The translations under genes were made by a program, and so were the position numbers. From the NCBI RefSeq assembly GCF_021028975.2, contig NC_059440.1:27528001-27592000 (forward strand): a stretch of DNA of 64,000 bases, read 5' to 3'. Position 1 is the first letter of the stretch. The number at the start of each line of letters is the position of its first letter. Under the pieces are notes generated by a model. That model was not told where the DNA came from and did not search any database. It saw nothing but the letters and a program-made list of their open reading frames with translations. This document shows positions 1 to 64,000 of the stretch, one piece after another. The DNA comes from Sphaerodactylus townsendi. Its lineage: Eukaryota.

Positions 1-14
1 CATATGTGGGGGGG

Positions 15-100
15 GGGGAGTGCTTTGACTGTGTGTTCCTGCATGGCAGGGGATTGGACTTGATGGCCCTTGGGGTCTCTTCCAACTCTATGGTTCTAAC
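15..100 (+). mobile_element. CR1 LINE 3' end fragment
   Basis: ggcaggggattggacttgatggccc...tcttccaactctatggttcta CR1 3'UTR and tail. Confidence 0.7.
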
Positions 101-818
101 CTCCTGTGTGCCAAGCAGATACTCTACCACTGAATGATTGCCTCATGCCAATTTCCAGCCTTTCAACAGCTCACTGTTAAGGTGTTCAATGTATATAGAC
201 CATTCAGGTGATAGGAAAATGGAACTGCTGGCCAAATCAATTGGAGATTTTTGAAAACAACCATGTTGATTTTTTTTGTTGGCCGGTATATTTTCTGGGG
301 TAGGTGGTTACTTTTGCTCTTCCAAAAGTCTGTGAAAGGATGAGCTATATGTACAGCTGACTTTTTTTGATGATTGGTTTTAATTGTGCTTTGTAAGCTA
401 TACACCAGAGTAAAGAGACAATCTCTTACTCAGCCACCTCTGCAAATATTTTTTGACGATTCTGATCTCATGAAGGAGAACGTACTTATCTTCAAAGCTT
501 CTGTACCGGGATAGGAAGTCTCAAACAGACAGGAATGAAAACCACTGATGATTATCTCGCTGACTGCATTTCAGTCATTAGGACTGCCATCTTGGTTGAC
601 AGCTATGGTATAGTTTAAATTCCAAATGCTGATTGGTTGTGCTTTGCGATGTGTCACTTTTTTGTGTTGTGCTGTTTCTAGAAGTACGGTTTCGTGATGG
701 TCATGTGGTAATGACAAATAGGGTAGACAGAACTTAGCTGGCTATCGTGTAAGTTCTCACATGCTCCTGTGAGGAACCAGATAATTATCCTGTGAAGAAT
801 TAGGATTATCCTCTAGCA

Positions 819-957
819 CAGGGGTAGGGAACCTGCGGCTCTCCAGATGTTCAGGAACTACAATTCCCATCAGCCCCTACCAGCATGGCCAATTGGCCAT
901 GCTGACAAAACTTGATGGGAGGTGTAGATCCCTGAGCTTTTGGAAAACTGTCCCCTA
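819..957. mobile_element. Palindromic hAT MITE (right arm degraded)
   Basis: TIR CAGGGGTAGGGAAC; TSD CTCTAGCA/CTCTAGGA; same family as 35791-35938. Confidence 0.8.
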
Positions 958-1176
958 CTCTAGGATCCTTTAAATAAGGAAAGAAGGAGCATCCACAATT
1001 CTGGGTTTTCACCAAGTATGTGAATTCTAGCTAGCAGGATAGAACTAGGATCAAATGTGATTAGCAAGGTGAGGAACATCTGTGCAGGGAAGGTGGGGCA
1101 GGAGGAGAAAATGGCCACCCTTCCCCCCTTTACTGTATTTCTCTGATTTGCAGAGCTCCGTCTCTCTCCATTTTAC

Positions 1177-1380
1177 CTTTTGATCTTCGGTATGAAAGCG
1201 GAACTTGGACTTATTGATGCTCAGTTTCCCGTTGAACTTCCCAAGAGTGATGTACTGGATCCGGCCGTCCTGCCAGCTCCATCCAATGACCTCGTAGCCC
1301 TTGTTGATACTACGGTATTGGTCAAAATGGAACGAATGGTTTCTGATGCTGAAATTCAAGTTCTCCATTTTTTCTAGCAG
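1177..1380 (-). CDS. TAS1R3: TAS1R3 coding exon 4 (204 nt); exons 5-6 not seen in window
   Basis: LLEKMENLNF...YEVIGW...FHTEDQK; CAG acceptor and GTAAAA donor; phase 0/0. Confidence 0.9.
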
Positions 1381-1789
1381 CTGCAGAGAGGGAGAGGATG
1401 TGAGACGAAGGTGCCGCAAATTCCACTTCCCAAATTTACCTCCTGGTTAATAAACCACCCAGTACCCCCGCTCAAGTCTCTGGCCTGTACTAATCTTTTC
1501 TCTGGTTTCCATGATGGATTTGGAAAGGTTTGAAAGTATACTAAATGCTGTTTGGGAGACCATAGTACCCTACAATAAATATTTTGTGTTGTAGAGATTA
1601 GGAAGGAAAGGGGAAAAAAACATGCTTCCTGACCTCTTCCACTGACCAGAATCCATTTTTAACGCACTGGTTAATTCATTGTTTCCATCCCTATTATGTG
1701 TTTTTGAAAACTATTTATTTCCTGCCCATCCCTATGATGTATTTATTATTTCCTGCTTTTATAGCTTACCGTTTTGGTTTGGCAGGAGG

Positions 1790-1980
1790 GAAAAGGTCTT
1801 TCAGAAGTACAGCTGATTTCCGGACTACAAAGGTCAGTTCTCCTGGTGAAAATGGCGATTTTGGAGGGTGGACTCTGTAGCATTAGACCTTCCTGAGGCA
1901 CCTCTTCCTCCAAATCCTGCCCTCCCCAGACTCTACTTCCAAATCTCCAGGAATTTCCCAGTCTGGAGTTGGCAACTCTA
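1790..1980. mobile_element. Non-autonomous element fragment (TAGGGTTGCCA-terminus family)
   Basis: Similar in reverse to 57178-57891; ends TGGCAACTCTA. Confidence 0.6.
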
Positions 1981-2025
1981 GAAGCAGTATTTATGCTGAA
2001 AGGAGGTAGATCAATCAACTCCACT

Positions 2026-2699
2026 CAGGGCTGTAACGAGGCAGCCCTGGGCAAACTGTAGCCCTGGGCAAAACCTGAGGCCCCCCTGAACCAAACTGCA
2101 CCAAACTTGGGGGGTGCCATCATCTCCAGATGATACCCTGAAATTTTGGTGCCGATACATCCAAAAATGCACCCCCTGCAGGAACATCCTAGAAATTTGC
2201 CCAAGAATCTTTGTACTGCATTGAGTTTTCTGCATTGCTGTCAATGGGGGTTGCAGGCTGTGGGGGAGCACATTTCTGAGAGGCATAGTCTCAAAGGCAC
2301 CGAGGGTCTCAATCAGAGGACTTTGCCCTAATGATACCTCCCAAGTTTGGTACAGTTTGGTTCAGGGGGGGCAAAGTTATGGACCCTCAAAACTGTAGCC
2401 CCCATCTCCTATTAGCTTCCATTGGAAACAATCGGGGATAGGGGCACCCCCTTTGGGAGTCCATAACTTTGGACTCCGTGAACCAAACCTCACCAAACTT
2501 GGGGGGCACCATAAGGACAGTCTCCTGATGAGACCTTTAGACCCCAGTGCCACGGATAGCCACTAAAAAACTGCGCCCCCTGCAGGCCAAAAATGGAAAA
2601 CCACTAAAATACCCAAAAACGAACCCAGCATTTTGATGCCCCCCACAAGGTGATGCCCTGGGCAGCTGCCCACCTTGCCCAATGGGCATTACGCCAGTG
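2026..2699. mobile_element. Non-autonomous DNA transposon (hAT-like) with internal repeated module
   Basis: Imperfect TIRs CAGGGCTGTAACG / CATTACGCCAGTG, subterminal GCCCTGGGCA repeats, internal direct and inverted CACCAAACTTGGGGGG modules; TSD not clear. Confidence 0.6.
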
Positions 2700-2725
2700 G
2701 AGCCACCTTGCCTTTGCTCTCTTAC

Positions 2726-3522
2726 CTGCCATGGTTTGATGCTACAGCACTTCCTTACATGCCAGCCCGGCACCACAACCCTAGCGGCGTTGTGGCCCAG
2801 CGCCCGCGAGGCCACACCGTGGGCCAGCCCGCGTACACAGCAAAAGTCTGCCGATGCTCCAGAACTGTAGTAACGTTGTCTAGGGAAAGCTGGTCACACT
2901 GCGGACACTGCAACCCCAGAACGTCAGAGCCCACTTGGTTGCCTTCTTTCTGGGAAGCCTCACAGAAACTCTTCTGCTGGGTCAGCTCGAAGAGTCTCCT
3001 GATGTAGCTACTAAAACGGGAGATGTTCCCCGCCTTGATGATGAAACCGATGACCGTCCCAATAGACTCCACTCGTCTGAGAGAGGAGACCACTTCGGAC
3101 ATCACCCACGCTTCAGTGGCCAGCCACACCTTCTGGCTCAGCCCCAGCCTGAGACACACTTTGAGGAGGGCCCGAACCGGCCGATCGTTGGAAAAGAGGA
3201 CAACAACGTTGACGTTGGTCTTGTTGATTGACAGGACGGTCGGCTCCAGCCTCGTCTCGAGGTCGGGGATCGACACATCAGACGGGATCAGCCCCTCATA
3301 GGCAATGCAGATGCCTTTGGTGACCGCCATGGTGGACAGGAGGCTGAGGCCTTCTCGGCCATATTCGTCGTCGCTGCCAATGATGGCGATCCAGTTCCAC
3401 TTGAAGGAGACCAGGAGTTCTATCATGGCTTCCAGCTGGATCTTGTCGCTGGGCACGGTGCGGAAGAAAGAGGGGTACAGTTCCTCGTTGTTCAGCTTCT
3501 CAGCCGTGGCACCGTAGCTGAC
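2726..3522 (-). CDS. TAS1R3: TAS1R3 coding exon 3 (797 nt as given; net frameshift near its 3' end)
   Basis: VSYGATAEKL...YPSFFRTVPSD...WNWIAIIGSDDEYG; ends IKPWQ|GTAAG in a different frame; length is not a multiple of 3. Confidence 0.9.
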
Positions 3523-3777
3523 CTGAAGCGACAAAAAGCAGTGGTCGCATCCACAGATCATTTCTGCATGACAAGCTGATAGCTAACATAATTAAAACAT
3601 GCAATTGCATAAAATCACATATAAAGTCAGTACATCAACCTAACTAAATTTCAGGGGCCCAGCAACGACTTAGACCTACGATAACCACCCTATTTGTTTC
3701 AACCAAGACCTTAATGCCTGAATGTGAGGCAGAACTTGTCAACAGAGGGGCGCAACACCAGATGACATAGCATGGTA

Positions 3778-4114
3778 AGAAGAAGAAGAAGAAGAAGGAG
3801 GAGGAGGAGGAGGAGGAGGAGGAGGAGGAGTTTGGATTTATATCCCCCCTTTCTCTCCTGTAAGGAGACTCAAGGTGGCTTACGAGCTCCTTCCCCCCAC
3901 GCCCACAACAAACACCCTGTGAGGTGGGTGGGGCTGAGAGACCTCTGAAGAACTGTGACTAGCCCAAAGTCACCCAGCTGGCGTGTGTTGGAGTGCACAA
4001 GCTAATCTGATTAACCAGATAAGCCTCCACAGCTCAAATGCCAGGGCAGGGAATCAAACCCGGTTCTCCAGATTAGAGTGCACCGTCCCTCTCTCAACCA
4101 CTACACCGCACTGG
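3778..4114 (-). mobile_element. Squam3-like tRNA-derived SINE with (CTT/CCT)n tail
   Basis: Matches the other copies; Pol III A/B box head; simple-repeat tail. Confidence 0.85.
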
Positions 4115-4242
4115 TGTAATGGTTAAGAGCAGGTGCACTCTAACCACTACACTACGCTGGTTAAGAGCAGGTGCACTCAGGTGCAGTCTTCGTTTCTAGA
4201 GACGAGTTCTGTATAGCAAGAGAACTCTCTCATATGGCTATT

Positions 4243-4580
4243 TAGAAGAAGAAGAAGAAGAAGAGGAAGAGGAAGAAGAGGAGGAGGAGGAGTTTTGGAT
4301 TTATATCCCCCCTTTCTCTCCTGTAGGAGACTCAAAGGGGCTTACAATCTCCTTTCCCTTCCCCCCTCACAACAAACACCGTGTGAAGTAGGTGGGTCTG
4401 AGAGAGCTCCGAAGAGCTGTGACTAGCTCAAGGTCGCCCAGCTGGCATGTGTGGGAGTGCACAGGCTAATCTGAATTCCCCAGATAAGCCTCCACAGCTC
4501 AAGCGGCAGAGTGGGGAATCAAACCCAGTTCTTCCAGATTAGAATGCACCTGCTCTTAACCACTGCGCCACTGCTGCTCC
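4243..4580 (-). mobile_element. Squam3-like SINE
   Basis: Full-length copy ending about 15 nt from the TAS1R3 exon 2 donor. Confidence 0.85.
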
Positions 4581-4594
4581 TTTACCAGAATTAC

Positions 4595-4895
4595 CTGTGG
4601 GATCAGGAAGAAGCTAAAAAGCCTAGCGGTGACGGTGCAGAGCTCTGAGCTGTGGGGCCCTATGACAGCCAGCATGCGGGTCCGGTAGTCCGTATAGTTG
4701 CAAAGGACCCCGACGCTGCTGGTGCCCTTCTGGGTCAGGAACAGCAGGCTGGGCTGGAGGGCCACGATCGGCTCCATGCAGTCGTCGTAAATGTCATAGC
4801 CGAGCTCGATCCCCGGCAGCAACGCGGTGGAATTGTTAATTTCCTCCACAGCAAACTTCATCCCCAGAGCCCAGATGAGACCGGAGGTGTAAATC
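4595..4895 (-). CDS. TAS1R3: TAS1R3 coding exon 2 (301 nt)
   Basis: AG/GT boundaries; [28 protein letters not shown]...AVIGPHSSE...FLIPQ Venus flytrap domain; phase fits exon 1. Confidence 0.95.
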
Positions 4896-5084
4896 CTGCA
4901 AAAAAGCAAAACAAAACCTGGGTGGTGGTGGTGCAGGTGGTTCATAATATAAACATAGCTGTCGTGATAGCACCCACTTGGGAAACACTCTGGTTTTAGC
5001 ATTTGCTCTCTGCTCTGCTGAGCCCTTGGACCCAGAAGTATTGGGCATTTGTGCTGCAGCGCTGGCGTTTGATGCTCTCCTTAC

Positions 5085-5263
5085 CTCTCGCACACGTAAA
5101 CATCCGGCAAGGTTCGGTATGTTGTATCGGTGGTGAGGACTCGCAAAGGGAACAATCCGCCCAGGAGGTAGTCTCCGTGTTTTCTAAACTGTGAAGAGAT
5201 GCAGCGCTCTTCCTGGGCCAGGGTCCAGCCCAAACCAATACCAAACAGGAGGACAATGGCCAT
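5085..5263 (-). CDS. TAS1R3: Taste receptor type 1 member 3, coding exon 1
   Basis: ATG at 5263; signal peptide MAIVLLFGIGLGWTLA then GDYLLGGLFP class C GPCR motif; GT donor at 5084; lies next to CPTP as in human. Confidence 0.9.
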
Positions 5264-5626
5264 GGCTCTTGAGTGGTTCCGACAGCAATCTTTGACTCCT
5301 CGTTTTGAAATAGAATGAGCCGATGGTAGGCAAGGAAACCTATGGAAATGCCAGGTGTCAGCCCCTAAAAGTACATTTTTATTAACTTGAGTTACAGGTG
5401 GCGAGGAGGGGAAACATCCCAAAAGATTTGTTTAGCAAAGTGCTCCATGTGCATGGTGATATATCTGGGGGGAAGATGTATTCATCCATGCTAACCAAAT
5501 GTCCTGAAGGGCTAGTCTGCAATGCTGTTTTGCAAACCACCAACCCAAATCTTTGCCGTTCCCTCACCAAGAGGTTTTACATTTACTTAGAAAGGCCAAT
5601 TGCTTTCTCCAGCCATGGGTCACATT

Positions 5627-6450
5627 AGAATCATAGAGTTGGAAGAGACCAAAAGAGCTCTGCTATTCAGGAACATATAATCAAAGCACTCCTGACAGGT
5701 GGCTATTCAGCCTCTGTTTAAGAACCTCCAAAGAAGGAGACTCCACCACACTCCAAGGTAGTGCATTCCATTATTGAACAGCCCTGACTGTCAGGAAGTT
5801 TTTCCTGATGTTTAGGTGGAATCTCTTTTCCTTCCCCTTGAACCCATTACTCCTGGTCCCAGTCTCTGGAGCTGCAGAAAACAAGCTTGCTCCCTCCCCA
5901 ACATGACATCTCTTCAAATATCTAAATATGGCTATCATGTCACCTCTTAACCTTCTCTTCACCAAACTAAACATTCCTAGCTCCCTAAGTCTCCTTTTGT
6001 AGGGCCTGGATTCCAGACCTTTGACCATTTTGGTTGCCCTCCTCTGGACCCGTTCCAACTTGTCAATATCCTCCTTGAATTGCGGTGCACAGAACTGGAC
6101 ACAATATTCCAGGTGAGGTCTAACCAATGCAGAATGGAGAGGTACGATTACATCCCTCGATCTAGACACTATACTCCTATTGATACAGCCCAGAATTGCA
6201 TTGGCTTTCTTGGCTGCCGCATCACACTGCTGACTCATGTTCAGTTTGTGGTCTACTAAGACTCCCAGATCCCTTTTGCATGTAGTGTTGTCAAACCAGG
6301 TGTGCATTTCATTTTTTTCTGCCTAAGTGTAGTATCTTACATTTATTTCTGTTGAAATTCATTATGTTTGTTTTTGCCCAGCTTTCCAATCTGTCCAGGT
6401 CATTTTAAATTCTGACTCTGTCCTCTGGGGTATTAGCTACCCCTTCTGTT
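5627..6450 (-). mobile_element. CR1 LINE 3' fragment (end of ORF2 plus 3'UTR)
   Basis: RDLGVLVDHKLNMSQQCDAAAKKANAILGCI...RPHLEYCVQF...LRGDMI; ATTCT tail. Confidence 0.92.
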
Positions 6451-7012
6451 TTGGTGTTTTAGCCTTCAGGGTAGCTATGTACGGATCACAGTGAAAGGAT
6501 TGTCTCTCAAGTGCTTGCTTTGTGCTGTTCTATGTGCTATTTTTCTGTGTAGGCGTTGCACTTTTCTACGTTAAAATCACCCGTATTGTTTACTTAGTTG
6601 CTTTGGATTTTGCCCAGTGGGCATGATATAATAGTTGTTGTCTAGACAATTAGGCTTGATCCCACATCAAGGCTTCTCTGTCAAATCTCTGCATGAGTTG
6701 CTGTTCTGAGCTGGCCTCTTGATTCAGCCATGACTGAGTAATCCTGCTATGGCATGGTTTGGTCTCCTTGGATGCACTGGCACAGACCTAGGAAATCCTG
6801 AGTGTCTCATTCTTTCCTTGTCTAATCCCAGTGCTGTAAATTCAGGGGATCTGTAAATCTGGCACTGCTTCCGCCCCTTCTACAAGATTTCTACACCTGG
6901 CCTGATTTCAGAGATCATGAAGGCCTGGTTGGAAGACACAGAGGGTCTCCCACTGCCATGCTGTCGCTTGATGGGCTGTGACTTTTGTATAAGTGTAACC
7001 CTTTAGGGGCAG

Positions 7013-7322
7013 GAGGCAGATAGTATGGTGTAGTGGTTAAGAGTAGATGCACTCTAATCTGGAGGACCAGGTTTGATTCCCTGCTCTGCCACTTGAGCTG
7101 TGGAGGCTCATCTGGTGAACTTATCTTGTGCACTCCAACACATGCCACCTGGGTGACCTTGGGCTAGTCACAGTTCTTCAGGGCTCTTTCAGCCCCACCC
7201 ACCTCACAGGGTGTTTGTTGTGAAGGGGGGGGAGGAGGGAAAAGCGTTTGTGTCTCCTTACAAGGCCCTTTGAGTCTCCTTACAAGAGAGAAAGGGAGGA
7301 TATAAATCCAACTCTTCTTCTA
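7013..7322 (+). mobile_element. Squam3-like SINE
   Basis: TGGTGTAGTGG A box, GGTTTGATTCC B box, CTT tail. Confidence 0.85.
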
Positions 7323-7485
7323 CGTCGGCTTCAAAGGGAGTATCTGTACTTTGCCTTTGTTGACGCATGACAACGGGGCTGGGCTACAACCCAGCTGTTT
7401 GTGGAGTGGGCAACATTTTGCCACCAACACTGCAGCTTTTCAGTACTAAAAATCCAAGGCAGCGGCTCCGTGTACGAAGATAGTA

Positions 7486-7491
7486 TTTATT
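7486..7491 (-). terminator. Candidate CPTP polyadenylation signal AATAAA (about 2.3 kb 3'UTR)
   Basis: TTTATT on + strand at the end of a largely repeat-poor tract downstream of the CPTP stop. Confidence 0.5.
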
Positions 7492-9829
7492 TCCAGTGAT
7501 AGATATACAATCTCCAATACAGCCACACCACAAGCATTCCGTCCACGGGACTGTAGTGCAAATATTTCCAGCAGCTACCTGGAGGAAGGGCAGCTTAAAC
7601 AGACCAATGAAACAGCTAGAAAACAATCATAGTACAGCAAACGCTTTTGATTGGTTTGAAAATCCAGCATTAACAGACACATTGGGGAAAACATCCCTTG
7701 TACAGAACTCCTTGGATTGTCTGAAAGTTCAACCGGCAGCCTTGTGCAATGACAAACTGAAACATTACAGCATACTTAATTTTTTAAAAGCATTTCATAA
7801 CAGACATGTCTTGCTATCAGACAGGGCAAAGGTATTTCTAGATCTAAAAAGAGTTGAGCATGCTTATAGCCATAATCCAATACAGACTTATCTATGAGTA
7901 AGGCCCACTGAATAAAAGTGCTTCTGTGTAAACATGCCATTGTCTTCTGATGACTGGGGAACAAGTTAGTGGCGAGGCCAACCGACTAACTTCGGTGGGG
8001 CTGAAGTCCGTTTATTTCTCAACCCTGGGCCATGGGGTCGAAGGTTCTGGCAGAAGAACTCTAAATACTTTGAACGTCGCTTTCTTTTGCTGCTTTGAGC
8101 AATCGAAAAGATGGAGGATTTTAATAAAAGTACGTTTGAAAAAGCAGCCTCTGATTCCGGGAACGGCAAATGCATGATAATGCTGCTTCCCAGAATATGG
8201 AATGGAGGGAGGGGGCATCGGAAGGGAAAGAAAAGTCACAGGTCATGATAAACCGGGAAGGGGGGGGGGTGCGCTAACATTCTTGCGATGGAGTCTTAAG
8301 CAGAGTTATTGCACTCTATGCCTATGCATTTCAGCAAGAATTCATCTGCATTGGATTGCATTGTAAAAGGAGAGGGGGAAAGCCAATGGACGGAACACCA
8401 GAAAGGCTGACTATACAGCAGCAGAAACCACGAACAGGGCATCCTATTACAGAGACTGACACCTGTCCATCACTTGTCAGATGCCTGATATTGTTCTCAA
8501 GTAATTAGGCTGGGTTCTTTTGGGGCGTCATTAGCCCTAACTAATTTGCCTTAACTAGGAAGGCCATTGCTACAGAATTTGGCTGCTGAAATTGGTCCCT
8601 TTACTCTTTTTGCAGCCGTGTTTTTGGTTTCTACCATGCCAACATTTTTCTCAGTAGCAGAGTTCCCAGCGCTTCTGCATAGATCGGTTCTTCTTAATCG
8701 AACTGACCAGCAGCCATCTTGGATTCTGTGCAGAAGCAGGGTGGGAGACCTTAAAACACTAGCAGCTTGTGTAATAAACACCCTCAGGGCATCCATCACA
8801 CTAACAGAGTGATCGCCAGGTCCCTTGCTTGGAACTGAGGACTGACAGGATGGTTCTGAGTGACAGAGAAGTTAAGCAGCACTGTTGATAATCCTGGCGG
8901 AGTAGTCTGCAGGCCAGAGGCTTTAGATACCTTAGTGAATGAACTGAAGAAGAATACTGTCTTGGTGAGAATGGTTCAAGAGCATCACTGTGGACCTGAA
9001 GCCAGAACTGAATACCCCGTTCCACAGCCTGGAGGATACAAGCAGCAATAACTTCAGTGTTCAGAGGTCCTCCTTTGCATGTGGAAGGTCTCCAGTTCAA
9101 CACCCGGCATCACCAATGAAAAAAAGATCTTGCATTAAAAGGGCCTGGAAAAGAATTTAGCACAAGCCACTGGCAGGCAGCTGACACGGTAATGTGTCAG
9201 AGAGTCTACTTCCCAGCCTGCCGTGGCACTAAGACAGCTTCGTACATCCAAGGGCCCAACAGAATTTCTGTGGGACCTTTCCTTTGTTATGCCTGTAGAT
9301 CATGCCATTACACCTTTATCTTAAGCACAATCCCCCCCCCCAATTTTAACACTATATATACACAGAGAGCAATCAGTTGCAAAATGACTTTGAAAAGCAT
9401 GATTGTGACTACTGTGAAGCATTGATTAAACAGCATTTGATTGATAAAGAGTGTGCACAGTTTACACCCCAGACCAGAGAAACCACACTTCCAAAATCAG
9501 TGTCATCTACACCCTGAGAAATTCATCCTCTACTTCTACAATTAACTCTTTAAAAAAAACACTAACTGGAAGATGATTGCTTTCAACTGTGTTGCAGAAG
9601 GACCAGGAGACAGGCCAAGTTTCTTTGGAGACGGATCAAACAGAACAGGCGTTTGGACGCTGGAGAGCTTATACCTATAGGAAACCCAATTTATGACAGA
9701 GCTGAGTAGGAGAAGCTATGGATTTTGCTGCCAGAATGCTCCCGGATTTATACACGGATTTTGAAACAAGCGATTGTGCGAGCCCCGATTGTTAACGCTC
9801 GGGAAAGCGTGGATGACGGGCCTATTCCG

Positions 9830-10352
9830 TTATGGGATGTCGAGAAGATTGTGCTGGGCGTACAGTGCTTGTGTGATGTCGTAGACTTTGGAGATGCTGG
9901 GCAAAGCCTCCTCCAGCATTGCCACGGCATCCGCAGGGGTGCCCACGTTCATGAGCTCCAGGAAGTCGTTCCGAGCGGGCAGGACGTAGAAAGACAAGAG
10001 GGCCGTCTTGCGGATAAGCCACGGGTGGTGGTTGGCCAAGGAGGCATTGTATGCTTCTGCACACAGGGCTGCTGTGCTGGAGTCCTCGGTGCTGACCTGC
10101 AGGCTTTCCAAGAACAGCTGCAGCCAGCGGAGGGCGCGGTGGAGGCGTAAGATTGTCCGGCACCCTGAAGGGGAGTGGTTTCCTTGCTTTTTCAAATCCA
10201 TCAGGTTGTTGGCCAGTTCATACTTCACCATGGACTGAAGGGTCAGGTACTGTGACTTTTGTTCGCTGCTGCGGTAGTTCTCCATGATCTGTATTTTGGC
10301 TACCGCATCTTTGGAAATGAAGGAGAAGATGGCCCCCAAAGTGTTGAGGAAC
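9830..10352 (-). CDS. CPTP: CPTP last coding exon (total 214 aa)
   Basis: FLNTLGAIFSFISKD...SGCRTILRLHRALRWLQLFLE...LLDIP*; GLTP-fold motifs; 122+523 = 645 nt. Confidence 0.95.
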
Positions 10353-11105
10353 CTAGGGTTTAAGACAGGAGATTGTTTGTCCGGTTCCAAAATGGAGACT
10401 TATAACAAGAAAGCCTATCGCTTCAACTTGGCAACTCATGTTTCCTCTTATCTCCACACTTAACATACAGACATATGACGAATTATGTAGGATATGTAAT
10501 GTCTCTTGGAGTGCAGAAACACATCTGGTTCACCCAATAAGCCTCTGCCACTCAGGTGGAGGAGTGGGGAATCAAACCCTGTTCTCCAGATTAGAATCCA
10601 CCTGCTGTTAACCACTACACCTCACTGGCTCTCACTTACTGGCCTTCCAACTTTCCCTCCTTTATCATCATCGCAGTAGATTGGCATGTAAATGGGACAG
10701 GGATGGTATAATATGATTTTTTTATGATATGGTTTTGGTTTCAGGCTAGGCAGGGGTTATACGGAGGCACATATTCACCATCAATCCTGGTTTACAGTGT
10801 TTCAAAGTTCAATTTTAATCATGTTATTAATCATGTTATTTATTGACAAATGTTACTGAATTGTGCTTGTAGGCCTCCCTGAGCCTCGCTCTAGCCAGGT
10901 TAGGGTATCAAATTTAATAAAATAAAAATAAATAAATAAAAGCCACAGAAGTCAATGTGCTTAAAGTAACTCTATATAAGATTGCACTGCTTAATCTCTA
11001 ACCAAGTCCTAGGCACGCACATTTGAGAGTCAGCCCCAATAAACATAGTGGGAGTTACTTCTGAATAGACAGGTATAGGATTGTGCAGTGGGGTTGTGAG
11101 CATAC

Positions 11106-11227
11106 CTGACCAGTCCTTTCCAGCCTGCTATGTAAGGATCCATTAAGATTTCTTGCTGATCACTGAGGCAGGACTGGAATGTGACCAGCACTTCCTTCAG
11201 GCAAACCCCGTCATCCCCGTTAGCCAT
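11106..11227 (-). CDS. CPTP: Ceramide-1-phosphate transfer protein, first coding exon
   Basis: MANGDDGVCLKEVLVTFQSCL...PYIAGWKGLVR; acceptor at 11237-11238, GTATG donor. Confidence 0.93.
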
Positions 11228-11970
11228 GCTGGAACTCTGAAAAGACAACAGAGGGATCAACCAGAGCAGTACGAGAAGAGTTGTTTTTATACTCCACTTC
11301 AACTACTATTAAGGCATCTCAGAGCGGTTTATAATCTCCTCCGCGCCCGCCCCCCAACAGGTACCTTGTGAAGCAGGTATTTTCGAAAGGAAAGACTCCT
11401 TATTTGCTGCTGCTTCCCAGAAGCCTCTGGGGCAGATAGAGATCTGAATTGGCACCCATCACCAGTTAGGTTTGCAATACCTTTCAGTCTCCCCTTTTAA
11501 AGTGTAGGCAGAATTTTCTATCACGATCTCATCTCCTCCTCCTCCTCCTCCTGTCCTCTGTTTTAGGCTAGGGTTGTACTTCACTGCTGGAGCATCTCCT
11601 TAGCATACAGACAATCCCAGGTTCAATCTCCACAAATGGGTTTTAACAGACTGTTACATTTATTTCCCAGTTCTTAAATCACATATTGTATGTGAACAAG
11701 ATCTCTTCCGACCGGTAATTATTTGTTATCTACTAGAATTTGTATTGGCTTATTCTAACTTTTATGGATGGTCTAACTTTTATGGATGGTTTAAGACTGC
11801 CATAAATAAACGTCTAATAATAACATCTATCAATATTATGCTTTCCCCCATCCTATTTAAACAGCTGGGACTAAATTTGAGGTTGAAGATTCCACCTCGA
11901 CCTTGGCTACCACCTCCCCTGCCCCAGGGGTCCCTCCTTGGGGACTTTCTCCCTTTCCCACCTTACTCAC

Positions 11971-12090
11971 CCTGGCTATCACTTCCTCCTTCCGAACTTC
12001 AGGCAGCTTTCCTGGGTGCCGCCTGTCAGCGACTAAAAACCCTTCTCCCCGCTCTTGCCCGCCTTCCTCCGCCGTCCCACCAATCATCTT
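11971..12090 (-). other. CPTP: Probable non-coding exon 1 of CPTP (5' end approximate)
   Basis: Strong donor CAGG|GTGAGT at 11970 on the minus strand, just downstream of the CpG promoter. Confidence 0.55.
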
Positions 12091-12760
12091 ACTACCTTTA
12101 GGGGCGGCTTTAGGGTTAAAGCAATTGCCCATACCAGGAGGCGGGAGAGGGCGGGGAAACTGGGCCGGTTCACTCAGCCATTGGTCTGTTTTTGCTACTT
12201 GCTTCGTTGCTTTGTTCCGCCCTCACAATGACGCGCGTCTCCGCCGAGCCAATAGAAATTAAGAGCGCGAGCGCGGACTCTAGCCAATAGGGAAGAGGGC
12301 GTGGGGATGCTGGCCAATAGAAAAAAAGAAGAGGTCGGGCCTCATGCTCGGTGTAGCAAATAGGGTGCAAGGATGAGTGGGCGGTGTTCTCACAGACCAA
12401 GAATTGACTAGGCCAGGAAAATGCGGCGCGCTTTCTATTGGCTGGCGGGGATGGGCGGAGCGAAGTAGGAAGGGGAAATGGCGGCCTTGGAAGGGAGGCC
12501 ATAAGTAAGAAAAGACAGTGACGCTCGAATGATGTGCGTGCGCTAAGTTGAAGGGGGCAAAAAAAGGGGTTGGTTTTGAAATGCGCACGCGCACATTGGG
12601 CGGCCCCGCAGTACGCACGGGTTTCCGTATTGCGCACGCGCAGTGTGGGCTCTGGCTGTGCAGGTAAGCGCAAAGCTTGAGCATCCCAGAGGAAGAGTTG
12701 GGAAAACGGGCGTGTTGTCATGGAAACGAGAGGAGGCTGTGAGGGCGGGGGTGGCTAGAG
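12050..12760. promoter_or_regulatory. Bidirectional CpG-island promoter for CPTP and INTS11
   Basis: CpG-rich; CCAAT/ATTGG boxes at 12080, 12180, 12249, 12284, 12314, 12437, 12595; NRF1-like TGCGCACGCGCA at 12582 and 12631; YY1-like AAATGGCGGC at 12476; GC boxes; head-to-head genes. Confidence 0.85.
12600..12663 (+). other. INTS11: Probable non-coding exon 1 of INTS11 (5' end approximate)
   Basis: CAG|GTAAGC donor at 12664; matching acceptor TTATAG ending at 13344 upstream of the ATG. Confidence 0.6.
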
Positions 12761-12829
12761 GTGCCAAAGGCCTCGCTCTGCCCCATGGAAGGCCTTTTGG
12801 GGTTACTGTCCTTGCCTAATGGGTAATGT

Positions 12830-13190
12830 ATTATGATGGTGGAAAGTGCTGTCTAGTCACAGCTATGGGGACCTTCAAGGCAGGAGACGGCCAGAGGTGG
12901 TTTGCCATCGCAGTGTAGGACAAGCTGCAATGTGAGCAATGCCAGGAGTACACACTGCAGTCGATGGCAAACCACCTCTAACCTTGTCTTCCTTTGAAGG
13001 TCCCCATAAATCAGCTGTGACTGGTCTCCCATCCAAATACTAACCAGGACTTATCCTGTTTAAGCTTGTGTGATTTGACCAGGTTGGGCTAGCCTGGGCC
13101 ATCCAGGTCAGGGCACATAAACAGAGGTGGTTTACCACTGACTGCCTCTGCATAACAGTCATGGACTTCCTTGGTGGCCTCCCTTCCAAA
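12830..13190. mobile_element. Rearranged 5S rRNA-derived SINE fragments (5S-Sauria-like)
   Basis: GGTCTCCCATCCAAATACTAACCAGG is the reverse complement of part of 5S rRNA; CAGAGGTGGTTTGCCAT body motif repeated. Confidence 0.6.
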
Positions 13191-13369
13191 ACAACATGCT
13201 TGTCTTTTCTTCAAACTCGCCATGCAAATAAACTTATGGGCTTCCATTCCCCTCACTCCGGTTGCTTTCCTTCAGATCATTTTCGTACCTGAGATGCTGA
13301 TACTTGCCATCTTGATGGGGTTTCTGCAACAGCCTTCCTTATAGTTGACATTCTGAGATTGAAGTAATC

Positions 13370-13397
13370 ATGCCTGAAATAAAAGTCACTCCCTTGG
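13370..13397 (+). CDS. INTS11: Integrator subunit 11 (CPSF3L), coding exon 1
   Basis: MPEIKVTPL-G|GTAAG. Confidence 0.93.
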
Positions 13398-14134
13398 GTA
13401 AGTTACGTAAACGTTGGTGCCTGCTTTACACTCTTTGTGTTGGGAAGAGGTATTGGGTATGTTCTTAAAATGTATGGTCCATTGGAACGCCCCATTGTGG
13501 GCAGAGTTTTCTACATATGGAAGGCTGACATTCAGACAACCACATCCTGTAGTACAGATAAATAGTTTATTGAAGAGGTTCTGTTGTGGAAAAAGATACT
13601 ATGCTGTGCAGTCTGACATAGTAAGCTTCTGAATTGTCCAGAATTTCAGTGTTCTCAAATAAAATATTATGTCCAGTTTTGTTTAACACATGTTCTGCAA
13701 ATGCACCACCAGACCACAGCCACACAGCCACCAGAACCAATACAAACTGCATTTTCCCAAACCCTTTCACCAGCATGTGTTTGTGTACAATAAAGAGAAG
13801 TTGTGTCCATTCTCTGCCACACAGATTTAATTGGATTGAGTTATGATCCCAGTCAAATGTTCCTAACAGCTGTCGTAAACTAGATGACTCAAAAGCAGAA
13901 ATCAGGGCAATGACTTACTACAGGCAGTGGCCAGGAAACAGGAGCTGCCTTTTCTGAAAGAGGATATCTGGAGGGTGTTATATTTTTTATTTGAAGTACA
14001 TATATCGACTTTCAAAGTATGTATACAACCCTGTGTACAACCTTGTACGTTGTGCACAGCTGAGCATTTTGGGAATGGCATGGCAGCCTTGTGAGGAATT
14101 CAGGCAACTCATTTGGCTCTCTTTGGCCTTTCAG

Positions 14135-14232
14135 GAGCGGGCCAAGATGTGGGCCGCAGCTGCATCTTGGTGTCCATTGCGGGGAAGAATGTCATGTTGG
14201 ACTGTGGGATGCACATGGGTTATAACGACGAC
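14135..14232 (+). CDS. INTS11: INTS11 coding exon 2
   Basis: [33 protein letters not shown]. Confidence 0.95.
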
Positions 14233-14338
14233 GTAAGTTTGAGGGGGAATGTAAAGAGGGGGCGCTGAGGCAACTGATTGCTGGCGGAAGAGGAAAATTG
14301 CGACTGAGTCAGTGCAGTTGCCCGCTTGTGTTTTCCAG

Positions 14339-14412
14339 AGGCGATTTCCTGACTTCTCTTACATCACTCAGAATGGGAGGCTGACCGACTTCCTGGACTG
14401 TGTAATAATCAG
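14339..14412 (+). CDS. INTS11: INTS11 coding exon 3
   Basis: [24 protein letters not shown]. Confidence 0.95.
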
Positions 14413-14499
14413 GTGAGCACATCTGTATTAAAAAGTGAGATTTCAGGATCATTTAAAAAGTATTGCTTTATGGTAAATGTATTGACTGTTCATGTATTG

Positions 14500-14685
14500 A
14501 TTTCTCACATACTAACATTGTTTATTTATTTTTATTTATTTTTTTTATTTTTATTTATTTATTTACCTGTAAATTTATTTATTTATTTTTATTTATTTAT
14601 TTATTTACCTGTACACCGCCCTGAGCCCTTCGGGGGAGGGCGGTTTAGAAATATAACAATAAATAAATAAATAAATAAATAAACA
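14500..14685 (+). mobile_element. L2 LINE 3' tail with (TTTA)n/(TAAA)n
   Basis: CCGCCCTGAGCCCTTCGGGGGAGGGCGG stem-loop followed by (TAAA)n. Confidence 0.7.
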
Positions 14686-14815
14686 TTGTTATTGTATTAT
14701 TGCTAATATATTGGTTTATATGATAGAGATTTCATGTTGATGTACTGATGTGTTGTTCTAGTGCTGCCGTTGCTGTTGTTTAAGTTGCTATTTAACCTAA
14801 CCTGTCCCTTCTCAG

Positions 14816-15044
14816 TCACTTCCACCTGGACCATTGCGGGGCCCTGCCATATTTCAGCGAGATGGTCGGCTACGATGGGCCCATTTACATGACCCACCCA
14901 ACCAAGGCCATTTGCCCCATCCTGCTCGAGGACTACAGGAAAATCACTGTGGACAAGAAAGGAGAGACTAACTTCTTCACTTCTCAGATGATCAAGGATT
15001 GTATGAAGAAAGTGGTGGCCGTTCATCTTCATCAGACAGTCCAG
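14816..15044 (+). CDS. INTS11: INTS11 coding exon 4 (metallo-beta-lactamase HxHxDH motif)
   Basis: [30 protein letters not shown]...HQTVQ. Confidence 0.97.
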
Positions 15045-15241
15045 GTAAGGGAGCCGTGACTCTTGACGGGTGCTGACAAATAAGTGCGAAAGTGGCTGAT
15101 CTCAATTCCTAGCAGTTTCCCTTGGGTGGCTACAGTTTTTCAAGTGCCTGGATCCTGAGCCATTCAGGCCTTCTGGTTTTCTTTAATGGATGCTTGCTAG
15201 GACCACTTCAAAACGTGGATCAGTTCGACTTGTCATTACAG

Positions 15242-15340
15242 GTGGACGATGAGTTGGAGATCAAGGCATACTACGCAGGGCATGTCCTCGGGGCGGCCAT
15301 GTTCCAGATCAAAGTCGGCTGTGAGTCGGTGGTTTATACC
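15242..15340 (+). CDS. INTS11: INTS11 coding exon 5
   Basis: [33 protein letters not shown]. Confidence 0.95.
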
Positions 15341-15443
15341 GTAAGTGTCCGGCTGCGTCGTTCTAGCTGTGCTCATTTTACGTGAACTGGGTGTGCCAAA
15401 TAACTTGCGATGATTAAGAAGGGTTTGTTCTTTGTTTCATTAG

Positions 15444-15478
15444 GGTGACTATAACATGACTCCAGACCGGCACTTGGG
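15444..15478 (+). CDS. INTS11: INTS11 coding exon 6
   Basis: GDYNMTPDRHLG. Confidence 0.93.
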
Positions 15479-15667
15479 GTAAGTGTGGAAAGCTGTCAGC
15501 AGCTGTGGGTGTGCTTTTTCAGCGGCAGAAGCATTGGGAGGGTGTCATTATCTTAGGTTCACCTTTGCAGCATGACTCTCCCACATGAATCAGTAACGCA
15601 TGGGCCTTTCTGATGTGATTGTTTAGACATTCTTGCACACTCTTCCATTCCTCACGGTTCGTACTAG

Positions 15668-15955
15668 AGAACATAAGAAAGAGCCTGCTGGATCAGACCA
15701 GAGTCCATCTAGTCCAGCACTCTGCTACTCGCAGTGGCCCACCAGATACCTTTGGGAGCTCACATGCAGGATGTGAAAGCAATGGCCTGCTGCTGCTGCT
15801 GCTGCTCCCGAGCACCTGGTCTGCTAAGGCATTTGCAGTCTCATATCAAGGAGGATCAAAATTAGTAGCCATAGATCGACTTCTCCTATATAAATCTGTC
15901 CAAGCCCCTTTTAAAGCTATCCTGGTTAGCGGTCATCGCCACCTCCTGTGGCAGC
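15668..15955 (-). mobile_element. CR1 3' fragment (TTCTTATG-tail subfamily)
   Basis: Near-identical to the 18269, 22483 and 59440 copies. Confidence 0.85.
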
Positions 15956-16626
15956 GTAGTACTGTTCGGTCCCTCCTTTTCTCCTGTCATTGGTCAGTGG
16001 TTTTCAGGTTTTAACTCTTTTCCTGATACCCAGACTGTACTTCCTTTTCCTCCTCTCCAAACTGAGATGGTCAGCACTAGTTTAAAGACAGAGAACCGAG
16101 GGAAGCAGTCTGTCTTTAGGACTCTTTTGCCTCCCATATTTCAAGAAGAAAACCCTGGTCGGTATGCCATATTAAAATTGTCAGATCCAATCATTCTCAC
16201 GTGGGCTGTCCCAGGAAGGGCAACCCCAAGTGAATAACCGACATCTGTGTATGTTTCTCCCACAGATTAAAAAGTTTACATATATGACCAGCTTGAGGTG
16301 CAGTGTTTTGTAGTGGTAAAAGGACTGGGAGAGGGTTCACATTTAGCTGTAAAACTCACAGAGTTATCTGTGACACTTTTTCTCAGCCTAACCTCATGGA
16401 GTGCCTGAGAATAAAAACAGAGCTGCCAGGAGGAAGGTTGGAAGAACAATGATAGGCAGAAATTAGATACAAGTACAATAGCATCGCGAACACTGATTTC
16501 AAGCACTACGTGTTTGGCGAGTGTATGGTGCCAGAGATGGATTTTAAGCAAGGGGACAGATCTGTTTCAGGTTGGCCTGGTTGACCTGTCAGAATTTCAA
16601 GCCTCCTTGGTGCTCTTTGTCTCCAG

Positions 16627-16765
16627 AGCTGCCTGGATTGATAAATGCCGTCCCGACCTTCTCATTTCCGAGTCCACCTACGCCACGACCATTAGAGATT
16701 CCAAACGCTGCCGGGAGCGGGACTTCTTGAAGAAGGTCCACGAAACTGTTGAGCGAGGAGGAAAA
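16627..16765 (+). CDS. INTS11: INTS11 coding exon 7
   Basis: [46 protein letters not shown]. Confidence 0.95.
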
Positions 16766-16898
16766 GTATGTGTTTTAAAAGGGGGGGGGGAGCTTTGCTG
16801 ATGAAATGGATCTGGTTCATTAGATTTGCCCTTGAATGACCTGGGCTTTGACCTCAGGGATATCTAAGCCCCACCCCACCCCTCTGTCTCCTCTGCAG

Positions 16899-16963
16899 GT
16901 GCTGATTCCAGTGTTTGCTTTGGGCCGTGCTCAAGAGCTCTGCATCTTACTGGAGACCTTCTG
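16899..16963 (+). CDS. INTS11: INTS11 coding exon 8
   Basis: [22 protein letters not shown]. Confidence 0.95.
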
Positions 16964-17338
16964 GTAAAGAGGCACCCTCATTTCTTTTCTCTTTAATTTT
17001 GCCTCAGGCTTTCCGTGTCCCTTTGACTCTCTGCCTGTTGAAGGAAGAGTTCTACTTGTTCTCTCATCTCTCGCATTTTTTTTTTACACCACAATATCCT
17101 CTGTGTTTCTGTGACGGTTCAGTGGGAGGGCAGAGAAAACTCAAAAGGTGGTTTTTCAGGTTCCACAGGGTGTGGGCCTGTGAGAAGCACTGCTTGAGTA
17201 TCTTTTTCATCCCTGGTTCCCTCAACCTGCCATCCCAAACTGTGCCAGGAAACCACTGAGAACCAATTGGCCATGCTGGCAGGGACTAATGGGAATTGGA
17301 GTCCATGAACATCTAGAGAGCCACAGGTTGCAGACCCC

Positions 17339-17619
17339 TGGTGTAGTGGTTAAGAACAGGTGGACTCTAATGTGGAGAACCGGGTTTGATTTCCCACTCC
17401 TCTACATGAGTGGCAGACACTTATGTGGTAAACCAGGTTTGTTTTCCTCACACATACACATGAAGCCTGCTGGTTGACCTTGGGCTAGTCACCGTTTGTT
17501 CAGAACTCTTTCAGTCCTACCTACCTCACACGGTGCCTGTTGCAGGGAGAGGAAAGGAGTTTGTAAAGCTGCCTTAAATCTCCTTGCAGGAGAGAAAGGT
17601 GGGGTATAAATCCAAACCA
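17339..17619 (+). mobile_element. Squam3-like SINE preceded by half of a hAT MITE (17262-17340)
   Basis: A/B boxes and SINE body; MITE right arm ends CAGACCCCTG. Confidence 0.8.
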
Positions 17620-17663
17620 CTTCCCTGTTCTTCGCTTTGATTCCCTCTCTTTCCTTTCCGAAG

Positions 17664-17853
17664 GGAACGCATGAACTTGAAGGCGCCCATCTACTTCTCG
17701 ACGGGGTTGACCGAGAAGGCCAACCACTATTACAAGCTCTTCATCACATGGACCAACCAGAAGATCCGGAAGACCTTTGTCCAAAGAAACATGTTTGAGT
17801 TCAAGCACATCAAGGCATTTGACCAAGCTTTCGCTGACAATCCGGGACCAATG
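17664..17853 (+). CDS. INTS11: INTS11 coding exon 9
   Basis: [29 protein letters not shown]...DNPGPM. Confidence 0.95.
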
Positions 17854-18268
17854 GTACGGACAGTCGGGGTCGGTAAAGCGTGGTTACAACCCTGATGCTC
17901 TCATGCGGGGCCAGAGCGATGCCACGAGGGATCGGGGACTTCCATTTTTGACAGCTTCGAAAATGAAACCCATTGGGTGGTTTTACTGGGCAGAATATAT
18001 TTTTAACACTTGTCTCTTCCTCCTCCTGCATATGACTAATACGCGCCGTGCTTTTGAATTGTTATGGATTTTGCAAAAGGGCACCGTTTTTAAAAGCAGC
18101 CTCGCCTGCGTAGAACAAGGTGTCAAAAGTAAAAGAGAACTGTTTACAAGGCTTATCTTCTAATCTCTTGGGGAGTTAGTGAGGAACTTGTTTTCCTTTG
18201 AAAACGGAAAGGGAAGTTCTTGGGAACCAGCTTCCCCTCCTGCGGCACGTTTTTCTCATTTACCTTGT

Positions 18269-19253
18269 CATAAGAACATAAGAACAAGCCAGCTGGATCA
18301 GACCAGAGTCCATCTAGTCCAGCTCTCTGCTACTCGCAGTGGCCCACCAGGTGCCTTTGGGAGCTCCCATGCAGGAGGTGAAAGCAATGGCCTTCTGCGG
18401 CTGTTGCTCCCGAGCACCTGGACTGTTAAGGCATTTGCAATCTCAGATCAAGGAGGATCAAGATTGGTAGCCATAAATTGACTTCTCCTCCATAAATCTG
18501 TCCAAGCCCCTTTTAAAGCTATCCAGGTTAGTGGCCATCACCACACTCCTGTGGCGAAGCCTATTCCAAACACCAATCCTGCGTTGCGTTTTGGAAGAAG
18601 TGTTTCCTTTTTTATTAGTCCTAATTCTTCCCCCCAGCATTTTCAATGAATGCCCCCTGGTTCTAGTATTGTGAGAAAGAGAGAAAAATTTCTCTCTGTC
18701 AACATTTTCTACCATGTACCATAATTTTGTAGACTTCAATCATATCCCCCCTCAGCCGTCTCCTACTCCAAACCAAAGAGTCCCAAACAGCTGCAGCCTC
18801 TCCTCATAAGGGAAGGTGCTCCAGTCCCTCAAATCATCCTTGTTGCCCTTCTCTGCACTTTTTCTATCTCCTCAATATCGCTTTTTTGAGATGCGGCTGA
18901 CCAGAACTGGACACGGAAGGTATTATTACTCCCAAGTGCGGTCGCACCACTGCTTTATATAAGGGCATGACGATCTTTGCAGTTTTATTATCAATTCCTT
19001 TCCTAATTATCCCCAGCATAGAGTTTGCCTTTTTCACAGCTGCCATGCATTGAGTTGACATTCCCATGGAACTATCAACTAAGACGCCTAAATCCCTTTC
19101 CTGGTCTGTGACTGTTAGCACTGTCCCTTGTAGCGTGTATGTGGATTTTTTGCCCCTATGTGCATCACTTTACATTTTGCTACATTGAACTGCATTTGCC
19201 ATTTCTGAGCCCACTCACCTAATTTATCAAGGTCCGCTTGGAGCTCTTCGCAA
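18269..19253 (-). mobile_element. CR1 LINE 3' fragment
   Basis: ERDLGVLVDSSMGMSTQCMAAVKKANSMLGII; TRTRGHSLK; many small indels. Confidence 0.9.
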
Positions 19254-19285
19254 TCAGTGGTGGTTCTTCTCATTTACCTTTCTAG

Positions 19286-19369
19286 GTTGTTTTTGCCACC
19301 CCAGGGATGCTTCACGCAGGACAATCCCTACAGATCTTCAAGAAATGGTCCGGTAACGAGAAGAACATG
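19286..19369 (+). CDS. INTS11: INTS11 coding exon 10
   Basis: [28 protein letters not shown]. Confidence 0.95.
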
Positions 19370-19488
19370 GTAGGAAAGCAACGTTTGTAAATATTTTTTG
19401 ATGGGTTTAAGAAAAGCGCTTTTATCATCTGTTTCTTTAGAGGGCGAGTTGAAATGGCAAGCCACTTGATTCTGGATTCCCTTTCCAG

Positions 19489-19578
19489 GTGATCATGCCC
19501 GGATACTGCGTGCAAGGAACCGTGGGCCACAAAATTCTGGGCGGACAACGGAAGTTGGAAATGGAGGGGAGGCAGATT
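19489..19578 (+). CDS. INTS11: INTS11 coding exon 11
   Basis: [30 protein letters not shown]. Confidence 0.95.
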
Positions 19579-19894
19579 GTGAGTTAAATGCATTAAAGAA
19601 GAAATTCCCTTCTTGGTTGTCATATTTATGAATTGCCACTTTAAAAAAACAGACAAGATGTGCAGCAAAAAACATCTAGACACCAACCGGGCTTGATTAC
19701 TTTTTGCTAGATGGACTGGGTCGGTCTGCCATAAGATCACAGGGTGCATTTCACCACACAGGTTAAAAAACACAACTTTCTGAGTGGTTTTAGCCCCTCC
19801 ATTTGTCACCTGAATCCATCCTTGCCCACAGTACATCCAGAAGAAGCCTGGTAAAGATCCACCCAGCTGTACCTTGGTGGCCCAAGCTTAGCGT

Positions 19895-20060
19895 GACTTC
19901 ACGAGACCTCAGGAGCTAAGCAGGGTCGGTCCTGGTTTCTGCTGGGAGGGGGGGACCACCAGGGAAGTCCAGGGTTGCTACACAGAGGCAGGCAAGGGCA
20001 AACCACCTCTGTTAATCTGCTCTGACCTCTGTTTGGGTCTTGCCTTGGAGACTCTCTGGG
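19895..20060 (+). mobile_element. 5S rRNA-derived SINE fragment
   Basis: AGCTAAGCAGGGTCGG..CTGG 5S internal control region followed by GGCAAACCACCTCTG body. Confidence 0.6.
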
Positions 20061-20720
20061 GTTAAAGGTAACAAAGATATAGGTCACGTCTAAATAAGCA
20101 CTAACACATTAAACAGAGAAAGGTGTGGTAGGATCTAACAGCTTCTTGGAAAGCGTCTGTTATCTATAGAACACCTCATATGCAAGTAAATGGCAAATTG
20201 GCACTGATGAAGGCACCGAAGAGCGCAATTTCGTGCGATGCGTTCCTGCCAGCAATGAATTGAAGACCGCAATATTTATGAATGAACTTTTGTGATCAAC
20301 TGCAAGAACCTGGAATCTGTATGAATGTGGAAACACCTTTGAAGGGACTGTTTATGTTTAGATTATTGAATAAAAAAAGAGAAAAATAATTCATGTGATG
20401 ATACAACAGTGAATGATGAAATTCTGTTGATATGAGATAGATATATGATTACAATTGTATGTGATGAGCATTGTTCCTTAATATATAAGAAATACCAAAC
20501 CTAATTTGGCTGCCTAGTGGGTGACGTGTTTAATGTGTTAGTGCTGACTCTCTGGGGTTGCCAAGAGTTGGCCCTGACTTGATGGCATCTCACACACACA
20601 AAGATCGGACCCTCTGCCGCATGTTGGCAATTAACTACCTGGTTTGGGAGTCACCAGACCACGTTTCTCGGCCCTGCTTCGAGTGGTTGATGCTGTGCCT
20701 GTCTGTCTTGTTCCTTTCAG

Positions 20721-20883
20721 CTAGAAGTGAAGCTGCAGGTGGAATACATGTCCTTCAGTGCCCACGCAGACGCCAAGGGCATCATGCAGCTCATCCGCCA
20801 GGCTGAGCCGCGCAACGTCCTTTTAGTCCACGGCGAGGCGAAGAAGATGGAGTTCCTGAAGCAGAAGATCGAGCAGGAGTTCC
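20721..20883 (+). CDS. INTS11: INTS11 coding exon 12
   Basis: [20 protein letters not shown]...[11 protein letters not shown] (beta-CASP motifs). Confidence 0.95.
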
Positions 20884-21512
20884 GTACGTCCGCTGTGCAA
20901 TTTTTTATTCGCCACCGGGCAGGAGGACAATAAATTGACAGATTCCTCCACTGTCTGAGGCATCTTCGTGTTTTACGGAACTGCTCTCCTGTTGACAGTT
21001 GGTTCAGTGTAACTGGTCCACCAAACTGCCATAGGTGGCAACTGAATTTTTAGTGGGGATCATGTGATCAAGTCAAGGCTGAAAGACCAGCGACAGTGCC
21101 TGTGGCCATCAGCTGAAAGTCTGGGCAAAGGTCTCTTGACCCCCTTCCTACCAATTCCAAGCCCCGAGCCTGAATCCATTATTGGTCCTCCCCTTCTTCC
21201 AATGCTCTCCGTATACTTGAGACTCCACATAATCCTTACGGCAGCCCTGTGAGGTAGGTTAGGCAGAGGGACTGACGCAAGGTCTCGCAGTGTCTTTCAC
21301 TGCTGAGAGGATTTGAACGAGGGTCTCCCAGATCCTGCTCTGGCCCTCCAACCGTACAGAAGTAAAATCTGCAGTTGTATTTTCCCAATTTTTCTTTGGG
21401 GTGGGGGGAGGGGGGATGCCACAGCTTGCCAAACTTCCATTTGAGCTGTGAAGATTCAGTGCTCCCTCCCTTGCAGTCCCCGTCCCTTACGCCCTGCGTT
21501 CCTCTCTCACAG

Positions 21513-21620
21513 GTGTCAGCTGCCACATGCCCGCTAATGGAGAGACAGTGACCGTTTTGACCAGCCCCAACATCTCAGTGGATGTTTCCCTTGGGCTGCT
21601 GAAGCGAGAACGAGCGATCG
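21513..21620 (+). CDS. INTS11: INTS11 coding exon 13
   Basis: [35 protein letters not shown]. Confidence 0.92.
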
Positions 21621-21849
21621 GTAAGACGTCAGGTGGCCTGTGAGCGGTCGCCGTGTGGAGGTGGCACATCTAAATAGGAGGCCAGTTCTCTGTGCTCTCA
21701 AGGCGCATTTGCGCTACTGCCCAGGTTTATGAACCTGATCTTCTCTTTTCCGTGTCCTTAACGGAATAAGATCCACTCCCTTCTTTGTGAAACGCCACTG
21801 TCTTTATTCAGCCTTTCCCGGATTTCCCCCAGAGGTAAAACAACAACCT

Positions 21850-21980
21850 GGTCCCTTCCACGCGTGCAAAATAATGCAGTTTCAATCCATTTTCACAATT
21901 GTTTGCAAGTGGATTTTGCTGTTCCACACAGCTGCAAAGTGGATTGAAAATGCATTATTCTGCACGTGCAGAAGGGGTCC
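21850..21980. mobile_element. Palindromic PIF/Harbinger-like MITE
   Basis: Same family as 29062-29202 and 49484-49623. Confidence 0.7.
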
Positions 21981-21992
21981 CAGTGTGCTTTA

Positions 21993-22289
21993 GAAGAGTT
22001 TTGGATTTATATCCCCCCTTTCTCTCCTGCAGGAGACTCAAAGGGGCTTACAATCTCCTTGCCCTTCCCCCCTCACAACAAACACCCTGTGAGGTAGGTG
22101 GGGCTGAGAGAGCTCTGAGAAGCTGTGACTAGCCCAAGGTCACCCAGCTGGCATGTGTGTGGGAGTGTACAGGCTAATCTGAATTCCTCAGATAAGCCTC
22201 CACAGCTCAGGAGACAGAGCTGGGAATCAAACCCGGTTCCTCCAGATTAGATACACGAGCTCTTAACCTCCTACGCCACTGCTGCTCCT
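21993..22289 (-). mobile_element. Squam3-like SINE
   Basis: Full-length copy. Confidence 0.85.
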
Positions 22290-22482
22290 TTAGTGTGCCA
22301 CTCTGCCTCAGAGTCTTTTCTGCTTGCAATAGCAGGGCCTTCTCGGTCATAGTACCACCCCTTGGGAATTTACTTCTCCTGAGACAATTCCCCAGTGCCT
22401 TCCTTCTTAATAGTTAGGTGAGAACCTTTGACTTTTTTTGTTAGGGGGGTGGACGCTGTTAATTTACGTGTCGTGCTTTGGC

Positions 22483-22735
22483 ATAAGAACATAAGAACAT
22501 AAGAACAAGCCAGCTGGATCAGACCAAAGTCCATCTAGTCCAGCTCTCTGCTACTCGCAGTGGCCCACCAGGTGCCTTTGGGAGCTCACGTACAGGATGT
22601 GAACGCAATGGCCTTCTGCGGCTGTTGCTCCCGAGCACCTGGTCTGTTAAGGCATTTGCAATCTCAGATCAAGGAGGATCAAGATTGGTAGCCATAAATC
22701 GACTTCTCCTCCATAAATCTGTCCAAGCCCCTTTT
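22483..22735 (-). mobile_element. CR1 3' fragment
   Basis: (CATAAGAA)3 tail and CR1 3'UTR. Confidence 0.85.
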
Positions 22736-23170
22736 AATTTCAGTTCATTATGGTCTGCTGGTTTTATTGAGACTTATTTGACCTGCTGCAATTGCACGAA
22801 GAATGTATTGTTTAGAAAAGTAAGGTAAACATACCTGTGTGTGTATGCAGTTTTCAAGTCCTAACAAAGCCTTCCTGCTGTCAGAATCTGAGCTGGAGAA
22901 CAACAGACCTGGCGTCTGAAAAGACAGGTTTCAGTGGTTCTGCAGCTGGCTGGCACATTTTGAGCATCACTGCAGTAGCCTTGCAAGGAACCTTTGGGAG
23001 GTTGAGTGTGAAGTTTGAGGTCTCTTGAACGGTGGTTGTGTTTCCTGTCTTGTGGCAGGGTACAGTGGAGCAACGCCCATGACTCAGGAAGAGCAACAGT
23101 CTGTACCAGTGACAGGTGGTGACTGCGGAGTTATTGTCTAATGACTCCACCTGTCTCTCTTTTCCTCCAG

Positions 23171-23232
23171 GTCCGTTGCCGGATTCCAAGAAGCCCAAAC
23201 TCATGCACGGCACGCTAATTATAAAGGACAAT
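23171..23232 (+). CDS. INTS11: INTS11 coding exon 14
   Basis: GPLPDSKKPKLMHGTLIIKDN. Confidence 0.92.
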
Positions 23233-23571
23233 GTAAGCAGAAGGAGCAGGAGGAGGCGGAATTGTGACCTCTGTGAACTCTTCACCCTGTACTGACACAC
23301 TTTTCATGGCATAGGTCCAGACAACCAGTTCCGTCCCGCTATATATTTATTTGTTCCACTTGTGCCTGTTAGTGAGCAGGCAAGTTTGTTCACAAGGCAG
23401 GGAGATCTGCCCCGTCTTATTCCCCACCTGTGTAGTTGGGGTGGAAAGTGCCCTCAAAGTTGCAGCCAATGTACAGCAACCTTGAAGGCAAGAGAGAAAA
23501 TAGAGGTAGTTTGCTGTTGACCACGTCTGCATAACGACCTGGGACTTCCCTGGGGGTCTCACAGCCAAATA

Positions 23572-23836
23572 GAAGAAGAATAGATTTATATCCCACCCTT
23601 CTCTCCTGTAAAGAGACTCAAGGTGGCTTACAAGCTCCTTTCTCTTCCTCTCCCCGCAACAGACACCTGGAGAGGTAGGTGGGGCTGAGAGAGTTCAGAG
23701 AGAACTGTGACTAGCCCAAGGTCGCCCAGCAGGAATGTAGGAGTGTGGAAACACATCTGGTTCACCAGATAAGCCTCTGCCACTCAATTGGAGGAGTGGG
23801 GAATCAAACCCAGTTCTCCGGATTAGAATCCACCTG
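23572..23836 (-). mobile_element. Squam3-like SINE (5' truncated)
   Basis: Matches other copies. Confidence 0.85.
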
Positions 23837-24142
23837 ATCCTAGCCACCTCTGCACTAGGCAAAAGCGATAGTAACCCTATCCAGTCTCCCCCCCGCCCCA
23901 CTCCTCTGTGCAGTCCTGATGGATACCAGGCTCCAGCCTGACACACTGTGAGTTGGGTTAGGCTGCCAATACAGTTGAGTCCAGGCCACCTAGTGAGGAT
24001 TCAGACCCTGGGCTTCCGGACCAGTCTGGCACCCAGACTGACGCTCTGTTCCTTGCTGCGTGACTCTCCAATCTCTGATGCCACAGAGTGTGTGCCGTGG
24101 GACACGGAACGCAAACCTTTCCCCTCTTCTCTCTCCCGGCAG

Positions 24143-24285
24143 AGCTTCCGCCTGGTCTCTCCGGAGCAGGCACTCAAAGAACTGGGTCTGGGGGAACACC
24201 AGCTGCGCTTCACCTGCCGCATCCACTTCCAGGACCCCCGCAAAGAGCATGAGACGGGGCTGCGTGTCTACAACCACCTTAAGAG
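24143..24285 (+). CDS. INTS11: INTS11 coding exon 15
   Basis: [31 protein letters not shown]...YNHLK. Confidence 0.93.
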
Positions 24286-24831
24286 GTGGGTGCTTGCGTT
24301 GGATATCAGTACCCTGGGGCCAGCTTGGTTTTTTCCCCTGAAATGTGAAGCTGGGGCAGTGGACTTCCTTATGACATTTAGCCTCAGAGAGGCAGGGAAG
24401 CAAGACATGGGGCGGGGCCTGTGAAGTCTGAAGTCTCTCCAGTCACAAATGGGAAACATGGCCTCGGGAAGTGTCCACAGAATTCCATAACCTCCACGTA
24501 AGCTGCCCAAATTGGGTGCAAAATCTTCCTTTCTAATGGGATTTGGTGCGGGAGTCAAGTCAGCTGACAAACCCCTTTCCCCTTCCTTTCCTCACAACAG
24601 GCACCTTGCGAGGTAGGTGGGGCTGGGAGAGTTCGGAGAGCGCTGTCACTACCACAAGGTCACAGCAAGCTTTATGTGTAGGAGCACCAAAGAAAAATGT
24701 ATCTTCATGTTTAGAAAACATACAGCAGAACATTGTCAAATTACTAGCCTGCTTTGCAGAAATAAGTTTTGGATTTTGACTGCAGGATGTGCCACGGAAA
24801 GTGGGAATATCTTTCTGCTTGTTTTTCATAG

Positions 24832-24961
24832 TGTCCTGAAGGATTATTCTGTACAGCACCTTTCTGACACTTCTATCATGGTGGAGTCCATCGTCATCCA
24901 GGTGACGGCCAAGTCAGAGGACCCGATCACCAAACTCCTGCTGGTCTCATGGACCTACCAG
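24832..24961 (+). CDS. INTS11: INTS11 coding exon 16
   Basis: [24 protein letters not shown]...LLVSWTYQ. Confidence 0.93.
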
Positions 24962-25133
24962 GTGAGATTAAATTTTCCTCTTTGAGGCAGACATGGGCCT
25001 CTGTAATGATTTAAAATGTTTTGTGTGTGTTTGTTTTAAATGACAGCTAGGTTGTGGAAGGAAGGGAGGGTGAAAGAGGGCTGAGAGAGCAGGGTAATTG
25101 ACACTGGGGAGTGACTGTGCTAAACTGGGCGAG

Positions 25134-25430
25134 AGAAGAAGTAGTTATGATTTATACCGCATCTTTCTCTCCTGTAAAGAGACTCAAGGTGGATTACAAG
25201 CTCCTTTCCCTTCCTCTCCCCCAACAGACACCTTGTGAGGTAGGTGGGGCTGAGAGAGTTCTGAGAGATCTGTGACTAGCCCAAGGTCACCCAGCAGGAA
25301 CGGAGGAGTGCAGAAACACATCTGGTTCACCAGATAAACCTCTGCCACTCAGGTGGAGGAGTGGGTATTCAAACCTGGTTCTCCAGATTAGAATCCACCT
25401 GCTGTTAGCCACTACACCACACTGGCTCTC
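25134..25430 (-). mobile_element. Squam3-like SINE
   Basis: Full-length copy. Confidence 0.85.
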
Positions 25431-26050
25431 AGAGAGTCAGTCTGTGCCGTACTGAGGGAGATGCTGTCTGTGCTAAACTTACAGTGTTATATGAAGTGCA
25501 GAATCGCCAAAGATATAGGAAAAAACATTGAGAGGCGAGGAATCAAATCCTAAGATGGATTCAGAGATGTCAAGGAGAGAGTGGATTGATGTAAAGCGGG
25601 AGGCACATCAGCAGAAGTTGTTGGCTCCGTTTATTTGTCGTAAATTATTTCTTGAAACCTTTAAGCTAAAGAACATACATACAAAAATGTGTAGCTTGTT
25701 GAATGTATCCTGGAATCCCACACTAGTAATTTCCTCGGAACCACGTAGCCCTTCAAAGCTGCTTTAAGGCTCAGACGCACCAGGAGAAATTATCAAGGGA
25801 TTTGGAATTAAATTCCTGAAGGCAGTGAAATATAGAGAAAGAAAGGAATAAAATAAACGTTATTTTGCACCTGCTGTATTTATTTACAAAGAAATAAGAG
25901 AGGTGGCATCGCAGGCTGGCCAGCTTCAACTGCTGCCTGGATCCAATTTTTTACTACTTCACTTTGCCCCGCCCCTCCCCCCCTCCCCAATAACAGGCTC
26001 CTTTTGAAGTAAACGGGACTGAGAGAATTCTAAGGGAACTGTGACTAGCT

Positions 26051-26485
26051 CAGGGGTAGGGAACCTTTAACACTCAAAGAGCCATTTGGACCCGTTTTCC
26101 ATGGGAAAAGAAAACACTTGGAGCCGCAAATAATTTTTGACATTTAAAATAAAGATAACACTATATATATAGGGTTTTTTTAAACTTTTTACTCCGCTCA
26201 TTCTGAGAAGCACATGGATGCGCCCGCCCTGCTGCCTGCAGGGCGGGCAAGGATGAAGCCGGCGGCTCGGCCTTGCCGGCCGCCGGGAAAGTGCCTGCCC
26301 CACTCCAATGGGGCTGGCGAGAGGGGAAGCCTGCGGCGCGGCCCAGCCAACCGTGGGCAGTTGGTGCGCCCGCCCTGCTGCCTGCAGGACGGGCAAGGAT
26401 GGGGCCGGGGCCTCCGCTCATGGAGCCACAGTGCAAGGGCAGAAGAGCCGCATGCGGCTCTCGAGCCGCAGGTTCCCTACCCCTG
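26051..26485. mobile_element. Non-autonomous hAT (Charlie-like) element inserted in a Squam3-like SINE fragment
   Basis: TIRs CAGGGGTAGGGAACCT / AGGTTCCCTACCCCTG; TSD GACTAGCT/GACTAGCC; internal direct repeat of about 35 bp. Confidence 0.88.
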
Positions 26486-26919
26486 GACTAGCCCAAGGTC
26501 ACCCAGCAGGCTTCATGTGGAGGAGTGGGAAAACAAACCCAGTTCACCAGATTAGAGTCCGTCGCTCTTAACCGATACACCTCACTGGCCCTCTGAACCA
26601 AGCCGGCAGCACCCATCTGCCCTTATGAAATGGGCACTGTCCTCCCTTAAATGTCTAATCCTTTTTTTAAAAAAAAAGTCCTAAGAGTTACCAGTGCGAA
26701 GCCCTTTATAGCGCAGAGAGATCACGCAATTTATTCTGATTTACACCACAATAAATCTGTTGGCATTCAAGCTGTGATGCTTTTATAGAAAGAAAAAAGC
26801 AGTGTGTGTGTTTCAGGCTAGCCCTGTCAGCGTCGCAGGTCTGAATTCCAATGCAAACTAAGAAAGAGGACTTGAAGGATTTCAGAGAACGCTTTCTCCT
26901 TTTTGGTTTCCGCATCCAG

Positions 26920-26985
26920 GAAGAAGAAATGGGAAGCTATGTGATTTCTTTGCTGAAGAAGAGCCTGACTCAAATCACAGCGTGA
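26920..26985 (+). CDS. INTS11: INTS11 coding exon 17 (stop; total CDS 1803 nt = 600 aa)
   Basis: EEEMGSYVISLLKKSLTQITA*; exon lengths sum to 601 codons. Confidence 0.9.
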   Translation, partial: EEEMGSYVISLLKKSLTQITA

Positions 26986-27090
26986 CCCGCCCTCCAGGAC
27001 TTTTTTTTTGGGGGGGGGGGGAGCAAGTCTTTCAGAAGCAGTAGGAGCAGGCACACAGCAAATGCTATTGGTGTTTAGTTTACATTTTAA

Positions 27091-27096
27091 AATAAA
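27091..27096 (+). terminator. INTS11 polyadenylation signal AATAAA
   Basis: 105 nt after the stop, followed by a T-rich downstream element. Confidence 0.7.
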
Positions 27097-27514
27097 TTTT
27101 AATTACAGTATCTTTGGCCTTTTTCTGCTGAGGTGTGCCGATGAACTTACCGAGATAAAAGTCCTGTTTTGGATAGTCATCCCCTTTGCAGTCCCCAAAT
27201 ACAACAGCGTCACACTGTCTTTTACCAGACTGCAAATCTACTGGCAATTAATGCCCCCGATAGTATTAGTTTTCTTGTAAAATGCTCGCTGCTCGAAGCT
27301 GTTTCACTGATGAAAACAGAGATGCATTTGGAGACGTGCACACAAAATGCCTTCTGCCGGATGAGACCATTAGTCCTTCTGGCTCAGAACTAGCTACCCT
27401 GAGCAGCAGGGTGAGATCCTTGAGCCAGGCATGCTTGGGAGCTCCAGCGTGTAAAGAATCCTCTCGGCAGCGATCCCTGCCACTCAAGCGGCGTCTTCTC
27501 TGCGTCGAGGAAGC

Positions 27515-28591
27515 TCAATTTCCGTTTAAGGTCTGCCAAGCTACAGTGGCCCTTTTCAACAAGGTCACCGCACCCATGTCTTCCGGTTGCCGTACTTCGC
27601 CAGCGTATGGGAGATTGCAGTTCTGCCCCCCGCTGACGGTGTAGACTTTTGTGGCCCTGGTTTTGAGAGGCAGCTGGCAGCGCCACCGCTTGCGGGCCGA
27701 AGTGAAGTAGTAAAGAATGGGATTCAGGCAGCAGTTGAAGCTGACCAGCGCCAAGGTTACCCGGCGCATTTTGTAAATGAAGGTCGCAAAGCGGCAGGTC
27801 CGGAGGAGGCCGGCCCGCATCAGGAAGTGGAGCAGGTGGGTGAGGTGGTAGGGCAGGAAGCAGGTCACGCAGATGAGGAGGATCAGGTAGATGGTGCCCA
27901 GGGCTTTCCTCTTGCGGGCGCTGCGGGGGATGCGAGAGATGCGCCTGGCGATCAAGGGGTAGCTGATCAAGATGACCACGAACGGAATGGCAAAGCCGAA
28001 CACCAGGGCGCAGACGTTGTAAGGGACCATCCGCCCCCAGCTGCCCGCTCGAAAGCTCTCGAAGCAGGCCGTCCTGTTGCTTTTGCGGGAGGTCAGAGGT
28101 CCCCCCAGCACGAGGGGAATTGCCACACCCATCGCCACCACCCAGAGAAGGGCGCAGACCACGCCGTAATGGCCCCCCTTGATCCTGATGTACGCAAAAG
28201 GGTGGAGGACTGCCACGTACCGGTCGACGCAGATGCAGGTGAAGAAGGCGACGCTGAGGTAGATGTTGACGAAGTACATGCTGCCGGTGACCCTGCAGGC
28301 CACGTCGCCGAAGATCCAGTCGTTGCGGTGGAGGTGGTAGTGGATCTTGAACGGCAGGACGCAGACAAACAAGGTGTCCACCACAGCCAAGTTGATGAGA
28401 TAGACGAAGGATCTGGGCGCACCGGCCGTCTTGCAGGTCAGAAGATATAAGGCCGCTACGTTTTCCAGCAGACCCAAAACGAAGACCGTGCTGTAGACGG
28501 CGGGGAAGAAGGAATACTGGAAGTCCGCTTGAAGGAGGCACTCAGAACTGGCATTGGCCAGAGTCAAGTTAGACGGGCCTCCTCCTTCCAT
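27515..28591 (-). CDS. Orphan class A GPCR, LPAR4/LPAR6 (P2Y5)-like, intronless ORF, 358 aa
   Basis: Seven hydrophobic segments; NLAVVD (TM2), WIFGDVAC, CVDRY (TM3), ACFESF (ECL2), CFLPYH (TM6), NCCLNPILY (TM7); N-glycosylation sequons; Kozak ACCATGG at 28591. Confidence 0.93.
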   Translation of the reverse strand: MEGGGPSNLTLANASSECLLQADFQYSFFPAVYSTVFVLGLLENVAALYLLTCKTAGAPRSFVYLINLAVVDTLFVCVLPFKIHYHLHRNDWIFGDVACRVTGSMYFVNIYLSVAFFTCICVDRYVAVLHPFAYIRIKGGHYGVVCALLWVVAMGVAIPLVLGGPLTSRKSNRTACFESFRAGSWGRMVPYNVCALVFGFAIPFVVILISYPLIARRISRIPRSARKRKALGTIYLILLICVTCFLPYHLTHLLHFLMRAGLLRTCRFATFIYKMRRVTLALVSFNCCLNPILYYFTSARKRWRCQLPLKTRATKVYTVSGGQNCNLPYAGEVRQPEDMGAVTLLKRATVAWQTLNGN

Positions 28592-29061
28592 GGTGTCTGG
28601 AGAGGCTTCTGTTCGTCTCTGCAAGGGTCTGAGAGCGCTCAGCGCTCAGATCTGGGGTTCACCAGGACTTGGCAACTCCCGTTTCTCCCCTCCTCTTGAA
28701 ATGAGGGTGCTGCCGTAGCGAGTTGTTCATGTGCACTTTGGGGAGGGTGGGTGGAGGAAGCCTCTTCATCTGTTCCACAGCAACAAGCCACAGGAAATGA
28801 CGAGCAGAGCCCCGGTGCTGAGGTTTCCAGTGGAATTGAAGGCTGCAATACAGCGCAGGTGAGCTGCAATCGGACCTGGGTTACCTCCAAGGTCTTGGTG
28901 GCTCCCATCCGATTCACTGCAGACCTGCCAAGCTAGGTGCAGGTGTCCAGTGAGGGGCTGGGCTTTGTTCTGGCCCTTCTCAGCTGCCATACATAGGAAC
29001 ATAAAGCTGGACAGGACCTCAAGGGCCATTAAGCCCAACCCCATGAATAACACAAAATATT

Positions 29062-29202
29062 GGGCACTTTCGCCCGTGCAGAATAATGCACTTTCAATCC
29101 ACTTTCAATGCACTTTGCAGATTGGATTTTACTGTGCGGAATAGCAAAATCCACTTGCAAACAATTGTGAAAGTGAATTATTCTGCATGTGCGGAAGTGC
29201 CC
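29062..29202. mobile_element. Palindromic PIF/Harbinger-like MITE
   Basis: TIR GGGCACTT/AAGTGCCC; 3-bp TSD ATT. Confidence 0.8.
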
Positions 29203-29319
29203 ATTCATAGCCATGTTTTCCCCTCTCTCCTCCCCCAGTGACCCCTGCGGTATGTCCAAAACACATGCAGATCTGTTGGACCACATGATTGGAGAATCCT
29301 GTTTGGAACTACTAGATGT

Positions 29320-29500
29320 GAGTCCAGGAGCACCTTAGAGGCTGGTAGGATTTTGGGGGTGTGAGTCTTCAAGGGTCAAAGCTCCCTTCATCTCAAGCGT
29401 TCCTACCCCAAAAATCTTGTCCGGCTTTAAGGTGCTCCTAGATTCGAATGTAGCCATTCTACCGACAGACCAACACGGAGCTACCTTGTGAAACTATCTG
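29320..29500. mobile_element. Degenerate Penelope-like terminal fragment with inverted structure
   Basis: GAGCACCTTAGAG...GATTTTGGGG / CCCCAAAAATC...TAAGGTGCTC inverted pair; CCAACACGG..CTACC end. Confidence 0.5.
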
Positions 29501-29590
29501 GGACAGACATTCTTTTCACAAACACAAGCAGAGGCGTTAGTGTGAGAAAGAGTTAAAAAGCTGGGGCGGTGTTGCAAAATAAGCTACTCT

Positions 29591-29613
29591 TTTATTTCGT
29601 ACAACTTTTTTAT
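29591..29613 (-). terminator. Candidate PUSL1 polyadenylation signals (two AATAAA)
   Basis: TTTATT at 29591 and 29608 on +, about 670 nt past the PUSL1 stop. Confidence 0.6.
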
Positions 29614-30273
29614 TTTTAACATTCATCTAGTACTTTGGAACACTCGGAGTACTTGACGTACTCAATCTTGCACCTCCCCCCAAAAAAACATCCTTGCAAA
29701 GTATCTCAGTACTGTGATCTTTAATGCAGATGATAGCTGAGCGAAACCAGCTTGGAACTCAGGGCCAGAGGCAAGAACTTCTGCTTCTTGGGAACTTCTG
29801 CCTCTTGGGTTTTTGGTTCTTGGGATCTTCTCTTCACTGCTGTGCAAGAGCAGCTGAACAGCCATCCCAGGAAGGTAGCGAGGAGCTGCGCTTTCCTGCA
29901 CTAGTTCTCTACCCCTTTTTTTCAAACTCGCTGCTTTGGCCAGAAGGACTAGCTGCTTGTTTCATACAAAATCAATCTCAGAATCCTCAGGACGACCCTG
30001 CGGTGCAAATTCTGCCAGAAGTCCACAAAATAGAGAGCCCAGGCGTATGGCTCGAGACTTGTTCTTTGCTTATTTTAGGGCTGTGTCTTCCCCCAGCAGC
30101 TCTGGTGTATTTTGCACAGACACACCCATGCCTATATCAACAACAAACTGTAGATGAGGAGGGGGGGAGATGCTGACATGCCCATGGGGCAAATAGAGTG
30201 CACTTCTGGACTACCCCCTCCCCCCCAAGCCCCATTAGCAGTCTTCCACGGATCCATGATACATCCACCAAGA

Positions 30274-30308
30274 TTATTCTTCTACCTCTGCTGTTCCTGT
30301 CTCCAAAT
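30274..30308 (-). CDS. PUSL1: PUSL1 last coding exon (8)
   Basis: Polypyrimidine-TTGCAG acceptor; phase 1 continues as (D)LETGTAEVEE*. Confidence 0.75.
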
Positions 30309-30930
30309 CTGCAAACACAAGAGAGGCAAATAAACTTGTGTGTTGGAAAGGGAGCAGAAGCAAAGAATTTCCAACCCCTACCAGGTGTCCCTAAACATTT
30401 CTGTGTGGCTTCAGTTCTCACAAATTCCTATCTTCTGTTGAGTCCCCCGCTGTCAGTCCAAAGGCTTTCTATAGTCTGTGTGGGACAGCCTAACTCTCAG
30501 GAAAAAGTGTGTGTGGAGAGGAGGTTGTGTCTGATCCCAGAAGTGGTGCCACTTCCAGGCGACGCTCTTAGAATCCTTGGAATGCCTAGCCCATAAAGAC
30601 TGGGGTGGGGTGGGGTAGGGGGGTGTTCCTAGGAAGTTGCCCATCCCCTCTGGGTTCCAGCACAATTTCCCCCTCTACTTTTCCTTGATGCATGAGCTTT
30701 AGCAGAGCCCTCAAGAAGGAGGAGTAGTAGTTTGGATTTATATCCCACCATTCGTGACAATGGATCGCTTATGCAGAGAGGGAATTTCATTTGCTTCCCT
30801 GCAGAACAGTGGAATCAGCTAACGTGCCAGAGGCGAGGGAAGCTGATCAGTGGGGCAGTTAGCCGTGGCAAATTCACTTCTGTCTTTAGCTCTTAGTCCC
30901 ACCTACTTCCCAAGGTGTCTGTTATGGGGA

Positions 30931-31212
30931 GAGAAGAAGAGTTTGTATTTATACCCCACCTTTCTCTCCTGAAAAGAGACTCAAGGTGGCTTACAAACTC
31001 CTTTCCCTTCCTCTCCCCACAACAGACACGGTGGGGCTAAGAGAGTGCCCAAGAACTGTGACTAGCCCAAAATCACCCAGCAGGAATATAGGAGTGCGGA
31101 AGCACATCTGGTTCTCCAGATAAGCCTCTGCCACTCAGGTGGAGGAGTGAGGAATCAAACTCAGTTCTCCAGATTAGAATCCACCTGCTCTTAACCACTA
31201 TACCACGCTGGC
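30931..31212 (-). mobile_element. Squam3-like SINE
   Basis: Matches other copies. Confidence 0.85.
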
Positions 31213-31450
31213 ATCTCAGCTGCTCCCACCCATCTGCAGGCTCTGCAAAATAAACAACTGCATGCTGCTAAACAACCTGAAAGTGTGGGTTGCTGCACAC
31301 AATGGGGAAGAAAAGGCTTTAAAAAGTCCTTTGCATGGTAGATCCCTTCCATTATCAGGTCCCTGCACTGCCGAGAACTGTGCCAAAACCAAGCGAGGGG
31401 GAGACAGGTGCAAAGTTGTATGTCAGCAGGTCTTTTTACAGCTCCTAGAG

Positions 31451-31623
31451 CAGTGGTTCTCAACCTTCCTAATGCTGCGACCCTTTAATACAGTTCCTCA
31501 TGTTGTGGTGACCCCCCAACCCTAACATTTATCAATTTTACAAATGGAGAACACTGATGCAGAGAGTCTTAGGCGACCCCTGTGAAAGGGTCATTCAACC
31601 CCCAAAGGGGTTGCGACCCACAG
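31451..31623 (+). mobile_element. SPIN (Space Invader) hAT-derived MITE, right TIR lost
   Basis: CAGTGGTTCTCAACCTTCCTAATGCTGCGACCCTTTAATACAGTTCCTCATGTTGTGGTGACCCCCAACC matches the SPIN/URR1 5' end as I recall it; CCCCAAAGGGGTTGCGACCCACAG matches the 3' subterminus. Confidence 0.8.
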
Positions 31624-31699
31624 AGGTCTGCCTGTAGGCAGCTGATGTTCACAACTTGAAGTGGGACGGCTGAAGACAGGCACCCGCCAATGCGCCTCG

Positions 31700-32005
31700 G
31701 AGAAGAAGAAGAGTTTGATTTATATCCCACCTTTCTCTCCTGCCGTAAGGAGACTCAAAGGGGCTGACAATCTCCTTTCCCTTCCCCTCCCTCCACAACA
31801 AACACCCTGTCAGGTGCGTGGGGCTGAGAGGGCTCAGAAGAACTGTGCCTAGCCCAAGGTCACCTAGCTGGCGTGTGTTGGAGTGCACAGGCTAATCTAG
31901 TTCCCCAGATAAGCCTCCACAGCTCAAGCGGCAGAGCGGGGAATCAAACCCGGTTCTCCAGATTAGAGTGCACCTGCTCTTAACCACTACGCCACGCTGG
32001 CTCTC
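31700..32005 (-). mobile_element. Squam3-like SINE
   Basis: Full-length copy 25 nt from the PUSL1 exon 7 donor. Confidence 0.85.
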
Positions 32006-32030
32006 AGGGGGGGGGGAGGTTGTCACTCAC

Positions 32031-32193
32031 CTGCTTCACAGTATTCCACTTCCTTGAGGAAGAGTCCGTGTGCTGGTGCAATGGTGCTCTGGGGATAAGC
32101 CATCAAGTCCCTGGCCTCCAGGAGGTCCTTCACGTGGTGGGGCTGCAGACGGTTCTGGCCCACAGCCACTAGAACACCGACCATTCGCCGCAC
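32031..32193 (-). CDS. PUSL1: PUSL1 coding exon 7
   Basis: VRRMVGVLVAVGQ...APAHGLFLKEVEY (TruA C-terminal motif). Confidence 0.95.
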
Positions 32194-35091
32194 CTTGAAT
32201 GGAACCGAGGGGGGGGGGTAGGAGAAAATAGCTGAAAATTGGTCCGCAGTAAGCACGGTCTCTCGGCCTGCAGGCTTTTCGGCAGAAAGCGAACGCTTGC
32301 AAATACAAACTGAGTCAGCTGAATGCAGCTGTGCTGGGCAGATGTTTGCCAGAGGTTGAATCCCACTCCTGACAGGTTCTGCGTTTCTGTGCATCCCCAG
32401 TACAGTCCAAGACCACCCTCAATCTTATGTGTGATCTCACGGTTGGCTGCCCCAACTCCAAATATGATGTCATGGGGAGGAAACCTATTGGATCCCCCAT
32501 GGAGTGCAGCATACAGAAAAGTCACAGGAAACCGAAAAGCCAAATGAGTTTTCTCGCCTAGAAAGATCTCAAAGGAGGCAATTAGATTCCTTGGAGTTTC
32601 CTAGTTCTTTCCTGGAAGGGGGTGCTTGTTGGAAAAAACGGGAGGTAAGTCCAGGGCTGTTGTAACTAAATGGGACCTCCAAAGTGAAAGGCAGCAGACT
32701 TAGTTATTTGCCTCACTTTCTCCCCAATGGAGACGAAAAGGCGCTTAGCTCGTCCTCTTCCCCTCTATTTTATCCTCACAACAACCCTGCAAGGTGGGTT
32801 AGGATCAAAGCTCGTGACTGGCCCCACAGGTCACTCAGCCAGCTTCTATGGCACAGCGGGGATTTGAGCCTGGATTTCTCAAACCCTAGGCCAACACTCT
32901 AACCACTACACTACACTGGCATCTGAATGCCAGACACAAAAATCCCTAAGGATTTTTGTGCCCTGCTTGTGTGCTTCCAAGAGATTTCTCGTTGAGCCAG
33001 GTTGGACATTGCAAGCTGGGCCAGATGGATTTTTGGATTGGCCCCAGCAAGTCACTCACGTTAACTTCAAAACACAACAAAGAACGTTTCAAGGCTCATG
33101 AGCAGCGACACCTTCCGCCCACCCAGACAGCAGCCGCCTGTCGCTTTCACAAAACGAAACTCTCGTCACAGTCTTTCCTTTGCCAAGAGTCATGACCCCA
33201 CTCCTCACGTGTCAACTCAACTCGCCGGGGGGACTCGGCTCCTGCAGGTGTGAGGTTCTGGTGGGCGGACCGTGACCCGAAGGCAAGCGACGGCAGCCGA
33301 AACTGCGCCGCCACCCACCTGCACCCGCCAGCGAGAGATTTTTTCACACAGAGAAACCTGGAGGGGAGAGCTTGCAAACCGTGTATTGCAACGCGTTCGT
33401 GTGCCGTTTCTGGGGACAGCGGGGAGAAGAGGGGGAGGGGCAAGTGAAAGTGTTCCTCTTTTTTAAAACCACACACGCACAACCATAACCCAAACGCCCA
33501 CCTAACACATCCCCTTTACGAAAGGCAAAATGTCAACTCGGAACAAAGTGAGGGAGGAAAGCAGCCTCCCCCCCCAATCCCAGTCACCCACGTACAGTCA
33601 CACTTCAGAGAAGAACAACACATCTGCTTTCAGAGTTTCTCAGATGGCCATGCTGGCAGGGGCTGATGGGAACTGTAGTCTGTGAACATCTGGAGCACCA
33701 TAGGTTGGCCACCCCTATTCTGAGACATTACTCTCTTCATACAGATGTGGAGACCTCCCCTCTTATTAAACGACGGAGAGGGCCTACGTGGTCACTCGCT
33801 TTATAAGAAGCAGGGTTGAGATTCAGCCCCTGCTGTCGGCAGGATCCCGGATCACAAGTACCACGAGAGATCTTTCTCTGCCTGCCACCTGGGCAAGGTG
33901 TTGCTGGTCAGAGGAGATAGTTCACAGCTAAACAGACTGACTGCCTGGCCTTACATGAGGCAGGTCTGCTTTTCTCGGTAGCTCAGAGGTAGAACGCCTG
34001 TTTGGCATGCCGAACGCCTCAGGTTCAATTCCTCACCGTGGTCCGATAGCAAGAGGTGTTCTTCAATGACCATCTTGCCCCAAACCTTGAAGAGTTGCTA
34101 CCAATTAGAGTGAGAGGGACCAAGGGGTTGGATTTTTTTCAGAACCAGTGGGTCTAAAATCCAGCCCACCTGTCAAATTTAAGACCCCCAATATCTGGGG
34201 GAGGCAAGAGTTAAGAAAAACTTGTTCTACAGCCGGCAAAAATAGCCTGAATCAGTGATGTGTAGTCCAGGAGCACTCAGAGGCTCAACCAGCGTGAAAC
34301 GCCATTCCACCGCAAGTCCCTCTAAACAAACCCAACAGTCCTTATTGGTGCTTGTTGTCTAACACAGAACTCGTTTTCCACTCTGGTGGCAAGAAATTAC
34401 CACCAACAACAACCTGTTCTGCAGAGATTTTTTGGGGGAAGGGCTACTGGTGCCTTTTTATTATGTCATTTTGATGTTGTTTATGGTTTTCTTCTTAGGC
34501 CTTTTACTATTGGGTGGTGGCTTAAAGCGCCTTCATCCACCAATCGGCATGAGAGGTGAAATCCACGTTAATACCAGTAATAGATGTGGCTCTTCCAGAA
34601 TTCATCACCAGAGGGCGCCGCACATCTAAGTGGAAATGCTTTGGTTCGATGTTTTTGCTGAAATTTCCCCAGGCCCGAATTTTCGCATAGGTTGGGGTTT
34701 TTTTCGCAGCGAGATACGATTCTTGGGTGGACCTGCTTAGGTGGGGGTTTCAACCACAAAAGGTACTGTTCCTGGGTGGGCATGCTCTCAGGAGGGGGGC
34801 TTATTTTGTTTGTTTGCATTGCCTTCATCTCTCTTTTGTCGGCAAAACATTTGCTGGAGAGGGGAACTGATCGCGCTATATGCTAGGTGAAAGGTCACCT
34901 CCTTTGCCATGCTGGAGGGGGCAAAAAATTGGGATTCTTTCTGTACCTCCTGGAAAGATGTCATTCCCTGGGGGAGGGAGAGCTCAACCCTGCCACTTTA
35001 TCCCTCAGGCATGCGTGCTTTGGAGGTTAATCCAGAGTTTAACTAATTGGGGAAAGATAGACATACGCCAAGGTAAACAGGGATCCTGCAG

Positions 35092-35168
35092 ATTCCAGCC
35101 ACAGATGCAGGCGAAACGTCAGGAGAAAATGCCACTGGATCACGGCCATACAACCCAGAAAACCCACA
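35092..35168 (+). mobile_element. Penelope-like terminal fragment (partial hammerhead motif)
   Basis: CCAGCCACAGATGCAGGCGAAACGTCAGGAG...CACGGCCATAC; same family as 40388-40876. Confidence 0.7.
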
Positions 35169-35444
35169 TCACCCCAGTGATCCTGGCCCGGGAAAGCCTT
35201 CGACAATACAGTGGAAACAACTGTTGTGCTCCTAGAACCCCCCTGCCTCCAAATTCGCTTCTACCCGAACTGCCTACTAAACCTGTTCATTTCCTGATAA
35301 AATGAGGACTGTGAAGACACTGGCAGTTTCTTCCCAAAAAGAAGATTGTTCACAATCTCCCCATCGCTCAAGCAAAGGGTGGGGGGAGGAGTGTGGAAAG
35401 AAAGAACCCAAGATGAGATTTCATGATCTTATCGTCCACAGTAC

Positions 35445-35499
35445 CTGTCTGTAGAGAAACGACCGGCCTTGAAATTCCAACTCCCAGAACCTCAGCTCA
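35445..35499 (-). CDS. PUSL1: PUSL1 coding exon 6
   Basis: ELRFWELEFQGRSFLYRQ; AG/GT, 55 nt. Confidence 0.93.
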
Positions 35500-35790
35500 C
35501 TGGAAGGAGAAAAGAAAAGCCGGAACGTTAAACGCCACACTGAGGAGAAAGGGGGTTAACCGCTGTGCGGTGCTGCATCGGGGCTCAGCATCGGCATGGA
35601 GGAGAGCCACATCCTTTCAGAGGTCCACGAAACCTGGTCCCTCGGCTGTGATCTATAAGGGTTAGGAATGGAGCATCCAGGTTTAGAGGCAGTATACCTC
35701 TGCAGACCAGGACATCCTGGGGACAAGCCACACAGAGATGTCCTTCCCAGAAACTTCATCTTTCTGGCCATGTTTAGCATGACACTAGAA

Positions 35791-35938
35791 CAGGGGTAGG
35801 GAACCTGCGGCTCTCCAGATATTCAGGAACTACAATTCCCATCAGCCCCTACCAGCATGGCCAATTGGCCATGCTGACAGAGGCTGATGGGAATTGTAGT
35901 TCCTGAATATCTGGAGAGCCGCAGGTTCCCTACCCCTG
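35791..35938. mobile_element. Intact palindromic hAT MITE (148 bp)
   Basis: Near-perfect palindrome; perfect 8-bp TSD CACTAGAA. Confidence 0.92.
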
Positions 35939-36116
35939 CACTAGAAGAGCTCTGGATCTGACTGGTGGGGGACTTTGTATGCTTCCTTGCAAAGGAAAAT
36001 AATACAGAAGCTGAAGACGTTCCAGCAGTGTGCAATTGGGGGGGAGGGGTTAGGTACTAAACCTTGGTGAGCCAATCGAGGTCTTACTCCCAACTTTTAT
36101 CTATAAAGTTCTAGTA

Positions 36117-36411
36117 AAGAAGAAGAGGAGTTTGGATTTACACCCCACCTTTCTCTCCTATAAGGAGACTCAAGGTGGCTTACAAGCTCCTTTCCGTTCC
36201 TCTTCCCACAATAGACACCTTGTGAGGTAGGTGGGGGCTGAGAGAGTTCCGAAGAACTGTGACTAGCCCAAGGTCACCCAGCAGGAATGTAGGAGTGCGG
36301 AAACACATTTGGTCCACCAGATAAGCCTCCGCCACTCAGGTGGAAGAGTGGGGAATCAAACCCTGTTCTCCAGATTAGACTCCACCTGCTCTTAACCACT
36401 ACACCATGCTG
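36117..36411 (-). mobile_element. Squam3-like SINE
   Basis: Full-length copy. Confidence 0.85.
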
Positions 36412-38009
36412 GAAGAGGAGGATCCTTCCCAGACTTTTGGGGCGAAGCCAGAGTTTGGACTGAAAGCCTGCTAGAAGGAGTCTGAAAAAATGAAAACAAA
36501 AAGTGAACAAGAGGGGAAACAGGAAGTTTGCTCGTGAGAGGGGAAAGGCTATAATGACCAGCTTGGATGGTTTGTCTCCAAAGAAGAATTGGCAAGTGTG
36601 CTTTTCAAAAAAGGACAGCCCTGCCCTGTTAGCCATATAGCCTAAGTGGAGCTTCCATGTTCAGAGGCAGTCCACCTCTAAAGGCTTTTATACGGAAACG
36701 GGAAGGGAAACCCTGCGTGTGATGTTTGACGGCTCTCTGCAGTGGCACTGGACTGGCCTCTTATTGGAAACCGGCTGCAGGATTACAGATGCAGTCTGGT
36801 CCAGGAAGCCTCCTTCGGCATTTTTACGACAAGCACCCGAGCAGCCCCATGAGCTTTGTTGGACCGCAGCTGGAAAGGAGCGGCTGTCCCATCTTTCCAG
36901 TTTCGCGTTCCAAACTCGCCTGTGCAAAAAAAAACCCCAGAATCATTTCACGGTGGACCCCAAATTCCAGGCATTTGTGTTGTTTGTGTGAGGGAGCTGT
37001 AAGGCCGAACTGGAGGCACGCCGGGCTCGTCGTGCGTGCGAGAGCTGGCGTGGGGGAGCAGGCCAAGATTAGGAGGAGGGGCTGCCCAGGGCAGGCGTGC
37101 TTTTTGTGATTTGCAAATCGCCCGCTCTCCCGCCCACCACTCCTTTCTAAATCCCTCTGCAGTTTGCTGCTCAATGAGATGCTGGAACCAAAAAGCAAAC
37201 TCAACAGAGCCCCCATGCTGAGTGGAGAAGGGATTACGGCACACTGCTCCGCCAGAAGCTTCTTGAAGGCTACGGGAGGGTAGCATGGACCCCAATCCCC
37301 ATTCGGCAGCGTTCCTTCCAAGGGCAGAAGAGCGTTTGCCCTTCATTCCCCTGACTGATTACATGGGTGTCAGAATCATAAATCTAAGATGTTCTCAATC
37401 ACGTCTTATTTAGATGCAGAGTTTGAATTTATACCCCCCCCCCCCTTTTCTCTCCTATAGGAGACTCAAAGGGGCTTGCAAACTCCTTTCCCTTCCCCCC
37501 TCGCAACAAACACCCTGCGAGGTGGGTGGGGCTGAGAGTGATACCATCAGGAGGGCCTTCTCTGCTAACTATCTGAGGCTTTTCTTTGGGGGATCTTGAC
37601 CAATGTGACAAAACATGTGAGGAAAGAGTCACCAGGATTCTCTTTTCTGCCAAAGTGGCCTTTAATGCGATCAACATGCTGTGTCGGCCGCTTAGCAATC
37701 TCTGCCCCCCTGTAGCCTGGCTCCAAAGTCTCCCACGTGTACCCCCCCCCCCCCATGGCATCAGCCCCCAAAACCCTCTTTCTGATCACATGAAATTCAT
37801 CACTCTTTCCAACAGCTGGTGCGTCTCCCACAGCCTGGCAACCCCAAGCGGGTAAGAGAGAAAGAAACAATAGGAATCGTGTGGGTTTCCAAACAAGAAA
37901 ATTCCTTCCTCTTTAATCCCTCCCCTACCACGCTTCAGATGGTCAAAATCCCCCAAATGTGACATATATACATATATATATATTTTTTAAAAGCATCAAG
38001 CATACTAAA

Positions 38010-38310
38010 GGAGACGGCATGGTGCAGTGGCTAACAGCAGGTGGATTCTAATCTGGAGAATGGGGTTTGATTCCCCCCTCCTCCACCTGAGTGGCGGAGG
38101 CTTATCTGGTGAACCAGATGTGTTTCCGCACTCCTACATTCCTGCTGGGTGACCTTGGGCTAGTCACAGTTCTCTCAGAACTCTCTCAGACCCACCTACC
38201 TCACAAGGTGTCTGTTGTGGGGAGAGGAAGGGAAAGGAGCTTGTAAGCCACCTTGAGTCTCTTTACAAGAGAGGAAGGGGGGGGTATAAATCCAAACTCT
38301 TCTTCTTCTT
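38010..38310 (+). mobile_element. Squam3-like SINE
   Basis: Full-length copy. Confidence 0.85.
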
Positions 38311-39565
38311 TGGAGTGATGGATTAGGTGGGGCTTTTGGAAGTTTCAAGGAGGCCCCTTAAAAATAAGGCCCGGTTCTTAGTGAGATGCCAAACCGGTCT
38401 CTGGGCTGTACGACTTTGGGAGGTAGTTGGGGAGGGACGATGTGGCTGAATGGATGATTTTGCCACCTTTACAAACAGTCCTTGACAGAGTGGAGGCACA
38501 AATCAAAGAAAGGACTGAAAGGATCTGGCTAATAGTGCGGTGCAAATTTCATCCTTCATGAAGAGACACTCACTGTTACCCACCCGGTGCCTACGATGCA
38601 CAAACCTTTGCGCTGACTTCGGTTGAGCCAAGCGCCCCATTTCCAATCAGCCAGCCCTGATGCCTCCAGCAAGCTCATCAACGTGGCGCAAAGATCGATT
38701 TCCCTTTGCTCATCTCCAGCATTGGGTATTTAGAGGTAGGCTGCCTCTACCCATGGAGGTTCCACTTTTAGCTATCATGCATAACAGCCGCCAAAAACCG
38801 AAAGAAACAGAGGAGGTTGCCTGAAACTAGAAAGAATTGATGCTGTGGTGCTTGGGAGCATGCCGGTCAAAAGAAAAAGGGACATTAACTTGCAGCGCCC
38901 AGGACTACAGCCGAGAAGAGCGCCCTAAATATTCCACGCTATTCTATTTCGTTCCCACGACTGAGGCTTGCAAGAAATACCAGAATATTATTTGGCAAGG
39001 ATGAAGGAATGAAAAGGGACAACGAAGGCTGCTAACAGGAGCCCCAAGGGAGACAGCGAGGAGCTATCCATGGTGCTGAAGTGCCACCCCACCCAATGAG
39101 AACATCCGTAGGCGGACGGTCACCGTTTTCCACTATGAAAGCGACAGTTATACACACAGAATTTATTACCCAACAGCTAATAAGCCCACTAAGATTAAGA
39201 GAAATCGTAACAACACAAACTTGAACATACCATTAGCAAGAAGCCATATTCTTTTTATGGCAGATGGATTCCAAAGCGTGCACACACACACACAAAATTA
39301 CAAGCAAAACAGCGGGATAAAATCCAACTTTATCCTATTTTGCTTTCATTGACCTATATAAAAAAGGAATGTCTCCGGGCACAGGAAGAAAGGGTGAACA
39401 GGAGGGCAGCCGCTAAGCTTCTCACTTCTCCCTACGATTGACCAAAACGGTGCCAAGCAAAGCCATGCGAAGGAAAAATGAGGCATTTAATCAGCATGAT
39501 AGATGCAGGTGGCGGACGGAAGTGCGGAATGTCAAGAGTATTCTCTAGGCACAAAACGTTCTCAC

Positions 39566-39739
39566 CTGTCCTGGCTGTCACGCAAGAGGAATCCAGAAGA
39601 GGGTCTGACCTCGGCCCGTGTCAGGGTCCTGACCGGGCTTCTCACGGGTAGTTCTGCGCTTGCCGAACGGAATGTACTGAAATCGTGGGTACCCAGCAGG
39701 AATGTCGCTGCCTCCTGCATGGCCGAGAAATTCAAGTGG
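39566..39739 (-). CDS. PUSL1: PUSL1 coding exon 5
   Basis: HLNFSAMQEAATFLLGTHDFSTFRS...SPVRTL. Confidence 0.95.
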
Positions 39740-40387
39740 CTGAAACACAATGACGAGTGACCAGATATTTTTTTTAAAACCCAGAAACGAAGGTGGGGAA
39801 GGAGAGTAAGGAGGAAGATACGAGGGGAAATGCGTTCCGTACGTAAAAGCGCACGAGAGAAAAGCGCGCTTCCCTGCTTGATCGTCTCTGAAGTAGCATT
39901 CGATGAATTCAAATGAATGAAAAATATGTCAGGAAGTAAAGAGCAGCAGCAAAATGCACCTGTGGTTTTATCACGTACGTTTTAAATCGTTCGCGGCCTC
40001 AGTGGCCCTTAAGAGGACAGAAAGGCAGATGACACATTTTGTAAATTAACAAACAAGATACATCATAAAAGGGGGGGACTGCTTTTGCTTATATCTGAGA
40101 TACAAAATACACATGTGGCTTGATCGTGTAAATTTTAAACTGTTCGCTGCCTCGGTGGTCCTCGTGAGGGCAGAAAGGTGGGATACAGATTTTGTAAACA
40201 AAGCAAATACAATATAGCATAAACGGGGGGGCCCTGCTCATCACTCCAACTTCATTCTCCTGTGTACATGAATCAGTCCTCTTTCTTTACTGAAGCCCCT
40301 GCCAATCTTGTTGCTTAAACTGTTGCTTAAATTGACATTTTAAAAAAAAACCTGTTGCTTAACCTGACTTTTTAAAAACTGGGGTGC

Positions 40388-40876
40388 TGTGTGGTTTCCG
40401 GGCTGTATGGCCGTGTTCTAGCAGCATTCTCTCCTGACATTTCGCCTGCATCTGTGGCTGGCATCTTCAGAGGATCTGATTTTTTAAACTGTCGCTCTCA
40501 GTGTATTGTCGAAGGGTTTCACGGCCGGATTCAACTGGTTGTGGTGGGTTTTCCGGGCTGTGTGGCTGTGGTCTGGTGGATCTTGTTCCTAACGTTTCGC
40601 CTGCATCTGTGGCTGGCATCTTCAGAGGTGTATCACAGAGGGAAGTCTGTTACCCACTGTGTCCAGTGAGAAGGGAATGTTTTCGTGGGGTATAACTATA
40701 ACTGGGGATATGACAATTTATACCCCACTAAAACATTCCCTTCTCATTGGACACTGTGTGTAACAGACTTCCCTCTGTGATACACCTCTGAAGATGCCAG
40801 CCACAATTGCAGGCAAAACGTTAGGAACAAGATCCACCAGACCACAGTCACACAGCCCACAAAACCCACCACAACC
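40388..40876. mobile_element. Penelope-like element termini: one short copy plus a head-to-head inverted pair
   Basis: TATTGTCGAAGG.TTTCACGGCCGG end motif; CTGAAGATGCC...GGCGAAAC hammerhead core; inverted arms of about 160 bp. Confidence 0.8.
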
Positions 40877-41592
40877 TGTCACTCTCAGGGTTGTTGTTGG
40901 TTTTTAAAAATCTCCTTTACAGTTTTGATACATCTGGCAACGGGCTCAGTGAGCTTGTGACGGTTAATTTGCTATTTCCTAATATGGCTGCTGTGATCTT
41001 TATTGGATTCCGTTTAAATGGGGTTAACTCGCTTAATTCTTCACAATAAGCACTTTAATTGCTTATATTTAATTGCCGGCCTTTCTGGCTGTTTTAGGGT
41101 ATTACTCCTTCAATGCTGAATCACTTTTTAAAAAGGCGGCATCTGACGCTGTGTGGGTTTTAACGATGTGACCCAAGTCAAAATCGTTTTGGAGTCTTTC
41201 CCAACACTTGCTGTTGGGGATCTTGTAACTGGTGGTGCTGGGAACCAACCCTGGGCTTTCTGTAGACAAAACATCTGTTCCAGGGGGCTGACAGATGAAG
41301 GTATATAAGCCAAATAACCTCTTCCCAAGCATAAGCCAGTGGGCCGTCTAGACCAGATCTTGTTTCCCACCGCGGTAGACCTCCAAAAAGTCTTGCTGAC
41401 AAGCAAGGCACAGATTTTGCCTACTGTGGTCCTCCGCTCAGCAACAGGCATTCAAGGTACACAGCTTCTGAGCATGGAGGTTCTACTAAGACATCATGGC
41501 TCATAGCCATTGGTAGATCTCCATTAGAAATCAAGAGGAGAGGGAGGAGACTGTATTTAAAAAATTAAAAATGTTTTGTTTCAACAACTCAC

Positions 41593-41742
41593 CCTCTACA
41601 CGTCCCCCAGCACAGATTCTGTTCGAAGACTGGCATCTCAGATGGGTGGGAACAGCCTGTTGCCAACCGGTAGACATAGGTCCTCGACAGGGCCGAGAAG
41701 CGGGCGTGGAAGGTGTCAGGAACACAGCTGGCACCCAGGATG
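41593..41742 (-). CDS. PUSL1: PUSL1 coding exon 4
   Basis: ILGASCVPDTFHARFSALSRTYVYRL; 150 nt. Confidence 0.95.
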
Positions 41743-42804
41743 CTTTGGGGGAAGTCGAAAGAAAAATACTTTCTTGACCCAAATGTCAACGTTATATGAA
41801 CACGTTTGGCTTCAGGGTTCAGCTCCAGTAGCAACTCTTGCGTCAGCAACCTCTTCACTGCACTCTTACCGGAAGGTCCAGATGGCATTGTATGCTTTGC
41901 CTTCCCACTGTATCCACACAACAGCCCTGCCAGGGAGGCTACAGTGGGAGAATACAGCTGGTCCAAGGTCAGTCATATGGACTGGTGTAAGGCCATAAAA
42001 GTAGCTCAGCTGGATCAGAACAAAATTTAAGTAGTTCAGTATTCCCTGTGCTACTGTTGCTAACCAGTAGCACCCACCCCCTGTTGGGAAGTAAACAGCT
42101 TCTCAATGTAGAGGTTATACTGAAGGCTGACTACATCACACTGACCTGTCCCTGGGTTGATCTAATAAATCGGTTTTCAAGGCACTTGAGGAAGCAGCCC
42201 CTCAGCATATCCTGAGGCAGCGAGTTCCACAAGTTAGCAGTGCATTGCACGGAGAAGAATGCAGTGAACAAAATCTGCAGCTGCAACTTGTGCAGAGGCA
42301 CAGCGGGGGACCTCCTTTGAAGGCATGCCCGCCTGTGTTTAGGAACACAGATGCATTCGCTCATCCAACGCAAAGACGCAGTGGGGTGACTCACCCCCAC
42401 GGAAGCTCATGGGAAGAGTGACAGATTGGGAAGCATCGAAGCGCCATCTGTGTGGGGCTCACAGGAGCCTTCCCTGAGTTTCTTAACACACGCTAGCCTG
42501 CAAGTAGGGAATGAATGATCAAATTATGGGATAGTTTCTACTCTTCTCACCTTGGGGTGAGCAAAATATACCTTCAGGGGTCTCCTGACAGCTGAAACTG
42601 GCATGCAGAAGGGCACTGGGGAACCTCAAAGAGTCAAAACAATTCCTAAACTATTATAAGTCACAACTTGACTCTTCCACCCCCACCCCCCCTTCCCCTG
42701 GATACAACAGGATCTGTGGAGTATTTCAGGCCCATCGACCCTTATTAGGATCGTACCACTTTAGAACGTAGGGGAGGTTTCTGACTGAACACATGGGCTG
42801 GGGG

Positions 42805-42905
42805 CAGTGGTGGGATTCAAATACTTTAACAACCGGTTATTTACAAGCACCATTTTAACAACCGGTTCTGCTGAAGTGGTGCGAACCTGCTGAATCCCAC
42901 CACTG
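42805..42905. mobile_element. hAT MITE (101 bp)
   Basis: 15-bp TIR CAGTGGTGGGATTCA; perfect 8-bp TSD GCTGGGGG. Confidence 0.9.
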
Positions 42906-44458
42906 GCTGGGGGGGAAAGAGATGAAATGAAGAAAATGAAGTAGGTCCAAATGAAGAAAATTAGCCTGTTGCAGCAGAATTCTACTCCCAACATGCTCAT
43001 TTATTAAGCCCGCTGAGCTTTCTTTTAAATCAGAGGAACCATCAGACTGTTGGCACAGTCTGAAGTGGCGCAGCCCTGCCAGGGCTTGGCCCACCTTGAC
43101 ACAAGAAAAAACTAAGCCTGTGACTTCCTCCAAGCCCCTCCCAGTGCAGCCGGGGAAGCCAACCTCGCCTGCCCAGCCCCGAACAGATTCCAACTCAGCC
43201 AGCGGCAGAGAAGTCGTGCCATAAAGACGGCTGTGCTGGGAAAGATGACCTACTTTCCGTCTTGCTCTCTCCGTCTGCCGTAGCAAGCTGATTACCAGCT
43301 GCTTGAAAACAACCACCGCAGATAAGCGTCTGAGCAGCGGCAGACCCGCCAGGTGTAACCCTGGTCGTCTTGGCCCTGGCCGGAGGTCTTTATATCCCCC
43401 ATTAAACTGAAGAGCATATTCGCACCGAATTTTCGCCAACGATAGAAGTTTCGTTCCTGTAGAAATTTCGTTTGATAGAAGTTTCGTTCGCCAACGACAG
43501 AGGTTTTGTTCCTTCTTGGTTGTGCCTCCCCAGGTGGAACCAGGGGTTTCTGAACCGGACCAGACCCGTTACCCTGCAGTGTGGAACGGCCCATCTTCCC
43601 TCTGGAAAATTGTGGCAGAGTTCTGGTGGAGGCAAAACCCTCCAGTTCCACTTGTCATAAGAACAGGAGAGCCTGGCTTGATCAGAACAAGGGTCCCTCT
43701 AATCCAGCATCCTGTTTCCAACGGCGGGTAGCTGCCTGCTTCCAAGATACTCCCTAGCAGACCATAAAGCCATGATTACGTGGAAGTCTTGCACATAAAG
43801 TGGACTAACGGGAACGCTAACTGCGTCTACTTTGAGTATCTGAAACAGTGCCAGAGGGTTTTCTTTCCCCATACGTGAAAGTAGAATATTTGGGGAAGGG
43901 GCTTGGAATGTCCCCTGAAGCAGCCAAGCCAGGCCTTTGCCCCTACCCCATGGCTACGCCCGGACTCTAATCTAGAAAGGCTTGTAATAGATGGACTCAA
44001 ATGCAGAGGAATCCAAACAGCTGTGCAGTTCTGCAAGACTATCGAAGGTGCCAGCAAATCCTTCCGACAAGGCCAAACAGGTGGGAGAGCTTTACGGCTC
44101 CCTCTTGCCTTCAATCGCCATGACAACAAAATGGCTCCACAAAGGCCCCGGGCCTTTAAAAACCTGCGTTAAGGCAGTGGGAGATGGGACATTTGAAGGA
44201 GATGAGGTGGTTGCTAAGTCCCAGCAGCTAGATTAGCTTCTGGGGAATAAGAGGATCGCTGGCCGTGTAAAATCCTTTTACGGCAGATAAAGCAGCCCGG
44301 TTAAAGCTGCCCGGAGGAAGGAGAGCCACCAAGACAGTGAGATAATGGCCCCAAAGCCATCAATCTGTCGTAGGGCGAACAATGAGAAGATGATGATGCC
44401 AAGAGCGTAGGAGAGGAGGCGGCAAACGAAGGTCAACAGGATCGCCACTTAGCATCGC

Positions 44459-44887
44459 AGAATCATAGAGTTGGAAGAGACCCTGAGGGCCATCCAGTCC
44501 AACCCCCTGCCATGCAGGAAGGCACAACAGCATTCCAGTCAGATGGCCATCCAGCCTCTCTTTAAAAACCTCCAAAGAAGGAGACTCCACCACCTTCCAA
44601 GGCAGCATATTCCAAATAGCCCTGACCTTCAGGGAGTTCTTCCTAATATTTAGGTGGAATCTCTTTTCCTGAACTTTGAATCCGTGACTCCTGGTCCTAG
44701 CCTCTGGAGCAGCAGAGAACAAGCTTGCTCCCTCGCCAACATGACATTCCTTCAGATATTTAAATACGGCTATCACGTCACCCCTTAACCTTCGCTTCTC
44801 CAGATTAAACATACCCGGCTCCCTAAGCCGCTCCTCATAGGGCGTGGAATCCAGACCCTTCTACCATTTTGGTCGCCCTCCTCTGGA
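44459..44887 (-). mobile_element. CR1 3' fragment
   Basis: LEKRRLRGDVIAVFKYLK...FHLNIRKN; ATTCT tail. Confidence 0.9.
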
Positions 44888-46833
44888 ATAACCCTGCTTA
44901 GAACCCAGAAGGTCTCAGGTTCACTCCTCAGCCTCTCCAGTTAAAAGGCTTGGGTATGAGGGAACATGAAAGACCTCTACCCGAGACCCTGGGGAGCTGC
45001 CGGCAGTCAGAGCAGGCAGTGCTGACCTTGACAGACCAAGGGTCTGACTCAGCGGACACCGAGAAATAAGCAGGGCAGGGTAGTCAATCTCAGAGAGGTG
45101 GTGAGTTCAGGTTCCTTGCCCAGCAATGCCTGGAGGGGGCCCACCACCCCGAATTTTAGACAGGAAACCCCAACACGGCAGTCCCCACCAAGGGCATCAG
45201 CCTTCTAACGCTAGGGGTGGTGCGTCCATTTCTGCGGCGCCCGGTTGGGTAAGGTGGTCCCCAGCAAAGGCCTCACGGTTTCACAGCTCCCCCGCCCATG
45301 CTAGATTGACGGGCGGATCGGCCTGACATTTATTTTCCTAGGGCTTCGAGCCGTTGTCATGGAACCTGTTCAACGTGGGCACAATCCGAGGCTCATCACC
45401 TACTCCCAAAAGACATTACTGTTTTTTTTGGGGGGGGGAGGGGGGACGATGACAGATCCTGTTGCATAAGCAGTTTTTCTCAAAAACCTGGGGAAACTAT
45501 TCTACCGTGCCAAAGACCGAGGGATGCCTTATTGCTCATTCGGTAAGAGGTTTTTTGGCCGCGCGTACCTGCGATCACACCACACAGACAGGGGCCAACA
45601 GCATCCCACCCCCACCCCAACCCCCCCGGGGCCTCACATTTGACAGCTTGGAATGCTTTAATGCTTTAATTTCAGAGAAAGCAGATTCGTGCGCCAGGCT
45701 TCGGGCAGTTCAGCAATTCCCGGAACACAACTTTGCGGCTCTGCGCTCCCCAAATGCGAGGGTCTCTGGCGTGGTTCCACTGGCTGCCAATTTCAGGGCA
45801 GGAAATATATTAAGTTACCGAACAGCCCCCCCCCCCCCCCCAGGTAAAGGGAGATTGCATACCCAAGCCAGGAATCTCATTTCCTCTCCGGGCTCTGTCA
45901 ACAATACAAGTGCTGGTGCCAGATCTCCTCAGTTTTGGTCACCCAGCCCCTTGTGAGCCTCCCAATGTTGTTGTTTTTTTAATTTGGCATCAGGAAACGA
46001 GCATCAGCGTCGTTTCATGACTCTCGTCTCAGCCGGTTGTGTGTCAATCAGCTGCTTTAAATGCAAAGCTGTCAAGTTTTCTCAGACTTATTTTTTTCAT
46101 AGAATCATGTGTAGCAGGGATAACATGAACAGGAAGATGATGTGAGAAAACTCAAACCTCAGTGTTAGACCAGGGAGAACTACTGGGGGCGGGGGAGGCC
46201 AGTAGTTCTGGAACTGGGGTGTGGGGCAGTGCGGGTTTAGTACCCCGGCCCCCAAATCCTGGTTCACACAGCAATGGGCTGTGGACATGCAGCTTTGGGT
46301 AGAGAGGTCGTGTGTGCTCACGTGCCAAACAAACATCTGTCAAAGGGCGGGGGGGGGGGGAATAGAGTAAGCCTGGAATGGATCCAGAGTTCAAAAAGTT
46401 AGAGAAACACTGGCCGAGGAACCGGCACCCCTGCAGGGAAAAGCATAGCGGCTTCGATTTGGATAGATGTTGTTCCTTCTGTAATCCCCAATCCTTAAGG
46501 CAGAGTGCATGGAAAAAGCACTCTGCATGCACTCAGGTAAAATTTCACACCAGTGGAAGGCTGTTTCCATATGACCAGAGGGAACTATGGGGGGAAGGGG
46601 GAAGGTAGAAGTGACGATGGGACTTGGGCCCGAGAGACCTGAGTTCAAGTCAGCCTCGAAGCTCACCGTGTGATCTTGGGGCCAGCCACTGTCCCTCAGT
46701 TTACCCTACCTCAAAGGGTTGTTGTGGAGATACAACAGGAGGGACCCCAGGTAACAGCCTTCAGTTGTTGTCATAATCCTTAATATCATTATACATTAAA
46801 ACAATTAATTGGATTTGCTGTCAAATAGACGAT

Positions 46834-47126
46834 GAGAGCCAGCGTGGTGTAGTGGTTAAGAGTGGTGGACTCTACTCTGGAAAACTGTTTGATTCCCCAC
46901 TCCACCTGAGTGGCAGAGGCTTATCTGGTGAACCTGATGTGTTTCCACACTCCCAACATTCCTGCTGGGTGATCTTGGGCTAGTCACAGTTCTCTCAGAA
47001 CTCTCTCAGCCCCACCTACCTCACAAGGTGTCTGTTGTGGAGAGAGGAAGGGAAAGGAGCTTGTAAGCTCCCTTGAGTCTCCTTACAGGAGAAGAAAGTG
47101 GGGTATAAATCCAAACTCTTCTTCTC
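46834..47126 (+). mobile_element. Squam3-like SINE
   Basis: Full-length copy. Confidence 0.85.
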
Positions 47127-47845
47127 CTTATGAGTTAGGCCTAAAGGTGCGGTCTGCTTGACCCCAATACCTGGAGGGTAAAAAGCATAAATTCCAACTT
47201 CTGTGCAGGCAATTAAGCCACAGTGCCGATCCCGCCCGCCTAACGGCTGCGTGATCAGGTCTCATGGACGGGTCCCTGGTGCTGCGTGACAGAAATTTCG
47301 AAACCCGGGGAGCAGGATCCAGAAAGAAAAAGTCGACGTCAGCTCTGCCCACCAGAAACTTGCTGCGTTGGCGTCCGAGCCGGGCTGCATTAAACAAAAC
47401 ACGAGATTAAGGGATAAAGTGAACAGAGGGCACCCGGCAAAGTCTGACAGACGTTAGCGTCTGCTATTCTCTTTGCAAAAGCTGCTGGCGCGTGAAAGGG
47501 GGATGTTTTTATCCTAGGATGTTTGATGCCGGGATGGGGAACGCCCCCCCCCCCCGGTCGACCAGGTTTTTGCTTCAGAATTCGATTCTACTGGTCGGCA
47601 GAGGAATAAATGGTAAACCCTCACACAGAGCCGGGGCGGCCGCAGTGGCTTCCTTGAGGGGATCACCTCTGGTTTGAAAGGAAGTGTAAACTTGCTGCTG
47701 GGGTGGAGAAAGTACTCGACCAACACTACAGAGACCTGACGGTCAAGGTGTATTGGGTCAGTCACTCCGGCGCAGCCTAATCTACCTCACAGGGTGGTTT
47801 ATGAACATTCTCTTGTGTCTGTGTAACAGAATGTAGCACAAACAT

Positions 47846-48366
47846 GAAGAAGAAGAGTTGGATTTATATCCCACCATTCTCTCCTGTAAGGAGTCTCAAA
47901 GGGGCTTACAATGTCCTTTCCCTCCTCCCCCCACAACAAACAGCCTGTGAGGTGGGTGGGGCTGAGAGAGCTCCAAAGAGCTTTGACTAACCCAAGGTCA
48001 CCCAGTTGGCATGTGTTGGAGCGCACAGGCTAATCTAGTTCCCCAGATCTAATTCTCCGCAGCTTCGTGTTGATGTGTTTGGGGCTGTGTAGGGATGGGT
48101 GGAGGAAGGGGAAAGTGAGGATGGGGTATGAGTCTGAAATTGTATGAGTATGATGTATTGTATGAAATTGTATGAGTATGATGTATGAGTCTGAAATTGT
48201 GTGCATCGAGGAATGCTGCTGTAAATTTCGTTGTGCGTGCACAATGACAATAAAATGCTTATGCTTATGCTTATAAGCCTCCACAGCTCAGGTGGCAGAG
48301 CGGGGAATCAAACCCGGTCCCCCAGATTAGAGTGCACCTGCTCTTAACCACTACACCACTGCTGCT
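47846..48366 (-). mobile_element. Squam3-like SINE split by an insertion
   Basis: SINE sequence breaks at CCCCAGAT|AAGCCT. Confidence 0.85.
48049..48274 (+). mobile_element. Rex1/Babar-like LINE 3' end with (ATGCTT)n tail
   Basis: AATTTCGTTGT...ACAATGACAATAAA terminal motif that I recall from Rex1-type LINEs. Confidence 0.65.
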
Positions 48367-49316
48367 CATAGAGAAGTCTATACCTACGGAATACTTAAAC
48401 CATTCCCTCCAACACCTAAAATACATGTTAGAAAGGACACTCCAAATATTCATTCCTCTCTAAACCTTACTCCACGGCGCAAGCTGAAACGATTGTGTAT
48501 TTATGGCATGCTACAAAAAACCCTCTACATGTTGCATCCCCAAGTTTAAGGAAAATAATATTTTAAACAAAAAGATGCAGCTGAGAAAAACGAAGCCTGT
48601 TCCTTTCACAATTTATCGGAGTCAGTTGTCAGCGTGTACCCTTGAGAGATATCGAGCAAGCTTCCATGGCAGAGTGGGGATTCGAACCTGTGTCTGCCAG
48701 ATCCTAGTCCAACGCTCTAACCACTGTGCAACACTGGTTCTTCAGAGCACCCGCTATGCCTGAAGAAAGTCCTTGTTAATCTGCAGTTAAAAGGAAAGAC
48801 ATCTCTACCCGAGACCCTGGTGAGACACTGTCAAAGAGTAGCCAATATGGGGGGTCGACAGACCAATGGGTTGAATTGTCAGAAGGCAGTTCTGTATCCT
48901 AAAATCATATCCCATCTACTCCCCAAACCTCTCAGCAAATACCCGGCTGCTGCAGGGTGACTGCAGGTAATCACACAGCGCCGGCAGCCGTGGGCGGGGA
49001 ATGAGATAATATTCTCAACGCGTCGTTGACAAGGTGAGCCGCTCCACCAACTTTTCTGGAAAGTAGTTGGCTTATGTAACATCTTAACAAGGAGCAACAG
49101 GAGCGATCCTCTTTCCTTCCCTCCCCGCTCAGCAGTAAAGCCTTTAGGGAGTAGGTGTTGAGACTTGGATTGTGCCCACGGTTGGAGCGGGTTCCATGAC
49201 AACGGCTCAAAGCCGTAACGGAAAAGAAACATCAGGCTGATGCACGCTCTCGCTCTTGCTTCTTGGCTGGGAAAATGGTGGGGGGTTTGAAGGGTCAAAC
49301 TGAAGCCCCCCCCCCA

Positions 49317-49390
49317 TCATCATCATCGTTGTTGTTGTTGTTGTTGTTATTGTTGTTATTATTATTAGAAGAGGAGGAGCAGGAGGAGGA
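49317..49390. repeat. Compound trinucleotide microsatellite (CAT)(TTG)(TTA)(GAG)
   Basis: Seen directly; adjoins a SINE tail. Confidence 0.9.
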
Positions 49391-49820
49391 GTTTGGATTC
49401 ATACCCCGGCCTTTCTCTCCTGTAAGGAGACTCAAGGTGGCCTACAAGCTCCTTTCCCTTCCTCTCCCCACAACAGACACCTAGGCCTCTTCCGCACATA
49501 CAGAATAATGCACTTTCAATCCACTTACAAGCTGGATTTTACTGTGCGGAATAGCAAAAGCCACTTGCAAACCATTGTGAAAGTGGATCGAATGGGCGTT
49601 ATTCTGCATGTGTGGAAGGGGCCCTAGCGAGGTTGGTGGGGCTGAGAGTTCTGAGAGAACTGTGACTAGCTCAAGGTCCGCCAGCAGGAATGTAGGAGTG
49701 CAGAAACACATCTGGTTCACCAGATAAGCCTCTGCCACTCAGGTGGAGGAGTGAGGAATGAAACCCGGTTCTCCAGATTAGAATCCACCTGCTCTTAGCC
49801 ACTACACCATTCTGGCTCTC
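49368..49820 (-). mobile_element. Squam3-like SINE split by a MITE
   Basis: SINE body on both sides of 49484-49623. Confidence 0.85.
49484..49623. mobile_element. Palindromic PIF/Harbinger-like MITE
   Basis: TIR GGCCTCTTCC/GGAAGGGGCC; 3-bp TSD CTA. Confidence 0.8.
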
Positions 49821-50855
49821 TACCCGACTGCGCTCCATGGACATTACCAAACTATCTTTAAGGCTGGCAGGGCAAAGGGGCTCAGTTCCTGGCAGTTCCC
49901 TGCTAGCTTGAAGTTCAGCCCCGTTTTGAGTGAACGTGTCACCTGCCAGCATTTGCAACCACAGGTAAAGGAGAGAGCAGGTGTGCCCAATTTTTTTAAG
50001 CCCCTGGGCATGTTTGGAATTCCGACGCTGGGTGGTGGACACAGTCACAAAATGGCTGCCAGATTAGAATCCGCCACTCGTGTGGAAGAGCGGGGAATCA
50101 AACCCGGTTCTCCAGATAAGAGTCCACCTGCTCCTACTACACCACACTGGCGATTACACCCAGGACTTCTATGGACCAAGCTGCCGCTCTGCCTCTAAGT
50201 CACTGCCCTTCCCAGCCACCGCAGCGCAGAACCCACACATCAGAAGTAAGAAGAAGGGCTTACTTCCCAGGGCAGGTAGCCCATCTTTTCCACACCATAA
50301 CTCCATTCTTAGCATTGTAAGAAAAGAACCTCAGTTCTTTGAAAGAGTTAAAGGTTATGGCAGGGTTCCTGAACCCCTTCTGAATCCAAGTCCAAAGCTC
50401 ATTTTTTCCACTGGATACATATCAAGGAAAGCATGGTGCAAACCGATCCAGATTTTCCAATTACAAAGGAAAAACAAGGTTTGGAACCTCCCCCCAGCCC
50501 TGATAGTAGCTAAAGGAAGTCACCATGACATGCAGGAGATTAAATCAACTTCACAGATACGGCACTTGGAATAAACCTTTCTTCTCTGGAGATCTTGGAA
50601 GAATAGGAATTCAACTAGGCAGCAGGAAATGTTTCCACAAGCCACTGTTCTCCCAGGATAGAGAGAGATAATTTTGCTGGATTTTTCTAGAGGTATTTGT
50701 TTTGAAGGAAGACAGGGAGTCATTTTATCAGAAAGCCCTCTGGTCCTGAGAACTACATAGCTGGTCCTGAGAACTACAATCCCCAGGGTCCTTTGTGGCA
50801 AGAAGCACACGCAGGGCACCGTCAGTGTGCTCACCTGAGCTTTACAAAGCGGAAA

Positions 50856-51140
50856 AGAAGAAGAAGAAGAGTTGGATTTATAACCCCCCTTTCTCTCCTG
50901 TAAGGAGACTCAAAGGGGCTTACAAACTCCTTTCCCTTCCCCGCTCACAACGAACACCCTGTGTGGTGGGTAGGGCTGAGAGAGCTCCGACTAGCCCAAG
51001 GTCACCGGGCTGGCATGTGTGGCAGTGCACAGGCTAATCTAGTTCCCCAGATAAGCCTCCACAGCTCAAGTGGCAGAGCGGGGAATCAAACCCAGTTCTC
51101 CAGATTAGAGTGCGCCTGCTCTTAACCAATACGCCACGCT
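50856..51140 (-). mobile_element. Squam3-like SINE
   Basis: Near full-length copy. Confidence 0.85.
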
Positions 51141-51286
51141 GTTAAGAGAACTCGGTGAAAAAGCTTCCAAAGGCTCGGTGAAAAAGCTTGGAATTGCAAA
51201 GCCAATTCCAAGCAGAGCCACAGGAAGTCCGGGCCACCCTATTTCCAGGACTAAATGCAAAGCTTTGTATTTGGGGGGGAACTCAC

Positions 51287-51474
51287 CGGATTGGCTCACC
51301 CTTGAGGAAGCTGTTAAGAGACTTGGCAAGGATGTTTTCAGGGAAAGGAGGACGCCCAGGTTTCTTCTCGATATCGATGTGGGCCGTATTGCATAGCGCA
51401 TGCACCCCTGAATCCGTCCGGCTGGAGACGACAAATTTGATTGGCGTGACGGGTCGGAGTTTCTCTGCCGCTTT
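51287..51474 (-). CDS. PUSL1: PUSL1 coding exon 3 (catalytic Asp)
   Basis: KAAEKLRP...SSRTDSGVHALCN (TruA RTDxGVHA motif); 188 nt. Confidence 0.96.
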
Positions 51475-51728
51475 CTGAAACGTTAACACCAGGGAATGGC
51501 TTGGTCAGGAAATTGAGGCAGAAGGGGATGCTTAATTATCAAGCAGTTTTACAGAAGGTGTGGTGGTCGGAGTCACAAATTTCAGTTTCTTTAAAATACC
51601 ATCTTTCACTGAGAGAAAATAAACGTCTAGTACGATGACCCTTCTGGTTCCTGTTGCTTTTCAAAAATAGCCATTGCAGGCCCAAAGGCATCCAGGAGTT
51701 GGCAGTAAAATGCGGTATGGGTATAGAG

Positions 51729-53044
51729 CAGTGATTCCCAACCAGGGTTCTATGGTACCCTGGGGTACCGTGAGCACGTCCCAGGGGTACCCTGACAATG
51801 CTACTGCCCTCCCTCCCAATGGAATCAAATGGATTTGAGGGAGGGGGTTGGGAGCCTCATGGGCTCCCTTTAAACATTGTTGAAAAGCAGCATTGTTTTG
51901 TTTGCCTAAATTCGGCGTGGATTGGGGGAGATTTAAAGGGAGCTCTCCCTTTAAATCCCCCCAATCCATGCCAAATTTAAACAATGCAACTGTCAACGCT
52001 GCTTTCCCCTGCTTGTCACTACCCCCACCCTCTTCTCCCAGTGTCCCTGGTTGCCGCCCCCCCCCCCACAACAATCACTCATGTAGTAAAAATGCACAGA
52101 TCATCATGGATCCTTCTGATTTTTCCACTTGGTCACCCCAAAATCACCCTCACACCACAGCCCGAGCCCATAGCTACATGTCTGAACACAACAATCATGC
52201 ATCCCACACTCTGTGGTGCCGCAGTGGCGCCAAAAAAGCAGTGGGAGGTGTGGGATGGGGTGATGCTTGCTGTTATGCCCAGCTGGCTCAGTGGTAGAGA
52301 TTTCAGTGGGAGGGGCTGTACTTGCTCAGGGTAGGGGCACCAAATTTTCTGCAGGGCTGCTGGTGAGTCTCCTGAAAGGAACCAGCAAACTTTTTTTGAA
52401 GTTTGTATGGGAGGGGCAAATGTTGAGGACACCCAATTGAAGGTGAAGCTGATATCCACAGAACGAGTGCCCAGCCATCCAAACTTCAGCACAGTTGAAT
52501 GGTTCTTTTTAGGAGACTCATAAGCATCCCTGTGGGAAATTTGGTGCCCCTACAAAAACCCCACCAGAGCCCCCAATAAAATCTCCATCACAGAGCCAGC
52601 TAGGCATAGCAGCAAGCCCCATTGAGGTCTATGGTGGGAAAAAAATTTAGAACTTGGTGACAGAGTCTGGCAGATTCTCTGCTCTGAAGTGGCTCCATTG
52701 CATTTCTGGGGTGTTTGTGGGGTGCACATTTTTCAAGGTAGCACCACCAAACTTTCAGGGTATCTTCAGGAGACTCTTGATGATACCACCCTTTTGGGGG
52801 TCTATAACATGGACCCCCTATTCCAAACCTCACCATACCTGGTGGCATCATCAGGAGAGTCTCCTGAAGATACCCTGAAATTGTGGTGCCGCTTAGCCAC
52901 AATGCATCCCTACAGACTAAAAAAACAGAAAAAAACTCCTAAAAATGCCTCCAAAAAAATCAAACAAAACCTCACAATACCAATTCTGAGATATGAAGAG
53001 CGAGGTCAAGGGTACCACAATGTCGAAAAGGTTGGGAAACACTG
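51729..53044. mobile_element. Non-autonomous hAT element, 1.3 kb
   Basis: TIR CAGTGATTCCCAACC / GGTTGGGAAACACTG; TSD GTATAGAG/GTGTAGAG; GGTACC subterminal repeats. Confidence 0.85.
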
Positions 53045-53049
53045 GTGTA

Positions 53050-53345
53050 GAGGAAGAAGAGTTTGGATTTATACCACCCCCCCTTTCTCTCCTGTAAGAA
53101 GACTCAAGATGGCTCACAAGCTCCTTTCCCTTCCTCTTCCCACAACAGACACCTTGTGAGGTAAGTGAGGCTGAGAGAGCTCCGAAGAACTGTGACTAGC
53201 CCCAGGTCACCCAGCAGGAATGTAGGAGTGCGGAAACACATCTGGTTCACCAGATAAGCCTCTGCCACTCAGGTGGAGGAGTGGGGAATCAAACCCGGTT
53301 CTCCAGATTAGAATCCACTTGCTCTAAACCACTACACAACGCTGC
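53050..53345 (-). mobile_element. Squam3-like SINE
   Basis: Full-length copy. Confidence 0.85.
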
Positions 53346-53394
53346 CTCTAGAGCCCTACAATGCTCCCCCTTTTAAATCTTGCAATTGCAATCT

Positions 53395-54035
53395 TGAGTG
53401 AGTCAAGTATTTATTGTTTGAGCCATTGGCTATAACAATACAGAAATACATGCAGTTAAAACAGTACCTTAGTTAAAACAATAATTTAAATTAAAACAAT
53501 AATTTAGTTTTACATTAAAATATAAATTATTAGTGTTCGCAATCTCTAAATTAAAATGCCCCATCAAATACGTCAGATGTTTTTGCAGCTTCTTCAGCTC
53601 ATCTAAGTTACTCTCCAGTACTTTAGAACATCAGTTCAAACAGCGCTTTAAATACTTTGCTCGTAGTTTCCTAGCTGCCAGGGCAAAAAGAGCCATCTTA
53701 TAAGAAACATAGGAATCCATATCAGATAACAAGAAAATCAGTTTCTCAACATCAGACAAAAAAGCTGTCCTAGGTAGTATTGGCTCCAAAAACCTTTTCC
53801 TTATTTCAGAATATAAAGGACCGGAGAGTATGTAATGGAAGAGATCCTCAGGCTCTTGTTTTCCACAGATACAAAAGCGCTGAGAAAATGGTACTTGTGT
53901 GTATCTGCCACTAAGCACTGCTGAAGGCATTGATTGAAATCTAATAGAAGTATAAGCTATTCTTAGATTTCTTGTTAGTGTAGTGGTCAGAGCCCTTTTA
54001 AATGAAAATGACAATGTCAGAAAGTTGAACTCCAC
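53395..54035 (-). mobile_element. RTE-X-like LINE 3' fragment (C-terminal zinc-knuckle region plus 3'UTR)
   Basis: GRY...RFCICG..EPEDLFHYILSGPLYSEIR (CxC...H...C motif, last Cys mutated); AATAAA and short tail. Confidence 0.75.
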
Positions 54036-54677
54036 ACCACTTGCCCTTCTGCAGAATCACACACGTCCCCACACGCACAAAAATGTTCCAGCAGCGGCAC
54101 AACAGAAAGAACCTCGCGTGCTAACTGGGCGCAAATGCTGAGCATGTTTGCAGCTGACCTCTCCTGTCCTCTCCTGTGCCCTTCTGATGCCCGTCGAGCG
54201 CGTCCCCTCCCCCACGCAATCTGCCACCTTTATTTCCCTCCCCTGTCCCCCCCCCCCCGCATCTGTAATCTGCTAATATTGTTTATGCCGAGTTAAGAAG
54301 AAATACATTATTTACTCATCAGTAACTGTTTGCGTGTCAGCTCCGGCAACTGCAATGCCCTGAAATTCCAATTAATGGTGCGTTGCGCCAAAGGGAAGGG
54401 AAGCGAAGAGCGAGGATCAAGGGTGCTTTGGGTAGGTTTCGAACCCACCGCTGCTTACTCAAGGAGCGTCATTCAGGAACGGACAAATGGCTCAACTGAT
54501 TGAACGCTACATGGTCAAATGTTACCAGAGAAGGAGCCATAAACGGAATAAGGAGGTGACTTTTCCCTTCTTGCTCTGAGCGCACATGCGCGGTTACAGC
54601 CGATGCGTACGAAGGCTTGCTTCATGCACGTAGGTGAACGGGGCAGCCCTGACTGGGAAAAATGGGCTGCATCACTT

Positions 54678-54980
54678 GAGAGTCAGTGTGGCATAGTGGT
54701 TAAGAGCAGGTGCACTCTAATCTGGGGATCCGGGTTTGATTCCCTGCTCTGCCACTTGAATTGTGGGGGCGTACCTGGGGAACTAGATTAGCCTGTGCAC
54801 TCCAACACAAACCAGCTGGTGACCTTGGGTTAGTCATAGCTCTACGGAGCTCTCTCAGCCCCACCTACCTCACAGCATGTTTGTTTGGGGGGCAGGAGGG
54901 AAAGGAGATTGAAAGCCCTTTTGAGTCTCCTACAGGAGAGAAAAGGGGGGGGGGTTATAAATCCAAACTCTTCTTCTTCT
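54678..54980 (+). mobile_element. Squam3-like SINE
   Basis: Full-length copy. Confidence 0.85.
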
Positions 54981-55162
54981 ACCCCGGCCATCTCTGCCAG
55001 AATCGTTTCCCATCCAAATCAGGAGCTCCTCTGTTGTTAGCAGATTGCCCATGGCCACTCGCAAGAACACAGGAGAAAAGGCAGAGTGCTGGAGCCAAAA
55101 TCCAGACCAGGTAGAGGAGACGGCATCACCATTGTGGCCAAAATGCAAGCAACAACATCTTG

Positions 55163-55460
55163 GAGAGCCAGCATGGTGTCGTTGTTAAGAGGAGGTGGAT
55201 TCTAATTTGGAGAACCAGGTTTGATTCCCCCCTCCTCCACCTGAGTGGCAGAGGCTTATCTGGTGAACCAGATGTGTTTCCGCACTCCTACATTCCTGTT
55301 GGGTGACCTGGGGCTAGTCACAGTTCTCTCTGAACTCTCTCAGCCCCACCTACCTCACAGGGTGTTTGTTGTGGGGAGAGGAAGGGAAAGGAGCTTATAA
55401 GCCACCTTGAGCCTCCTTAGAGGAGGGGGGGGAGATACATCCAAACTCTTCTTCTTCTTT
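55163..55460 (+). mobile_element. Squam3-like SINE
   Basis: Full-length copy. Confidence 0.85.
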
Positions 55461-56339
55461 GCAAGAAAGTAAGGATGCCCCTAGAATCCCCCAAAGCTCA
55501 GGGGGAATCCAAGAAACATCCCTCCGGCTCAGAACTCACCATCCCATCCCTGAGCCTCAGAGGACTTGCCAAAGAGGTAGGCACGATGCTGGGAAAATCT
55601 AGAAATTGGGATGGAAAATGTCTGCCTGTAGATGTAGGAGCTGGCCGAGAGCAAGACGTGCATCTCTCTCTTGGAGTGTAAAGAGGAGACGCGTTGCCAG
55701 TTTCGATCCAGGAAAGGGTGGGGAGCCCTTGCACAGCTGTTACCAAAAGGCTGAGAAACTTCTCACCGAAGACTAAACTCGTGTCCCAGTTGGCAGCCAG
55801 AAAAAAAACCACGAAAACTCAGCACCTAATACATTCAAACTCAATCTCCTTCCACTCTCTGCTTTCACGCACCAGGGCCTTTGTGATTATGGAAACGTGA
55901 AGGCCTCCAAAAGGAAGGGAGGGGAGGCGTTTGAAGGGCTGAGTAATTCCTGGCAGGCTTCAGGCAAGTTTGTCGTGATGGTCCTTCAAGGCATTCCAGG
56001 TGGTTCTAATCAAGAGGGCCCTGATTCAGCTCCTCCGACATCAACGCAGCCTCGAGAAAGCCAGGTGTGGCGTTCAGCCGAGAGGGATTGAGCCGCGGAG
56101 GCTGATATAGCAAATGCACTGAACTCATCCGTCCCTGAACCCTTGCTCTGTGGAGACCCTCACACAGAGGTGACATAGAGGGGACAGTTGTCCTATCCAC
56201 ACCTCTCTCAAAAACACATATTGATCCATACACTGTAATAAGCTTTGCTGGATCAACTCAGTGATTAAGTTGGTCATCTTGTTTGCCACATTGTGCAGCC
56301 AGATGCTCTGCCCCCAAAAGGTCTGCAATCAGGGGCATG

Positions 56340-56643
56340 GAAGAAGAAGAGTTTGGATTTATATCCCCCCTTTCTCTCCTGTAAGGAGACTCAAAAGGGC
56401 TTACAATCTCCTTTCCCTTCCCCCCCCCCCATGACAGATACCCTGTGAGGTGGGTGGGGCTGAGAGAGCTCCGTAGAGCTGTGACTAGCCCAAGGTCACC
56501 CAGCTGGCTTGTGTTGAAGTGCACAAGCTAATCTGAATTCCCCAGATAAGCCTCCACAGCTCAGGCAGCAGAGCGGGGAATCAAACCCGGTTCCTCCAGA
56601 TTAGAGCGCACCTGCTCTTAACCACTACGCCACTGCTGCTCCT
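56340..56643 (-). mobile_element. Squam3-like SINE
   Basis: Full-length copy. Confidence 0.85.
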
Positions 56644-57177
56644 CGTTACTGCCCCACGGCAAGACGGTAATGGAGATTCTACTTTGCCATTACAGGCAAT
56701 AGTTTTTGTTGGATCTGTTCTCCAAAAATGCATCGACTATCCTTTTCCTGAGCACAGACAATGGCCACCGATTCTACCAGTTACACTTACAGAAACCTGA
56801 ACCCGACGTTGTAAAATTTTAAAATTATGACACTAAAAACAATAATGTCATTGTTTTGCACTACAGTAGCAGCTGACGGATTTGTTTTTACAAATTAGCC
56901 CAGGTCTCAACCCTGTGAACAGACTCCACCAACCCTTGGCAGGTCAAAATGACCAGGCCTTTGTTTTTTTACCAGTCCAAGTTAATTTAACGTATTTTGT
57001 TAAATAATAGCTGCCCAGCAGGGAGAGGACAAGCTTTTCTAACTGACCCACAAATACACACAAAGGGGGACAAGCCATTTTGTTTCTGGGTGTTTGACAT
57101 TAAGCAAGAATCACACAGCCTGAGGCTGCCACCTAGTCTCTTGAGTTGTCAGGTTAAGGCCTCACAACTCTCTCGGG

Positions 57178-57891
57178 TAGGGCTGCTGGCTTCAGGTTGG
57201 GAAATAGCTGAAATTTTTGGAGGTGGAGCCTGAGGGGGACAGAGTTTGGGGAGGGGAGGGGCCACAATGGGACCTAGGACAGGGTTGGCCAACCTATGGC
57301 GCTCCAGATGGACTACAATTCCCACCAGCCCCTGCCAGCATGGCCAATTGGATATGCTGGCAAGGGCTGATGGGAATTGTAGTCCATGAACATCTGGAGC
57401 GCCATAGGGCCATGGAGTCCATCCTTCCAAAAGGCCATTTTCTCCTCAGTGGGTTTTAATGCCATAGAGTCTACCCTACGAAGCGGCCATTTCCCCTTCA
57501 GTGGGTTCTAATGCCATAGAGTCCACCCTACGAAGTGGCCATTTCCCCTTCAGCGGGGTTCTACTGCGATAGAGTCCACCCTACAAAGCGGCCATTTCCC
57601 CTTCAGTGGGTTCTACTGCCATAGAGTCCACCCTACGAAGCGGCCATTTCCCTTTCAGTGGGTTCTACTGCCAAAGAGTCCACCCTACGAAGCAGCCATT
57701 TCCCCTTCAGTGGGTTCTACTGCCATAGAGTCTACCCTACGAAGCGGCCATTTCCCCTTCAGTGGGTTCTACTGCCATAGAGTCCACCCTACGAAGTGGC
57801 CATTTTCTCCAGGTGAACTGATCTCTACCACCTGGACATGAGTTACAAGACCAGGAAATCTCCAGCCATTATCTGGAGGTTGGCAGCCCTA
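57178..57891. mobile_element. Non-autonomous element (TAGGGCTGC/GCAGCCCTA termini) containing a nested hAT MITE (57280-57408) and a minisatellite
   Basis: Terminal inverted repeat; similar to 1790-1980 and 63540-63670. Confidence 0.7.
57409..57811. repeat. 52-bp minisatellite, 7 full units plus a partial unit
   Basis: Units start at 57409, 57461, 57513, 57566, 57618, 57670, 57722, 57774. Confidence 0.95.
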
Positions 57892-58733
57892 TTCCCACCT
57901 CAGCCTCTGAGATTGGCAGGCAGTATTAAGCCTCAGGCTTGGCTTCTGGTCTTGTTCTGTCCGCAGGGCAAAGCTGAAGTGACAGGATGCACCTTCCAGG
58001 TCTGGATCCTCGTATGACCATCAGTGGGGGACGTCCAGCTGTGATTTGTACCACCAGAAAAACAACCGCTTCCCGCCAGTCTGAACTACAGCCTGGGACA
58101 GAACACACAGGGAGGGCAGGTCATTGGGGGGTGATGCACCCACCTTCTTGCCTTATGCTGTGACCACCTGGCTCCCAGGGATGACGACTTAGCAGACGTG
58201 AGTCGTCCCCTTCAGAAAAGCAACAGGATTACGCTGCCTTCTATCAGGCCAGCGGCCTTTGTCAGCTCCAGTTGGGAACTTTGCCACGGTGGCTTTGAGA
58301 AGCAAAATCGTGTGTCTGCTCGAAACCGAGCTCCTGGCTGGGCCTCCGCACCATATGCCGCTAGAAAGCCAGTTTGTATTTTCAGGGCTCTCATCCTCTC
58401 TAACTGCTCTCACTCCCGCTGTGCTACACGGACCGGACCGGCTGCTCCGGGCACAGATCTGGAGGGCGGACACGGAGGAAAGCGACTCCTTCCCACTGAA
58501 GTTTGGCTCGGATCTCGTCGAGCAATGTCGACCGGCATCTGCTCTATACCGCTTCAGGCTGCAGGCAAGCGCCCTTGAGATGGAATACTCACAAATCCTG
58601 AAAATTAGCATGTCATGGAAAAGCCTTTTCTTTACAGGCACGCTTGTTTTCCTCTACGGAGGGATGGCACAGGAAGTGGCGCCGTTCTGTCATGTGACTT
58701 CCCCTCTCAAGTCTAAAGTGATACAGTCCAGAC

Positions 58734-59047
58734 CAGTGTTTACCAACCTTTTCGATGCCCCGGTACCCTTGACCTCACTCTTCATATCTCACGGTACCCC
58801 TGCCACCCCCCCCCCACCTTCCCCTCCCAGTGCCCCTGCTTGCACCACCCCCCACCTTCCCCTCCCAGGGTGAAGGGAAGAACTGGGCGGGGGGGGGGGC
58901 AGGAAGTGGCTGCTGACCTTGTGGCAGGCCCTGCCCCGAGCCAGCTCCATGTTCTTGCTGGCGCCGGCAGGAGACACCACAAAAGTGAGGGGGGTAGCAT
59001 TGCCACGGTACCCCAGGGTACCACGGAACCCTGGTTGAAAATCACTG
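58734..59047. mobile_element. Short hAT element of the same family as 51729-53044, opposite orientation
   Basis: TIRs CAGTGTTTACCAACC / GGTTGAAAATCACTG; perfect TSD GTCCAGAC. Confidence 0.9.
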
Positions 59048-59229
59048 GTCCAGACCATACTTGGTTGGCCTCTACGAGTCAGCCAGTCAATCTCTCCCAC
59101 AGAGAAAGAAAATGTATACATTCCTGTTCTCCCAACAACCTCTTTTTAACGCATGTCTTGTGACCTTCCCCCACGGACACATCAGATTGTCCAATCCCCC
59201 ACCTCAAAACCCACAGTCAAAGCACATAC

Positions 59230-59287
59230 CTCTAGGTAATTCTGCACTCCCAGCACAGCCTGGTGAGGGGGAACGGCCATCACGCCA
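59230..59287 (-). CDS. PUSL1: PUSL1 coding exon 2
   Basis: GVMAVPPHQAVLGVQNYLE; TTTTCAG acceptor, GTATGT donor; 58 nt. Confidence 0.92.
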
Positions 59288-59439
59288 CTGAAAACGAAAC
59301 AAAGAACCCGTCATTTGAAAACTGACAGCCATGCCGGCCAATACGCATGCTGAAAACGAGACCGGCGCTGCTTTGACAAATCAGACTGCAGGCCATCTGC
59401 TCCAGTATTCTGTTTCCAGCAGAGGACAGCTGAATACCT

Positions 59440-59685
59440 TTAAAAGGGGCTTGGACAGATTTATGGAGGAGAAGTCGATTTATGGCTACCAATCTTGATC
59501 CTCTTTGATCTGAGATTGCAAATGCCTTAACAGACCAGGTGCTCGGGAGCAACAGTTGCAGAAGGCCATTGCTTTCACATCCTGCATGTGAGCTCCCAAA
59601 GGCACCTGGTGGGCCACTGCGAGTAGCAGAGAGCTGGACTAGATGGACTCTGGGTCTGATCCAGCTGACTTGTTCTTATGTTCTT
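59440..59685 (+). mobile_element. CR1 3' fragment
   Basis: Reverse complement of the 22483 copy; TTCTTATGTTCTT tail. Confidence 0.85.
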
Positions 59686-60280
59686 CAGGAATTCCACAGC
59701 ATGAAGATGGTGGCATTCCCCTCCTTTACACAACATGCTATCTGCGGGTATGCAATTTCTGTCCATGGAGGTTCTGTTTTACTATCACAGATAGCAGCTC
59801 TCCCTTGCCTGAATTGAGTATATGTGCAAACATGAATACGAAACCAACGACGGCGGACGAATAACAAACATTTGAAGAGAGGAAGTTTTTAAACTGAGCA
59901 TCCTTAAGGGTTGGTTCAGTTAACTATCTTGCCCCAAACGTCAACCTAGTGTTCATGTGTACTACTTCACCTAAAAAATAATGTTACCCCTACGTGTCAC
60001 CATAAACAGCCTTCTAGATAGCTCGCAAATTTCATCAAAAGTATAACAAATTTACTACACAGAGTTGACAAATGTTTCAGCTGCTTCTGCCCAATCCCCA
60101 AGTTGTCCTTTCTAGGCCTTCCCTTCCCCTAAGACCATTTACACTCAATAGCCAGGCGTTATCATATTCACAGTCTCACAACCACCCTGCAAGGCAGACC
60201 AGCATTATTATTCCCATGTTCCAGTTGAGAGAGCTGAGGTCCAGAGAGGGTGATTTGTCTAAGATCACCAAATACCCTAT

Positions 60281-60740
60281 GGCCATTTCCGCACAGGCCA
60301 AAAAAGCAGGTAAAAGGACAGCAAAAAAATGCATTATAGGCGGGGAGTTTGCACGGCCGTCGCTGCAGAAACGACGCTGCAGCGATGTGGCAACTCTCCA
60401 ACGGCCCCACAATGCTTTATTCGAAAATCACTCGCCAAGCGTGTCTTTTCAACAACGGTGCTCCACAGTTGGCGTTATGCGAAGCACCCACCAGGAATTG
60501 GTGCTGCATAGTCCACCCCCCACAATGGCGGCCCACACTGGCCAATCCTGGCGCCGAACGCCCGTGATGTCTAACCTGGGGAAAAAAGAACGCTGTTTGC
60601 AAAGCACAGCCATGCGAAGCGCTGGGGTCTACGGAGCACCCGCCCATGCGAATGCTCTGTTGCTGCAGCATTGTCAATAACACCGATGGCACAACGCTGT
60701 AATGGACTGCACAGAAAGGATGTGCAGAAAGGATGTGGCC
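60281..60740. mobile_element. Longer Harbinger-like non-autonomous element
   Basis: Left end GGCCATTTCCGCACA resembles the MITE TIR; right end imperfect; CpG-rich interior. Confidence 0.5.
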
Positions 60741-61771
60741 CATCCTTTGTACCAGCGTTTTCTGAATTCCAAGCTAAGCCTCTATATTTCTTGCTCTCTT
60801 GTCAGGTCACAGAAACGTTATGTGACCAAGAACATAGATCTTCCCAACCAAACTAGAACCAAACCAATTAATTTTTTTTTCAAAGTCACTTAAAAAAAAC
60901 TCATTTAGGAATAGACCAGCACACTCTGAGCAGAAGAATCCCCCTCTTAATAATAAAAGAACACGGGGCGGTTAGACACAAAAGAAAATATTTAAGCAGC
61001 AGGTGCACAAAGGAGCATCTTAGCAGATTAACCGCAGATGTCATTTGCATGTTTAATTCCAATTATCTCCTCGCCTCTCCTCCATCCCTGTTTGGCTAAA
61101 GTCTCCATTTGGCCGAAAAGAGAATTGCGTAGAAGGGAATAGAACTCGCCTCCAATTCCATGGCACAAAACGACATTCAAACTCTCCACCGTTTTGCCCT
61201 TTCAAGGAATGTGTTTCTTCAGATCTATAAACTTTGGTTCTCTTCCCCGCCCCTGCCAAATTCCAAGCGTAAAAGGAGAGGGAAACAGCTAACAAACTGC
61301 AACCTGGGGAGAAAACACCCCTGCAAGGCGGGCAGCATGCCAATGCACAGAGAGTGCAGGAAACGCCAGAAACACTGTATAAACAGCAAGTTATATTTGC
61401 TGACTTTAAAGCCACCTTGTTTCCCTTCAACAACTGACTTTAAACTGAGATTCATTCAGAACCTTTTAAAACTGGAAAGTTTTGTCTGATGTGTACAGCA
61501 GGTAATAGGCTTCCAGAATTCTCTCTACAGCCCTGTCCCAAAAATAGGGTTCTGAACTGTATCAGTTTGTACTAAACCACACAACTGTCACAGCCTTATC
61601 ACGGCAGAGTCTGAATGTTCTGGTGCCTGCCACAAACCAGGAAACGACCCAATCTGAATTTTTACAAAATCCTAAAGATATCCAGCAGACTGAATGGCGG
61701 CCCCTCTCGACCCCCCAAGCCCACCCGCAATTCACCTTATCAGGGAAGATTTTGTAACAGGCAATACCTAC

Positions 61772-61830
61772 CAATATTTAGTCCCATAGTACTGAAAAAA
61801 GATTAAATAACGAGTGGTTGAAGGGGTCAT
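61772..61830 (-). CDS. PUSL1: tRNA pseudouridine synthase-like 1, coding exon 1 (total 293 aa)
   Basis: MTPSTTRYLIFFQYYGTKY (TruA motif I); Kozak GCCACGATG; a CATCAG acceptor at 61850-61851 suggests a further upstream non-coding exon. Confidence 0.9.
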
Positions 61831-62656
61831 CGTGGCTTTCCCCAAAGCCCTGATGGTACAATTTCGGCAGCAATCCCCTATGCTTAAATATAAATCTCAC
61901 AGCAGCATTCAAGTTGCATTCAAGCTCAGGAATATTGAGGATGTCAAAAAGTTTTCCTCGACTTTTCCCCCTGGCAAACCCTCCACTGTCCCTTGCATTT
62001 AAAACTGGCAGCTGAAAACAAATGCATGTTCTCGATCATGCTGCACACCCACATGCATGGCGCATGGAGTTGGGATTCCTAGCTCACTTTTTGTATTTAA
62101 AAAGGCCTCCCAATGACCATATGATTATTGCCTTCCTGTACTGAAATTATAGCGATTATGGTTTTTATCCCTAGGACTTCCAAGATGCTTCTGCTATTGC
62201 AGTATGGTCTTATGTCTCTTACTAATCTGCGGGGTCGGAATCTGGTTCCTTGCCTCCCTAACCTGGTTTGCAACGATCCCGCCCTCTCTTTTTTTGTTGC
62301 TATTTTCAGGCAGCAGCAAGACAGCAAAACCGCTGCAATGAAAGAGATAGGGCGCTTGCAGAGGAGCCCTCACAAGGTCGTGGTCGCATTCTGATGACGA
62401 CATTCGTCCGCAATTTAGCTACTCGGTAGGCTGCGGGAGGGGGCGAGACGCAAGCTCGGTGCTGGTTAGGGATGAGGAGGAAATTCTCAACCCAGACAAA
62501 AGCGTCCACTCCCCTTTGTGCTAAACATTTCAATCCACGTCTAGTGTCTCCAGAAAAAGGTCATTTAAATACGAGGTGGATTTTTAGAAAACTGGAACAG
62601 CTCCTTTTTTTGTTTTCAAAATGTTGGCTATCTTGGGTCGAGTACTTTTAAAGATG

Positions 62657-62707
62657 TCCTTCCTTCCTTCCTTCCTTCCTTCCTTCCTTCCTTCCTTCCT
62701 TCCTTCC
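62657..62707. repeat. (TTCC)n microsatellite
   Basis: Seen directly. Confidence 0.95.
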
Positions 62708-62759
62708 GGAAAAAAAGAAACAAAACATCATAATTCGGCAAATATACATATAAAACAAT

Positions 62760-63200
62760 AACTTTGTATTTGTAATTCGATTTATACCCCACCCTATCCC
62801 CGAAGGGCTCAGGGCGACTAACAACAAAATAAAGCAATATACATTGTAACAAAGTCGCAACAAACATTGTAACTAACAACATACGTAAAAACAACAGACT
62901 TTGTAACTAACAACATACATAAAAACTACATAATAAGAATGAAATTTCCAATGGTGACTTAAACACCCCAAGCCGAACAATTAACTAATAAGAAATACCG
63001 GCAGCACTACATAATACATATCAATACATCAGTACTAAATTCATACGATCAATACATTAACAATAAATCAGTATATTGGCAATCCATCAACAATCCATTA
63101 GCAATCCATCAGCATAATAAATATCAACACATAGACAATATCAATTAATAATATATCAGTACATTTACAACCACAAGTTCACAATGTTTCAATACATCAA
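62760..63200 (-). mobile_element. L2-like LINE 3'UTR and tail
   Basis: Reverse of the CGCCCTGAGCCCTTCGGGGATAGGGTGG stem-loop plus an AT-rich low-complexity UTR. Confidence 0.6.
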
Positions 63201-63676
63201 CTCTATGCCAGTGCATCTGTGGGTTAGTACTTTTCTTTCAACAACAGGAAAGGGTTTGCTTTTGTCCTTTGTTTTTTATAATGGAGCTACGGGCAAACCA
63301 CCTCTGTTGGTGATTTGCCTTGGAAACCCCCCCAGGGTCGCCCGAAGTCAGATGTAAGCTCGATAGCACTGTATTGATGGCACTTTACACATGCATATTG
63401 GGCAAGGCACCCCTGAGCCTGTGCAGAGTGTCTTTTGTGTGCAAAGATAATTTATTTTTCTAGGAATCAGGCCCAGTTCGTCCTCACTCTGATCCAGATT
63501 TGCCCCCTATCAAGCTTGAACTCAATAGACTGTGGATAGTTGGCGCAGTGGGGTTGCCTGCCAGCTCTGCGGTGAGAAATTCCTGGGGATTTGGGGCACG
63601 GAGCCTGAGGCAACTTAGCAGAGTATAATGCCCAAGAGCAACCCCTCCACATTAGCCATTTTCTCCAAGGGACCTG

Positions 63677-63971
63677 AAGAAGGAGGAGGAGTTTGGATTT
63701 ATATCCCCCCTTTCTCTCCTGTAGGAGACTCAAAGGGGCTTACAAACTCCTTGCCCTTCCCTCCCTCACAACAAACACCCTGTGAGGTAGGTGGGGCTGA
63801 GAGAGCTCCGAAAAGCTGTGACTAGCCCAAGGTCACCCAGCTGGCGTGTGTGGGAGTGTACAGGCTAATCTGAATTCCCCAGATGAGCCTCCACAGCTCA
63901 AGCGGCAGAGCGGGGAATCAAACCCAGTTCCTGCAGATTAGAATGCACCTGCTCTTAACCACTACACCACT
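63677..63971 (-). mobile_element. Squam3-like SINE
   Basis: Full-length copy. Confidence 0.85.
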
Positions 63972-64000
63972 GATCGATCATCTGGATCAATCATCCGGAG

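Follow-up and report, generated by a model that had tools for sequence, protein, structure and literature searches.

The open reading frame (ORF) at 27515-28591 (minus strand) of the window, the 64,000-nucleotide stretch of Sphaerodactylus townsendi DNA analyzed here, encodes an orphan class A (delta-group) G protein-coupled receptor (GPCR) of 358 aa in a single coding exon. Judged by phylogenetic trees and topology tests, the receptor is a member of a distinct jawed-vertebrate family that extends from sharks to birds, and is not a paralogue of LPAR4/6; it belongs to subtype A of the three subtypes of this family. Its architecture is that of an ordinary class A receptor, and it was probably catalogued in 2019 as GPR205A by Rinne et al. 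(PMC6504862), a match that we made by subtype pattern and ranges, not by a sequence id, as far as the accessible parts of that paper describe them. New here are its distinction from LPAR4/6, a prediction about the pocket that can be tested and a degraded marsupial stage.

Receptor gene and genomic context

Pfam 7tm_1 matched the ORF with an E of 9.4e-52, and the AlphaFold2 model comprised seven helices and helix 8 with a mean pLDDT of 84.5. The receptor has seven TM helices, N1.50, D2.50, R3.50, W4.50, P5.50, P6.50, P7.50 and the C3.25-ECL2 disulfide cysteines, and 13/13 of the class A motifs scored are kept. By alignment, an intact DRY (D123-R124-Y125) lies at 28217-28225 and an intact NPxxY (N290-Y294) at 27710-27724, both on the minus strand. 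Domain, model and motif checks thus agree with the first-pass annotation, which had described a complete, intact seven-transmembrane ORF of 358 aa. Contigs of runs X1 and X2, near-identical to the window, cover the ORF with zero differences, and a contig of run X4, from a related organism, covers the coding sequence without a gap.

The start codon stands in a strong Kozak context with a candidate splice acceptor directly upstream (28589-28605, minus strand), and we infer a putative non-coding exon 5' of the start. Candidate polyA signals of the receptor (minus strand) were noticed at 27103 and 26735, within or past the INTS11 3' end, and a plus-strand signal of INTS11 at 27091. Because the receptor candidates fall there, the two 3' ends may overlap. 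The sequence also encodes a second pair of cysteines, C18 and C266 (28538-28540 and 27794-27796, minus strand), which could form a disulfide. The pair occurs in 29/119 aligned tetrapod rows (squamates, two caecilians and one turtle), always both or neither, and is missing from the bird and crocodilian rows. A second disulfide, 1.24-7.25, is a feature that LPAR6/4/5 share with squamates, caecilians, fish and subtype B of the receptor family.

The last coding exon of INTS11, a gene identified by its RMMBL and IntS11_C domains, lies at 26920-26985 (plus strand), so that the receptor and INTS11 stand tail to tail with 529 bases between their stops. On the other side, about 1.7 kb upstream of the receptor ATG and on the same strand, lies a candidate last coding exon of PUSL1 (30274-30308, minus strand), which resembles the chicken PUSL1 C-terminus and fits in splice phase. 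PUSL1 extends from about 61830 down to 30274 (minus strand), a span of about 31.5 kb in which the largest introns reach about 10 kb. The INTS11 domains and the PUSL1 candidate exon confirm the earlier placement of the ORF between these two genes. We assume that human INTS11 and PUSL1 adjoin tail-to-tail with no GPCR between them; true LPAR6 presumably sits in an RB1 intron. A scan with short motifs found no ACAP3 exons.

Quail, bamboo partridge and sugar glider have gene models that fuse PUSL1 with the receptor, and in turtles, kiwi and alligator the receptor protein itself is named PUSL1. Synteny with PUSL1 was read from such models and names and covers birds, turtles, alligator and sugar glider, not fishes. 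Chicken records named PUSL1 in the guineafowl cluster proved to be true PUSL1 and were not counted. As annotations in several species fuse the receptor into PUSL1, overlapping or read-through transcripts may exist.

The last INTS11 intron holds an inverted 58-base copy of the receptor TM7 coding segment (25915-25972, plus strand; 52/58 identical, E 1e-16). It borders on a dispersed repeat (about 25530-25915); most of the copy is covered by the run X4 contig, so it is common to that relative. The copy is probably local sequence picked up at an insertion.

Relative to run X4, the coding sequence differs at 17 letters in 16 codons, 8 synonymous and 8 not. The synonymous share of 8/16 compares with an expected 0.26 (p 0.032, for one contig and with CpG and GC3 bias ignored, GC3 being 0.81); over residues 18-300, 7/10 changed codons are synonymous (p 0.0046). 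Counting sites by hand, we obtained a dN/dS of about 0.35-0.39 over the full coding sequence and 0.15-0.20 for the core, both from small counts; the first-pass annotation had set dN/dS as a check, and the ratio lies below 1. Within these counts, the pattern shows that the receptor is under purifying selection, and deep protein conservation agrees.

One residue is deleted between W5.31 and R5.34 (28031-28039, minus strand) in this gecko and in run X4, a deletion that is not in 116 other tetrapod rows (3/120 did not match the pattern). This change at the top of TM5, together with three non-conservative core changes relative to run X4, might suggest a silent or decaying relic in this gecko, but that is very improbable. 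The 13/13 activation motifs and 14/14 pocket residues are intact, synonymous changes are in excess, identity to other geckos is 80-85%, and the coelacanth orthologue likewise lacks one residue between W5.31 and R5.34.

Phylogenetic position of the receptor family

Searching with the receptor returned 257 proteins at E ≤1e-30 among 3,869 candidates. The 120 matches listed come from geckos, lizards, snakes, birds, turtles, a crocodilian and caecilians, and nearly all are named LPAR6 or LPAR6-like; the best-matching relatives among them are gecko proteins, at 80-85% identity. Another 137 of the 257 matches lie beyond those listed, so that monotremes and frogs are unplaced. Members of subtype A also occur in shark, ray, coelacanth, bowfin and teleosts. 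Core identity to the gecko receptor is 71% for pigeon, 65% for caecilian, 52-56% for fishes and 32% for gecko LPAR6.

Scoring 114 of 280 candidates in the gecko's own genome gave 64 matches. Among these, the best after the receptor itself, L002 (263 bits, 48%), is an intact second orphan at G000:C5:139388922-139389824 and defines subtype B. L003, with 177 bits and 33% identity to the receptor among the same scored candidates, is the gecko's true LPAR6 (527 bits to human LPAR6), which bears out the earlier view that the receptor is distinct from LPAR6. LPAR4, 5 and 6 are each present separately in this genome. L005 is the true GPR17, grouping with the other GPR17 rows at 100/100; labels of the remaining gecko receptors are our assumption from motifs and named tree rows.

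Subtype B ranges over squamates, turtles, amphibians, coelacanth, lungfish, cartilaginous fishes and basal ray-finned fishes, with no bird or mammal among 89 matches, and subtype C consists of newt, sturgeon and bichir proteins. L002 lies 41 kb from a contig end, near a transglutaminase gene and an EF-hand gene that we take to be CIB-like. Whole-genome duplication as the source of the three subtypes found no support, as the transglutaminase and EF-hand neighbors of B revealed no shared paralogon.

The first-pass annotation had pointed to the ceramide-1-phosphate transfer gene CPTP, which lies with a taste-receptor-type gene further left of INTS11 in the window. CPTP is about 17 kb from the receptor with all of INTS11 between, and no counterpart was found near subtype B. 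A tblastn search of one CPTP, one TAS1R3 and three INTS11 exons plus chicken PUSL1 against 140,831 bases around L002, whose contig ends about 41 kb past the gene, gave nothing at E ≤0.01. The suggested link was dropped, and the proximity of CPTP looks coincidental.

A 42-row maximum-likelihood tree recovered the family at 100/98, subtype A at 100/100 and B+C at 100/99, with LPAR4/5/6 and GPR174/P2RY10 in a separate clade (98/96); a lamprey protein attached weakly to the family (89/74). Trees of 87, 40 and 31 rows gave the same split, one of them a quick version of a mixture-model tree, and in all four trees the receptor family falls outside the wider LPAR4/5/6 and GPR174/P2RY10 group. GPR20 and GPR55 are not identifiable in this tree set, and GPR35 appears only as a long-branch candidate in one of the 87-, 40- and 31-row trees. 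Whether the receptor is a 1:1 orthologue of a characterized mammalian receptor had been put forward as a phylogenetic check; the family groups apart from these (100/98).

Topology tests bear on the nearest relatives. AU tests rejected a grouping with LPAR4/6 at p 1.7e-8 (subtype A only), 6e-4 (A+B) and 0.0096 (A+B with a hagfish LPAR6-like row), and the membership of the LPAR4/6 group that had first been assigned to the receptor has to be given up. For candidate sisters of the family, AU p was 0.50 for LPAR/GPR174/P2Y10, 0.107 for LPAR4/5/6, 0.62 for GPR17, 0.56 for P2Y1/2/6, 0.42 for CysLT and 0.41 for GPR183, so that none of these was rejected. Of the trees compared, the one that placed GPR17 next to the family reached the highest likelihood (+3.89, p 0.62); pairing subtype A alone with GPR17 was 15.6 log units worse, though short of formal rejection (p 0.17). 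A 1:1 orthology with GPR17 was rejected because L005, the gecko's own GPR17, takes that place among the GPR17 rows.

In the accessible parts of PMC6504862, an orphan that 'branched distantly from others' is divided into three sets, GPR205A/B/C, with GPR205A in gar, nine fishes, coelacanth, amphibian and four sauropsids and GPR205B/C in gar, coelacanth and reptile. The supplement numbers otherwise, and its 'GPR200', with probably three subtypes and annotated zmp:0000001084, fits GPR205. Three subtypes, the pairing of B with C, a position distant from the other receptors of the purinergic branch, a widespread A with narrower B/C and no human orthologue are all as found here. Names and species counts are what the accessible parts of that source give, with no synteny, pocket, marsupial members or function. 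A literature search for 'GPR205' yielded only Rinne 2019 as relevant, and no paper was found on the chicken LPAR6-like GPCR or zebrafish zmp:0000001084. Nor was a functional paper on the receptor found, in a search that covered subscription journals little and could overlook work published under a different name.

Hundreds of bird, reptile and fish records name this gene LPAR6 or LPAR6-like, and others call it a PUSL1 isoform, GPR68-like or PAR4-like. Because of this mis-annotation, 'LPAR6' expression or selection studies in these animals may concern another receptor.

Two minor observations concern other gecko receptors. L024 (G000:C13:9091511-9092398) is a P2RY10-like copy that carries an early in-frame TAG; the members of its cluster are, we assume, LPAR4, a second P2RY10-like gene and GPR174. 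Further delta-group receptors without a name are L019, L021, L046, L068 and L010 (P2Y1-like, PTAFR-like, GPR4/68-like and two long-branch P2Y-like).

Binding pocket and candidate ligands

Pocket positions were set by alignment and residue numbering, not by model geometry, over 119 tetrapod A, 15 fish A, 57 B, 9 marsupial-clade and 16 gecko reference receptor rows; the fused P0116 (tetrapod A) and the chimeric P0178 (B) were dropped. Near-invariant in A and B are Q1.31, H2.64, G3.29, E45.52, W5.31, R5.34, H6.52, H/Q6.55, H6.58, R6.62, Y7.32, R7.35 and R7.36, and position 2.60 is mostly K or R. H2.64 is invariant in the 119+15+57 rows, and E45.52 of ECL2 is present in 119/119 tetrapod, 15/15 fish and 57/57 B rows. 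All 14 signature pocket residues occur in 110/119 tetrapod, 6/15 fish (12-13 in the other 9) and 39/57 B rows, and the gecko receptor has 14/14. None of the 16 gecko reference receptors exceeds 7/14, a contrast that is partly by construction, the signature having been picked from this family.

In the gecko receptor, these positions map by alignment to four segments of the minus strand: the top of TM2 with K2.60 (K82), Y2.63 and H2.64 (H86) at 28334-28348; ECL2 to the top of TM5, C176-F-E-S-F ... W5.31 ... R5.34, the side of the LPAR6-type phosphate clamp, at 28031-28066; the top of TM6 with H6.52, H6.55, H6.58 and R6.62 (R259) at 27815-27847; and the top of TM7 with Y7.32 (Y273), K7.33 (K274), M7.34, R7.35 (R276) and R7.36 (R277) at 27761-27775. 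E1.49-N1.50 (E43-N44) lies at 28460-28465. The first-pass annotation had read Q25 (1.31), K82, R259, Y273, K274-M-R-R277 and E43-N44 correctly, and the pocket is strongly basic, with R5.34, R6.62, R7.35, R7.36 and K2.60.

Two features singled out there are older than supposed. The K-M-R-R cluster had been called new, but R7.35 is found in 116/119 tetrapod, 14/15 fish and 57/57 B rows; K7.33 is not conserved in fish or subtype B. As aligned, Y7.32 and both TM7 arginines are a family signature, and the TM7 arginines are its oldest trait. The Glu before the TM1 Asn had been called unusual, but E1.49 stands in 114/119 tetrapod and 9/9 marsupial-clade rows and in 0/15 fish and 0/57 B rows; on this distribution, it is a residue that arose in tetrapod subtype A.

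LPA-bound LPAR6 serves as the comparison for an anionic head. In the accessible text of PMC11789011, its phosphate is held by R6.62, ECL2 N171, Y6.58 and W5.31, the glycerol by Y3.33, Y7.35 and ECL2 F169, and the tail by L6.55, V5.39, I5.42, F5.41 and V4.53. Four positions had earlier been cited for LPA binding by LPA6; that text names 6.62 as a contact, and does not name 1.31, 2.60 or 7.32. R259, W185 and F177 of the gecko receptor are identical to the LPAR6 head contacts, and H replaces Y6.58. The ECL2 N position is S179 in this gecko and N in 97/119 tetrapod, 13/15 fish and 57/57 B rows; in tetrapod A, R6.62 is kept in 115/119, W5.31 in 117/119 and the ECL2 F in 118/119 rows. The acyl cleft is not kept: the gecko receptor has H252 (6.55), N192 (5.39), A195 (5.42), C194 (5.41), A153 (4.53) and R276 (7.35). 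Position 6.55 is H in 119/119 A and Q in 57/57 B, 5.39 is N in 119/119 A and mostly S in B, and 5.42 is mostly A.

Since the acyl-tail positions of LPAR6 are polar in the receptor, the ligand would probably be a polar anion rather than LPA. That it combines an anionic, probably phosphorylated head with a polar body is a proposal, read from the pocket residues, to which we give about an even chance. As in LPAR6, a clamp of R6.62, W5.31, the ECL2 F-x-N/S and H6.58 would grip the head, with R5.34, R7.35, R7.36 and K2.60 adding positive charge. The LPAR6 acyl cleft (L6.55, V5.39, I5.42, V4.53), lined here by H, N, A and A, would disfavor a C18 tail, and G3.29 would give space beside TM3. Binding would be relayed through the intact D2.50, DRY, Y5.58 and NPxxY to a G protein, by analogy perhaps G12/13, Gq or Gi. 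Against a polar anion other than LPA, however, stand the retained LPA head clamp, the variation at 3.33, 5.39, 5.42 and 7.35 within LPAR4 and LPAR5, LPAR6 as the best PDB match of the family profile, and a sister position to the LPAR/GPR174/P2Y10 group that the tests do not reject.

The same observations could be read as a seventh non-EDG receptor, with LPA, a related lysophospholipid or phosphatidic acid as a ligand whose head is bound as in LPAR6 and whose tail is routed differently; this seems to us rather unlikely. R6.62, W5.31 and the ECL2 F and N are kept, along with aromatic 6.58 and an ECL2 C-F-E-x-F...W pattern common to LPAR4/5/6; LPAR6 is the top PDB match of the family profile by a small margin (269.8 bits, GPR17 262.3), and LPAR4/5/6 sisterhood is not rejected (p 0.107). 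The changes of L6.55 to H/Q, V5.39 to N or mostly S, I5.42 mostly to A and Y7.35 to R argue against it. E5.43, N6.52 and the non-Tyr 5.58 of the gecko LPAR4/5/6 rows are likewise replaced by L196, H249 and Y211, and nesting within LPAR4/6 is rejected by AU. Unlike LPAR6/4/5, the receptor family is a separate clade with R7.35/R7.36.

Over 43 pocket positions, similarity (mean BLOSUM) was highest to GPR17 (2.70), with LPAR5 next (2.17); LPAR6 scored 1.85 and P2Y receptors 1.05-1.73. Y2.63-H2.64, T3.28-G3.29, H6.52 and R7.36 are shared with GPR17. In the available portion of a preprint (bioRxiv 10.1101/2025.11.26.690757), H2.64 and R7.36 of GPR17 hold ECL2 in the pocket, and part of the receptor's charge may therefore serve internally. 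Taken to its end, this would make the receptor a GPR17-like self-activating orphan, in which the ECL2 E45.52, kept in every A and B row, is tethered by H2.64 and the TM7 arginines and constitutive signaling is tuned by expression or allosteric lipids; the GPR17-sister tree with the best likelihood fits this as well. We regard it as unlikely. From ECL2 to TM5 the receptor exceeds GPR17 by several residues and follows an LPAR-type layout, R6.55 of GPR17 is missing and R6.62, W5.31, R5.34 and R7.35 are present, five invariant basic residues exceed the need of one glutamate, and placing GPR17 as sister gives no significant improvement over the other topologies.

A nucleotide (P2Y-type) receptor is quite improbable. 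The fold, H6.52, R6.62, basic 7.36 and Y7.32 also occur among P2Y1/2/4/6 receptors (Y7.32 in P2Y1/2/6), and the topology tests allow a clade with P2Y1/2/6 (p 0.56). P2Y2, P2Y4 and P2Y1 take Foldseek ranks 1-4, and the TM-score on target for P2Y1/2/4/6 reaches 0.91, but the delta-group receptors score almost alike, and neither Foldseek nor the protein atlas separated them. The phosphate contacts R3.29, R7.39 and Y2.64 that the accessible text of PMC12075631 gives for P2Y2/4 are missing, being G103, L280 and H86 in the gecko receptor; 3.29 is G in 119/119 tetrapod A rows and 7.39 is L/M. Pocket similarity to P2Y receptors is also low.

A polar anionic ligand other than LPA could be a mediator without a human receptor. 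The near-invariant pocket from sharks to birds, in two paralogues, makes the family a cheap and sharp deorphanization target in chicken or zebrafish.

Marsupial and songbird orthologues

A koala protein was found in a search of 1.84 billion representatives, and as a query it gave 9 matches among 7,996 scored candidates, namely 8 named marsupials and one unnamed sequence. These marsupial-clade rows fall within subtype A; their stem measures about 1.1 changes per column, compared with 0.15-0.22 for sauropsid tips, and their exact place within A is a long-branch artefact. The sugar glider PUSL1 fusion supports the orthology of the marsupial copies. All 9/9 rows keep the ORF but lack D2.50, N7.45, N/D7.49 and Y7.53, 8/9 also lack R3.50, and they keep 3-6/14 pocket residues with a shortened ECL3; they were seen as annotated ORFs, a view in which broken copies would be missed. 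A structure model of the koala protein, built on a 15-row alignment, has seven long helices at a mean pLDDT of 67.3.

The C-tail motif, V-Y-T-V at 27635-27646 (minus strand) in the gecko, is kept in subtype A from shark to marsupial. As [VI][YF][TS][IVL], it occurs in 9/9 marsupial-clade, 117/119 tetrapod A and 15/15 fish A rows, and elsewhere in 5/57 B rows and 2/62 other gecko receptors.

No placental orthologue was seen among the 12 family-best of the best 150 representatives, in word-limited and clustered protein searches. The first-pass annotation had proposed a loss in the human lineage; the absence of a placental copy here agrees, but that wording is too narrow, because the sequences suggest that the gene decayed in the mammal stem and was lost in placentals. 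Decay would have been stepwise, with a seven-helix protein without its switches in marsupials and apparently no gene in placentals. The marsupial copies form a natural experiment, with GPCR signaling lost and the protein retained. GPR50/Mel1c, of an unrelated family, offers an analogy: it is conserved in non-mammals and fast-evolving in mammals, where the ligand site is lost. Placentals still have GPR50, which gained a long tail.

It is possible, if rather unlikely, that the family forms a jawed-vertebrate signaling axis for an extracellular polyanionic mediator unpaired with any human receptor, and that its loss in mammals is seen here at a halfway stage. The marsupial protein (five orders), without ligand clamp or G-protein switches and with the C-tail V/I-Y/F-T-I kept, would then be a ligand-independent scaffold, and one songbird record would show a similar independent decay.

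That songbird record, P0208, has lost the DRY and keeps 7/14 pocket residues. Among other passerine rows, two keep 14/14 and one keeps 12. As compared here, this suggests that some passerine orthologues (P0208; P0117) are degrading, a second and independent relaxation.
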